From Mayamaea pseudoterrestris (taxonomy: Eukaryota): 64,000 nt of DNA. Shown here one piece after another: positions 1-64,000 of the stretch; the first letter of the stretch is position 1, and every line of letters begins with the position of its first letter. The stretch lies in NCBI GenBank assembly GCA_027923505.1, contig BROI01000007.1, positions 1,054,001 through 1,118,000 on the forward strand, given 5' to 3'. Under the pieces are notes generated by a model that saw nothing but the letters and a program-made list of their open reading frames with translations, was not told the DNA's origin and did no database searches. A program made the position numbers and the translations under genes.

Positions 1-3000
1 GATGCCTCCTGAGTCAACTCGAATCCCATGGCTTGCAACTTGGAGATGAACTGGGTAACCACATCAACTGACTTAGCGACAATGCAACCATCATCAACAA
101 AGCAACCAAAGAGGATGTTAACACCATAGAAGAGGCATTGGTCGAACTTGCTCTGCTTCAATCCCATACGAAGGAGAGCGTCTCGCAAATGCTCGAACCA
201 GAGGCGCGGGGCGACGGCAAGACCGTAGAGACTCTTCTTTAACTTTAAACACATGTTGGCGCCTTTGGAAGAGCGGAAGCCTCGAGGAAGATGAATCCAA
301 ACGGGATCTTGGAGCTCTGCTTGGACGAAGGCGCTGGCAAAGTCAACTGAGCAGGTGTGCCAATCAAGAGTCAAGGCAATGACGAGCAGCACTCGAATGG
401 TGCTCCAAGCAATAACAGGGGCAAACGTTTCAAACACGCCTTCTTGGAGATCACCACGGACGCAGTAGCGCCCTTTATACTTTTTAATGCTGCCATCAGG
501 CGTCCGCTTGCGGCGGAAGACCCAGGTTCCTGGCAAGATCCTTCCTTTCGCTTGAGACTTGGGCACCTCCTCCCATGTTCCCTTGGACTCCAAAACACGG
601 ATTTCTTCTGCTGCTGCCTCTAACCACTTGCTAACATGAGGTTGATCCGCCATTGCTTGCTCGTAGGAGAGGGTGTCGGGATCCGTTGCGGCAGCCTTGT
701 AAACAGCAGGCGCCGGGATACGGAGAGAAGCAAACAAACCAGCAAAATGCGCGGCATCGGCAAAGGATGGAGGCTTTAAAGGAGAAGCAGAGGCATTGAC
801 AGCGCTGTAGCCAAAGCCTTGGTCTCCTTCATAGCCATAGCGGGCAGAAGACCAGCCAACTTGGCGCGTCGAACGACGAGGCGCTGGGGCGTCCTGGGGT
901 TGGAGACCAGCTAGGCGTCCTGAGCGACGGAGAGCAGAAGGCAAAGGGGAAGAAGATGGAGCAGAAGCAGTGGTTTGTGTCTCCCTCGGAAATTCTGTTT
1001 GGGTAGGCAAGGGTGTAGGCTCCCTCGAGGATGGCTCGTCGGATGGCTCAAACGTAGGCAGCTCCCTCGTTTGAGACGGCTCGTCGATGGGATCGGCGCT
1101 GGGAGACGGGAAAGGAATCTCAGTTAAAGCAGGATTGGAGGCGTCTGGGTGCTCAAGAGGAGATGGAGAAGGAGCTTGAGCAGGCGCTTCAGTGGGTGGA
1201 GCGCTGGGACTGGCGTTGGCAACTGGATTATCGCTTGGTTTATCGGTGGGGCGTCTTGGAGAAGATGGCGGCACATCAACGGGAAGAGCTTGAGAAGGAT
1301 GATTAGCATCAAATGCAGCCCGAATGCGTTCTTGGCGACTAAAGGAGCTTGGAATAGGAGTAGAAGCAGCCTCCTCTTCTGCCTCGGCCTCACTGTCTGT
1401 CTCGTCACCGACAGGAATGTACTGGTAGGCAGAGTCACCAAAGAGCTGAAACCATTCCTTGGACCAAAGATCAGGGAGAGACGAAGGATCAGAAGAAACA
1501 GTGGCAAAGTAGTCATCAAAAACAACATGGTACTGCGGCGTTATACTTCCCGTTTGAGGATTGAGTACCAAAGGGACGGAGCTGGCATGCGAGTCGCTCA
1601 TACCAACAAAGATACACCGATGAGCTCGAGGTTGCCAACGAGGAAGCTTGTGTCCATCAGAAAGCTTCTTATCAAGCACATATACGGGGCATCCCCAAAC
1701 GTGCAGGTCGTGGAAGCGACTGTGGGGCCATCGAGTCCTTGTAAACAGATCCTGTGGACTGATCCCCGTGCTTGGATTCGGCATTTTGTTCCACAAGTAA
1801 ACGGCATGGCGGACTGCCATAGGCCAAAGACTAGGATCTGCAACCTCTGGCCAATGGATAGCGGCATGTAGGAGCATTGCTCGGGCAATGGACATGATCG
1901 TTCGAATGGCTCGCTCCGCTACCCCGTTCTGGCAATGGGAGCCCGTGCCGGCAAACTTGACGATTTGATGGAACGTGGTTAAATGCTTTGCGAATGCCTT
2001 TGAGGTAAAAGCAGTGCCATTGTCAGTCAAGTACTCTTGGGGAACGGCTCCACTTTCAAGACAGAACAACTCGAATGCCTCTTTTGCCTTGAGTGTCTCT
2101 TCGGTTGTTAAGTACCTCTGCAGTTCCACATGCACGTAGCCAGTGCAATGGTCAACAAAGATGCATCCGCCTCCAAACAGATCAGTCTCCTTTGATTTGC
2201 CTCGAGAGGAGAAGAGGCGTCCTTTGGTGGAGCAGATGAAATGGTCCACACTGATCCGCTGGCCGGGGAACAGATTGTCGCGCCTCAATGCATCCGCCTT
2301 GTCCTTAACCACGCTCTCCTTTAAACCTGGAGAAGAGCGAACCTTCTGCTTTGCATACTGACAAGCAGCACACATTGGAAAGGAGCGAAGGCGTACACAA
2401 GAGCTGTGAAGGCGGCGAGCTCCCTCGGTTGGCGCCAAGGCTCCGCTGCGCATTAGAAACTGGATCTTGCGGTAGTCAATGTGACCAAACTTGTAATGCC
2501 AACGGAGGATCTCCTTATCAGCCTCTGATAGATTCATATTAGTTGGAGCGACGGCTGGTGGACTTGGAGAAGGAGAAGGAGCACTTGGCGAACCACTGGG
2601 GCGATTGGAGGGACTGCTTGGAGAGCGACCCGACGAAGGACCAGATGAGTTGCCGTTTGACAAAGGAGAATCGGGACCACCTGGAGAGGATCCTGGACCT
2701 GAGCCAGGCGGAGGAGGCGGAGGACCTTGAGCATTATAGGCATTTGAGTCCATGCGGGTCTCGTAGGCATACCCAGTAGGCAAGTTTGTTTGGGGATCAA
2801 TGGGAATGCGAATGCTATTCAACGGAGGCGATCCATCAGGGCGTCTTGGTCCTTGAGTTCCACTTAAATAGAGAGCCTCACTGTCTTGGTGAACATACTC
2901 ATCCTTGTAGACCGACACCAAGCTGTTAGTGCTGAGCAGGCGGACTCGAGCGCTGGGGACGTAATAGGCGGGCACTTTGAGCGTTCGAAGCTGTCCTTTA

Positions 3001-4058
3001 GAATCCTCAAAGCTCCAAGCGACATGCCCGTATCCTTTGATAAAGGAGCCAGCAAAGAGACCGTTAAGCTCAATGCTCTCAGGGGCCTCGTGAATGGGGC
3101 CGACAAAGTCATCCTTGGAAAAGGACAAGGAGATGGAGGCGCCACTGTCCCAGATCACCTTCCTGTAGCGTTCCTTCTTGCCCCGGCGACGGCGAACATT
3201 TCCTGTAGCTTTGTGAAGGTTGCTAGTAGCTTCATGGTAAGCCTGAGCTCCCTCGCGAACCCAGTCAGGAAGGGCTTCTTGCTCTCCAGGGGAGAGGCTC
3301 GAGATGTAGGCATGCCCGTAGGTTTGCAGCAAGGCGAGCTGGCGAGCGGTGGGACCAACAGGACGGTGAGTGTAGGCGCCAGTGGATATCCCCTGAATGC
3401 GATCCGAAGGAAGGGTTTCCCGAATGTTGCTCCTAGTAGGCCTTGGTCTTGAAGAAGGACGAGGGCGACGAGTAGTTGAATGGACTCGGTGTCGCTGAGG
3501 TGTTGACTGCGACACGGGTTCAGGGGCTCGACGCTTGGTTTTGAACTGGGGCGAGCGATGGGCTCCACACTGGGGTTTGAACTGGGACGTCTTGGAGACC
3601 TGTCCTTTGATCTTGGCCTTGGCTGGCGGAGCAACACGGGCTCTACCTCCCTCGTCGGGAGACCTTGACAAGCGATTGCAGAAGCCTTCAACCTGGTGAG
3701 CAAAGTTGCGGGCGACCTTGGCGTCTCGAACTTGGCGAACGGAGGGTAGGTGAAGGTGGGCATCTTGGCGACGGAGACGAACGGGAAAGGAGCGATGGTA
3801 GCCAAGATCTGCAGCACTTGGAGCTGTAGAAGCAGGACGGAAGCAACGGCGAAGGCCTCGACGGAGACGGCGGGTAGCCTTGCGGCTCAACTTGGGTGGT
3901 CGACGCCCATGAGAAAACAAGGGACTGACGCGGATGATCAACAAACTCGACCTTGGGAGGAGGCGGAGGAGGGCAATCATAGCGAGGGCGAGGACGATCG
4001 CCAACGCAAGCCACATGAGCATGAGGAGATGGAGGAAACCAAGAATCCATATCCTGAA
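1..4058 (-). CDS. pol: Pol polyprotein (aspartic protease, integrase, reverse transcriptase), partial
   Basis: The frame opens after the TGA at 4059-4061 and appears to run to the window edge, which explains its absence from the ORF track. Motifs translated by hand: KVIWDSGAS (~3135-3160); WHYKFGH...CAAC integrase zinc finger; ISVDHF, YLTDNGTAF and QNGVAERAIRT (DDE core); RT motifs WVFRRKR, KGRYCVRGD, LKKSLYGL and CFVDDG (87-104). Confidence 0.93.
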
Positions 4059-5916
4059 TCAAGCTGAGGTTGGCTTGGCTGGCAGGCACATCAGAGCGGC
4101 GAGTGCGGTCATCGTTGTGGCTAGCCGTTCCATGGCTAGTCGTCCACTTGTTGCAATGCGCACACCACGAGTAACTCTTGCCCTTGTACATGCGGCGCTC
4201 AGGTTGTCCAGCTGCAGGAGGAGCAAAGTTCCAAGAGCGCTCATCCCTAGGTGAGTTGCTGTTGCTCTTGTTGTTGCCTTTGTTGCCGCTCCTGTTGCCG
4301 CCTCGGCCAGCGCCATTGGTGCGGCGCCCAGCGTTATTACCAGTGTTGCGCCCATTGCCTCGGCCCGTGCCTTGCTTGCGACCACGTTGATTGCCATGTT
4401 GCCCCGAGTCTCCATCCTTCCTTGGAGAGGGACAATTGCGAGAATAATGACCAGCTTCTCCACAGTTAAAACACTTTTTATCAGAAGCAACTGCAGTCGA
4501 GGCGTCTCCATTCAGCTCAACCACATTGGCTCCATAGCCTCGAGGTGGCGCTCGCGAGTCCCTGGGTTGGCGCGCAGGCTGCCATTTGTTGCTGTAATAA
4601 AGCTCCATGTAAATGCCGTCAGCCTTCATGCAAACGTCTTGCAACGTGAGCTCCTTCTTGGCAAAGTAGGCAGCTTGCTTGGCAGTCGATAGATGAGCGG
4701 TTGCATCGAGCGCCGCCTCCAACTTGTTTTCAAGCTTGCCAAGGCGACTTGCAAAACGCTCTCTGCCAGGGTTGTCAACTGATACCTCGCCTCCAGCTAG
4801 AAGCAGATTGCGGACGTGCTTTAGTGTGGTATCAGGATGATAGGCGTCGGCATTCTCCAAGTCGAGCGCCAGCTCCAGTGCCTCCTTATTCAACTTGACG
4901 ATATCCTGCCCCGCGTACTTGCTCGGGTGCAACGCCTCGATTTCCTTCTTCCTTGCCTCGCAAAACGCTCGATCATGCTTGCGATGCATGTGAGCAAGGC
5001 GAACGAGAGTAACAACAGCAGGCTCTTTCTTGTGCTTTGAGGTCTGCAAGGCGAGGCGGCGTTTCAAATCATCCGAAATGGAATTGCGAATACACATGGC
5101 AAGATCAGCATCGTTTCCCTTGTCAAACATGTCGTAGAGCTTGCGCTGAGGCTCAATGGCTTTGTTAATGCTCTTCAACGTGTGAAACTGACTGGCGAAG
5201 AGTGCGACATTGATCATTTTTGTGGGATCGGTAGGCTTTGGAGCATAGAGAAGCGTGTCCATGCCAACTGACTCAGCCTTGATGGTAAGCTCGGTACCCC
5301 ACGTGGTAAAGTTAACGTTTGGACTAAGCTTTGGTGTGATTCCTTGTTGTCTATAGGCAAGGGCGGCGATAGACTTTTCATTTTGAGAGCGAATGAGATG
5401 GCCATTGATGTTGCTATTATCCGGCGGCACATCAATGCCAGACCAATCAGCTTTTGGCTTGCCTCCAACTTGTGGAGCGTAAGTGCTAGCTCCAGTACGG
5501 ACAATGGTGCCCATTATAGGCTTTTGAGGCTTGTAGATCGGCTTGGACTTGGACTTTGACTTGGACTTGAGCTTGGCACTTGAGACAGGAGGCTCAACGA
5601 CGGGCGGAGCTTCCTCGGGATCAGAGTCAGAGTCGTCGCTTGGAATAGAGGCATCAGAGACAAAGCTTTTGGAGCTGTCGTTGTTGTTGGTGTTGCTTGA
5701 TGAGGAAACGGAGGTATCGTCCTCCTCGGACGGTGGATTTGTGCCAGGAGACGACGGTGGATCTGTCGTCCTTCCTTCTTCACTTGGCGACGGAGCATCG
5801 CCAACAGGATCTTGGTTGGCGACTGGAGCTGGATTAGCGACTGGCTCTTGTTCGCTAACAGGAGGATTGGCGACTGGCTCTTGTTCGCCAACTGGCTTGG
5901 GATCCTTGACGGCCAT
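3688..5916 (-). CDS. gag: Gag-like protein of the copia element
   Basis: ORF 3688-5991 with first ATG at 5916. Contains zinc knuckle CFNCGEAGHYSRNC, a G/N/R-rich tract, and a second C/H motif WCAHCNKWTTSH. Confidence 0.88.
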   Translation of the reverse strand: MAVKDPKPVGEQEPVANPPVSEQEPVANPAPVANQDPVGDAPSPSEEGRTTDPPSSPGTNPPSEEDDTSVSSSSNTNNNDSSKSFVSDASIPSDDSDSDPEEAPPVVEPPVSSAKLKSKSKSKSKPIYKPQKPIMGTIVRTGASTYAPQVGGKPKADWSGIDVPPDNSNINGHLIRSQNEKSIAALAYRQQGITPKLSPNVNFTTWGTELTIKAESVGMDTLLYAPKPTDPTKMINVALFASQFHTLKSINKAIEPQRKLYDMFDKGNDADLAMCIRNSISDDLKRRLALQTSKHKKEPAVVTLVRLAHMHRKHDRAFCEARKKEIEALHPSKYAGQDIVKLNKEALELALDLENADAYHPDTTLKHVRNLLLAGGEVSVDNPGRERFASRLGKLENKLEAALDATAHLSTAKQAAYFAKKELTLQDVCMKADGIYMELYYSNKWQPARQPRDSRAPPRGYGANVVELNGDASTAVASDKKCFNCGEAGHYSRNCPSPRKDGDSGQHGNQRGRKQGTGRGNGRNTGNNAGRRTNGAGRGGNRSGNKGNNKSNSNSPRDERSWNFAPPAAGQPERRMYKGKSYSWCAHCNKWTTSHGTASHNDDRTRRSDVPASQANLSLIQDMDSWFPPSPHAHVACVGDRPRPRYDCPPPPPPKVEFVDHPRQSLVFSWASTTQVEPQGYPPSPSRPSPLLPSCFYSSKCCRSWLPSLLSRSSPSPRCPPSPTLRSPSSRRQGRPQLCSPG

Positions 5917-6435
5917 GGCTGCAACTGAGTCGGTTTCGTTTGCGACTGCTTCGAAGTTGAGCCCAGTAATATCTTCATTCGCCTGCAGCACTAGTCACGG
6001 CTGGAAGATTGCACCTCGCTGGATCCATCTTGGACGGCGGCAGCGGCGACGCGTGGTGGGCACCAAGTGGCCTGTTTTGATGGCCGGTGAAGCAATCGTT
6101 GCTGTCTGATTATCGTTCTCTCGGCATTTTGCCTTTAGTTGCTTGACACTTGCGGCGCAACGAGCGCAGGGCGGCATCCGAATGGACGGGGACGAGCGCC
6201 TGGTTTGAATTTTTGGAGGCAACGCTCGCTGCTGCCATTAATGGAGGAATGACTCGGGCGTGGGAAAGCTCCTTCGGGACTGGCGCACGTGCGCCATCTA
6301 TAGGACTCGAGTAAAGGGTGGTTCTTGGGCCTTCAATTGCGCACTTGCGTGGTCGCACTGGCTGGTAGCGGCATCATCATGATCGGTCAAACAAAGAAGA
6401 ATTGCAAAGGAGCGTGAGCGTAACCAGGCTTTATA

Positions 6436-6452
6436 GTTGGGCTCAGAAACCA
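6436..6452 (-). other. Putative primer-binding site TGGTTTCTGAGCCCAAC
   Basis: Lies directly 3' of the LTR and matches the common tRNA-iMet PBS TGGTATCAGAGC at 10/12 positions. The relic copy reads TGGCGTCTGAGCCCAAC at the same place. Confidence 0.55.
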
Positions 6453-6817
6453 GTTAAACGTTCCTTTTGCTGCTCTCGTCTTACTGCTTTATATGGATAC
6501 AATAGTCTCTAAAGTACAAAGACTGTAGTTGGGTGAAAGTCGCTTTACTAGTAGGTGTGAATTAGATGTGATGTGGGTCGGTGAAAGAACACTGAGACTG
6601 AGCAAACGATTGCAATCCAAAGGAGCGAAGAAAGCCACGTATGCTCCAGCTCAGATTCACCTCAAGGTACATTCAACTTGCATCCAAAGAAAGGCCTGAT
6701 ACGGTGCAAGTTCAAGTACATGAATGAGGAGGATTCCCATGGCGATGGCTTGATTATGTGGAACGAGATGAGTGGCTGAAAGGTGTCGCACTGAGAACCG
6801 CAACGACCTTTAACTCA
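6452..6817 (-). repeat. 5' LTR (~365 bp) of the copia element
   Basis: Non-coding block upstream of gag. Its reverse complement aligns along its full length with 46035-46397. It is bounded by the inverted repeat AGTTAAA...TTTAACT and followed by a PBS-like site. Confidence 0.75.
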
Positions 6818-7162
6818 TTGCAACGCTGTCAACCAACCATGACCACGGCGTTTCATTTCAAAATGAGTGAATATCCGAGTCACCATGGAGGTATGCACAT
6901 GATATTGCCTCCTGGAACGGTCATTGGCGATGGATTAAGATGGTTCCGCACCTTTAGCTGACTCGTTGATGGATTATGACACGACTACTCGCTCGCAACG
7001 CAGTCCGTGTCAATCATTGGCAAGCGTGAAGAACAACACGCTTCACAAACTCACTTTCACAAACTCACTAGTATCGCACTGAAGATCACTGCGACCGTCT
7101 ACACGCTACGACAAGTCCAGACAAGGCATTGACAAGACACTCTCCATCGAACATCGAAGACC

Positions 7163-8164
7163 ATGACTATCCGCTATGACAATCACGATCACAACGCCAC
7201 CAACGTTCCATCTTTTGGCAATCCCACATTTCAAGTGAAGCGCTTCATGGCATGCATGTCATTCATTCGGCAGGAGCTTGCTCAAGCTGGCATGGAACCA
7301 TCGCAGGAGCAAGTGATGCAGCTGGCCATGGCAATGATGATGATGCATCGTCAAGTGACACTCAAGGAGCTACTGCGTCAATATAACAAGCAGGCGCATG
7401 CAAACACGACTGCCAATAGCTGGCTGGCGCAAGTGCGCTACGCGCGAAACAAGGCGTTAGTGGCGCTGGAAACTGGCATGATGCATGCGCTGGCGATGCG
7501 TCTGGTGGCTGGATTGTTCATGATGATTCATCATGGTGTTGCCGGAGCAATGTTGAAAGTGTTACAAAGCGTCATGGCGGAACAGTGCAGTAACGATGCG
7601 TGGCTGGCGAGTCTCTTGCGTGAATTGACAGCGCCCACTGCAGCAGCGTCGACCGAGGAAGCGACCTGGCTGCACACTTTTTGGAACGCATCGGCTCACC
7701 TTGTTCATCAGGTGCGCACTATTCTTGCCGGCAGCCAGGCGAACGAACGTTACTGGACGGAACTTAGCAACGGCGCAGTGGCAGTGACCCGCGTCATTCC
7801 CAATGCGCCGTGCTATTTCGCCCACTTCGCATGGTACTTGGTGATGCTCCTATTCACCTGGAAAGCGTTGGCGTGGACAAGCAACGCGCCCAAGGCGCGC
7901 ATGCTCCTCCTCAGTTACTACGTTGTTACGTTTGCCGGCTTGTCCGCGACCACACTTGGTGCTTGGATGTTGGGCGAGATTGCCATGGCACTGCGGGTGG
8001 CGTGTTTGTACCGCACGTTTGTGGCGCGGCACCGCGAGAACGCACCGACGGCGCAGGAGCTGAGCCGCGTCAAGATTGACATGGAGGAAGCCATGAACGG
8101 CGGACTGGCCTTGTCCCTTCTCGTCGTTGGCTACGCCATTTACCAGGATTACACGATGGATTAG
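7163..8164 (+). CDS. Hypothetical multi-pass membrane protein (333 aa)
   Basis: Single ATG-initiated ORF with several hydrophobic segments in the C-terminal half. No family recognised. Confidence 0.6.
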   Translation: MTIRYDNHDHNATNVPSFGNPTFQVKRFMACMSFIRQELAQAGMEPSQEQVMQLAMAMMMMHRQVTLKELLRQYNKQAHANTTANSWLAQVRYARNKALVALETGMMHALAMRLVAGLFMMIHHGVAGAMLKVLQSVMAEQCSNDAWLASLLRELTAPTAAASTEEATWLHTFWNASAHLVHQVRTILAGSQANERYWTELSNGAVAVTRVIPNAPCYFAHFAWYLVMLLFTWKALAWTSNAPKARMLLLSYYVVTFAGLSATTLGAWMLGEIAMALRVACLYRTFVARHRENAPTAQELSRVKIDMEEAMNGGLALSLLVVGYAIYQDYTMD

Positions 8165-8548
8165 AAATGGGATTGAATGTGGGATGTATTGTTTCAAAAA
8201 CGAGGGACTCGGATTTCTGAGCAGATCTGTATGAGTCTAGAATAAAAGGTACTAGAATATTTGTTGTACATTGACACGCAATGCTTACTTGTAACGTATT
8301 CGTAGCGACTTTGAGTCCATCGATCAGTCTTACTTGTAGGCACTTGCTCTATCAGTTACGCGTAAGCAAAGTGCATCGGAAAATGTATTTCGAGACAAGT
8401 TACGTAGTCATCTAGCGACGAGCAAGGAGGGAAATTCTTGTAGCTTTATCAATCGATCCTTCTCAGGCCCCGTAGCTCATCCTTACATTCTAACAATCAA
8501 CGGAGCGCAAATAATTTTTGTATGTATCATTTTGCATCCTACCCCCGC

Positions 8549-9205
8549 CTACTTGTGCGATACACCACCCATGAAGGACCTTGGATCGGGCACCGCTCCA
8601 TTGAACTCGGCGTCGTCAAAGTTCATGCCAGGATATTGCTCGCCCCATCGCTCCAGCATGATTTCCTTTTGCACCTCCTGAAACTGCAACACATCCAGTT
8701 TCGCCCCCGTGTGCAAGACTATTGGTTCCGGTTGCTGCTGCGGATTTTCGTCACTGCCATTGGGCTGCTGCTCCAACAGAAATGGCCGTCCCTGCAAGAG
8801 TCCTTCCCATACAACTGCCTTGTTGGCTTTTTGCAAGTAAATGACAATCATGTTATCCTCCAATGTCCACGTCGACTCGTCAACGTTAATCTTGTGACAA
8901 AAGTCTTCGTCGATAAAGGTGGTGCTGGCGTGTTTTAAACGAATGGTCAAGTGGTGCGGCTGCATGGTCAATTTGACTGGCGCCGGAGGAGCACGTATAT
9001 ACATGGTGCATTCATCCATGGTTTGCGTCCATTCGTAGACTGGCTGACCGTTGAACTCGTAGACGAATCGCTTGTTTGGTAAGCGGCGAAAGCAAGCGGA
9101 AGCGGCGGATACTGGTGCATCGAGTTGATGCTGCTGTGAATTCTGCGGCGCTGATAAAGGTTGCTGCTGCGAATCGTGCTGCTGGTGCGAATCTTCATTG
9201 GACAT
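8549..9205 (-). CDS. NudC-family CS (p23-like) domain co-chaperone
   Basis: Motifs YEWTQTMDE, INVDESTWTLED and C-terminal MLERWGEQYPGMNFDDAEFNG (NudC-like tail). Likely start MSNED at 9205. Confidence 0.85.
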   Translation of the reverse strand: MSNEDSHQQHDSQQQPLSAPQNSQQHQLDAPVSAASACFRRLPNKRFVYEFNGQPVYEWTQTMDECTMYIRAPPAPVKLTMQPHHLTIRLKHASTTFIDEDFCHKINVDESTWTLEDNMIVIYLQKANKAVVWEGLLQGRPFLLEQQPNGSDENPQQQPEPIVLHTGAKLDVLQFQEVQKEIMLERWGEQYPGMNFDDAEFNGAVPDPRSFMGGVSHK

Positions 9206-9510
9206 CGCGACACTTTTTAACTTATTCCAAGAATGTAGATTGTCTAGCAGATCCAGTACTGGTATGCTATTGCTTCTGTTGGTAAGTGATTGTCGCGCAC
9301 CTCTCGCCATGGCGCCTTCCGTCATCATCGCGAACGAAGATGAATGTCGCACCGCAACAGAAAAGACCCAAGATCCAAACCGCGCGCCCATCCACGATCA
9401 CAAAACCGAAAGACTCGTCGTTTCGTTGCTGTCAGTTCCAGCATCCTTTTCCCATTTCTCTCTAAACTAGCAAGACTCTATTGATACAATTAGCAATAGC
9501 ATTAGTCACT

Positions 9511-10375
9511 ATGGACAAGAATACCTTTGTCAAGAAACTTTTTCTATCGCTTCCGCCCATGGACCAGCACGATTTGGAAGTGTCACTGGATCGATTGGAG
9601 ACGCTGCATCCCCACGTCAACAAGGATGTGTTACTGGCGGCGCATGATGTTCGAGCCTGCGTCAATACCTCAAACGACAACGATGCAGCCAAGAGCTCAC
9701 AGCTGATGAGTCTGTTGCGTCGGCTGCAGGAAAAGCGCGACAAGTTTTATGCGTCGAAACAAAACGTGGAGCATCGCTTGATTGGCAGCGAAACCAGTAA
9801 GGACGGCACCAAGTCCATGCACCTGCAAACCTATCTATGCCAATTGGACGCTCCAAACGCCCGCAGCGGATCCTGGGTGGCGTCTTGGCAAATCTTGGTG
9901 GTTTCGGAGCGCGAGTGCCAACTCTCTGGCAGTGTCGAGATTCACTCGCGCTACGCGGAACAAACCAACGTGCACATGCAGGCGACGCGAACGTTTCCGG
10001 AGCAGTCATTGAATACAGAGCAACAAACAGTGAACTCCAAGGTGGCCGATGAACAAATTAGCCACGAGAAGCAGCTTGCTGTCACGATTGTGGACGCCAT
10101 TTGGGACATGGAGGAGGAACTCTTTGCCGACTTGCAGCGCATGTTTGACAAAGTGGATGACTCGCTGAAGCGTATTCGTCGAGTAAGTGGAAACTCTTGA
10201 ATTGAATAGGTTAGCCCGCGATTTGTCGTTGTTTGTAACGCAACGTCTCACAAGCGCCATCATACCCGTTTCCTTGGTGCAGATTTTGCCCATCACAAAG
10301 ACCAAGTTCAAGTGGGACTCTGCTACATCCAAGCATGTCAAGCTACTGAATGAGTCTGGATCTTTGCACAAGTGA
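9511..10375 (+). CDS. F-actin capping protein alpha subunit-like
   Basis: Motifs SGSWVASWQI, GSVEIHSRYAEQTNVHM and KRIRR|ILPITKTKFKWD. One intron, 10183-10282 (GTAAGT...TGCAG). Confidence 0.8.
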
Positions 10376-10498
10376 AAAAGGACGTATGCCGTTTCGCGCG
10401 TCATTCTCGAGTGGAGGAATGCATCGTCATGCGAAACATACTCGCGATTATATAAAGTATAACGTGAATAACGCAGATCAACGAAACATATATTATCA

Positions 10499-11079
10499 CT
10501 ATACTGCCAATCCAATGACTCCAGCCGCCATTCTAGGTCCCGGATTTCCCGTCGTCATGCTATTTTCATGTCCGCCGCGCCCCTGATCGTCCTCGCCAAC
10601 ATGCACCACAATGGATCGTCCAATGACGGAATGGGGACCCACCAGCTTGACCAAACGATCAGTAATGTGAACCGTGGCCTTTCCACTTTCGTCCGCTAGC
10701 ACGTTTCCAAGGTCGCCCACCATGCGCTTGTCGTCCTGGGGACCTCCGTGTGTTTGTCCTGATGAAGCAAGAGGAATGAATGAGCGAATCTGTCACATTC
10801 AACTCGTTGTCACGTTCCAAAATACTACATAAACATATTATCATATATACAAATATATTTACCAAACGGATTAAAGACTGGTCCACATCCAACTGGTCCT
10901 TGACTCACGTCGCCAGAAACGCAGACGCAAATCCCATGCTTGCCGGGCGTCAATCCGTTCAGTTCACCACTAATGACGGTTTGATCGCCCGTTTGACTCA
11001 GTTTCAAGTGGCCAATGACGTTATTGTTGTTGCTGCCGGCGTATAACACGCAGACGGCCTTGCAACCGCTCGATGACAT
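10499..11079 (-). CDS. Cu/Zn superoxide dismutase-fold protein with substituted metal ligands
   Basis: Exons 11079-10863 and 10758-10499. Motifs [49 protein letters not shown] and [15 protein letters not shown]. Confidence 0.9.
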
Positions 11080-11100
11080 GGTGAAAATCTAGTGTATTGT

Positions 11101-11124
11101 ATATATATATATATATATATATAT
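11101..11124. repeat. (AT)12 microsatellite just upstream of the SOD-like start
   Basis: Read directly from the sequence. Confidence 0.95.
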
Positions 11125-11253
11125 GAATAGAGAGAATTGGAAGGAGAGATAGAATTGGTTTGAGGAATGAGAGATGCGAGACTCGTCGTCATGGTGGAAC
11201 GAACCGACGGCGTTCAACGAGTCACGCGTAAGTCACGGACGATGACATGGCTT

Positions 11254-11261
11254 TGACGTCA
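11254..11261. promoter_or_regulatory. CRE/bZIP palindrome TGACGTCA in the divergent SOD-like/PEPCK promoter
   Basis: Perfect 8-bp palindrome about 175 bp from both start codons. Confidence 0.45.
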
Positions 11262-11437
11262 CGATTTCAATGCGAACCGCGACAAGCGCATCACGGTTTG
11301 CCTGACACGATTTGCGCGTCGTCGTTTCTCCATTGCCATCATCGACGCGACGGATCCATTGATTGATTTTGCGTTCCGAACGTATAGTCACATTCAATAG
11401 CGACCATCAACATCAACTACTACTATAACACTATACC

Positions 11438-13597
11438 ATGTTAATTACACAGAGCGCCCGCCTCTTTCTTTTGGCCAGTGGCAAGCAGGCTGCCAAAATG
11501 GCGGTTGCTCGGACCGGCTGCGGAGTGGCGCAACTAGCAGCAGCGTCGTCGAGGGTATGTGGAATGACAATGATGAGAGTGTTTTACTGTAGAGAAACGT
11601 TTTGCCTTATCTGCTTTTGTGTCTCACGCGATTTACTCTTTGCTTCGCTCGCTTGCTCGCTCACTCAATCAGACACCACCATCTCTCGGCACGCAGCATC
11701 ACCAAACGAAAACAACTCTCTCCTTCTCCACCGCCCCCGACTTGAGCTACGATACATCGGGCCGCGACGCCTACCAAGTCAGTCGCACCATTACCGGCGC
11801 CGACGCCTGCACCAAGACCAAGCTAGACGCGCTCGGAATAAATGACGTTAAAACGATTTACCACAATTTGTCGTACCAAGAGTTGTTTGACCACGAGGTG
11901 GCCAATAATGAAGGCGTCGTAGCCAAGGCGGAATATGGCGACACGTTTACGGTGGACACTGGCAAGTACACTGGTCGGTCTCCCAAGGATCGCTGGATTG
12001 TACTGAATCCGGGAACGGAAACGGCCGAACACTTGGATTGGAACGACATTAACCAACCCACCAACCCGCAAGTCTTTGACGACTTGTTGCTCAGGGCGGT
12101 GCAGCATTTCAACACGCGCGAATCTGCCTACGTGTTTGACGGATACATTGGCGCCTCGCGCGAGGCCCGCAAGAATGTGCGCTTTGTCCACGAAATGGCC
12201 TGGCAGCAGCACTTTGTCACCAACATGTTTATTCGACCACAAGCATCGAGTGAATTGGACGAGTTTGAACCGGATTTTACAGTCATTAACTGCTGCTCGC
12301 AAGTGGATGAGGATTGGAAGAAGCATGGATTAAACTCGGAAACGGCAGTGGTGATTAACGTGGAGAAAAAGGTGGCTGTGATATTTGGAACGTGGTGCGT
12401 AATAAAAGAAAGGGCTAGAATGTGCGAGCAATATTCATTTTGTGCAACGTCTGACACTAACGAGCTATCACATCTACTTTGCAGGTACGGAGGAGAAAAC
12501 AAAAAGGGTTTATTTTCCTTGATGAATTACTGGCTCGCCATGGATGGTCACCTTCCAATGCATTGCTCAGCCAATGTTGGCAAGAAGGATGATGTCTGCC
12601 TCTTTTTCGGCTTGTCGGGAACTGGAAAAACGACTCTTTCAGCCGATCCACACCGCGCCTTGATTGGAGACGACGAACATGGCTGGGACGATAACGGTGT
12701 GTTCAATTTTGAGGGTGGATGCTACGCCAAGACGATTAATTTGACGGAAAAGACGGAGCCGGACATTTATCGCGCGATTCACACGGACGCCTTGCTTGAA
12801 AATGTCAAGATTAAGGAGGATGGAACTCCAGATTACTTTGATACGAGCAAGACGGAGAATGGCCGCGTTTCGTATCCCATCTTTCACATTCCTGGATATG
12901 TACGTTTGCGTTATGCGATTTGGTTATTTGACACGGAGTTAATTTCGTTTCCAGCTCGCGACGTAACTCACGTTTATTTTTTGTTCAATACTACCTACAG
13001 CACAAGCCGCAAATGGCTGGACACCCGAACAATATCATATTCTTGTCTTGTGACGCCTTTGGAGTCTTGCCTCCAGTGGCTCGCTTGTCAACGGGCCAGG
13101 CCATGTACCACTTTTTGTCTGGATACACGGCCAAGGTTGCCGGAACGGAGCGAGGTATTAAGGAGCCATCGGCTACTTTTTCAACCTGTTTTGGAGCAGC
13201 CTTCATGACGCTGCATCCGACGCGGTACGCTGACTTGCTGCAGCACAAGCTTGACAAGTACGGATCGCACGCATTCTTGGTCAATTCCGGATGGTCGGGT
13301 GGAGCCTATGGTGTCGGTGAGCGCATGAGCATCAAGACGACGCGCGCCTGCATTGACGCGATTTTGAATGGCGAGATTCACAATGCGCCAATGCGCAAGG
13401 ATGAAATCTTTGGCTTTGACGTTCCGTTGGAGTTGCCGAACATGGACTCGAAGCTATTGGACCCCAAGACAACGTGGCCGGATCATGACGCCTTTGATGC
13501 GCAAGCAAAAAAGCTGGCGGAAATGTACACCAAGAACTTTAAAAAGTACGAAGGCAAAGGATCGATGGACTACACGCAATATGGACCAAAGGTTTAA
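11438..13597 (+). CDS. PCK1: Phosphoenolpyruvate carboxykinase (ATP), probably mitochondrial
   Basis: Motifs [50 protein letters not shown] and SGYTAK. Three introns (~11555-11672, ~12393-12485, ~12900-13000). N-terminal transit-like peptide. Confidence 0.97.
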
Positions 13598-14216
13598 CTT
13601 TGCTTGGAGCAAGCATTGCCGATACCGGTACAAATAAATTAGCTTAGAGAGTCTGGTCTACCGTTGAACAATTTTTGTTAACGTGTATGCTATTAGATGG
13701 TATGCCTTACGTAGACTCACTGCTTGGTTTGGATTGCAGTGATCCCAGAATGTTAGCTAGCATGGTTGAAGTATCGATTCGCCGCGACCTCCGTTTCCGG
13801 TTCCCGCAAGAGTCTGATTCGTCGCAACGGACATTCGAATATTCGCACCATACATATGCCCACGAATGACTTCGCATGGTCACGTTCAACGGAAAGGTTA
13901 GCCAATCGCATTGGACGTGACGAAAAGCGCGCGCACGCAAGAGTGACGAGGTGGATTTGGTGCTGCTTGCTCCCTTGGAGGAGGCGAGGAGCGTGACGAC
14001 GTGAACGAATGAAGGTGATACTGCTGCTCTCGTCAATCTACTGTAGAGTACCAAGAAAACTGACTAGTAGCGTAGATTACGGGAGAGAGACTATTGGCAA
14101 ACTTGAAGCTAGCACGAGACTTGGCGGAGAGGAGATTGACAACGACGAGGTGGCTGTAAGGTTTTTCGATTCTTTGGCAGCTTCGAGCACCTTTCCCTTG
14201 GTTAGAAATCGCTGCC

Positions 14217-17200
14217 ATGGAGACGACAACTTTGAGCGGTATTGAGAGCTACGACTACGGTAAATGGAGTGGACTAGATTCGGATCGAGCGGCCGCGCAG
14301 CAGCATGACTTTTATGCGATGCCACAGTCGGCAGCAGGAAGAATGAGCGGCTCTCGCCACACCCAATGGCCTCAGGAAGCGATTGAGAATTCTGCAATAG
14401 CAAAGTATGCGTCTGCTGGATCTGATTGGGTCTCGAGTAACGATCCAATGCTCGAGTCTGATCAAGTTTTGTTCAATCAGCCATTCTACAGCGGTTCGGA
14501 ATGGGACCAAACGGCTTCTGTGAAACGCAATTCTGTGCGAGCAGAGCAAGACCCTGCATCAAGCATTTGGGCCTCTCCTAACCAGTCAGGCGACGATGCG
14601 GATGCCTTGATTACCAACTGGAACCAGCAATGTTGCTTGACAGAGTCGCCTCAGCAGCATGGTGGTAGCATGGCTCACGACCTCAGCCAGAGTCGCAGCA
14701 GCAGTACAGAGTCGTCCACAATCCCCTTCCAGGACCCATTCAACGGCTCATCTCCTCCAAGCAACGATACGGCAACTAACATGAACTACTCGGGAGCTTA
14801 CTACGCCAAGCCTTCCCTTGATCCAATGGCGAGTGCGTATACACATGGCTCTACTGTTGCAACAAACAATTTTGCATACTTTCGTCCAACGTCAACAACG
14901 CCCACTAGCAGCGTGCCTGGCTTGTACGGAGCAAGCTCGGGATCAACAAATACGAATAGTACCAATACTTTGTCATGGCAGCAGCCGCCGTTTGTTCCAA
15001 AAGGCTTGGCAAACCTTTCGACGCCCGCCTTTTCGCGCAGTCGTTCGGCTCCAGTCAATTTTGACGAGCACACGCCCACTGCACCTTACAGTAGCAACAG
15101 GCGCTTCAGCCTCTTGGAAGGTACCTTTTCGACACAGCCCGAGGGCAGTCCGTCATTTGATCAGTCAGTGCAGCAGCAGTCAAAAAATGCAACGCTTGAC
15201 CAAGGTTCCATGCACGAGCACAGTGAACGGCACAATGCAAGCCCTCGGCGCCGAGGCTCACGAGGCTCTGGCCGCGGCAACAAGCAGCAGCAGCGCCAAC
15301 AGCAGCCGCATCGATACAGCTTGGGCGGAGGCAGCCACAAGTTTCGAACGAGTCCTCCGCTGGGCGAGCATAATAATACGCGACGAGCCTCGCTTGGATC
15401 GTATCCGTCGCTGACGCCGATTCATGATGATGGGTCTGACCAATTGGGCTCGTCGGAAACGATTCGGCAACTGTTAAAGCCTGGCACCACTGACAGCTCG
15501 TTTGGCACTCTCGACACGTCGAATCGCGGCGCCAGCCGAAATAGTTTCACGACAACGTCGGCGCACACGAGCAGTAGTCCAAGCGGCGCTGATTCATATC
15601 CGATATTGCCGCTGCAGCCTCCTCCCATGGATGATTTGAGCTCTTACCTTTATGATGATATCACGAATAGTTATTCGGAAGAAGACGAGGCACTGTTTCT
15701 CATTCGCGACTTGGATATTTCGGAGTTTGACCCCGAGGGCGATGACTCGTTCGAAAATAGCAACCAGCATGGCGAACCTGGTACGAACAAGAACCGAGAA
15801 TGGTTGCAACGAATGAATCGCAAGCTACAGGAAACGCCAGTAGGAGAATTGGATCCAACTATTTTGCCTCTGTCGGCCATTATGAATGTATGGGCCAAGA
15901 CAAAAAGTGCTCAAGGCGCAAGCATGGTGGAAATGTGGTTGAAGCGTGTTTTGAAGGAGCATGAAGCTGGCAACCAACGGGTGGTACCGACACCCAAAAT
16001 GTTCACCATGGCCATTGACGCTTGGGCTCGTAGCGGCGAAGGTGGTGCGGCTGCACAGCGGGCTGAAGCCTTGCTGCAGCAGTGCCATGAACTTTACCAG
16101 TCGGGCCAGCATGATTCGCTTCGCCCATCGACTGGTATGTTTAATGCTGTGATTAACTCGTGGGCGCGAAGCAGAGAAAAGCTTGCGCCGATGCGCGCTT
16201 TGCAAATTCTTGATTGGATGCAGAACTTAAAAGACCTGGACGTGCAACCAGACAAGTACGTGATTTACGCGTGATTAAAAGTGTTTGCCTCGTTGTCAAA
16301 TCTAACATTACTTTGTCGCAGGTACACGTTCAACACGGTGATTCATGCATTTGCAAAGGCAGGTAGCGCAGAGGGAGCTTGCCAAGCTCAAGAGCTCTTG
16401 GAGAGGATGCATAAGCTCCATCGGGAAGGAAATCCTCTTACAAAACCAGACACTATCAGTACGTTCCCTAAAGATCATCGATGACATAGATTTATAAATG
16501 CAGAAGCTCACACTGCACGTGCTTTGCTTCCGCCAGCCTATAATGTGGTAATCAATGCCTGTGCAAAAACAGGTCGGAAGGGATCTGCAGACCAGGCCCT
16601 GAAGCTGTTGGAAAAAATGCACAAGCTGTATGCCATGGGAGATCCGGATGTGAACCCCAATGTTGTGACATACGGCGCGGTGGTTGATTCTTTTGCCAAA
16701 AGCGGAGAGCCTGATGCCGCCAGTAAAGCTGATCAGCTGCTGGCCAGAATGATCCACATCTATCAGTCGGATCCTAATAAGAATGCTGGTCTCATGCCAA
16801 ACACGTACGTTGGAACAAGTGTTTGCTGGAATTTGGGACGCGCTCCCAGTAGTCTGTTTTATTCTAACTTATCTACTTTTGTGCACACAGGTACATTTTT
16901 AATACTGTCATCAATTGCTGGGCGAAAAGCAAAGACAAGAATGCAGCGACCAAGGCTGAGGAAATGCTTGTTGCCATGAGCCAGTTGCATGCGTCGGGAA
17001 TGCCGAGTTTAAAGCCGGATGCTTTCACCTACACGGCTGTTATCGATGCGTATGCAAAGAGCGGACTACGTGGCGCTGCCTCAAGGGCCAGTCAGTTGCT
17101 GGATCGTATGGAAGCCAAATATCAAGCTGGCGATGTGGATTTGAAGCCTAACACGTAAGTCTGTTCGTCGTTCCTAGCTTTGCTATCAAACATCAATTAA

Positions 17201-18653
17201 CTCCGTCATCGTCTCGCATGCAGATTTACATACAATGCAGTTATCAACGCATTGGCCAAGTCTGGCGAAGCAGGAGCAGCGTCGATGGCTGAGCGGGTTC
17301 TCCAATTGATGGTGAATCGGCATCGCAACGGCGGTGGTGGCGAAGTCAAGCCTAGCACGATCAATTTTAATACTGTCCTAGATGTACGTTTCTCTAAAGG
17401 AATGCTGTTAATTGGTTCTTGACGCCATTAACACTCGTTTGTCTCAATACTATACAGGCTTGGGCCAAGAGTGGGGGTGGCCGTGCTGCAGCCGAGCGAG
17501 CCGAAGAAATATTGGAATGGATGGACCGCCTTCATAAAGAAGGGCACCCAGAAGTCAAACCCGATACTATAACGGTGAGTCGTATGACGAGTTTTTTTGC
17601 GTATCTACCTTGCGGTGCTGCTTTCTCACGCTCTTGTTTGCTTTTCCTTCAGTTTAATGCTGTGCTCGATGCGTGGGCACGTTCAGGAGATCGTATGGCT
17701 TCCCGACGTGCTGAGCAGATTCTGGACCATATGGACGAACTTTACCGAGCCGGCAACACGGGAGTAAAACCCGACACGGTAAGTTCGTTTGCGTACTTTT
17801 CAGCCCTACAAACCGATATTTAATTAATCCATTGTTGTCTCGTGTGCAGTATACGTACAATACGCTGATCAACGCATTGGCGAAATCTGGCACAAACGGA
17901 GCTGCAACTCGCGCTGAGCAAGTGTTGCACATTATGGACCAGAGGTATCGCGACGGCGATCCCGACATCAAGCCCAATACGAGGACGCATACTTCGGTAA
18001 TTGACGCGTATGCCAAGTCAGGTGAAAGTCGAGCGGCACGAAGGGCGATGGAGATATTCACTGGCATGTTATCTCGTTACGATGCGACGAGGGACCCAGA
18101 TATCAAACCAAACGTACACACGGCGAATGCTGTCTGCAATGTAAGTTGTCTGTGAGTTGCTTACTTGAATTCTGTGTTCGTTTTTCTATAATCTCATGGT
18201 GTTTTTCGGCAGGCATGCGCCTTCTCGAAAAAAGAAGAGGACCGAACTGAAGCGTTGCAGATATCCTTTCGCGTCTTTGACTGGCTGTCTCACCAGCCGG
18301 ACATGGAACCGGATTCCTACACGTACACAATCCTCCTGTCTGTTTGCGCCAACTTAATACCAAGAGAAGACAGCATGACTCGTTTTGCTCACGCTAGGGC
18401 CTTTTTTGATAGCTGCCGGGACACCGGATACGTTAACGATTACGTTTTACGAAAACTTCGGCAGACGGTAACTGACGATGAGTATTTGGGCCTTGTCGAG
18501 TACAGGACGGAACCATCGGCATCAAGTATGCCTCAATCCTGGACCCGCAATGTCAAGATTGACAACCGTTCTAAGGCTCGTCGTGGAAGCAACAACCCAA
18601 ATAACGCTGCCCAAGGATCGGATAGTTGGTCAACAAGAAGACGAGGCAAGTAG
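14217..18653 (+). CDS. Pentatricopeptide repeat (PPR) protein with long low-complexity N-terminus, multi-exon
   Basis: Many repeats of the form PD..(T/Y)N.VI.AWAKSG....A..AE.LL..M spread over ~10 exons. About 520 aa of S/Q/P-rich N-terminal sequence. Confidence 0.92.
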
Positions 18654-19022
18654 TCGAGCAGAGATAGAGTCCACAAAAATTTATACACACACACGATGGC
18701 ATGATGTACGATCATGCCAACCTTCACAACTTACAAGAACTTACAAACTCATGAGCAAGAACACTCAAAATTCATATGCTACGACAGCATAATAATCAAG
18801 GCAAAGAAGAATGACGACAATTCGACTTTTTATAAACATATCTGTAGTATACTTGTCATATCAACTGTGTACTCTCATACGAATTGAATTTCAAGATATT
18901 AGCCGATAGCAGCTATCGCGAGAAGACTAGATCGCGCTGTTGACGTATCAGCATACCAGTACATGCACAACTTTTCAAGCAAGTTAAATAAAAGATCTTC
19001 ACTAATTCGTGCTATTAAACCT

Positions 19023-20435
19023 CTACATCACCTTGGTGACAATGCCCGTGCCAACAGTCATGCCTCCTTCTCGCATATTGAAGCGCAGTCCAGCCTCTAA
19101 CGCAACTGGCGTAATGAGCTCACAGTCGACAGTCGTATTGTCGCCAGGCATGACCATCTCCACATCGTCTTTCAACGCCAATGAGCCTGTAATGTCTGCT
19201 GTTCGGAAGAAAAACTGTGGTCTGTAGTTCGAAACGAATGGCGTGTGACGACCGCCTTCCTCCTTTTTCAGGCAATATATCTCGGCCTCAAACTTTGACG
19301 CTTGCTTGACTGATCCAGGCTTACAAAGGACTTGTCCACGACGGATATCGTCTCGCTTCAAACCGCGCAGCAAGGCACCAATATTGTCACCAGCCTGACC
19401 CTGATCCAGCAACTTTTTGAACATCTCAACACCAGTGCAAGTCGTTTTGGCGTCTTGTCCTAATCCCAAAACCTCCAAGTCATCACCGACCTTGACTAAA
19501 CCTTGCTCAATACGTCCAGTAACGACAGTTCCTCGTCCTGCAATACTAAACGTATCTTCAATTGGCATCAAGAATGGCTTGTCCAACACACGCTGAGGTT
19601 CGGGAATATGATCGTCGACAGCCTGCATGAGCTCCAAAATGCGTTCCGATCCAATCTCCGGATTTCTACCTTCCGCCGCCGCCAAGGCCGACCCGCGAAT
19701 GATTGGAATGGCATCGCCATCAAAGTTGTAAAAGTCCAGCAGCTCGCGCACCTCCATTTCTACAAGCTCCAATAGTTCCTCATCCTCCACTAGATCAACC
19801 TTGTTGAGAAAGACGACCAAGTTTGGAATTCCAACCTGCTTGGCCAAGAGAATGTGTTCACGGGTCTGCGGCATGGGTCCGTCCGTGGCAGCAACGACGA
19901 GAATACCTCCGTCCATTTGAGCAGCGCCAGTAATCATATTCTTGACGTAATCCGCGTGACCGGGGCTGAATTCAGTGTGATAGTGTACGTGTGAGTAGAT
20001 CGGTAAAAAAGCCGCAAATTATGAGCAGCGTCAAGTCCGCGTGAATAGCGAAACAAGCCATAATAATCATCAAAAAGCATAAAATACTCACCAATCAATA
20101 TGTCCATAATGTCGATTCTCCGTTTCATATTCAATGTGCGACGTATTGATGGTAATCTTGCGCGCCTTTTCCTCTGGACTCTTGTCAATCTCCTCGTAGC
20201 TCATGGATCGGCAGCTGCCATTCTCCGAAAGGACGCGGGTAATGGCTTGCGTCAAGGTCGTCTTGCCGTGATCAACATGCCCGATGGTACCGATGTTTAC
20301 GTGCTTCTTGTCGCGCACGAATGTATCTGTCGCGAGTGATCGAATGGCATTGCTCAAACGAAGGTGCTGCTGCAGTTGTAACGGCGACGCTTTCGCCAGG
20401 CGTTGCGCCGATCGCAACAGAAGAGTAGTCGACAT
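19023..20435 (-). CDS. TUFM: Mitochondrial elongation factor Tu
   Basis: Motifs [23 protein letters not shown] and GGRHTPF. N-terminal presequence. One intron, ~19967-20091. Confidence 0.97.
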
Positions 20436-20572
20436 GTTTTCCGTTATCACGAGAGCTGTCTAGAGTAACTGGAATGTGTTTGACTATTATTGTTTAGAAC
20501 CTTTGCAGAACTTGGGAAGAATGGCCGTAGTTCTGTTGGTGTGACTTGTTTTCGTGGTCGAGAGCATTAAAA

Positions 20573-20586
20573 TGATGACGTCATCA
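20573..20586. promoter_or_regulatory. 14-bp palindrome TGATGACGTCATCA (extended CRE) in the divergent EF-Tu/RPL7A promoter
   Basis: Perfect palindrome roughly midway between the two ATGs. Confidence 0.5.
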
Positions 20587-20716
20587 GAGAACCGATGTGA
20601 CGCAATTTTGACTTGAGGATGAGGATACTTCTTACCGCCTTACTAAACTGCCGTGACCGCAAGCGCGTTGCAACTCGCACAATCGTTCCATCAAAGAATC
20701 GACAGTCAATTTGACC

Positions 20717-21592
20717 ATGGTAAGCATCGATTGAGATATTATACAAACGCATCCGAGGCATACGCAATAGTATATTACCCAATTACTTACTTTCATTTTA
20801 CGTTTCTAGGCACCCAAAAAAGGATCAAAGTCCAAGAAGGACGAAGGCAAGCCTTCCAGTAAAAAGGCAGCCGACCCTCTCTTTCCCTCCCGGCCTCGCA
20901 CCTTTCAGATTGGCGGAGACATTCGCCCGGCTGGTCGCGATCTATCTCGCTTCGTCAAGTGGCCCCGCTATGTTCGCATTCAGCGTCAGCGCTCCGTCTT
21001 GTACCAGCGCCTCAAGGTGCCGCCTGCCATTCACCAGTTCACCAAGCCCATTGGAAAGAATGAAGCCATGACTGTCTTTACGCTACTGAATAAGTACAGA
21101 CCAGACACCAAGGCGGCCAAGAAGCAAAAGATTAAGGAAGCGGCGGCTGCTGGTGGAGCTGCTGTTGCCAAGACTGCCTTTCAAGTCAAGTTCGGACTCA
21201 AGCACATTACCACCTTGGTGGAGGAGAAGAAGGCGCAGCTTGTACTCATTGCCAATGATGTTGACCCGATTGAACTTGTACTTTGGTTGCCAGCACTCTG
21301 CCGCAAAATGCAGGTTCCATTCATGATTGTCAAGGACAAGGCTCGCTTGGGAGCATTGGTGCACCAAAAGAAGGCTGCTTGCGTTTGCTTGACGGGTGTG
21401 GAAAAGGCTGACGAGGCCCAGCTCAACTTGCTCAGGAACCTTGCGCTCGAGTCGTTCAACAACAACGCCGAGCTTGTCCGCAAGTGGGGTGGAGGCAAAA
21501 TGGGTCTCAAGACGCAGGCCAAGTTGGACAAGCGTGCCAAGGCTGTCGCCGTGGAGGAAGCCAAGAAGGTTGCCTCCTTGAACCGGGCCTAA
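20717..21592 (+). CDS. RPL7A: 60S ribosomal protein L7a (eL8)
   Basis: ATG-only first coding exon (20717-20719), intron 20720-20809, then APKKG...RFVKWPRYVRIQRQ...DVDPIELVLWLPALC...WGGGKMG. Confidence 0.97.
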
Positions 21593-22261
21593 GCTCATGT
21601 CGTTGTAGCGTAACATATCGAGGTTGACGACGTCGACTCGAATAACTAATTGAAAATGAAACCAAGTTGCAACTGTTGACGCACTCACGTGCCGAGGTTC
21701 TACTTTTTGTGTGTCTACTTTTTCTCGTTAAATGTGGCCATGACTCTGGCTGGTGCTGGAGCAGGACTTCAGTTCCTGTCGAGGACTAACGTCCTAGTTG
21801 TTCGATTCAACCTTGGCCACGTTACATTACAAACGTAGCATTGCGGCTTTTAATTGTAGTTTGTAGCTCTTCCAAAGTTGCTGACCTTGACTTAAGTCTC
21901 GTCACATCTACATCCTGGTATACATAGTACAGTGCCAGGACTGTGAGTCCTTCCTATGACAATCCGTCCGCCTTGGTTTGTCTGTGCGTTGCATCCTTTG
22001 CAGTGAGTATGTGCTAACAGTAAGTAAACTTATGTTTGCGTCGACGCACCATTTGCCCGTGCGTGAGACTTAATGAAATTGCAACACAACAAGTCGCATC
22101 AAAGCTTCTATAATATAGTAAGCGATTTATACAGACATTTCAAAAAATATACAGCTACGTTATAAAAAATTTTCAGTTGCTCTGGTGTATAAGCGTTGTG
22201 CGTTGTTGCTTTGGCGGGTATGGGTGACGCGGCGATTGCGACAAACGACAGTCGACTTCCG

Positions 22262-22807
22262 CTACAGCAAATCAAAGTCATCGAGCTTGTCATTGTATTT
22301 TTGAACCGTCCTTCGAATCTTGGACGAATCAACCCACGTGACATAATCTTCCAGTGCTTTCGACACCAAGAAACTGGGATCTGTCACAACGTGAGGACCA
22401 ACTCGCACCTGTCCCTGCTCTATGAACGTGACGGCCGTCCGCAGCGTTTCCGCCATTTTCAGTCGCACCATAATGACGGGAAGTCGGCGCCGACAAATGG
22501 CGGATGCGGAAACGTCCTCGGCCTTTTTCAACGACGAGTCTGTCGTAATGACGCCCATGTTGGAAAGTTTGGTGAGCAATTGTTCCGTCATGGCGATGCG
22601 GAAGGAATCGTCCGCCGGAAGAGTCTTGATTTTAGCTGCCAACTGTGTAATCATTCCACATATTCGCTGGTAGCTAGTGTAGTCTTCCCGCTTTTGAATG
22701 TGGTAGCGTCGCATGATTTTAGCGATGCGAAGATTGTCTTCATTCTTCCAGGAATAAAGATCGACCTTGCGGAGGAGTTTCTTCTCGTGATGCTTCAATT
22801 GACGCAT
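22262..22807 (-). CDS. IMP3: U3 snoRNP protein IMP3 (S4 domain)
   Basis: MRQLKHHEKKLLRKVD...CRRRLPV...EQGQVRVGP...DDFDLL. Confidence 0.96.
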   Translation of the reverse strand: MRQLKHHEKKLLRKVDLYSWKNEDNLRIAKIMRRYHIQKREDYTSYQRICGMITQLAAKIKTLPADDSFRIAMTEQLLTKLSNMGVITTDSSLKKAEDVSASAICRRRLPVIMVRLKMAETLRTAVTFIEQGQVRVGPHVVTDPSFLVSKALEDYVTWVDSSKIRRTVQKYNDKLDDFDLL

Positions 22808-23733
22808 AATGTAGAGTCAATTGGCTTTATATTATGATAATCAATGTTGCGATGCTGTAGTAAAAGATAAATCGAAGGCAAGGAGCTGTCGATTGTCAAG
22901 AACAAGTTGCTTGCGGCTGCCCCCATGCAAGGTCTGATGGTGCACAACGCATGAACGCGCGAGTCCCGTCTGCGCGCGAGTCGTTACCGCTTACCGGCGC
23001 TACTAGACCGCGTCACCAGTTGTCTTGCTCGATTTTGATTGGTTGGAATGCGGTCATTCCGATTAAGCCTGACATTCACGCAAGTTACACACGTTGATTG
23101 GGTGCAGGCCTTCTGACGAGAAACTTCCGCGTCTCCAGCACATTTTGACAGCGCTCTCAAGCTTACTTTTCGCATTTCCTTCAACGAGGTAGGTTCTGAT
23201 CCTTGTATGTATCATCGACTTGCGCAGAGACTGAAAAGCAAAGAAAGGTGGACTAAGGAATGTACTAGAAGACAACAAAGAAAACGCAGCTCCTGGGCAA
23301 TATCTTAATCGGCAATACCAATGATACAAATTTCCTGCAAAAGCACGAGAAACACGCTGCACGTTTGGCTCTTGCGGAGCTGCGGACGACTTCAGACCTT
23401 TTTTCGCCGAGTATATCTTGAGCTCTCTCAAAATTGTACATTGAAAGGGAAATGGCGCTCTATTTGCGGCAGTCTTGCACTGTTGTAGATTCAAAAATGG
23501 ACCGATTTGGAATCCTTTCTTCGAATCTTGTCTTTGGTGGCATTGTCCGATACTGCCTTGCATTGTTTGTCTGTATACAAGCGTTGTATTTCGTATGAAG
23601 AGTAACGCTTGATGCTTGTTTCCATTTGACGGATGAACAAGTCTTCCAATACATCCGTTCCAATTTTCGGTTCTCACCTCTTTGCATTCGTTCCTGTTTA
23701 CATGCAGACTCTTTTCCTTTCCTCCCCAATACA

Positions 23734-25122
23734 ATGACGACTATTGACAACCGCATTAGCCAGGATTCGCTTGTCGGCGGCGGACACAAGCACTCGCTTC
23801 GTTCGGGAACTCGTGGCGCGGAGGAGCGTCTGGAGGAGGAGGCCTTGATTCAGGAGGAGGAAAAGATGATGGATGACGATATCTTTTCGGAGGATTCGTC
23901 GCACGGCGAGGACGACTCTCCTACGCTTGGTCGAAACGGTACCGCCAAGTCGACGGGAGATGGTGATGATGACGAATCTAGTCATCATTATGGTCTCCGC
24001 AAGCGGCGGCGTCAATCTGGATCGGACTTGGAGCGACTAGAAATGTTTCAGTGCTCCAAGGCTGGCGGACTTGCCAAGTCCAGCAAGGCAAAGCCTGCTT
24101 CATCTGCCAAGTCGCTACTATCACCGGCCTCCAAGGCCATGCCGCCGCCTGGTACGCGGGGAAGAAAGTCCAAGAGTGGTCAAAAGGCGCTTGATTTTGG
24201 TGGTTTGAACCACAAGGACATTTCTCTCGTTCCGAATCCGCTGTCAATGATTGGCGATTCGCTCTTTGATGATGGGGCGGCGGCTGCTCCGCCGAATGAT
24301 AAACGCAAAGTAAGCATTAGCACGCAGCCTGTAGTTGGGCGAAAGCGAGGCTATTCTATTGATTGTAAGTGCCTGCGAAAGGTGCTGCTTGGGATGAATA
24401 GCTTCACGCAAGGAAGTCATTCACTCACTCTGTTTTACTCTTGTTTTTAATTAGCTTTGGGCGGTCTTTCTGCTGCCTTTTCCGACGACAATTCTTCCCA
24501 AGCTGCTGCACCGGCTGATGCGGCTGGTCGCGAACGCGCCTTTAGCTTCGAGTGTTTTGCTTTTGGTCTCAACCCTGACGAACCCTTGCCGCCGCTGGAA
24601 GCTACATCAGCTCATCTGGCCATGGCGGATGCTCAAAACCATCGGCCGCGAGGTGACTCGATTATCTTCGACCCCGTCAGTTTTCAGGACGGTGGCATTC
24701 ACGAGCAGACGGCTCTTTATAGCATTGATGACATTCCTGTTCTTCCTGGTGCCCCTCGACCGGTCACCACCAAGGCTGCTTCTTCATCCATCAAAACATC
24801 TTCTCATGCACCTTCAACGAAACGTCCATCTACGTCTCACACGTCGCCAGGCTCAAGTGCATCAACTGCTCAAACATCATCGCGGACGCCTGCTCCTCCT
24901 TCTAACACTGTTTCCTTTTCGATGGAACTATTGAATCGCGACGGCCGCATTGGAATCTACCTGCCTGAAGCTCGGCGAGCACGTATTGCCCGCTTTCTCG
25001 CCAAGCGTCAGCGCCGCGTCTGGCGCAAGCGCATCAAGTATGATTGCCGCAAGAAGCTTGCGGATTCGCGTCCCCGCATCAAGGGTCGCTTTGTCAAGCG
25101 AGCTGAGAATGAAGGGGAATAG
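23734..25122 (+). CDS. CCT-domain protein
   Basis: C-terminal RIARFLAKRQRRVWRKRIKYDCRKKLADSRPRIKGRFVK. Intron 24365-24454. Confidence 0.9.
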
Positions 25123-25755
25123 AATTTACTGCTGGACACCATGACTTCACACTGTTGAATTATAATTAATAGCACACGAACACCTATAGATCACCTTTTT
25201 TGTTATCAGCTTGACTGCATACGTACTTTGTTGTAGGGGGTGACTGGCGCTTTAAGACGATTAAGCCATTATTCTCACACCTCGTGTAATTAAACCTATG
25301 CTATACCTGTAGTATTTCATGCGATACAATATATCTGTTTTGTAGCAGTACTCCTTCCATAACTTATGCGCGTTTTCCGTCTAATAGTTGCGCCTATCAA
25401 TATGGAGAAACATTGTAAAAACAGTCGGTTGGAATCCTACAAGCGACGGTACGTCCAGCTATGTAATTCAAGACATTGGAGAGGGTGAATGGCTTGCGTC
25501 ATTTGCCTCACCTCGATGGTCCACTGGCTCGGGATGACTTGCTTTGTTTCTAAATTAATTACATGCCGTCTGGCCGCCACGACAAGCAGGCATTACGCGA
25601 GAATCGTTTGTAAGTTGCGAGTAGATTTTCGGTTGCTACACGGAATGACTTGTTGACAACAGTCTACAGTTTATGAGCTGACGAATAAGAGAAAAAAGTG
25701 CCACCTTAAATATTTTAGTGCATAGAATCAAAAGGTCTTTATGAGATGCGATGTC

Positions 25756-26589
25756 TCATTTTGATTCGTGTACTGATGCTGCAGCACCTCCCTTGACAAT
25801 CGTATTACCGAATGAGTCCAGCTCAGGCTCCGACTCGTACTCATCAGACTCCAAGTCATCATCGCTGGGCGGCAAATCATCGGGTCTGTCATGATCTTGT
25901 TCGACCTGAGCCTCAGCATTGGAAAGCCAATCATTCTGCTTGTCAACAACGTCAGCGCTGTCGGAACACGATGCGTACAAATCCAGAACCTCCTCGTTCA
26001 ACTTTACAAACTCCTCGCCCCACGAAAACTCGCTCAACACTGCTTTGGCAGCGTCCTTTTTGTTACAAATATAGAGAGTAGCCGCACAAGCTTCAGCGCA
26101 ACTGAGCTTACTCGGTCGCCCATAATTTACAGTATTGGCTGCCACCATGAATGGCAAAAGTCGATGATGACCTGCTTGCATCTGCTTGAATGGAATCTCC
26201 GCCAGTCTCGCCCAGGAACAGTCGATCAGCGACATGCCCGACTCTTCCAGTATTTTCGCATCCGCTGGACTCACAGAAACTGTCGCCTGAGGACTCAGCA
26301 CGATTCCGCGAAAGCTTTGCTTCAGATTCATTCGCTGAAAGATCCCACGTTTCACCAGTCGAGCTCCAGTACATCGCTTTGGATCACACTGAGCAAAGTC
26401 CCACATGCGAAGTGAAAGTCCCTTCAAAGGATCCATGACGACTGCTTGGCAGTAATCCTGCGAGTCGTCTTCGTTTCGTTTTAAAACATCCTCGTCGCGA
26501 CTACCATGCTGATTGTCTTCCTCCCTTGCTCTATGAGCGGGCCGATTGTGTTGCTGCGTCTTTGGTTTATATGCTTTGGCTTTCCCCAT
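25756..26589 (-). CDS. TSR3: 18S rRNA aminocarboxypropyltransferase
   Basis: Motifs MWDFAQCDPKRCTG, IDCSWARL, LLPFMVAANTVNYGRPSKLSCAEA and FSWGEEF, plus an acidic tail. Confidence 0.96.
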   Translation of the reverse strand: MGKAKAYKPKTQQHNRPAHRAREEDNQHGSRDEDVLKRNEDDSQDYCQAVVMDPLKGLSLRMWDFAQCDPKRCTGARLVKRGIFQRMNLKQSFRGIVLSPQATVSVSPADAKILEESGMSLIDCSWARLAEIPFKQMQAGHHRLLPFMVAANTVNYGRPSKLSCAEACAATLYICNKKDAAKAVLSEFSWGEEFVKLNEEVLDLYASCSDSADVVDKQNDWLSNAEAQVEQDHDRPDDLPPSDDDLESDEYESEPELDSFGNTIVKGGAAASVHESK

Positions 26590-26863
26590 GTCGTCGTTGC
26601 CTGCCTGTGGAAGCGTTTTTCGTTGCAACAATCGAAATCGACGAATGGATGGCGCCCATCGAAACGGCTGTCCGGAAGTGGATCATGATGAAAACGAAGC
26701 AGCTGCACACGTTTTCAAACGTGAGACGCTCATCGCGGTCACACTTTCAACCTTGACGACTATGATTAATATTAAGAACGAGACAAGGTAGCAAGTGAGC
26801 GTAAATCGCTCATGCTTTAGAATCACATGTTCAGCGCTATAATCTATGGGTTCAAGAGAAGTT

Positions 26864-28062
26864 CTAAAACATTAATCCAGCCAGTCCCAAGGCGGCATCC
26901 GTGACACTACCAAGCACTCGTCGACCACTTGATCCGCTGTCACCACCTTCATCAGAAGGCAAGACACCTTCCAATGCCGTGGGACAGAGGCGTTGAATAG
27001 TACGTCCATTGAGTGGCTGCAGAGGCCGGCCCGTTGATCCAGACGGAGCGGCAACGCTTGCCAACTCGCAAGTGCTTGGATCAGTATACTCCAGAACCAA
27101 GCTCGTCAAGCGGACATATTCGCGGACGGAAATGCTCAGTGGCGTATCAATCACATTCCAAAGCACAATTTCCGAGCATGGTGGCGTCGTCAAGGAACCG
27201 TTGTATTGATACATGGTGGCCCCTTCTGGCACCAAGTCGTAAAAGTTGAAGGCAGCCAGATGGCGCTGGGCTTTTAGAAGTGCTCTTTGGCGATGTTCGT
27301 CGGACTGTGTCGTTGCTCCAACGCAAGCTGCGGCAGTAGCATTGGCTGCCGCCTCCCATCCTGTCAACAGGTCCCCAAAAATAGGTGAATCGGAAGGATT
27401 AGTCGGTACGACAAACAAGCCGAGGACGGAGAATCGATCACCGTTTTCCTCGGCGTGCACCAAATGCAAATCAGCTCCAAAGTAGGCTCCATCGATAGCA
27501 TGGTCGCTTCCAGTATGCATGTGAAACTGAGAAGCGATGAATTTGTTGGCTTGGTTTGGGACCCTCATACTGGGTGGTTCGCACTGGTCGCTTAGATAGG
27601 TGACTTGAATGGCATGGCCCGATAGGGTGTAGTTCATGTCATTGCTAGTACATGTTCCAGCCTATTGCATTAGAGAGTAAAGAAAGTTTGTAAGTCGAAC
27701 GGCTCATAAACCAAGCTTCATAATGGACAGCACCAAAAGGCTCGAGAGTCAAGAGTCAAGAGCAACTTACGGAGAATTTGTAGTCGACAAAGTCGTCACA
27801 ACCACTCGTTGGAATATCAATGCCTGACTGCGCTGATCCTCCACATTGATTGTCTTCGATCTGTGCATGAAGGAGATGGTATTTAGTTCTGAGACATTGT
27901 TGATATGACACAATGATGTACATGTCAAACAAACAAGATACTCACATCAATATCGGCCCAATTGTCAGGACCATACTCATGGGAAGGATCGTAGCTGTAA
28001 AGATGCTCCTCCGCGAGAGCATAGAGAGGAAGGAGGGCACCGAGTGTAAATAGCAGCTTCAT
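26864..28062 (-). CDS. Secreted alpha-carbonic anhydrase, copy 1 (3 exons)
   Basis: Signal peptide MKLLFTLGALLPLYALA; motifs YGPDNW, QFHMH, ADLHLVH (three Zn His), GSLTTPPCSE and RPLQPLNGR; hydrophobic C-terminal tail. Confidence 0.93.
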
Positions 28063-28418
28063 TATCGGAGTGATGGATGGGACGATGGCTCGTCGAAATT
28101 GTGAGCCGCAAATATTGATGCGGATAATAATGATGCACGCGCGAGCTATGGAGGAAAGCGCCTTGGGCCTGAAACTGTGACGTTGAAGCTTCTCGTTGCA
28201 GGCACACAGAACCTCACACGTTCGCTTCGATCGTGTTTCCATCGCCTGGCGTCATCGCTGGCATTTTCCACTGGCTCGCCGGAGCGTCCGGTAAAACGTC
28301 ATTTTCGCCCAAAAACGTCGCACCGTTTCTAATTTTTAGTCGTGGATAAGATTTGATTGGCGAAAATGCGCGCGTGCCAATCCAGTCTATGCTTGCGCGC
28401 CAACGGATCGCCAAAATT

Positions 28419-28538
28419 TACTTTCAGACATTGTCTGAATCAGAAAGATACTTTCAGACATTGTCTGAATCAGAAAAGTACTTTCAGACACTGTCTGAAA
28501 GTGAAAGATACTTTCAGATTTTGTCTGATTAAGCCTAA
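28419..28538 (+). repeat. 4 x 30-bp tandem repeat with palindromic core TTCAGACA-T-TGTCTGAA
   Basis: Units start at 28419, 28449, 28479 and 28509. Confidence 0.95.
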
Positions 28539-29080
28539 TTTTTCTGAATAGCTTATGATTGGTCGTGGAGGCAGCTGTTTCCATTGAAATGTCTTGATGG
28601 TATGACTGCCACCAACCAAGTTTTCGACGACGACGACCATGGCACCTTCGAAAAGCACTGACTAGCCATACAGCTTGTTGCAATACATGTTATAAATGGT
28701 CATTCGTGTCAAGAACCTGGCAATATAGTAATGATTTCCCAGGGAAAGGATGATGTGTTGGCTGCATGAAGCGGAACTGGCGCCTGGGCCCCCATGAACA
28801 CAAATCGTGTCGTCGTGAGCTCCACAGGCCCCTCACGACCAAACCAACTTGACAGATCCAATCGCCATATATTAGTTAGTCTATTTAGAAGACGAAATTA
28901 TTAGAATTGGCCTTCTATAGCTTGAGCTGACAGTGGTAGTGCTTATAAGTGTATGCACGGCAATGAGCGTTGTCGAAGGCATCAAGTTCACCGTCATGGA
29001 TGGCTGCACATGATAAATGACTTTTGTGACCATTGATATTTACAGCGTCTGCGAAAAGTACTTTAAACGTAATAGTAACA

Positions 29081-29191
29081 TACTTTCAGATTCTGTCTGA
29101 AAGTAAAAAGTACTTTCAGACATTGTCTGATTAAGCCAGATACTTTCATTGTCTGAATCAGAAAGATACTTTCAGACATTGTCTGAAAGTA
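29081..29191 (+). repeat. 4 x ~30-bp tandem repeat of the same palindromic family
   Basis: Units start at 29081, 29111, 29141 (4-bp deletion) and 29167. The last has perfect 12-bp arms: TACTTTCAGACA-T-TGTCTGAAAGTA. Confidence 0.95.
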
Positions 29192-29725
29192 GCAAATCGC
29201 AGACTTTGAAACAGCTGGATGGGCTGGCGCGCCGCGCCGGCATGGCTTTCAACTGATCTTCGAAGCGTCAACGGAAACTTGAGTGCCAGTATGACATTTA
29301 GTCACGAAAAGTCATTTTACCGGACGCTCCCGTTCGTCGTGCTCGACACCTAGCGAATTGCCCAGTGAAGGGCCATGGGCTATAGACACGCAAGCATAGA
29401 GTAATAAAGTGAATCACAAGGAATGGTTTCATTCCCTTTCTGCCGGCTTTTTATATCCTTGAACATTGCCGCTTTCGGCCTCAACAAATTGCCGGCAACA
29501 TCACAGCAAAGTTTGATGCCAGCCACTGGCAACTGTGATGCCACCATACTCTTGCAACATCCTGCTCGGCAGTGAACTAGGGTACAAGTACTTTACCACG
29601 GGAATTTACGATTAGCGAGCGAGAGCTAGAGTACAGAATTAAAATGTTCCTTTTTACTCATCTCTTACTCTTATATTTTTCCAATTATGCGCTTTCATCT
29701 CCAGCTAACTTCATCATAACCTAAC

Positions 29726-30895
29726 TTAGAAAAGCATACCAGCAATGCCGAGGGTGGCGCTCTTGACGCTACTCAACATGCGGCCGGATCCGCTTTCGCC
29801 TTCGTCACCCTCTGGCAAAGTTCCTTCCAAGGCAGTCGGGCAGACGCGGTTGATCGGGCGGCCGTTGATGGGTTGGAGCGGGCGACCAGTGAAACCAGAT
29901 GGCGCCGCAACACTGGCAGGTTGGCAGGTGGCAGGGTCAACATACTCGAGCACAAGCTGGGTGAGCCGAATGTACTCGCGAACTGAAATACTGACAGGAA
30001 CATCAACAACGTTCCAGAAGACAACCTCCGAGCATGGTGGAGTGGTGAGTGAGCCATCATATTGGTACATGGTAGCACCCTCGGGCACCAAACTGTAGTA
30101 GTCAAATTCGGCAAGGTCCCGGCTGGCCTGGCGAAGAGCACGGGTGCGGTCGCCGACGGATTGAGTGGTAGCATCGGCGCATGTGGCAGCAGTGGCGTTC
30201 GCGACAGCCTCCCATCCACTTAGCAAGTTGCCGAAGATTGGATTGTCCGAGGGGTTGGTGGGCTCCAAAAACAAACCGAGCACGGCGAAGCGGTCTCCTC
30301 CAACCTCCTGGTGGACCAAATGGACATCGGCACCAAAGTAAACTCCGTCAATGGCATGGTCACTGCCAGTGTGCATGTGGAACTGGAGCGCCTCGAAAGG
30401 GTTGGGCTGGCCGGGGACGGTCATGCGAGGGAGCTCACATTCGTCGGAAAGGTAGGTTGCCTGGATGGCGTGTCCCGAAAGCGTGAAGTTCATGTTGTCG
30501 GTGGTACAAGTTCCAGCCTAAAGCCAACGAAAAGGAAAATGTTTGAGACGCTGATGCATTGTTAAAATAGGGCACATTTACCCGACCTAACCCACATGTG
30601 GCCAAACGTACCGAAAAGGTGTAGTCCGCAAAATCATCGCAACCACTGGTGGGAACATCAATACCAGACTGAGCCGAGCCTCCGCACTCGTTGTTTGGAA
30701 GCTGTGGAAGTGCCGATAGAAATGGAATGGCGAGTTAGAAGGCTGTCAATTCGAAACTCAAGATATCAAAGATCGCTATTTGAAACATACATCAACTTGC
30801 GCCCAGTTCTCGGGACTGTACTCGTTAGATGGGTCGTAGCTGTAAAGGTCCGAGACGACATAGGCGGGGAGGAGGGCGGCGAGAACGATCTTCAT
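29726..30895 (-). CDS. Secreted alpha-carbonic anhydrase, copy 2 (tandem paralog, 3 exons)
   Basis: Signal peptide MKIVLAALLPAYVVS; motifs YSPENW, QFHMH, ADVHLVH and GSLTTPPCSE. Same intron layout as copy 1. Confidence 0.93.
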
Positions 30896-31690
30896 TTTAG
30901 CTTGTTGGTTGTTGTTGATGTTCGTGGAGTACGAGTTTCGAAATTGTGAGCAAGGGAATGTGATTGAAATGGGCGCATTTTGTCATAGGCTTGTCGTGAA
31001 TGAGGCAATGTTTGGCCTTGTCTCGAATACGTCAGTGAATTATCTGCTGGTTGTCAAATGAGGCTACGAGCTACTTCTTTGATTGGATGAAGGACAGAAA
31101 CAACGTCACCATCAAGGCTATCGCACGTGGATATATATACAAGGGACCCTTAAGCGAGGCTATTCATTACCTTCAACAAGCGAGTGACAGATGACGTATG
31201 ATGGATGCCACCAAAGATACTGGTATTCATGAAGGTGTTTGCCAGCGTCAACTTGAACTACAAATACCGCCGCGCTCCATAAAACTATCATTGATGCTTT
31301 ACTGGTATGTACTGTAGCGGTACTATGCATTAGTAGACCGCATTAGTAGACCGATCATTGCAAGCGCTCGATGGCAGCAGCCCATGCAGCGACAAAAGGT
31401 ACGAGAGGCGAATCTGCTGTTCGCCAGCAGCACTATGAGCTAATGTTGTAGCTAGTCGACGGTCGACTTGCCAAGAGTTGTTAAAATGGTTGGAAGATAT
31501 GTTTTGTGACTGGAAATACCAAAGCTAGTCTAATGAGGTGATAATCTTATAAAATCTTGTTTTTTAATGATCTAATGACGCCATTAACGATGGATGCTGT
31601 GTTATGGGCAGTGCTTTCTTCGTGACAACACCAATTGTTCTCGATTCAAAGGTAAAATGTACAGTACTTGTTAACATATAAGAGCTCGTT

Positions 31691-34600
31691 CTATCTCACT
31701 CCGTACCGCTGATTGTATTTGTCGAGCTGATTGATCTTAAATAGACCGAAGGGCAATCGAATGCCGCATAGTAGCGAAACTCCCAGGAGAGATTTGGATA
31801 GCAGCTTTGAGTAAGGAAACATCGTTCCAAGCGTCGCCACGCCTATTGCCGACTGCAAAAACAGTCCAGTAAATAGTAACTGTAGCATGCATCTTTGTAC
31901 AAGTTTGCTTCTTTCCATTTGACGCTCCACATCCAGTGCCCGAACTCGCAGCTTAAAATCTCCTCGTTCCAGTCGAGAAGCAATGTCTTCAATCTTGGCA
32001 GTTCGTCGAGGCTGTGTAATGGCTTCGTTAATATCAATGGGACGAAGGCCTACGCGCTTACCGATGCGCAAAAGCGTCGTCTTGATAGCATTACCGTCTT
32101 TCAAGTCCAAAAGCTCTTTCAAATATGGGGCTGTCAGCCTCGTTAGATCGTATTTTGGGTTCAATGTCTTGCCGATACCATCAATGGAAAAGAAGGCGCG
32201 AAAGACAAAGGTCCAAGTAGGCGGAAATACGAAGGGCGAGTCGCGGTTCAATGACAAGAATTCTTCGCCAAGCTTCGCTCGCCTCTCTCGATTAAGTCTC
32301 TTTCGTTCCTCTGGTGAAAGGTCAGTCTCCCACGCCACATCGCGTTTCATTGTTTCCTGTAAGTTGAAAACATGAGCAAGATAATGAGTAATTTTATAGC
32401 TAACGACTAGTCTCTGTCGACAAAGAAGCATACCTGGAAGCGATCAATAAAATCTTGGCCAACGCGTTCGACTGCGATTCTGTCGACATCCGGACCAACA
32501 CGGAGCATTCCTAGCCGTTCAAGTGCATTCATTGCATCCTTCACGCTGGAGTCGTAGTAAATGGCGAAAAAGAAATCGACCAAACCTTTCCGTTGTGCCT
32601 CGCCGAACGAATCCATCATGCCAAAGTCGTAAAAGATCAGCCTTGCCTTGCCGTCCGGAGATCGCTCCACGGCAACATTTCCTGGGTGAGGGTCCGAATG
32701 AAAAACTGGGAAGACACGGACGAAGTGGTCAGTTAGCTGTTCTCATACACGAACCTTTTGGACTCGCTAACTTACATCCATGACGACAGAGTTGCTCAAG
32801 AAACGTTTGAGCCATCTTTTCGCTAATTTCGATCGGGTCAAGCCCCGCTTCCAGAATCCTTTCCTTGTCTGTAATCTTGATTCCCGGAACATATTCCATA
32901 CCCAATACCTTCTCTGTCGTATATTCTGGATATGTTCGAGGAATTCGAATGTGACGAAACTTGACGGAGTCGAAGTTCTTTTTAAACTTGTCGCAGTTAC
33001 GCCGTTCGTTCATGTAATCAATCTCTTCGTAAAGCAAACGTTTGCTCTCTTCAAACACACTGACCCAGTCGCGTTTTGTATTTTTATCTAGAAGCCCGCC
33101 CTCGGATGTCAGGTCGAGAGCATCTGCAAACACAGCAACCTGCCGTAGCTGGCCCAAATCGACCTCAAAAAGCTCGCGCAAATACTGTCGTTGAATCTTT
33201 ATCGCAATAAGTTCCGACCCTTTGCGCGCGACATGCACCTGCCCGAGTGACGCTGCAGCCAAGGAGGTTCTATTGAATTCGTCAAACAGTTCGCCAATGG
33301 GTTTCCCAAGTTCTCTTTCAATAATCTCTACAGCCAAGTCGCCCGAGAAGGACGGCACATTATCCTGCAGCAACTTTAGCTGGTCAATGTATTCTTTTGG
33401 TACAATGTCAATTCGAGTGGAGAATAATTGTCCGACTTTGATAAATGTCTATGGAAAAGGGAGAAATTAGCGGCGCACAACGAACAGTCGCCAACGCAGT
33501 AAAAACATCCTACAGCCAACACGTACCGGCCCCAACTTTAGCAGATTGTTGGTAATTTCTGCACCCAGCTTCGATCGCTCCGACTTGAATCGCTCTTCCG
33601 ACCACTTGCCATTCTTGTACTGCGCCGTTATATGCCGATCCTTTAAATAGAATGAGCTAAAGTACGCCCAAATTTCTGCCGAACGCCTCATGATGGCCCA
33701 CTTTTTGGCGAGTGAACCCTTTGCCGCAATCTCGCCAGTTCTCTTCCATCCGGCTTGTAGCAAGTCGCCGCCCATGGTTTGCCGATCTTTTCTGGCCGCC
33801 TTTGTATTGCTCTTGATCAACGAGCCAGCCCACTTGTAGAACGATAAGACATACAAGGAAGGATAAGACGCCTTTCTAACCCAGCGCGTCGCTAGCGCAA
33901 CAGAGTAGTACAATGGTGCAACATTCAGATTCCGCAATATATCTTTTGTCCGCATCCGTCGGGTCTCTCGAAGCGTCGAATTTTCACCCAGCAGTACGAG
34001 CTGACTCCGTTGCAAATCGGCGTCATATTCCGCAATGAGCTCCTCGGCTCCCTTTCCATCCTTGGCCGACACAAAGAGCGGCGCATCGGAAAAGGCCAAC
34101 TCCTCGAGAGGCCGCACGAACCGCCGCTCCAGCTCCAAAAGCTGCCGCTCCAGTTCGTCCTGCTGGGCACGTTGAATCTTGGTCGTTAAATCACTCAAAT
34201 AGGAACTAAGCTCGCTTGATGAAGTATCTGGTAATCCAACAAGCTTATTGTCAAAACTTTCCGTCAAGTTTTTCAGCAAATCGGCAGTTCCATTGGATAT
34301 TTTGCTATTGATTTCGTCAATCAAATCAATCAAGTCTTCGGCTGCTTGTGACGCATAGGATGCTTGAAGCGTCGAGTTTGTAAGATTCATTCCCAAAGGC
34401 TCCTCAGCGCCAAGATTAATGTGAGTAGTATCAGTTGCTGTTACGTGCTCGCCATTGATTCTGATTGCAGGTTCCTGTGGACTGCGTCGCCCGTTAATGT
34501 ATGGGAACCGGCGCTTGACGCTTATTGCTGTCGACTCCTTCTCCTTGACTGCCGTGAACAATGACGAATGATGCTTCACATGCAGCGTCGAAAGAGTCAA

Positions 34601-34720
34601 TGGTTTGGAAATGAATCCGGAGACAAAAAAGCGTTCAGCTTGACATATGAAACCAATCAAAAGTAACCATGATTGCGGAGAAGTGCGAGACGCTGTCAAT
34701 GGGCGCCGACGTGCCGACAT
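31691..34720 (-). CDS. ABC1/UbiB atypical kinase, probably plastid-targeted, multi-exon
   Basis: Motifs [45 protein letters not shown] and FYDFGMM. Bipartite-like N-terminus. Confidence 0.93.
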
Positions 34721-35031
34721 TCTTTGTACAATTTTGATTAGCTAGACTCGCCAAACTATTGACTGAATTGTCGGCTCTCGTCTAATTCGCAAAGCAAAAA
34801 GGAAGGTAGCGACAGCAGACTCGAAGTGAAAAAAGGATAGTCAAGTCCAAGACTGATGGCAGCTTTCTGCGGTGCGACCATGCGCACTTCAATTTCGACT
34901 TCATCACCGGTACGACAGTTTGGAGTACGGCCGACGACCTCATGCATGTCGCAGTATTACCGCTGCGATTCCAACTTATTTCTTCGCCCATCATCGCTCC
35001 ATCTCTAAATCACATTCCATTAGTCACCACC

Positions 35032-36680
35032 ATGGACTATCCAACGACGGCAGTGCTCGTGGCGTCTGTTCAAAGTGTTGCGAAAGTCTATGTTATTGGT
35101 GCCATTGGTTTTCTCGCAGTCAAATGTTAGAAATCGTTGCAGAGCGCGCCGCGCGTGAATTCCACTGCTTCTGACTCATCAGAATTTCTTTTTCTTTAAC
35201 AGTCCCTAGAAAGTCGCCAATGCTACCATACAAGGCGATCACAGTTGTCGCTCGCTTTTCCTTTCATGCGCTTTTGATACCACTCATCTATTCGACAACA
35301 GCCAGCAGCGTCACTCCATCATCGCTGCAGGACTATTGGTTTGTGATTGTTGCAGCCTTTGTCGTGCTGCTGCTCAGTTACTTGGCTGCTACGCTTTTAC
35401 AAGTATGTTTTCGAGTTCAATCTCGAGACTTTCAGGCCCTTCGCATTAGCTCCACCTTTCCAAACGTTGTGGCCATTCCAATTCTCATCTTTCCGTCGCT
35501 CTGCGAGTATGATGTCATTCAGCAAGGCTACTTTGGCGACTCGCCAGATGATAATCTTGCCTTGAAGTGTGTCAGTGTCAGCAACGCCATGATATTTTGC
35601 TACTTTTTCTCGTGGTCGCTTGCGTTTTGGTCCTTTGGCTATCCGCAGTTGCTGGCGACAGCGAAACGGACGGACGGAACAAACATGACTGATGATACAA
35701 ATCGGCGGCTCGGCAGTCACGTGGAGCAGCAATCACTGCGAACAAATGACACCAGTGCCGATAGCAATGACTCAAAATGCCGAAACTCGAACCATGGTCG
35801 ATTAGAAGCGATCGAAGAACTCTCCGAGGTCGGCGTGCCGCTGTCACCTGAGTTGGAAGGTACGCAAGTCAAAGCAGCTTCAGAAGCACAACCGCAATTT
35901 CCGTGGCTGTCCTCCGCCTACAAGCACTTTTGTCAGACTTGCAAGCAAATACTCCGCACTGCTCCATTTTGGGCATTGGCGCTTGGCATTGTAACTGGTT
36001 GTATTGGTCCGCTACGGAACGCACTCTTTACGCAAGGCGGAGCGCTGCGATTCATCGGAAGCGCCTTGGAGTCGCTCGGACAAGCGTCATCACCAATAAC
36101 AACCATTGTTGTGGCCGCAAGCTTGGTGCCTGAACCAGTATCGCCCGCGTCTACAAGCACTAGTGACGACAATGGCGTGAATGCCGACGACGATTCGCAA
36201 TCGATGGAGGAGAGTCCCATTATGAGTGATCCGACCGTTGGACCGCAACACTTGCGACGTCGATCATCGATTATACGATTCAAGCAATCCATCCGCAATT
36301 CATCCACGTTGTTACTGGGCGGTCGGTCCAACCCGGAGCTTCGCAAGCAGCTCATTTGGTTCACGCTCAATCGCTTGCTGCTTGCGCCAGCACTCGTCAC
36401 GGGGGTGCTCATGGGGTTTGACTGCGGCGGCCTTTTAGGAGGCATTCCCGACTTGGCCAAGTTGGTGATTATAGTGAATGCATGCGTGCCGGGAGCGTTC
36501 ATTGTGGTGGTCGTCCTCAAGCAAAAGGAGGAAATGGCCGAGCTAGCGGAAGTTGTTGCTCGAGTCTATCTACCCACTTATCTTCTAAGCATTGTCACAG
36601 TTGCTGGGTGGACCGCATTGGGACTATGGTTGACGCTTCCTGATGCAAACGGTGAGACTTTTTGTGACAGGCGAGGGTAA
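35032..36680 (+). CDS. PIN-like (PILS/AEC family) membrane transporter
   Basis: Two hydrophobic halves around a hydrophilic loop. Motifs FPNVVAIP, LGQASSP and RLLLAP. Intron ~35126-35201. Confidence 0.8.
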
Positions 36681-36956
36681 GGAGTGCAATAAGTATTTCT
36701 GGAGGACAGTTGGACGAACAACGAGGGGATCCGCGCAAAGTAGCGAAACGGGTATAGACGATAGAATACATAGAGTTATAATTGCATAACATGCTTATCT
36801 AGAATTTGATCATAATAGGTTGATGGGTTGGAAAAGTGTCTAACTGTAATGCAGGCCGCCATTCTGACTGTCCGTGCGCAATTGAAGTCTTTCCTTTCAC
36901 GTCACTGATGGCCGATGTTGTTGTACACGTAAATAATTCTTTTGCGAAAACCCCTT

Positions 36957-37659
36957 CTAGCTGCTCAACATGGTACTTGCTCCTGCAATACCTCCAAGCT
37001 CACAAAAATTGCTGACATGAATGCTCTTGACGCCCTTGAGAAACTCGTGATGCTTTTGCATGACCGCGATGGCATCATACTTGGCCAGATCCGTCATGCC
37101 TTCCTCCATTCGAATGTATTCGGGAGCATTCTGACTAACCGTGTAGCCGTAAATGTCAACCGGTACGCCTTGGCCGCGTACTTGAAAGGCAATCACTTTG
37201 GCTCCATTTTGCTTGGCAAGCTTGATGAATTGGCACCATCCAATGAAATACTTTCTGCGATTCGAATCTCCTCCAGCAATTCCCTATAAACAAAATGAGC
37301 GGTTTAGTATCACGATATATTTGTTGTCGTCGTGTGCATGTACGCTCTCCACTCTTTTTACCGTATCTCACCTTGATCAAGTCGGCCCTTCCGCAATTGG
37401 CTTCAAACTTCCAACGCGGAATTGGCTTGCCTCCTCCAAAGAATCCAACGGCATTATCGGGAACATGGCCCTGGCTATAATGCAAAACTAAGCGACCGCC
37501 GGAGCTATTTTCAAAGACCAAGTAGCAGCCAATTGGTCCAGGCTCGTCAATGTTCACATCTTTGGCGAAATCGTCGGTGGATGCAGCAATCGCTTTCATG
37601 CGATTGTCCTGCGACGGCTGATTCTCCTTGCTTGTATAAATCATTGTTGCGGCGCTCAT
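36957..37659 (-). CDS. Small protein resembling the immune-mapped protein (IMP1/IMP2-like) domain
   Basis: Spliced product (intron 37284-37371): GCYLVFENSSGGRLVLHYS...PRWKFEANCGRADLIK|GIAGGDSNRRKYFIGWCQFIKLAK. The family call is from remembered motifs only. Confidence 0.65.
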
Positions 37660-38194
37660 GGTAGAAATAGAATACTTGTGTCAAAAGTGTGAGTTGCTGC
37701 GTAAAGGAGTCGTTTGGAACGAGTCAAATAAATTGCGGCTCGTGTTTCGTCGACCCCGCATCCCATGGTGTCGTCGTTATCACGCTTGGTTCACGCGCGT
37801 TGGGCTGGACGCGCGCGCAACTTGGCGTCTGCCTTGCCACGAAATAGTCTATGCGGTCCCTGCCAAGCTTCGCTCTGCAGGACAAGTCTATCGTTGGTGA
37901 TGTCCCTCAATTCGCCAAATTTAAAGCATAGGTAAGCAAATGTTGTTCGGGAGACACAAATAGGTTTTATCACACGTCGCCCAATGTCTTGAAGTCAGAA
38001 GAACTTTGACTACTGATGCACTTTCGTCTCATGTTGTAGTGGCAACATTAGGATGCGAAAGAACATAAGTGAAAGGGGGAGGCACGTATCACGTTTTGCG
38101 CAGTTGAGGGAGAACGATAATAGTTAAATAGCAGTCTACTGAGCTTATGCTAGCTTTAAGCCAAACCACATACTTCCACAGTAATGTCATGATG

Positions 38195-38578
38195 TTAATA
38201 ACTTTGCTGTCCCGACGCCTGCTGCTGTTTTCTCGCCAGTCGTCCAACCATGTATTCGTTGGCATCCAACCACTTGTTTGTCACGGCATGAATGCAGGCC
38301 GCCTCCTTTCCACTCAAGTGACTATCCTTGCACTGCGTAATACATTTCGCAAAGGCCTTTTCTGTAAGCTCGGTAATGGCTTGCTGAACAACCATTTGCT
38401 GCTGAATGGCCATGCTGAACTGCTCAAAGTCGCTCGTTGATGCGCCGCCGCCCATGTTGTCCATGCCGGATGAATGGTGATCCATGTTGTGAAGACTCGA
38501 TGATGAATCCATGAATCCCTTTTCGGCGCCTGATGATGAGGAAGACGTATCGTCCGAGCCGCCACCAAACCAGCCCAT
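38195..38578 (-). CDS. Small Tim (Tim10/DDP family) intermembrane-space chaperone-like
   Basis: QQAITELTEKAFAKCI...LSGKEAACIHAVTNKWLD matches the Tim8/9/10/13 helix-loop-helix pattern. Confidence 0.8.
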   Translation of the reverse strand: MGWFGGGSDDTSSSSSGAEKGFMDSSSSLHNMDHHSSGMDNMGGGASTSDFEQFSMAIQQQMVVQQAITELTEKAFAKCITQCKDSHLSGKEAACIHAVTNKWLDANEYMVGRLARKQQQASGQQSY

Positions 38579-38917
38579 GATTCGAAACTGATAGTCAAAG
38601 TTACAGTAGATTAGTAGTAGCGATTACAATAGCGTGCAGAGGTCGAAACGACGAAAGCAAGCTGCTAAACGATGATGTGATAAGGATTGGAACGTGCGGT
38701 GCTCCATGGCGGCGCGTCGCAACGAACACGTGACAGCTTTGAGTCGCGCGTGACGTTGATCGTGACTCATGACCTCCCTCCGGCACGAGGAAGGATCTCG
38801 AAGTTGGACCGGCAGAAGGGCAGCGACGACGGCGAATCCTTTTTTATATATCTACAATACACATCAAGCGTTGCATCCATTCAAGCAATTTGATTTTTGT
38901 GGATTACATAATCTGAA

Positions 38918-40726
38918 ATGGCATCCAGTGTTATTGCTCGCTCCTCGGCCAGGCTCGCGATCCAAAAGGTGCGTGCTTTCGTGAGGGGTAGATTCTTCGA
39001 GAATTGAGGCGAACAACTGCGTTTGACGGCGACTCAATCAAAATTTGGAAGAAGATGATGCTTCAAGAGGCGGAAGATGTGTATAGTATGATATGTGGAG
39101 GATTATGCTTGCTACGATGGCTGAGGATACAAAAACCTTTCTATGAAAATTTTATGCAGACTTTATTTCTGCCGCCGACCCATCCATCACCTTGCATCGA
39201 ATTTGGAATGTTTGAAGTTATTTGTTGGCTTTTCTGTCGATACCATAATTACAGACGCTCACGATCCTCATGTATTTCTGTTCTTATTTGTAGTCAACCT
39301 TTGCGGCAGCCAGTCGAAGCGTGACCACCTTGACCGAAACGCTTCTGGCGCAAGTTCCCGACAAGCAAAAGAAATTGGCCGAGCTCAAGAAGAATCATGG
39401 GGATCATGTGTAAGTAAAGCATATAGCATTATGTGAATGTGCATTTGTGTCTTCTTGCTGATTCATGGCTTCGTTTAAACCATTTTCACGTGACTCAGAA
39501 TTGGCCAAGTAACGATTGACCAGTGCATTGGCGGCGCTCGTGGCGTCAAGTGCATGTTATGGGAAACCTCGAACCTTGATCCAGAGGAAGGTATCCGATT
39601 CCGCGGATTGACCATTCCAGAATGTCAAGCCGTCTTGCCAACCTACTCTGGCAATGTTGGCGACGGCGAACCACTCTTGGAGAGTCTCATGTGGTTGCTG
39701 TTGACGAGCGAGGTGCCAACCAAGGAGCAGGTTGATACACTGACGGCCGACTTGCACCAGCGCTCTCAACTGCCGGCGCATGTTGTTCCGCTGCTAAAAT
39801 CCTTGCCCAAGGATATGCACCCCATGACGCAATTTACCATTGGCCTTGCTGCCTGTCAAACGGAATCAGAGTTTGCCAAGGCATATGCCAAGGGCGCCAA
39901 CAAGGCTGACTACCACAAGTATGTGTTGGAGGACATTCTTTCCGTTGTTGCCAAGTTGCCCGAGATTGCGGCAACCATTTACAGGAACGTGTATTTCGAT
40001 GGCGTCGTCAACAAGGACACTTCGTTGGACTATTCCGGAAACTTTTGTCGCATGCTTGGCTACAATGATCCATCCTTTGACGAGCTCATGCGCCTCTACC
40101 TTTGCATTCACACGGACCACGAGGGAGGCAATGCGTCGGCGCACGCGACCCACTTGGTGGGCAGCACCTTGTCGGATCCGTACCTTTCCTACGCCGGTGG
40201 CTTGAACGCGCTGGCTGGTCCCTTGCACGGACTCGCCAATCAGGAAGTGTTAAAGTGGATTCAGGAACTCAAGGATCACTTTGACGCCGCCGGCAAGGAG
40301 GTGAACGAAGCAACCATTACCGAGTTTGCCTGGGAAACGCTCAACGCGAAAAAGGTGATTCCCGGCTACGGACACGCGGTACTGCGCAAGACTGATCCGC
40401 GCTACACGTGCCAGCGTGAGTTTGCGCTCAAGCACTTGCCGGACGATCCCTTGTTCAAGCTTGTCGAAACAATCTACCAAGTCATGCCTGGTATTTTGAA
40501 GGAGCATGGCAAGGTTGCCAATCCATACCCCAATGTCGACAGTCATTCTGGTGTCTTGCTGTGGCACTATGGCTTTACCCAATTCTCCTACTATACGGTA
40601 TTGTTTGGAGTGAGCCGCTCGGTGGGTGCCTTGAGCCAGCTTTACTGGGATCGAGCCCTTGGGTTGCCGCTGGAGCGTCCCAAGAGTGTCACGCCGGAGT
40701 GGCTGTGGAGTCAAGTTTCAAAGTAG
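38918..40726 (+). CDS. CS: Mitochondrial citrate synthase
   Basis: Motifs [47 protein letters not shown] and PNVDSHSG. Two 5' introns. Confidence 0.97.
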
Positions 40727-41038
40727 TGTGAAATAAGTTAAAATGAATCATTTTGTTACAAGAGATTTGTTGGATTGGAATAACTGAATGAAGGTAGCTG
40801 AAAGGTGCCTCGACAAAGTGCTTGATCGTTGGAGGCAATTTGGCCTAACTTTGCTAACGTAGGTGACTCGCCTGATCCTTTAACCCTCATCGGTCACGCA
40901 CAATGTCTTTCGCGACGCGCGCACCTCATTCCATTGATGGGCAAGCAAAAAAGTGAAAGCCGGACTGCTGCCATCATCTTGCCTTGGCCCCGGCATGACC
41001 AATAGCATGACGAAGTGGTTAGAATCGTAGTGAGCTTC

Positions 41039-43726
41039 ATGAAGGCGAGACAAAGGTTAAAGCGTTGCAGCAGCAGCATCTTGTTGCTGTTACTCGTCGC
41101 GCAAGCTGCATGCGGACTGTTCGTCGAGGACGAATTTCAACGTCACCATGACAGCAACGACAATGATGCTCGTCAGAAAGGCATGAAGCTACGGGGACAT
41201 GTGAAGAAAGGAAAGGATCAGTACGAATCATTGACTCGCGTCCCAACTGGTCGACGTATTCCTCGCGTCGATGACAATAGCAGCCGACATCTTTCTCTCT
41301 TCTTCGGCGGCAAGTTTCAACATTTGATCGACTCGCGAGATGCATCACGAAACTCACAAAAGTCATTGAGACTGGATCGATACAGCAAGAGGAGTCGCTA
41401 TACAAACTACTGGATCGATTACTACGTTAGGCGTGCCGCGCCAATGACGGCGGCAATGACAGTCACACGAGCGATGAACCAGCAGGAAGTGACACTGCGA
41501 AGCGGCTTTGGATCATCAAGGCAATACATTTACAATCAGCGATCACGTCGAAAGCAAAAATATTGGAGACGGAGACGGATTTGGCGTCGCAGACAATGGA
41601 GATTGCGAGCGTACAGATCGCAGCCACTGCGGCAACAGAAAAACATGAGGGCCAGACCACGGCCGGCCGCACCGATGAGATTTCCCTCGTCAATGAGGAC
41701 CAATCTCTCGCTGTCGTCAAGCAATATATTTGTCATGGCCAGATTTCGCCCCATTAAGCAAACGCACGCATCCGTCTTTTTCCGTTGGTATGTCAGCGCC
41801 TCGGCAGTAAACAGACCAGCACCAAATGTTATGCGACCAACTAACATGGCGCGACCAACAACCATGGCGCGACCTACAACCATGGCGCGACCAAGACCAA
41901 CACCAGCAAACATGCGTCCAGTCACTAGACCGACAAACGTCATGCAACCGTCGCTGCCAATGCGGCAAATGATCATGCAGTCGCCACGACCAACCATGCC
42001 TCCGTTTGCTGGAACTTTGGCGCCGACGTCGACGGCTACTTTTGCACCTACTGCGTCACTGTCAACGCCAACCGTTCAGCCATCTCCCAGCGCTCCAAGC
42101 GTCAGGCCGCCAACTACCAAAGCTCCGACAATGGCGCCGACAAGCACTACCGTTGCACCTTCCGTCGACAAGTCATCGAGTAGCGGGCCATCCGCTAATA
42201 GCAATGCACCGTCCAATAGCAATGCGCCATCCATCATCAGCAATGCTCCGAGTTTTAACAATTCAACTTTGATTCCGTCCATGAGCAATGTACCAAGCGT
42301 TAGCAATACTTCGGAATTTCCAAGCGTTGCCCCGTCATTGATAAATGCATCGGCTTTTCCGTCCAGCAGTCTATCTCCAACAATAATCAATGCATCAAGT
42401 GTACCAACCATCATTAGCCTGAATCCAACATCTTCGTCTTTTCCAAGCGCAAGCGCTGCTCCTTCGGTCAACAATGTTTCAGCCATTCAAAGTTCTGCGC
42501 CGTCCATCATGCCGACGCAGCTGCCGTCGAGGTTAGCCACATCTACAATACCGAGCATAATACCAAGTAGTTTCCCATCGTCCGAGCATCCGTCAAGCCA
42601 AGCCACTTTGCCAAGCTTGTTGCCGTCGGAGCAGCCGTCACTCACTGCAAGCCCATCATTGTCTACAGTTCCCAGCGTCGTGCCAACAACTACTACCTCA
42701 TCATCCCAGCTACCTAGTATAGTACCGTCACTCGCTGCTACAGTCTTTCCTTCATTGATACCCACACGCATATCCTCGCAAGTGACGCCGTCGACTGCTC
42801 CGTCAGTGATATCAAGCAATGTTCCAACTGGGCAGCCGTCGTTGAATGATAGCTTGATGCCGTCGATAATCCCGACGGTAGTGCCGTTCACTCAGCCGTC
42901 AGCGATGCCGTCGCAATTAACAAGCAAATTGCCTTCAAAAGGACCATCGGCTGTCTCATCGGCAGGCCCAAGTCAAACTCCCTCAACTTTGCCGTCGGCT
43001 ACATTTCAGACACCAAGCGCCATTCCTTCACTATTGCCATCGACCGCACCGTCAGCGGGAACCACCATGTTTCCGTCAGTATCGCCAAGCTCAGCTCCGT
43101 CGGAAACACCGTCTTTTACTGCCAGTAGCTTTCCAAGTGGATTTCCGAGCACGCAACCTTCAGACGGTCCAACAAGTCAAGCTACATCGCAATCTCCGAG
43201 TCCACTTCCAAGCATTTCGCCCTCGCAAGGACCAACAAACGCCATCACTTTATCGCCGTCTACTTTGCCAAGCGCTCTGCCGTCGCAATTACCCACAGCC
43301 CGAGCAACAACGCTGTTGCCGTCAGCCTTTCCTAGCGTCTCACCTTCACAATCGCCATCCAAAGCCATTACTCCCTTGCCGTCGGCCTTGCCAAGCGCGC
43401 TGCCGTCGCAATCACCTACGCTTCGAGCAACGACGCTAGTGCCTTCTTCCGTACCCAGCGTCTCGCCGTCGCAAGTGCCAACTGTTGCAATCACCTTGTC
43501 ACCGTCGGGATTGCCGAGCGCGGCGCCGTCGCAATCGCCTACCCTTCGAGCAACGACATTGGTGCCTTCTTCCGTACCCAGTATTCCGCCAACGACGCCA
43601 CCATCAAAGGCACCGACTGTTGCGCCATCCAACCGTCCAAGTGTTGCGCCGTCCGAGCAACCGTCCAGAGCTGCCACTGAATCACCGTCTGGCAGACCAA
43701 GCTTCTTGCCGACGGCGACGCCCTGA
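41039..43726 (+). CDS. Secreted low-complexity protein: Arg-rich basic region followed by a P/S/T mucin-like repeat tail (~895 aa)
   Basis: Signal peptide ...SILLLLLVAQAACG; KLRG and RHL motifs; RRRRIWRRRQWRLR; RPTTMA repeats; several dozen PSxxP units. Confidence 0.85.
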   Translation: MKARQRLKRCSSSILLLLLVAQAACGLFVEDEFQRHHDSNDNDARQKGMKLRGHVKKGKDQYESLTRVPTGRRIPRVDDNSSRHLSLFFGGKFQHLIDSRDASRNSQKSLRLDRYSKRSRYTNYWIDYYVRRAAPMTAAMTVTRAMNQQEVTLRSGFGSSRQYIYNQRSRRKQKYWRRRRIWRRRQWRLRAYRSQPLRQQKNMRARPRPAAPMRFPSSMRTNLSLSSSNIFVMARFRPIKQTHASVFFRWYVSASAVNRPAPNVMRPTNMARPTTMARPTTMARPRPTPANMRPVTRPTNVMQPSLPMRQMIMQSPRPTMPPFAGTLAPTSTATFAPTASLSTPTVQPSPSAPSVRPPTTKAPTMAPTSTTVAPSVDKSSSSGPSANSNAPSNSNAPSIISNAPSFNNSTLIPSMSNVPSVSNTSEFPSVAPSLINASAFPSSSLSPTIINASSVPTIISLNPTSSSFPSASAAPSVNNVSAIQSSAPSIMPTQLPSRLATSTIPSIIPSSFPSSEHPSSQATLPSLLPSEQPSLTASPSLSTVPSVVPTTTTSSSQLPSIVPSLAATVFPSLIPTRISSQVTPSTAPSVISSNVPTGQPSLNDSLMPSIIPTVVPFTQPSAMPSQLTSKLPSKGPSAVSSAGPSQTPSTLPSATFQTPSAIPSLLPSTAPSAGTTMFPSVSPSSAPSETPSFTASSFPSGFPSTQPSDGPTSQATSQSPSPLPSISPSQGPTNAITLSPSTLPSALPSQLPTARATTLLPSAFPSVSPSQSPSKAITPLPSALPSALPSQSPTLRATTLVPSSVPSVSPSQVPTVAITLSPSGLPSAAPSQSPTLRATTLVPSSVPSIPPTTPPSKAPTVAPSNRPSVAPSEQPSRAATESPSGRPSFLPTATP

Positions 43727-44169
43727 GAAACGTGACATTCGCTACTATCACCGACATGCTCAAAATATGCGACCGTCGCTATCGCCGCGGACTCTATCAT
43801 GAGCCTTACGGGCGCCGTCTTGATTGTTCGAGCACATTGCTCCTTCTTCACCTAATATGCCCTAGATGTCGGCTGTTCTTTGCTCGCTTTGCTAATGAAT
43901 TTATAATTTGTATCTATTGTGCTGTTCTGTGATAAAATACTGTAGTTGGAAGTAGCGTTGCGCCAGAATTGGGTTCATTCATTGCGAAGGGTAGCTAGTT
44001 TCAGGGGTCTTTCGAGGGTCCGCATCTTGAAAGAGTTCCGTCCGGGGGCGGCTGGCGTTTCATCACGGACCGTTTCGTTACGCGGCTGCAGCATCGACTC
44101 TTGCTTTCGCTCGTCTACCCTCTTCTTGCCGACTACAACTGTAACAATACAAGCAATACTAAACCAAGC

Positions 44170-44378
44170 ATGTCGGTTTCCGACTGGGACAATGAGTATG
44201 CTCGCTTGGCTCGGGCCGCCACGCAAATGCGAACGCCAGGCATTGAAACGCATGCTTCCGACGTTCCTTCCCTGCAGCAGGCCTTGACTCGTCTGGAGCA
44301 CGAGATAGATAATTTGGGCTTGCAGGCATCGGAAGTCATGCGTCGCAAGCGACTCGTGCAGCACTTGATGCAGTCGTC

Positions 44379-44421
<43 letters not shown>

Positions 44422-44778
44422 AGAGCAGCGCGTGGTAGCGGGTTTGGAAGTAACACTGCTGCTTCGAACGAGCAGCAGCCGCAGCAGTATTCGCAAATGA
44501 GCATGGCCATGCGTCAGCAAGACAGTTTGATTGACGAACTTGCCGTTGGAATTGGACGACTTAAGAACCAGACTGTCAGTATTGGCGAGGAAGCCTCGAT
44601 GCATGTGAACCTGCTCAATCAAATGGAGGACGGTTTGGATGCGGCGGAAGCTGGTCTGCAAGCCGAGACTCGCCGAGCTTCGCGATTGAAGGAGGATCAG
44701 AGTGTTTGGAGGCTGCAATTGATTCTTGCTGGTGAATTCATCTTGCTGATTCTCTTGATCTTTATGGGTCTGACGTAA
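44170..44778 (+). CDS. Qc-SNARE (syntaxin-6/8-like) with polyQ tract
   Basis: SNARE motif MRQQDSLIDELAVGIGRLKNQTVSIGEE...Q, C-terminal TM helix, and a (CAG)n tract at ~44380-44421. Confidence 0.88.
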
Positions 44779-45014
44779 ATGATACTTTTACGTCAGGACT
44801 GTTATTGGTGATAATATGCGGAAAGCAAGGAGACGGAAGGCTGACATGAGGACGATAATGAACTGAAAGTCCGGCTAGACAGCGGCAAGGGTGGTATGAC
44901 AAGTTAGTAACATAAAGAGTGATATAAGAAATTGAGTTAGATATTACATAGGTGTTCAAACACGTAACATGCACCTTCTCTTCGTGCCATGGGACACGTT
45001 TTAGCACACGATTC

Positions 45015-45605
45015 TCAAAATGTCGAAGGCTTGGGCATGAACGGCACGACGTTCTCCATGACTACATGCAACATTTCATTGTGTCGCATGTCCGCCTTTA
45101 TTGACTTCCAATTCTTCGCTGCCCACTGGAGAGCTGTAGAAACATCCATCAAAGGCTTAGGAGGGTTCAAGATACATGCCACCTTCCAAAGTGCAAGCTC
45201 TAGTAAAAGCATCGATGTATTCCATTCCAATATCTCAGCCATGCATTGTAACTGGGCCAAAGGCAAAAGCTCGGTACCTTCCGTCTGTTCGTCGAACAAG
45301 TACATAAGCATATTCTCACGTAGTTGGGAACCAGCAGCGTTATGACCTCGCGTCTTCACCAAAAGCCGGTGCATTTCCTTCGATCGATCCATAAAGCTAA
45401 CAAGCGCCGTTTTGCAGATTTGTACTTCTTCAAGATGGAAAGGGCATTCTAAATGCTTCTGCGAGTTATACGATTGGCAACCTCTAAGCTCTGAACAAAG
45501 CTTGCAACGGTAAATGTAGACGTTTTCATTGTTGTAGCTACGGGATACCAAATGTTTTTGGATGTCTAACACCAAGGGAAGATCCCTTAAGAAAATTGCA
45601 TCCAT
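45015..45605 (-). CDS. Hypothetical protein of the diatom LLELALWK family, copy 1
   Basis: C-terminal LLLELALWK...VVMENVVPFM; C/H motif CKLC...H...C..H. Start inferred at MDAIFL by comparison with the paralog. Confidence 0.7.
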   Translation of the reverse strand: MDAIFLRDLPLVLDIQKHLVSRSYNNENVYIYRCKLCSELRGCQSYNSQKHLECPFHLEEVQICKTALVSFMDRSKEMHRLLVKTRGHNAAGSQLRENMLMYLFDEQTEGTELLPLAQLQCMAEILEWNTSMLLLELALWKVACILNPPKPLMDVSTALQWAAKNWKSIKADMRHNEMLHVVMENVVPFMPKPSTF

Positions 45606-46034
45606 CGTTCGAGAACAAAAGTACTTTGGATGCAAATGGTTCCAAGAAGGGGTCAAGGTGTTGCTGCAGCAATCGAGCTTTTGGTTTTATCAAAAGTTGT
45701 GGATTGTGTTGCTTTTGTTGTGCCGGTTTTCCTGTAAATTTCGATTTATCAAGCTCAAGAAGCATTCTTCGCAGATCACAATTTTACATGTATCCCGTAT
45801 CGATTGCAGTGCTCTCTTCTTGGTGATCGGTTGCTACGTAACCCCACCCAGCTAACTCCATCAATTGTGTGTCGTATGCACAGGCAGTATGCACAGGCAG
45901 CTTTAGCAGATTGTTTTGCATGATACCTCTCTACCTTCTACCGGTCGGTACCATGCTGTCTACGGAGTACGTAGTAATACTGCGCATGTACAAGTAGGCA
46001 TAAAAGTGTCCCGCGCTTTGCTTTTTGTGCTATC

Positions 46035-46932
46035 AGCAAAAGGTCGTTGCGGTTTTCGGTGCGACATCTTTCCAACGATGTCATCACATCATTATCAAGC
46101 CAGCATCGCCATGGAAATCCTATCCTCATTCATGTACTTGAAACTTGCAGCACATTAGGCCTTTTTAGATGCAAGTTGAGTGTACCTTTAGGTGAATCTG
46201 AGCGAGCACACGTGGCCGCTTTCTTTGCTCCTTTGGATTGCAATCGTTTGCTCAGTCTCAGTGTCCTTGCACCGACCCACATCACATCTAATTCAAACCT
46301 ACTAGTAAAGCGACTTTCACCGGACAACAGTCTTTGCACTTTAAAGACTATTGTTCAAGCAGTAAGACGAGAGCAGCAACAAAAGAAACGTTTAACTGGC
46401 GTCTGAGCCCAACCATAAAGCCTGGCTACACTCAAGCTCCGTTGCCGTTCGTCTTTGTTTGCAAGCGACGTTTCATGGACGCCCATGACAAAGCTAGTAC
46501 CAAGCAAGCAAGGAATTGAATCCAAGAACCATTTTACTCGAGTCCTAATAGGAACGCGCACCTCTACCATCCTTCGATCCAAGTGCAACAACAAAGGAGG
46601 CTCTGTACACGTTTAGAGGCATCCTGCAAACAAGCTAGCGAGGCGCTCTTCCCTCACCTTTTGCATCTAAAGCGCTGCGGTCTCGTCCAAGGATCCTTGG
46701 AATCCACAGCTCCAAGTGCTGCCAATGACAAGACGAAGAGAAAGGCAGAAAGCCAAGGAACGTTCCCCGTCGGCAACGAGAGCCACCGTTGTCCTCCACG
46801 GTAGCGCTCCTCGAGCTCCGTCCAAGGCTCCTCGGAATCCACAGCTACAAGCGCACCTGAGGTTAAAGCAAAAGACAGTCTTAAAGGGCTCAAGTTCGAA
46901 GCAATCGCAAACGAAACCGACTCAGGTGCAAT
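46035..46932 (+). mobile_element. Truncated relic (LTR + PBS + leader + start of gag region) of the same copia family, in opposite orientation
   Basis: 46035-46460 aligns with the reverse complement of ~6390-6815. 46886-46930 (GGGCTCAAGTTCGAAGCAATCGCAAACGAAACCGACTCAG) matches the gag 5' region at ~5920-5965. Confidence 0.9.
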
Positions 46933-47114
46933 GAAGTGGAAGCCTGATTGGAGATGGAGACTGAGATTAAAAGCCGACTAGACGGCGGTAAAGCGTGTTA
47001 CAAGAAGATAAATATATATTCTTTACGTAATTGTTTAAATCAATTTTACATGCAACCTGCAACTTTCCTTCGCTGCTTTGTGACACCTACGGTATCAGCT
47101 CGCGAGTTTCTAAT

Positions 47115-47719
47115 TCATGCCAGCTTGAACAGGAACGGAACAACGTTTTCCATAACTACATGAAGCATCTCATTGTGCCGCATATCTGCCTTGTTGGACT
47201 TCCAGCCCTTTGCTGCCCACTGAAGAGTCGAGGAAACATCCGTGAACGGTTTGGGGGAATTTAAAATGCATGCCCCCTTCCAAAGCGCTAGCTCCAAAAG
47301 AACTAACGCAGTATCCAACTTGAAGCGCTCAACGACAGAGCGCAAGTGTTCGAAAGGCGAAGGTTTAATTCCTCGTGCCGTTCGTCAAAAAGATACAGGA
47401 GCATATGCTCGTGCATCTGAACACCAACATTGTGACCGCGTGCTCCCGCTAGAAGCGTGTATACCTCTTTAGATCGTGACATGTAGCAACCAAGCTCAGT
47501 GTTAAGGACGTTTACTTTGTGGCAATGAATGGAGCAACTCTTGTGCTTTTGCAAGTCTGCTTCATTACCTCGAGAAGTACTAGAAAATTCGTCAGGGCAC
47601 AGCTTGCACTTGCAGCGATAGAGGGAATGTGCTAAGTAGCTATATGTGAACAACTTTTCCGAATCGATCGAGAAAGAAAGGTCTTTAACGTCATTTAAAA
47701 AGAGTTTTTCCATGGTCAC
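47115..47719 (-). pseudogene. LLELALWK-family paralog, copy 2, with a 1-nt frameshift
   Basis: ORFs 47303-47719 and 47115-47345 together align to copy 1. The frame changes near 47371 (DERH|GIKPSPFEHLR versus DEQTEGTELLPLAQLQ). Confidence 0.75.
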
Positions 47720-48189
47720 GTGAAGCGAAACGAATACACAACTTGAGTTTCGGAGTTGCTTTTAAAGGCCTACTGATTTATGAGCTACCAGATACCGTAC
47801 GGAACTTTTGCCAGTTTCCATCAAATCTCTGCATCGGCTCTCAAGACTGTCTTCCACTAATCTCTCATTTTCACGATACAAGTGCGAGAAATCATCGCTT
47901 TCCCGCCGTGCCTATAGGTCTCGTTCCCTTTCTGCTTTTCTCTCCTGTTTATTAAAGTCAATAGTTGAGACTGTTTCGGTTGATCGCGAGCACAGCTGTG
48001 CATTCGGTACTATGCAATAGTCAGATAGCCACTGCATTATGTTCCAAAGGTATGTGGCAAAGCGGCGCTCCATCGTCATTGCTTTACTTTTGCTTTCCAG
48101 ACGGAACGGAACGCGTCACACCGGTTCTCGATCAACCAAAAATTCCGTCGCGGCGTCACACACATCATTCTTCTCCTCCTCCATGTAGC

Positions 48190-49362
48190 ATGGCATCGGC
48201 ACCAGGCTTAACAACAAAGAAGCGACCGGTACCTCAATGGAAGGAAGCGTTCGCCGGAGGAGTTGCTGGTGCCTTCTCCAAGACGGCGCTAGCTCCCGTC
48301 GAGCGCGTCAAACTACTGAGTGAGTGAACCGACTACCGAGGAACATTTTTTGTGTGACAGCACTTGCATTGCACTTTAACAATGGCTGCAGCCGTGATAA
48401 TGCACAAAGACTTATCTTTTGAATCTTCATTGATACACTTAGAACAACTCCAGGGCTCCGTCAAGCTCGGACCATTAGCCAGCACGTCCCACTCATCGGC
48501 ATGGCAAGTCGCCGCGAACGTTTATCGGCAGGAAGGATTGCTGGCCTTTTGGAGAGGCAACCTTCCCAATGTACTACGCACAGCCGGATCTGCCGCCATT
48601 AATTTCACCTGCATGGACTACTACAAAAAGGTGGCCGTGGCTCCCTACTTTGAAAAACTTCTGTTGTCGTCGTCGTCATCCACAACAACCTCATCGCCGT
48701 CTACTCTACAGAAACGCCAGCGACAGAGCCAGTTCATTACGAGCATTGTTTCCGGCGGCTTGGCCGGCGCATCCTCCACCACGCTACTGTATCCCTTTGA
48801 GTTTCTACGTACGCGACTGGCCATGGATGTGGGCGCCTTGGAGCAGCGAAAGTACGTCGGCATGAAGCAAGTCGTCAGTAGCATACTGCGCAGTGACGGA
48901 ATCAGGGGATTCTTTCAAGGCTACGGCGTGGCGCTGGCGGGTGGAGTGGTTTATCGAATACTCTTTCTGGGTGGGTATGACGCCATCAAGGATGAAGTCT
49001 TGTATCGCAAGCAGCAACGAGAGTTGCGTAGTAGTGACGCCATTGCTGGCAATGGTTTTTCGTCGCCATCCAGCGTTCAACTGACATGGTCGGAGCGCAT
49101 GGTCATTGCACAATCCATTAGCTTGACGGCGGGAACACTATGTTATCCGTTCGATTCGGTGCGGCGACGCATGATGATGCAGGCCGGGCAAGCCACGACG
49201 GAACGATCCTATGCGAGCTCGGTTGATTGCATGCGTCAAGTTTTGCGAAAGGAAGGAGTGCGAGGCTTTTACCTTGGCATTGGACCAAACTTGGTCCGAT
49301 CAGTGTCTGGTGCACTGTTGCTGGTTGGCTATGATGCGGTTCGATCGCTATTACGGTATTAA
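48190..49362 (+). CDS. Mitochondrial carrier, ADP/ATP translocase-like
   Basis: Three Px[DE]xx[KR] repeats (APVERVK, YPFEFLR, YPFDSVR) and the AAC signature RRRMMM. Intron ~48320-48442. Confidence 0.88.
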
Positions 49363-49432
49363 TCATAACTTAAATGATTTGGCTGTAAGAATGGCTACAA
49401 TGTTTTAACTGTTACGAATGCAATTCTGCCCT

Positions 49433-50383
49433 TTACTTGTTCTTCTTCTTCGCGGCATCGCGCGCCGGCAAAAATTCGGTCCGTATGTCGCAATCCTGCA
49501 CCTTGATCATTGGCTGCTTCTCGCCTCGCGGCGCCGACTGCAGTTCCGCAACGTCAAACCAGTATCGCTTTCCGTTATAGTCAAACGCAATGGTGGATCC
49601 TAGCGTCAGGGACGAGTAGTGCCTCAACTCCGTCTCCAGTACCGCTTGCGGTCTGGCAATATCCTTGGCAAACTGCGACGAGTGCGGACGAAACTTGGCC
49701 ATGGCGCCGGATGGAACGTGTTCGCACAAATCCACCTGCACGACATCGCGCGGCCGCAGTCCCAGCACGCGCATCATCCAAAGCGGCAAAAAAACGTAGC
49801 AACTCGGTGCTCGAAAGTCGAGTGGACCGCCCACCACCTTTTCTAACTGCGCGCGCGGCAAGAGTGGCGTAATCTCGTCACTGTCTACTAGCTCGACGCG
49901 TGGACTCGTCACACCATCGATCCGCGACACTTGAAACAGCCACGGCACACTGGCATCGTTCAATTGTATGGCTTGCCAAAAACATGGCGGCAGACTCATT
50001 TTATCACCCGTCTGTACATGCTGGTGACTGAAGCTTCCCATGGGGGGATTGAAGCGGTCGTCCAGTGGCAGTACAATGAGGCGACGGTGTTTGGTTGTTT
50101 CGCGCGCGTTGCTGCAGGAGGCAATGTATTCGGCATTGTAGTCTTCGACTTGCTGCTCCAGGTTGGCTAGTGATACGGCTTGTCTCCATCGCTCCTGAAT
50201 GTACTTTTTGGGGCCGTTGGCGAGGGAAATGGGTTTTGTCAAGGATGGTGGTGGTGCTGCGAAATTGGTACGCGACGAAGATGATGCCAAGCAAATGGAT
50301 GGTAGCAGGAGCAGTGCATGTAGCAATAAGATTAGATTTGGTATGCAAGCGCATGGCATTGTCATTGTGAGTCGAGATGGCAT
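49433..50383 (-). CDS. Ufd1 N-domain protein with signal peptide (likely symbiont-derived SELMA sUfd1)
   Basis: Motifs GDKMSLPP, GPLDFRAP, LPLWMM, KFRPHS, PQAVLETELRHYSSLT and DCDIRTEF, preceded by a hydrophobic signal sequence and a transit-like stretch. Confidence 0.85.
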   Translation of the reverse strand: MPSRLTMTMPCACIPNLILLLHALLLLPSICLASSSSRTNFAAPPPSLTKPISLANGPKKYIQERWRQAVSLANLEQQVEDYNAEYIASCSNARETTKHRRLIVLPLDDRFNPPMGSFSHQHVQTGDKMSLPPCFWQAIQLNDASVPWLFQVSRIDGVTSPRVELVDSDEITPLLPRAQLEKVVGGPLDFRAPSCYVFLPLWMMRVLGLRPRDVVQVDLCEHVPSGAMAKFRPHSSQFAKDIARPQAVLETELRHYSSLTLGSTIAFDYNGKRYWFDVAELQSAPRGEKQPMIKVQDCDIRTEFLPARDAAKKKNK

Positions 50384-50587
50384 GCTTTTAGCATGGATTG
50401 AATCAATCTTTGTGAAGAAAACGGGCAATTTGTGGCGACTTGACCATCATGGTGGACAAAAAGAAACGGACGATCGATCATTTGTCACGCGTGCTCATAA
50501 CCTCTGCCAGCTGTCAAGCAGCTACTGACTGCTTACCAAGTGTAAACGCAACATACTTTACTATGTTCACATTTACTGTTCTATTAG

Positions 50588-51694
50588 TTATTCATTCGTA
50601 TTCATTTCATCGCTGTCTTTGCTCTTGTCATTTTGCTGCTTCGGCGGCAGAAACAAGTCGTTTCGGCCGCAGCCGCAATGCTCCTCAATCTCGCGCTCCT
50701 CCTTGGTCATGCGCGCCAAGGCGGCTTGGGCGGCAAGCTCTCGCAGCGGTTGCTGTCGAATATTGTTAGTATCATAAGCTGCATCATTTTCGTGACAGCC
50801 GCCAAGTCGATAGGTGCCTCCCGTATACAAGGTTGCTGGCTGGCCTGAAACAGCATTCATCGACGACAATCCAGCGCCGCGTGTCCAATCCATACTCGTA
50901 CATTCTCGTTCAATGACTCGCATGAGCTTGAAGAACTCATCGTCATGCTCCGAATGCACGTTATGCGCCAACTCATGATACAAGACTTTGCGAATGCTGG
51001 TCATTTTGCGAAAACCCTTCAAATCGTCCGTTCGGACCCGCAGCAGTATGCGCTGCCCCTTGTTTTCGTTCAAGCCCATGACGCAGACGGCCGATTGACC
51101 AACGTTGCCGTCCGGATATAGTTCCGCCAGCGCGCCAACGCTCCACTGGTGACGCTGCAGACAGGCCAAGATGCCAGGATCATTGGCGAGTTTCGTTAAA
51201 ATGTCGCGCGCCACGTCTTGGTCTGGTAGATTGGGCAAGGTTTCAATGCGACCAAAGCGATAGGGTGAAGACTCATGATGGCTTCTTCTTCCTGCCTTTT
51301 GGAGCATGTATTGACCCAATCGTTTCCGTTCGTCCAGCGCAGCTTGGCCTTGCTCCGTCAAGTCGTCGCGAACGCGAATCGTTCGCCGAGCACTTGAAAA
51401 TTGCTCGTCGAGTGCTTGAGCTTCCTGCGTCGAGACTCCCGTCGCCAAAATCTTGTAGTGAGTCTTTTTGGACATGTTCTCCAGGGTATATCGCATGGAC
51501 GCATCTTGGTCAATCAGTCGCTTGCCTTGGTACAATAGTTTCAGCTGCGTGTCAGGGTCGGCGGAAGCTTGACGCAGAATTTCTTCCTGAACGTCTCGAA
51601 TGGTCATTCCATAGTCTCGCAGCGGCAAATCAATCTTCTTTCCTCGAAAGGAGACGGATAGTGTGGGGTGATGCTCAGTATTAGTTGATGCCAT
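50588..51694 (-). CDS. UBL-WLM (Wss1-like) metalloprotease
   Basis: N-terminal ubiquitin-like KLLYQGK; motifs WSVGALAEL, GLNENKGQRILLRVRTDD and HELAHNVHSEHDDEF. Confidence 0.9.
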   Translation of the reverse strand: MASTNTEHHPTLSVSFRGKKIDLPLRDYGMTIRDVQEEILRQASADPDTQLKLLYQGKRLIDQDASMRYTLENMSKKTHYKILATGVSTQEAQALDEQFSSARRTIRVRDDLTEQGQAALDERKRLGQYMLQKAGRRSHHESSPYRFGRIETLPNLPDQDVARDILTKLANDPGILACLQRHQWSVGALAELYPDGNVGQSAVCVMGLNENKGQRILLRVRTDDLKGFRKMTSIRKVLYHELAHNVHSEHDDEFFKLMRVIERECTSMDWTRGAGLSSMNAVSGQPATLYTGGTYRLGGCHENDAAYDTNNIRQQPLRELAAQAALARMTKEEREIEEHCGCGRNDLFLPPKQQNDKSKDSDEMNTNE

Positions 51695-51906
51695 GTTTAT
51701 GAGTTCACCAAAAAAGGTTTGCAGAATTATGGACGATGGTGCTGCGCGTTTCGACTTCAAGCATCGCCACGTTTCGAATGCATTCGATCATGTTCCGCGT
51801 GTCGTAGTGGTAACGAAATAGCTAATGCTTGTTTGCCAATGTAAAAGCTGGCACAAGGCAACGGCGTGCGGTGCGGTAATATCACTAATATAACAAAATC
51901 AATTCA

Positions 51907-54363
51907 TTAGCCTTCTACTTCCTTGCTGAGTGACTCGCGAAAGGAGGCAGCAAGTTCGGCTTCCTGTTTCTGGTCAACCACGCATGACTTCCAATGTGCC
52001 AATTCTGGTTTGCCCAACACTGCGGCAAGAGCCTCTCTTCCAAACTGGAGCGGCACTTGCACACGTGATCCTGATACCGCCTTGTATACGAACCGTTTGA
52101 AGCCTTTACCTGCTGTTGGAATCTCGGCGTAAAAGTAGCCATCACTTTCCCCGTCGTCGTCATTCGTCAAGACGGCGGATAGACCAATGTTTGAATTAAT
52201 TTCTCGCAAATTAAAACAAATCTTTTTCGCTTGCGCCTGCATTGTCGTCTGAAGTCGTGTACCAAGCTTTCGTTCTATCGGGATGCATTGAACGTGAGTA
52301 TGATAGCCACCTTTCGTTTGTATGGCACGTTCGAACACAAACAGGTCCATGTCATAGGCATCGGATGCATGTTGCCTCAATCTATCCTTCAACAGTTCCA
52401 TCTCTTCGGCAACTTGAGGATTCTTCAAGGCTCCTTCGCTGCTATGCTGTACGGGAATGAGCAAAACATGGCCTGGATGAACAGGACCCTTCGCCATGGC
52501 TGCGTAGCACGTTTCAAAAACACCGGTGATCAAATGTTTCTCGCACGAGTCGGATGCCAGACAAAACCAGCAATCTTGCCTCGCATCGGCGGGGAAATGC
52601 TTGCGCTCAAATTTGAAGCCTGATTCATCTTCAATGACATTGTTTTCATTCTCGACCTTCGCCTTGGACCAATTCAAGTACACTACCACATCTTGCAGCA
52701 AGGCAGGTCGTCCCTTTGCGTCCGCCAACACTTGACCACCATCCGTGCTACCGGTCAAGGATGCCACCGCCATGCTTGCTGCTGCATGAGACGCAAAGTC
52801 CATAAAGCCATAGGAAACGTCAGGTTGAGGCACGCGCAGTGTCACCTGCAAGGCAGGTTCATCCTGCGCCGTGACTGTCTTTTCGCCTCCATCAGCCAAA
52901 ACATTTTCCAGCGTTTCCTCTGCCCACTTTCGAACAGCTTCTCCAATGTTTTCAATGTCACTTGTTCCTGGAACTTTAAAGTAGATTGTACTCGAGTCCA
53001 TGGCGTCAGCTTCTGTCAATCGACTAGGTTTGCTGGCGTCGTCCTTTTGCTTCTTGTGACTCGTCGCCCACTTGATGCCAAGGTCGACACCATGAATCTT
53101 GACCGTGCCGCCCAGCGTTTCCCAACATGCTTTGGCATCTTCATGAGTATCGAAATCGACGAAACAAAAGCTGCTCGTTTCGGCTCCCGGTGGCTTGCGC
53201 ACTTTTCTCGCGTCAAAGCGTGCGAGCGACGCCAAAATGATAGCGTCTCCAGCTGGCGAGTTTTGCTGTATTTGCCCCGTCACATCCTTGTGCAAACCAA
53301 ATAGAAACAACGTCTTGTTGTTTGGATCGACAATGGAACCTTGGTCGCCGTTGTCGTCGTCGTTGCGACGCCGCTTGCCTTGCTCCCATCGCTGCGAAGG
53401 CATGCCACTCTGCTGGTGCCGCTCCTCGGCCAATATGCGTCTGGCACTCGCTTCCGATAATCCAACGTTGTTTGTTTTCGACTTGTTGTTGTTGTTTGAT
53501 TCGTTACGTTGATCCATTTGATACGCCGCGTCCGTGTACGGATTGTCCAACAGATTCGCGGGTTTCTGACTCGCCAGTTCCGCCGCACTGCAGGCGTGCA
53601 AGGGAACGAGTCCAAGTGCATGCACATACTTATACTGCTTGCCCGGCGGCGGCTTTGAACATACAGGAGCGATGGTCAAGACTCGTCCAAAGTGATCCAT
53701 CGAACCCGTGGTGCTCGTCGTGGAGGAAAGGTGCGCAAAGGGCGGTGACTGCATGAAGCGCGACGACGGCACCACGTGGTACTTGGCGCGCGCCAGGAGC
53801 GCGACGCTGGCAACGTCGTAGGACGTGGATTCGTCGTCGTCATTCAAGCTCATGATTCGCTCCATGCCCTGCGGCAGTTCCGCCGTCAGGAGCAAGTCGC
53901 AACCCTTGTAGGAAACGTGTTTCAAATTGTCGAGCAAGTTACGACATGCCGGACTGTCGACGCGCATGCGCGGCGGACAATTAACCACGACAAGATCCGG
54001 CTTGTCTTTTGTCACGTTGAGACTCCAAATACCAGCCTCGTCAATCTGAGTTGGTGACGCTGCTAACAGAAACAAATTGTTCTTGATGCGAATCACTTGT
54101 GAGGATTGTTGTTCATTGTCATTATTCGTCGCTGCTTCTTGCGGCTGCAAGCTCTTGACAATCTCATGCGCATTCTCCAAGTGTTGCAGATAGACTGGAA
54201 TTGGAAAATTCCAGTCGACTATTTTCTGCGAGCATTTTCCCACCAAAAAGGCAGCGTCAAACGGGCCGGCCGCACTGAATTGGAGTGAAGTCAGCTTGGA
54301 GCAAAACGTATCAATGTTTTCTTCAGTCACGGATCCAAAGAATAGTAGTTTGAGTTTAGACAT
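51907..54363 (-). CDS. CWF19L1: CWF19-like protein 1 (Drn1) with internal RRM-like domains
   Basis: N-terminal GPFDAAFLVG (phosphoesterase-like). C-terminal CwfJ motifs CWFCL, KHLI, HVLLIPVQH, HTHVQCIP and PLQFGRE. Confidence 0.88.
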   Translation of the reverse strand: MSKLKLLFFGSVTEENIDTFCSKLTSLQFSAAGPFDAAFLVGKCSQKIVDWNFPIPVYLQHLENAHEIVKSLQPQEAATNNDNEQQSSQVIRIKNNLFLLAASPTQIDEAGIWSLNVTKDKPDLVVVNCPPRMRVDSPACRNLLDNLKHVSYKGCDLLLTAELPQGMERIMSLNDDDESTSYDVASVALLARAKYHVVPSSRFMQSPPFAHLSSTTSTTGSMDHFGRVLTIAPVCSKPPPGKQYKYVHALGLVPLHACSAAELASQKPANLLDNPYTDAAYQMDQRNESNNNNKSKTNNVGLSEASARRILAEERHQQSGMPSQRWEQGKRRRNDDDNGDQGSIVDPNNKTLFLFGLHKDVTGQIQQNSPAGDAIILASLARFDARKVRKPPGAETSSFCFVDFDTHEDAKACWETLGGTVKIHGVDLGIKWATSHKKQKDDASKPSRLTEADAMDSSTIYFKVPGTSDIENIGEAVRKWAEETLENVLADGGEKTVTAQDEPALQVTLRVPQPDVSYGFMDFASHAAASMAVASLTGSTDGGQVLADAKGRPALLQDVVVYLNWSKAKVENENNVIEDESGFKFERKHFPADARQDCWFCLASDSCEKHLITGVFETCYAAMAKGPVHPGHVLLIPVQHSSEGALKNPQVAEEMELLKDRLRQHASDAYDMDLFVFERAIQTKGGYHTHVQCIPIERKLGTRLQTTMQAQAKKICFNLREINSNIGLSAVLTNDDDGESDGYFYAEIPTAGKGFKRFVYKAVSGSRVQVPLQFGREALAAVLGKPELAHWKSCVVDQKQEAELAASFRESLSKEVEG

Positions 54364-54592
54364 GCTCTATTATTTTACAGATTAGCAAGAATTGTTCGTG
54401 AAGGAAGTGAGTGAATTGCGCTTTTCTCGCCATGGTGAAGAACGCAACGAGGACGGTCGCAGGACAGACGTCTGTCGTAACGGTATTGAATTGGGTTCGG
54501 TCGTCGTCGCGCATCTTGGTTCCATTCCATGGCAGACCTCTCGTCCAACGATAGTAAAGTACGGTGAAATACATACATGTATTGTCTGCAAT

Positions 54593-55771
54593 ATGAGTAA
54601 AGCAGCAAAGTATGCATTGATTGTCTGTATCATTGCCTGTGCCATGCTTCTACTGGAAAAGCAGCTCAGTCTGCAGCGATCGCTAGTGACGCTCCTTTGG
54701 CCCATCACAATAACGAGTCACGATGCATCTGCTGCACCCAAGACGCAGCAATCACTCTCCTCTGGAACATACAATTTACTAGTGGAGCCGCCGCTACGAT
54801 TGAATGTGACTTATACACCATCTTCCAGCGAAGCCTACGTGAACGATCATGCTGGCGAGTTGGGTTTGCTTGCCGACAACTTGGCGAACTTGACCATGGC
54901 ATCGTGTCGCATCTTTACGGACGCTGAGCTGCCAGTCTATAACAACTTGCAAGCGTATCGCACGGAACTGGCGGACTATACGCGACGCGTGGATGCCTTT
55001 TCCACAAACGTCAAAGATTTGCGACGTCCTCTACAAGCTGGAGCAAATCGCAACGATCTCTGTGCAACATTGGATTTGAACTTGACGGATATATTCAAAG
55101 AATCCAATCAACTATCCCATGGATCTTTTGGATATGCGGAGCCATTGATTCCACCGCTGCGTCATCCAGAATTTTGCTTCGATCGCCAGCAACTCATGAC
55201 CATGACCTACATGGTGCACGACTGGACCACCATGTGCCATCGCTTGACGCCGTTTTCGCGGACCGTTTTCATCGACATGGGAGCCTCTCTCGCGTTCCAC
55301 TCCTCCAAAGTGACGCCGGCCATTTACATTTTGGATATTTACAAAAAGTTTGGTTTCAAATTTGACCACGTATACGCCTTTGAGATTACGCCGCAGGCGC
55401 CAGCCAAAGTGTTTGAGATGGTGCCGTCGACGTTGCTGTCGCAATACCATTGGCTCAACGTGGGCGTGGAATCGGATCCGCAGGGCAAGATGAATCCGCT
55501 GCGCATGCTGCTGGAGGAATTTACGGAAGATGACTTTGTGGTGATCAAGCTTGACATTGACACGAGCTGGATCGAGTTGCCACTCGCGTACCAACTACTG
55601 AACGACGAGCGTTACAACAAACTTGTGGATCAGTTGTATTTTGAACATCATGTGTTTCAAAAGGAGCTGGTAAGTGATTGGAAGACAACCATGCGAGGAA
55701 GTATCAAGTCGTCCTTTGATCTCTTTGGTGGATTGAGAAGAAAGGGCATTGCGGCGCATTACTGGGTGTAG
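54593..55771 (+). CDS. Type II membrane SAM-methyltransferase-like (FkbM-like) protein
   Basis: N-terminal anchor; motifs VFIDMGA, VYAFE, FVVIKLDID and VDQLYFEHH. Confidence 0.7.
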   Translation: MSKAAKYALIVCIIACAMLLLEKQLSLQRSLVTLLWPITITSHDASAAPKTQQSLSSGTYNLLVEPPLRLNVTYTPSSSEAYVNDHAGELGLLADNLANLTMASCRIFTDAELPVYNNLQAYRTELADYTRRVDAFSTNVKDLRRPLQAGANRNDLCATLDLNLTDIFKESNQLSHGSFGYAEPLIPPLRHPEFCFDRQQLMTMTYMVHDWTTMCHRLTPFSRTVFIDMGASLAFHSSKVTPAIYILDIYKKFGFKFDHVYAFEITPQAPAKVFEMVPSTLLSQYHWLNVGVESDPQGKMNPLRMLLEEFTEDDFVVIKLDIDTSWIELPLAYQLLNDERYNKLVDQLYFEHHVFQKELVSDWKTTMRGSIKSSFDLFGGLRRKGIAAHYWV

Positions 55772-55881
55772 CTTGTATATCTGTATATTTTGCTTTATCT
55801 ATTTTTGAAAGCTGACATAACTTCTGCAGTTTGAAATGGTACTACTTCCAATATTGTATGCTCCCAGCCCCAATGCTAACG

Positions 55882-56021
55882 ATAGCCTACTTGAATTGAT
55901 CGAGACGTGAAAGGTTCGGCTGCGACATCGCACCGCCATCAACGCGGCCCAATAGCCTACTTGAATTGATCGAGACGTGAAAGGTTCGGCTGCGACATCG
56001 CACCGCCATCAACGCGGCCCA
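55882..56021 (+). repeat. Perfect 70-bp tandem duplication upstream of ARL2
   Basis: 55882-55951 is identical to 55952-56021. Confidence 0.95.
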
Positions 56022-56144
56022 AATGATCCGCTCGTTCATCAAATAACTCGACGGCCGTGATCACAATGTCAAGCATTTCTATACACCAACCTTACTCACA
56101 AGCTGTATTAAAACGCGATAAAAAAAGCGTTGGGAAAGAATACA

Positions 56145-56808
56145 ATGGGTCTTCTATCCATACTCAGAAAAGTGAGCTAAAGACGGAACGTGAAAGCATT
56201 TGTGTGTGTTTGTTCAAGACTGACTTGCTGATCTCACTCACGCCTTGCATCGACCATTTTCCTGTCTACAGATTAAGCAAAAGGAGAAGGAAGTTCGGAT
56301 TCTCATTCTCGGTCTAGATAATGCTGGCAAAACCACCATTTTGCGTCGCATTTGCGGTCAGTCGATTGATACGATTGAGCCTACTCTTGGCTTTAACATT
56401 CAAAGTCTGGAACACAAGAACTACCAGCTAAACCTATGGGATGTAGGTGGTCAAAAGTCCATTCGAGCCTACTGGCGAAACTACTTTGAGCAGACGGATG
56501 GTTTGATTTGGGTGGTGGACAGTGCGGACCGAGTTCGACTGGAGCTTTGTCGCCAGGAACTCATGGAGTTGCTGCAACAGGAGCGACTAGCTGGAGCATC
56601 ATTATTAATATATGCCAACAAGCAAGATGTCAGCGGAGCACTTGCATTGGAAGAGATTGCACAGGTTCTAGAGCTAACGACGAACAAGCAATTTGATAAT
56701 CGACATTGGAACATTTTGGCTTGCAGCGCCGTCACAGGAAATGGACTTCTCGAAGGCATGGATTGGATTGTCAGTGACATTGCAGATAGAATATTCATGT
56801 TAGCATAG
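56145..56808 (+). CDS. ARL2: ADP-ribosylation factor-like protein 2
   Basis: [41 protein letters not shown] and ERLAGASLL. Intron ~56172-56271. Confidence 0.95.
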
Positions 56809-57376
56809 AGTCTTTGAGCTTAATCGTGACATCTAACGTTGTTATACCAGTTTCATCGCAACACGCATTTTTTGCTCCGACCTCGGGTTGGTGGGCACGT
56901 TCGATGGCTCAGTCACAGTCACTGTAAATTCTTTAACCAATGATGTCATGCTTGTCTATAGGATGCGGAGCCATCGCAAAGCAGGCGAGGGCTATCGTCG
57001 TGGATGAACAATGGTCCTGCGCTGCCATATGCTCCTATTGGCTTCAATGGCATACGAGGAGACTAATAAATTCACATTTTGCAACTCCAAGTTACCGTTT
57101 TAACCAGAGAGCTTAGTTGTCCGGCAACAAAAATGCTTGCATGGTTTTGTAGCTGCACAAAATCAGATAGTATACTGCATCCCGTCATATCTTAACTGTG
57201 ATAGCATGAAATATCGCCCCCGACAGTGCCACGCCATCGAGTCAGACCTTTTTCAAATTGAACGTCATACCGTTACTCAACTACGCGTCGTTTCTTTCGC
57301 TTTGACGACGGATTACACACATCATGCTGCCTCAATTATCAATTGAAAGTGCTCTGTATGATACATAGATCGAGTA

Positions 57377-58714
57377 ATGCAAACGAATAACAAGTGGATG
57401 GATGATTGCATGAATCGGGTGCTTGATGAGCGCCGAAGGAAAGGCACTCTACGAAGCCTTTCCGCATGCTCATCCGACCCGCAGCCTCATGATGGGGCTG
57501 AAGCTGCGACGAACCAGATTGACTTTTCCAGCAATGACTACCTTGGACTAGCTCGCGAATCGGAGCAAACCGCAATGGTTGCGTCTGCCTTGACACAAGC
57601 AGATGCAATGCCGCTGGGCGCCACTGGCTCTCGCTTGCTTTCGGGCGATTCATTGGCTCACCAACAACTGGAAGACTACCTTGCCATGGTCCATTGTCAA
57701 CCGGCAGCCCTCCTTTGCAACTCTGGCTACGATGCCAATTTGTCAGTCGTTTCTAGTCTAACATGTGACTGCATTATTTACGACGAATACATTCACAACT
57801 CGCTGCATATGGGCCTTCGACTATGGAAGGCAAAGACGAGTAGTCAAGGCAAACATGACAACAACAACAAGACTTGCGCTAGTTTTTTGCACAACGACTT
57901 GAATGATTTACAAAAGCAGCTGCAATCATACTCGAATCATACCGTTGTCGTCGTAGTGGAAAGCGTCTATAGCATGGACGGTGACATCGCGCCGCTGCGC
58001 CAAATGCTAAATCTTTGCCAACAATTTCATGCCATGCTGGTGGTCGACGAAGCGCATGGCTTGGGTTTCTGTGGAGGTCCGCCAGCGTCTACAATCAAGA
58101 ATAACTATACTGGAACTGGCGTCTTAGCAAGAGAAAATGTACAAAATCACCCCAACTTGCATTGCTCAATTCATACCTTTGGCAAGGCAGCCGGATGCCA
58201 CGGTGCAGTCGTATGTGGATCCAAACTACTGAAGCAATATCTCGTCAATTACGCATATCCTTTTATATACTCGACCGCCTTGCCTCCGCATTCGCTCGTC
58301 GTTATCAAGTGTGCCTACGAAACCATGACAGGGCCGCGAGGAGATGCACTGCGCGACAAACTAAACCAGCTCATTACATTGTTTCGAAAGAATCTCACGG
58401 CGCATTTGCGCGCAATTTACTGTCCCTCCATCAAGCTACTTGCGTCAAACACGCCAATCCAAGCGCTCATGGTGCCCGGCAATGAACAGTGTACACAATT
58501 CTGTCAGCAACTCTATGCTGCATCAACCAAGCGTATTGTATTGTATCCCATCAAGACACCGACAGTTCCAGCTGGTCAGGAGAGAGTTCGCATCATTATT
58601 CATGCGCATAATACAGTTGAACAAGTGCTTATGCTAGTTGATCTCATCAAGACGACACTCAACGACATGGCCCTATCGCGTCGCCATGACATGTTACTCC
58701 AATCTAAATTATAG
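57377..58714 (+). CDS. bioF: 8-amino-7-oxononanoate synthase (biotin synthesis)
   Basis: Motifs DFSSNDYLGL, GATGSRLLSG, SGYDAN, ESVYSMDGD, VDEAH and TFGKA (PLP lysine). Confidence 0.93.
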   Translation: MQTNNKWMDDCMNRVLDERRRKGTLRSLSACSSDPQPHDGAEAATNQIDFSSNDYLGLARESEQTAMVASALTQADAMPLGATGSRLLSGDSLAHQQLEDYLAMVHCQPAALLCNSGYDANLSVVSSLTCDCIIYDEYIHNSLHMGLRLWKAKTSSQGKHDNNNKTCASFLHNDLNDLQKQLQSYSNHTVVVVVESVYSMDGDIAPLRQMLNLCQQFHAMLVVDEAHGLGFCGGPPASTIKNNYTGTGVLARENVQNHPNLHCSIHTFGKAAGCHGAVVCGSKLLKQYLVNYAYPFIYSTALPPHSLVVIKCAYETMTGPRGDALRDKLNQLITLFRKNLTAHLRAIYCPSIKLLASNTPIQALMVPGNEQCTQFCQQLYAASTKRIVLYPIKTPTVPAGQERVRIIIHAHNTVEQVLMLVDLIKTTLNDMALSRRHDMLLQSKL

Positions 58715-59291
58715 GTTGATTAAGACGCATAATATGCCAGTCTCGTTACGTCAAGCCGTTTATAGTATGAAACATGTTTCATACTCTCGGTCTCTCAACG
58801 TGACACCAAGCCGGTTATTGTACATGTTCCATACTTTCGGCCTCTCAACAGCGATCGTCTATATATATAGTCACAACCAAATCTCGAAAAAAAACGGTTG
58901 CAATCATGCGACTGATCTTGATAGTGTAGTCTCTACAAACAACCTTTCGTCATGTATTTTTAATACCGCTACGACTTAATTTGAATTCGATAGCCAATCA
59001 GAAACTGGTCATTTTCCGTGAATTGCAAATGACTCTTCTGCACGACACGACGATGCCCTTCGATCCTGTAAAATGCTTGCGACACCCATCAGGGAGACCA
59101 AGCTGGATCCGATTGGAACATTGCACTGCCATAAGGACCTATCGGAAGGTGCTGCCTGTCGTAGGAGCAAAGCAAGAGTTGTCTGCAGCAGCGAGTGACG
59201 TCAAAAGTGCGCCAGCCATTGAGACAGCAATCAACGTCGACACGGCGGCATCCAGAAAGCTCTAGCAACAACAAGGTTATTCACGTGAATT

Positions 59292-62200
59292 ATGTCGGAA
59301 CCCCCAAACGAAGAGCCGAGCGGCATCAAGGCTCGACTCTTGGCCTATCAGCAAGCTGCCAAGACTAAACGAGCCTTGAAGAAACAACGGAGCAGTGAAA
59401 ACTTGACGGAGATGATGAATGCATCGACTGGACAATTGGCAAGGAATTTGGAGGAGGCTGCCAAGGCGCGAAAGGAACACAATAAGCGACCATCGCTAGT
59501 CGGTAAATTGGATTCGTCAAAAATGGCCAAATTTCATGATTCGGGCGCTGGCTTGAATGATTCTGGCAATGTCAACTCGCATTCAAATCTTGTCATTGAC
59601 GAGGAGCGCGAGCAGCGTGAAGCATCTGAAAAATTAAACAAGATGCTTGGGGCAGTCGATGGTGGAAATAGCAGCAGCAGCAATCTTGATCACGCCAGTC
59701 GACACCAGCTGCCCGAATTTAGTACGGCACGGACTCGGTACTTGAGCGCCGTTCAAAAGCTTGTGCCGGCGCCACTGCCGGATCAAAAGGGAGACGAAAA
59801 GAAAAAGGCGATTGAACGAGAAAAGGTAAAGAAACAAGCCTATGGATCGCTGAAAATGGCATGGGATCAGTTTGAAGTCGTTGCCAAGGATCGTCCTCGC
59901 GAGCCGACGGAAGCCGAGCTTAGAATCAAGGCAGAAATGGCTCAACTGGAAGATCGCATTGACAAGGAGTGGGTACAATATGCTGAAAAGGTTGTGAAAC
60001 GAGCCGTTGCTGATGGAGATACCGATGAGGCCGAAATTGGGCAGTGGAAGAATGAAGTTGTGAACATGCAGAAGGAGTCGGAAGTCAGACGAAAACAGAA
60101 AATTAAGCAACAAAAAATCGAGGAAGAAAAGTATTGGAAAGACGAGACAGAACGGCTTCGAGCTGAGCTTAAGGACGAGAGTGAACTGGGCAGTGATGAA
60201 GAGTGGGAATCGGATACAGAAGCGGTTCAAGACGTGAAGGACGAATCTGAACGATCGCAGAAGGAAGTTGCTCTATTGGAGACGCGCACCATTTCACCTC
60301 TCGTAATGTCGCCAAAAGCGATTGTGACGTCGCCATCCAAGGTGTCTCACGTTGCTGAAAAAAGTTCTCCGAAACACGCTCGTGCGTCATCAAGCATTGC
60401 CGAGAAAGCCAAAATGTTTGCTTCCCCAAAGCAGTTCGGCAAGCCGCCCGTTAAACCACCGCTGAGCGTGTCGGAAAGAACGCAGAAGCTTTTTCCTCAG
60501 AAAGCACCACTTATTGAGCCACCAGCGGAGCAAGCACCGATGATTGACCCCCGTACAGAAAAGGCCACCACCGTTCCGATGAAAAGGTTTACCAGGAAGG
60601 TCACCCCGGTCAAAAAGGAATGCCTTGCAATTGACAAAAAGCTTGAAAAGCTGATATCGTTAATGAGTGAAGTCGATGGCTCTAAGACAATACCGAGAGA
60701 CGATGGCGAAGTACGGCAGCGCTATATTGAATGCGTCTATAAACTGATTCCATCAGAAATCCCCACTAACTTGAATGCTTCGGCCAAGCTTGTGCGCCTT
60801 GAGGCTGAGTCCAAAAAGAAATTACTTTACAAGCGCCTCCAGACAGCTTGGGACTCGTATGAACTCACAACAATGTGCCGGCAAACCCGGAATAAGGTGG
60901 CGGATGGCAAGATAAGTCGTGCCGAGGACATTGTTGATTCTGCCTGGATTGGATTCGCCAAGTCGGTAGTCGCTGCCGCTGCCACGGAAACTGTTAGTGA
61001 TAATGTTTACAATTACGAGATTGATAAGTGGAAGGCAGAAGCTTTACGTCTCAAAGCGCTCTGCGTAAAGCGCAAACGCCGCAAAGGGCGAAAGGTCACA
61101 AAAGCTGAGGCTGAAGCGGCAACGGCGGCTTCACGCGGCGATCTTATGGACAACCTGGATGAGTTGGTATATAGGAACGTTCATGCTATGGCGCTCCCTC
61201 CCTATAAGAGACTGACGGTTGATGAGCTGGACGTTTATGAACAACACATTTTTGAGGCGGTCCAGAGTGCGAAGCCGGAAACTATTCGCAAACAAGACTC
61301 GTCGTCCAATGGCGACGAGGATCCAAAGTCAAGGATCATTGTTGATGCCAGAAAGAAAGCAAGTAGCAGGGCTGTTGCTAAGCTCAGTACGCTCTTGTCG
61401 GGATGCGATGGTAAAGCGAAGAAGACCGTCACTTATACTGAAGCGAAAAGTCGATATATTGCAGCAGTCCGTAAGCTTGCGCCTTCCGATATTCCCGCGA
61501 GTACGTCGGGACCAGCGAGAGATAAGTATCTCCGTGAAGAAGCCAAGAAGATGAAGAAATACGAGAAATTGAAGTCAACATGGGATGTGTATGAGTCAAC
61601 CTTGGATCCAAAGCAGATACCAGTGAAAGAGGAGAAGAGAGTTGACACTGTCGAAGCTCTAGTTGACAGCGCCTGGGCAGGTTTTGCAAAGACGCTTCTG
61701 CGAGAGGCTGACGGAATAAGCGAAGATTTTGACGGCGAGGTGGACAAATGGAGGACCGAAGCTATGAGGTTGAAATCTCAAGCTGTAGCTCGGAAGCGTC
61801 GAAAGAAACGCTTCGTTTCCAAAAACGAGGCCGCGATAGCAGCGGCCGCTGCAGTTGGAATGGTTTTAGACGACGATGATTTAGACGAGCACGTTTACCG
61901 CCATTTGAGTGCGTCACGCCCACAAGATGTCGATGACGATCAATATGAAGGGATGATATTTGACAAAATTGCTCAGGGTCGACCTGGCATGGGCAATCCT
62001 TGGGATAATCTTTCCGATTCAGAGGAGGAAATTGTTATTGGCGAGGCCGTCATTGAGCGCCCAGAGCTGCTTGTAGGGACCGCTTTTGATGACAGCATTA
62101 GCAGAGACACATATTTTGACGAACATCAGTTTGGTTCGATTAATGGATTGCGAGTTGGCTATGGAAATCCTTGGGATGACTTATCCGACAACGAAGGAAC

Positions 62201-64000
62201 TATGCCTGACGATGTCGCAACATTGGAAGAGTCAACGAAAGGGAAGCTCGGTAGGATGGTATCTGAGGTGCTTGGGGAAGAACTGGCTCCAACGTCCTAT
62301 GCTGATGCACGCTCGCTATATGTTGCTGCCGTAAAACGTCTTGCACCTTCGGACATTCAACATGGTCTGAAAGGAGACGCCAAGAAAAATGCCCTACTGC
62401 AAGAAGCTCGAAAGAAAGAAGAGTACGCCGTTTTGAAACGAACTTTTGATGCATATGAAATGGTTGCGCGTGATAAACCAATGAATGACAACGTTGGAGA
62501 AGCAGAAGTTGCGAGAATTGAAGACCTTGCAGATACGAGCTGGGTAGGCTTTGCCAAGACGGTAATAAAACAAGCGGAAGCTGATGGCGATGCTAGCGAA
62601 GAATATCAAGATGAGATTGATAAATGGAAAAGCGAAGCATTGCGAATGAAAGCGCTTGCCCTTGCTCGCAAACGCCGCAAGAAGCGCACAGTCACAAAAC
62701 AGGAAGCTGCAATCGCCACAGCTGCTGCTGCTGGTTTCGACGATGGGGAGGATGACTACGATGAGCGAGTTTTTCGTTCGGTGGCCAATTGTCGTCCTGG
62801 TATGGCAAGCCCATGGGATGATTTAAGTGATAACGAGGCTAACCTTAATTCTCTGGAACGTGGCAACAATGCTGAAGAGGAGGAAGAACCAGTATATGGC
62901 GCAATAAATAGTTATCGCGTTGGAGGTCACAATCCCTGGGACGATTTATCAGATAATGAGGAAGAATCAGCGAAACCATCTGCGCCGCACGAAAAATGCT
63001 CTGATAAGCTCGTAAGTATTCTTGATCAAGTTAATGGCGAAAAAGCTATCACGAGAGATTATCATTCTTTGCGGAGTCGCTATATTCAAGCAGTTCATCA
63101 GTTGGCTCCGTCAAGAATTCCCGCGGGTTCCAGCTTTGCAGGCGCGAAGAATATGCTGTTGACGGAAGCCAAGAAGAAGGAGCAATACGAAACGCTGAAG
63201 AAGCAGTGGGACATTTACGAAATCACTACCAAAGATAAATTAGTAGGCGACATGGACGGCGAGAGAAAGGTCAACAGAGCTGAGGATCTCATCGACACTT
63301 GCTGGGTGGGCTTTGCGAAAACTGTTGTGGCCTGTGCGCAAGGAAGCCAAATGGATGCGGATTCCGAATACAAAGATGAAATTGACAAGTGGAAATCTGA
63401 AGCAAGGCGATTGAAAGCCCAAGCATTAAAAAGGAAACGACGCAAAGGTCGGAAATTCACAAAGAGAGAATCTGAGGAAGCACTTTCAGCCGAAAAAGCG
63501 CAAGACAATAGCAACTATGACGAGGAAATATACGTTCAAGTATGCGCATCAGCGGCCGACAAAAGCTTCGCCAACAATGTCGAGTTTGATCAATATGAGG
63601 ATCAAGTGTATGCGTCGTTAAGTTCGCTTCGACCGGGCATGGGCAACTTCTGGGATGATATTTCTGATTCTGAAGAGGATCCACAATCAAAGAAACTCGC
63701 AGACTTAAAAATAAAAGAAGAAACAAAGTCAACGGAGGCTCTCTCGGCCGTTATATCAACTGTATGTGGCGGTGACAGTGTTGTGAAGAGCTACAGTTCC
63801 GCCCGATCACTTTACGTAAAAGCGTTGCAAAAGCTAGCCCCAGCAAAGCTGCCGAAAGCATCGGTAGGCATTGCAAAAAAGAACTTTCTGATAGAAGAGT
63901 CGAGGAAGAAAGATCTGTATGACAAGCTTACGGAGGCGTTCGATCGATATGAAATTAGTCTTGTCGAGCGACCACGAGATATTGAAGCTGAAAGGAAGTT
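59292..64000 (+). CDS. Very large uncharacterised repeat protein (>1569 aa, partial, intronless within the window)
   Basis: Frame read by hand from ATG 59292 (MSEPPNEEPSGIKARLLAYQQAA) to the window edge with no stop. Six internal repeats are conserved at protein level with synonymous divergence. Confidence 0.92.
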   Translation, partial: MSEPPNEEPSGIKARLLAYQQAAKTKRALKKQRSSENLTEMMNASTGQLARNLEEAAKARKEHNKRPSLVGKLDSSKMAKFHDSGAGLNDSGNVNSHSNLVIDEEREQREASEKLNKMLGAVDGGNSSSSNLDHASRHQLPEFSTARTRYLSAVQKLVPAPLPDQKGDEKKKAIEREKVKKQAYGSLKMAWDQFEVVAKDRPREPTEAELRIKAEMAQLEDRIDKEWVQYAEKVVKRAVADGDTDEAEIGQWKNEVVNMQKESEVRRKQKIKQQKIEEEKYWKDETERLRAELKDESELGSDEEWESDTEAVQDVKDESERSQKEVALLETRTISPLVMSPKAIVTSPSKVSHVAEKSSPKHARASSSIAEKAKMFASPKQFGKPPVKPPLSVSERTQKLFPQKAPLIEPPAEQAPMIDPRTEKATTVPMKRFTRKVTPVKKECLAIDKKLEKLISLMSEVDGSKTIPRDDGEVRQRYIECVYKLIPSEIPTNLNASAKLVRLEAESKKKLLYKRLQTAWDSYELTTMCRQTRNKVADGKISRAEDIVDSAWIGFAKSVVAAAATETVSDNVYNYEIDKWKAEALRLKALCVKRKRRKGRKVTKAEAEAATAASRGDLMDNLDELVYRNVHAMALPPYKRLTVDELDVYEQHIFEAVQSAKPETIRKQDSSSNGDEDPKSRIIVDARKKASSRAVAKLSTLLSGCDGKAKKTVTYTEAKSRYIAAVRKLAPSDIPASTSGPARDKYLREEAKKMKKYEKLKSTWDVYESTLDPKQIPVKEEKRVDTVEALVDSAWAGFAKTLLREADGISEDFDGEVDKWRTEAMRLKSQAVARKRRKKRFVSKNEAAIAAAAAVGMVLDDDDLDEHVYRHLSASRPQDVDDDQYEGMIFDKIAQGRPGMGNPWDNLSDSEEEIVIGEAVIERPELLVGTAFDDSISRDTYFDEHQFGSINGLRVGYGNPWDDLSDNEGTMPDDVATLEESTKGKLGRMVSEVLGEELAPTSYADARSLYVAAVKRLAPSDIQHGLKGDAKKNALLQEARKKEEYAVLKRTFDAYEMVARDKPMNDNVGEAEVARIEDLADTSWVGFAKTVIKQAEADGDASEEYQDEIDKWKSEALRMKALALARKRRKKRTVTKQEAAIATAAAAGFDDGEDDYDERVFRSVANCRPGMASPWDDLSDNEANLNSLERGNNAEEEEEPVYGAINSYRVGGHNPWDDLSDNEEESAKPSAPHEKCSDKLVSILDQVNGEKAITRDYHSLRSRYIQAVHQLAPSRIPAGSSFAGAKNMLLTEAKKKEQYETLKKQWDIYEITTKDKLVGDMDGERKVNRAEDLIDTCWVGFAKTVVACAQGSQMDADSEYKDEIDKWKSEARRLKAQALKRKRRKGRKFTKRESEEALSAEKAQDNSNYDEEIYVQVCASAADKSFANNVEFDQYEDQVYASLSSLRPGMGNFWDDISDSEEDPQSKKLADLKIKEETKSTEALSAVISTVCGGDSVVKSYSSARSLYVKALQKLAPAKLPKASVGIAKKNFLIEESRKKDLYDKLTEAFDRYEISLVERPRDIEAERK

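Follow-up and report, generated by a model that had tools for sequence, protein, structure and literature searches.

The distal end of the window (the whole 64,000-nucleotide stretch of DNA analysed here) raises the question of what is encoded by a giant open reading frame (ORF) that is built from repeats of an unfamiliar helical domain. The frame lies on the plus strand and runs from 59292 to 63998, continuing for 1569 codons without a stop before it leaves the 3′ edge, as the sequence-only reading had described. That reading also remarked that the ORF was missing from the ORF track. It is indeed absent from the default list, and the cause is mechanical, as the default drops any frame that reaches the edge of the source and this one has no stop inside the window. 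Extension past the window, which had been recommended to obtain the full coding sequence (CDS), yielded a product of 2671 amino acids, P0002, of which 1569 codons fall in the window and the remainder past its end. This protein is 100% identical to the window protein over the queried residues 440-1470. No intron was found across the window part of the gene. The start codon is rightly placed, because a family motif occupies residues 10-26 and an in-frame TGA (59286-59288) lies two codons before the ATG. Alignment of the N-termini of relatives gives this motif the pattern G[IV][KR].R[LM]..YQ[EQ]..KK.

59292-63998, plus strand: first 1569 codons of the 2671-codon CDS (open frame; 100% match to P0002 residues 440-1470; in-frame TGA at 59286-59288)
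59319-59369, plus strand: N-terminal family motif SGIKARLLAYQQAAKTK, residues 10-26 (alignments of relatives' N-termini)

Contigs from four runs of one study cover the ORF collinearly and without joints. In X1, X2 and X4 a single contig spans it, with 2-4 differences from the window, and in X3 it is covered by three contigs with 2, 1 and 0 differences. One run contig extends 3274 nt beyond the window end. The giant ORF is a genuine protein-coding gene of a eukaryotic nuclear genome, with a product of 2671 amino acids.

Self-BLAST of the window protein in 200-residue segments revealed six copies of a unit of ~170 amino acids, at residues ~106-270, 449-600, 694-840, 984-1132, 1236-1381 and 1475-1569+. 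The copies share 24-49% identity with one another (E-values 1e-5 to 3e-43). Each is anchored by the pattern R.(R/L)Y..AV, at residues 147, 475, 719, 1007, 1261 and 1505 (nucleotides 59730, 60714, 61446, 62310, 63072 and 63804), no more than a few bases away from the six anchors first read from the letters. The modules in the window are as follows.

59595-60134, plus strand: helical module copy 1, of the "first-copy" type, residues 102-281 (hmmsearch envelope 1e-60; tree)
60612-61124, plus strand: helical module copy 2, residues 441-611, ending in RKRRKGR at 61071-61091 (self-BLAST, hmmsearch)
61344-61844, plus strand: helical module copy 3, residues 685-851, basic tract RKRRKKR at 61791-61811 (self-BLAST, hmmsearch)
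62208-62720, plus strand: helical module copy 4, residues 973-1143, basic tract at 62667-62687 (self-BLAST, hmmsearch)
62970-63485, plus strand: helical module copy 5, residues 1227-1398, basic tract at 63432-63452 (the copy modelled with AF2)
63702-63998, plus strand: helical module copy 6, residues 1471-1641, cut at residue 1569 (self-BLAST, hmmsearch; rest seen in P0002)

The proposed signature recurs in copies 2-5, each of which carries W.GFAK, E(I/V)DKW(K/R).EA and RKRRK(G/K)R. Copy 1 is weaker, with WVQYAE, EIGQWKNEV and RRKQKIK in place of the three motifs, and copy 6 is truncated by the window edge, both as had been noted. The estimate of at least six copies holds for the window, where there are six; the full protein has nine. 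These are seen as nine envelopes of the bundle profile in P0002 (hmmsearch, 4e-32 to 9e-80), followed by a K/E-rich tail and, beyond the window, a C-terminal DUF1349 domain.

The unit was expected to be a folded helical domain of no recognised type, and the structural searches agree. The AF2 model of copy 5 (pLDDT 90.5, pTM 0.83; alignment of 32 rows, 5 of them paralogous copies from P0002 itself) is a predicted bundle of five helices, at positions 6-22, 31-44, 56-86, 95-125 and 132-171. Pfam assigned no family to the modelled copy and gave no meaningful match across 32 family members, the PDB profile search with the unit gave a best E of 0.2, and Foldseek with the bundle model gave no match at E<=0.001 (best E 0.63). 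The best VIA-align Z was 8.7, and the generic range of this tool for helical bundles reaches ~13. TPR, ARM, HEAT and ankyrin repeats are short helix-turn-helix units of 24-47 amino acids that are recognised by Pfam models. They were rejected, as was already suspected: the helices here are of 14-40 residues within a single 170-residue unit, the window protein has no such Pfam matches, and none of these repeats occurs among the 25 Pfam families listed, out of 34, for the 32 members. The spectrin repeat, a three-helix unit of ~106 amino acids with helices continuous between repeats, fits no better, with no Pfam match at E<=1, a unit of ~170 amino acids and five helices, and linkers that are predicted to be disordered.

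The modules are separated by predicted disordered linkers of 70-130 amino acids, which fits the earlier "beads on a string" description. In the AF2 model of the linker together with copy 5, the mean pLDDT of the linker is 42-68 per 10-residue block. Linkers past copy 2 carry a net charge of -5 to -25, and those in the window contain tryptophan-acidic motifs.

61995-62189, plus strand: acidic disordered linker with two R(P/V)G..NPWD(N/D)LSD motifs, at 61995-62018 and 62166-62189 (net charge -22)
62808-62954, plus strand: acidic disordered linker with SPWDDLSD at 62808-62831 and NPWDDLSD at 62931-62954 (AF2 of linker and copy 5)
63645-63668, plus strand: linker motif NFWDDISD

This motif has nine copies in P0002 and one each in P0004 and P0044, and occurs only in these proteins; other relatives have a different linear form, RPG[ML].RG.SF[DE][DE]. 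As the tryptophan version is so confined, its role, if any, would be narrow. A basic block ends seven of the nine modules of P0002, with heptads at residues 594, 834, 1126, 1381, 1624, 1923 and 2196, and K-runs lie at 2443-2458. The RKRRK tracts sit inside a confidently predicted helix and may belong to the folded bundle instead of serving as free signals for binding or import.

An exhaustive hmmsearch of 1.84 billion (1.84e9) representatives found 42 proteins at E<=1e-3, 23 of them at E<=1e-10. These comprise the window protein and 41 relatives, most of which have a single copy near the N-terminus. The C-terminal 177 amino acids of P0002 include a match to PF07081 (DUF1349) at residues 2495-2669, beyond the window end, that scores 113.2 bits (cut-off 32.4) and covers profile positions 1-177 of 179 (E 1.4e-32). 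The same domain matches 3o12_A, the structure of yeast YJL217W, over 174 residues (E 8e-12) and 3mep_A (E 1.3e-4). PF07081 is found at the C-terminus of the window protein and of 16 of the 41 relatives, and all 11 further DUF1349-bearing matches carry one helical module. No DUF1349 was seen in the other 25 relatives; several of those looked up are on short contigs (e.g., 862 and 879 nt), and truncation is the likely explanation. Some sources title relatives [quoted passage not shown]. In yeast, Ree1 has been associated with an effect on enolase level or with the Snf1 pathway. Two relatives come from transcriptome collections. In two relatives, the bundle stands ahead of other C-terminal domains, a case of module swapping: P0033 has ARM repeats there, and P0022 a fragment of a cyclase domain.

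A new family is defined by the N-terminal motif, the five-helix bundle and C-terminal PF07081, and P0002 carries both domains. The family plan runs from the N-terminal motif through one or two linear motifs, aromatic and acidic, to the ~170-residue bundle with its basic end helix, a long charged spacer and the DUF1349 beta-sandwich. The window protein is not an orphan, having a DUF1349/Ree1-like C-terminus. What repeats in it is the N-terminal module of a small family, amplified here but mostly present once in the other members. The description "diatom-specific" found a taxonomic basis in a single label, as one of the 42 proteins is assigned to the diatom Amphiprora.

Nucleotide identity among the copies is 42-52%, and Tandem Repeats Finder reported nothing in 59000-64000. 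Synonymous differences between copies are saturated (pS 0.69-0.87), with pN lower at 0.37-0.53. From the saturated pS against the lower pN, and the lack of a Tandem Repeats Finder match, the copies are old and maintained by selection on the protein, in agreement with the initial view of an old domain with diverged DNA. In the tree, window copy 1 falls in one group (support 100/98) with P0007, P0008 and the first copies of P0003 and P0004. The two copies each of P0005 and P0006 pair within their own protein (99/97 and 99/93), and copies 2-5 of P0003 form one clade (99/92). Duplication of the module is recurrent within the family. Copies 6 and 7 of P0002 form pairs with copies 2 and 3 of P0004 (98/79 and 97/82), and part of the expansion is therefore older than the species split from P0004. 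In P0002, tandem duplication has multiplied the whole N-terminal module (motifs and bundle) into nine copies, all of them old and diverged.

The C-terminus of P0002 resembles Ree1/YJL217W and bacterial stand-alone DUF1349 proteins (3o12, 3mep) in matching PF07081 nearly end to end. These solved chains have only 221 and 198 amino acids, whereas P0002 has ~2490 residues ahead of the domain, consisting of the nine helical modules, the disordered linkers and the K/E tail. The nearest Atlas clusters to this domain are bacterial proteins of 179-206 amino acids. REE1 is described as a Mac1p-regulated gene (PMC6375214), YJL217W as a cytosolic beta-sandwich protein (PMC3045335), and DUF1349 as having a ConA-like lectin/glycosidase fold and being found in fusion with GH43 in bacterial proteins (10.64898/2026.10.27.762293). 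Single-copy relatives, such as P0011 (719 amino acids), have the N-terminal motif, bundle and C-terminal DUF1349 in common with P0002. They differ in carrying one module rather than nine, and an R-x-x-S-type site (the RPG form above) in place of NPWD[DE]LSD.

The descriptive account of gene, repeats, family and domains is regarded as highly probable. From its architecture, P0002 is proposed to act as a multivalent adaptor or scaffold. Nine equivalent folded bundles would present the same conserved surface, kept apart by disordered acidic linkers with nine W-D-[DEN]-L/I-S-D motifs. With an RKRRK-type tract at each bundle end, the chain would be a block polyampholyte, and the single C-terminal beta-sandwich would add a second, distinct binding specificity. 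The bundle would serve as a targeting or assembly module, and nine-fold copying could increase avidity or cross-linking capacity. This mechanism is offered tentatively, at somewhat under an even chance. Description and mechanism taken together, as the best overall explanation, fall just short of even, a figure that mainly reflects the mechanism.

In another reading, P0002 would be a charge-block protein of the nucleus or nucleolus. Import or nucleic-acid binding would fall to the seven RKRRK-type tracts and the K-rich tail, and kinases would regulate the acidic Ser-rich linkers (SD.EE), much as in nucleolar phosphoproteins whose acidic and basic blocks alternate. The seven heptads and the K-runs, the alternation of basic and acidic blocks along P0002, a weak Pfam match between the tail and SR-25 that stays below threshold (E 4.4e-4, 20.4 bits, cut-off 40) and an N-terminus that shows no hydrophobic leader when read by eye are all consistent with this. 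However, the tracts lie within a predicted helix, the equivalent stretch of relatives forms a helix of mixed K, R and E and not a clean import-type signal, and Pfam found no nucleic-acid-binding domain in the window or full protein, which makes this reading rather unlikely.

The protein could instead be directed at carbohydrate, with the ConA-type C-terminal domain binding or acting on a glycan and the nine modules as a spacer or stalk. DUF1349 is confidently present, its fold and bacterial GH43 fusions point this way, and the ConA-like GH43_C2 match, weak in P0002 (E 0.056), reaches E 1.5e-5 in relatives (25.2 bits, cut-off 22.7). Yet the N-terminus, read by eye, has no signal peptide or membrane anchor, the yeast protein is reported as cytosolic, and the DUF1349 family is without defined catalytic residues. 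A passive spacer would also not need the Trp/Tyr positions that are conserved across distant relatives. This alternative is considered distinctly unlikely.

It is improbable that the unit is a diverged known helical repeat, spectrin-like or syntaxin-Habc-like, in a cytoskeletal or membrane-traffic scaffold. The best superposition was on the closed four-helix bundle of Sso2 (Z 8.7, 123 residues aligned, rmsd 3.3). Other overlaps were with the STAT1 coiled-coil domain (Z 8.1) and, more weakly, spectrin repeats 15-16 (3fb2_B; Z 6.7, 93 aligned), and spectrin alpha appears in the PDB profile listing at E 0.9-1. The tandem antiparallel bundles, whose long helices measure 31, 31 and 40 residues, and the great length of the protein are also reminiscent of spectrin-type scaffolds. 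All Z values nevertheless lie within the generic bundle range, Foldseek reached no better than E 0.63, Pfam gave no match to a repeat family at E<=1, and the modules are joined by disordered acidic linkers rather than continuous helices. Sso2 shares 8% identity with the unit. Syntaxins and t-SNAREs combine the Habc bundle with a SNARE motif and a C-terminal membrane anchor; no SNARE/syntaxin Pfam match was found in the window or full protein, and no membrane anchor was seen. The absence of a functional gene (a chance frame, pseudogene or repeat-element debris) is scarcely credible given 1569 codons without a stop, pN well under saturated pS, relatives with the same architecture and confident predictions or matches for both domains. 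The runs listed for the stretch include none recorded as RNA, which says nothing either way.

The adaptor reading has a bolder form, which is unlikely though conceivable. The bundle might be a new domain for assembly or targeting, restricted to one lineage (probably the diatoms) and placed before varied effectors such as DUF1349, ARM repeats or a cyclase. The nine-fold form, with acidic Trp motifs and basic tracts interleaved, would then be a self-associating, charge-patterned multivalent scaffold. The gain at this stage is modest, as algal genomes commonly contain unnamed lineage-restricted domains and no function follows yet. A new eukaryotic architecture is nonetheless attached to DUF1349/Ree1, and an unnamed domain now has a confident predicted fold and a family context, so that what began as an "orphan giant ORF" has become tractable. 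The effect of copy number could be tested directly on natural variants, which have 1, 2, 3, 5 and 9 copies. If the lineage-restricted assembly domain is real, the scaffold could give structure to a body or lattice in the cell that is peculiar to these algae.

The giant reading frame runs without a stop up to the end of the window, and the sequence-only reading had reported it as missing from the ORF track. It is absent from the default ORF list because such lists omit frames that run off the source, and it is recovered when open-ended frames are allowed.

59286-59288 (+): in-frame TGA preceding the start
59292-63998 (+): ATG at 59292, then 1569 codons in one frame

The continuation beyond the edge that this reading anticipated was located by a word-index search, which found the complete product (P0002) of 2671 aa on a contig of 1,136,069 bases. 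The protein is composed as follows.

aa 147, 475, 719, 1007, 1261, 1505, 1804, 2078 and 2238: anchors of nine copies of the five-helix unit
about aa 2383-2494: K/E-rich low-complexity tail
aa 2495-2669: PF07081 (DUF1349), E 1.4e-32, 113.2 bits against a cut-off of 32.4

The C-terminal domain also matches the solved beta-sandwich of yeast YJL217W (Ree1), structure 3o12, with an E of 8e-12. Ree1 is linked to enolase and Snf1. P0002 is a member of the Ree1/DUF1349 family in which the N-terminal module has been amplified nine-fold. The earlier observation is confirmed and extended. Its view of unrecognised helical domains arranged as beads on a string was partly right and incomplete: it missed both the DUF1349 membership and the nine-fold amplification, PF07081 lying beyond the stretch visible to that reading.

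The size of the family was established through an exhaustive search, in which a profile built from the six copies in the window was scored against all 1.84 billion representative proteins. This returned 42 proteins at E<=0.001, 23 at E<=1e-10 and seven at E<=1e-30; word-index searches gave few relatives (1, 3 and 19 proteins).

Pfam content of the relatives
PF07081 at the end: 16 of 41
ARM repeats in place of PF07081: 1 of 41 (P0033)
Start of an adenylate/guanylate cyclase domain: 1 of 41 (P0022)
No Pfam family: 23 of 41

The members without a Pfam domain may be incomplete, and several of those looked up lie on short contigs (e.g., 862 and 879 nt). By local hmmsearch, most relatives have a single module near the N-terminus (about aa 110-350). 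Two are clear in P0005 and P0006, three are found in P0004 and five or six in P0003, with the nine of P0002 being the maximum seen. Eleven more proteins with DUF1349 came from a second search, and all 11 have one module and the N-terminal motif. In P0033 the module occupies aa 1-180 and the ARM repeats 400-840; in P0022 the module occupies aa 22-199 and the cyclase fragment 292-343. Both relatives thus have the module joined to ARM repeats or to a cyclase domain instead of DUF1349, which suggests a portable N-terminal module. The source names of the relatives are [quoted passage not shown], “hypothetical” or “uncharacterized”. The sole taxon label belongs to P0040, a transcriptome protein labelled as from Amphiprora, a raphid pennate diatom; two further clusters looked up had no such label. 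P0071 likewise belongs to a transcriptome collection of marine eukaryotes.

Upstream of the bundle, the relatives have in common an N-terminal motif, G[IV][KR].R[LM]..YQ[EQ]..KK (in P0002, SGIKARLLAYQQAAKTK at aa 10-26), a VGKL motif, and one or two copies of RPG[ML].RG.SF[DE][DE]. The last of these is often doubled, e.g., in P0010, P0011, P0021 and P0037, and can be read as having the R-x-x-S form of a basophilic-kinase site. In P0002 it is replaced by NPWD[DE]LSD, with clusters of acidic and Ser residues (acidic Ser clusters) after it. The linkers of P0002 contain R(P/V/A)G..(N/S)(P/F)WD[DEN][LI]SD nine times.

aa 904, 961, 1175, 1216, 1454, 1699, 1758, 1972 and 2010: Trp of the P0002 linker motif

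In alignments this Trp motif falls on the RPG motif of the other family members, and therefore the duplicated unit is the whole N-terminal module rather than the bundle alone. Outside P0002, the Trp form occurs once in P0004 and once in its cluster-mate P0044, and nowhere else among the relatives. We take W-D-D-L-S-D to resemble the Atg8-interacting motif, the kinesin-light-chain W-acidic motif and the adaptor-ear motif, and claim no role for this likeness.

The history of the copies was approached with a maximum-likelihood tree covering 58 instances of the module, midpoint-rooted for drawing only; it takes in envelopes of at least 110 profile positions, without the P0044 duplicate. Copy 1 of the window protein falls with the first copy of P0003 and that of P0004, together with P0007 and P0008 (100/98), whereas its copies 2-9 join the internal P0003 and P0004 copies (99/91). 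Of these, copy 6 is paired with P0004 copy 2 (98/79), and copy 7 with P0004 copy 3 (97/82). P0003 copies 2-5 form a separate clade (99/92), and the two copies pair within the protein in P0005 (99/97) and P0006 (99/93). Therefore, tandem duplication of the module has taken place several times in the family, and part of the P0002 expansion is older than the divergence of P0002 from the P0004 lineage. The placement of copy 9 and of the two P0019 copies, which lie on long branches, is unsure.

The six copies in the window were delimited by BLAST of 200-aa segments against the whole translation (aa ~106-270, 449-600, 694-840, 984-1132, 1236-1381 and 1475-1569+), and translation with self-BLAST found the previously described motifs where they had been placed. 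Protein identity between copies is 24-49%, with E values down to 3e-43, and DNA identity is only 42-52%. Copy-to-copy pS is saturated at 0.69-0.87, whereas pN is lower at 0.37-0.53, and Tandem Repeats Finder called nothing in 59000-64000. It follows that the copies are old and have been kept by selection on the protein.

Folded beads on a string, with charge blocks that alternate along it, make up the chain. When copy 5 was predicted together with the 85-residue linker before it (255 aa, 24-row alignment), the bundle was still confident, and the linker had block mean pLDDT values of 42-68 and one short helix. A basic heptad (RKRRKGR, RKRRKKR and similar) ends seven of the nine modules, the linkers after copy 2 have a net charge of -5 to -25, and the tail before DUF1349 is an acidic block followed by a K-run. 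The descriptive account, i.e., the architecture, fold confidence, linker disorder, charge pattern, family context and module swapping, is held with high confidence. A possible mechanism is that of a multivalent scaffold. The bundle would serve as a binding or assembly module, its nine copies would raise the valency, and the C-terminal beta-sandwich would supply a second specificity. This mechanism is put forward tentatively, somewhat below even chances; as the best explanation of P0002 overall it comes slightly nearer to even, a figure that mainly reflects the mechanism. A complex prediction of the copy 5 bundle with the C-terminal DUF1349, run without controls or custom alignments, gave no answer (score 0.00, mark 0.34) and counts neither for nor against their association.

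The charge blocks could also be those of a nuclear or nucleolar protein, a reading considered unlikely. A glycan-directed protein with a helical stalk is a further proposal, judged rather improbable. An ESM Atlas search with relative P0011 returned bacterial stand-alone DUF1349 clusters only (0.89).

The unit is a genuine folded bundle of helices, and it has no recognisable relative with a name. The AlphaFold2 alignment contained 32 rows, i.e., five window copies and 27 of the 38 relative segments. Eleven were omitted (P0015, P0016, P0017, P0024, P0026, P0027, P0028, P0033, P0034, P0037 and P0043): several fall in the P0025 group (P0025 itself was retained), P0017, P0034 and P0043 are other short or partial matches, P0016 has a long insert, and P0033 is close to the retained P0023. 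The model of copy 5 reached a pLDDT of 90.5 and a pTM of 0.83, with helices at 6-22, 31-44, 56-86, 95-125 and 132-171.

It could be that the unit is a known helical repeat in disguise. VIA-align of the model against 48,161 chains gave a best Z of 8.7, to the Sso2 syntaxin bundle; next came MukF, designed bundles and the STAT1 coiled-coil domain. For helical bundles, according to the tool, a Z under about 13 may reflect no more than a common arrangement. Foldseek against the PDB gave no match at E<=0.001 (best 0.63), the 32-member profile reached a best E of 0.2 against all PDB sequences, and the ESM Atlas with one module gave a top score of 0.76, under the lead level. Pfam gave just one sub-threshold, chance-level row on the window part of the protein and nothing consistent on 32 family members (commonest family in 5 of 32, best E 0.013). 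A disguised known repeat is a poor prospect.

None of the public sequencing runs listed for the stretch is recorded as RNA. Four runs of one study, their kind unrecorded, contain 92-97% of the sampled words of 58800-64000, and their contigs are collinear over the ORF with no joint. A single contig spans the ORF in runs X1, X2 and X4, with 2-4 differences from the window over ~4.9-5.5 kb, and three contigs cover it in X3, with 2, 1 and 0 differences. The X2 contig (8172 nt) extends 3274 nt past the window end. This cover is consistent with an uninterrupted exon and the full CDS length, but is not counted as proof of transcription. That the locus is a non-gene is barely credible. The contigs over the ORF start at 59103 (X2), 59098 (X3) and 59109 (X4), with bins 58676-59009 uncovered, and these positions are not taken to prove a transcript start.

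Other features of the locus and its surroundings are as follows.

59634-60230 (-), 198 aa, and 61433-61747 (-), 104 aa: antisense ORFs within the giant ORF, probably shadow frames of the coding strand
56171 to 56272: join in an X4 contig in the neighbouring gene, exactly 100 bases skipped, GT..AG ends
56171-56275: 103 bases skipped in X2 and X3 contigs, with three other letters between
58138-58568: two 431-nt X1 contigs, depth 19.7 and 21.6, with 20 and 14 differences from the window
58539 on: one 8657-nt X1 contig, depth 35.9, four differences
3-5916 (-), left edge: two overlapping long ORFs with RVT_2, retroviral SH3-like domain, gag-pre-integrase and zinc knuckle, a copia-type retrotransposon
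26864-27637 (-), 257 aa, and 29726-30493 (-), 255 aa: neighbouring ORFs, each matching eukaryotic-type (alpha) carbonic anhydrase along the same profile span, apparently a tandem gene pair

The 56171-56272 segment is likely an intron of the neighbouring gene with an allelic variant, and the X4 join would fit cDNA, as judged from contigs of one study of unrecorded run kind. The X1 contigs, two of them similar in depth, look as though two haplotypes that differ upstream had a single sequence in common over the giant gene; depth of contigs is a weak measure. The genes of the window include the copia-type retroelement, a mitochondrial carrier, UFD1, citrate synthase and the two alpha carbonic anhydrases, and with such content the window is plainly eukaryotic nuclear DNA.

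The literature on DUF1349 is thin. A preprint (10.64898/2026.10.27.762293) describes the domain as ConA-like, with GH43 fusions in bacteria, a 2011 paper (PMC3045335) reports YJL217W to be a cytosolic beta-sandwich, and a 2019 paper (PMC6375214) places REE1 among the Mac1p targets. Literature searches gave no description of the P0002 architecture or its linker motifs. DUF1349/Ree1 is a known family; the helical domain that P0002 carries in front of it is undescribed.
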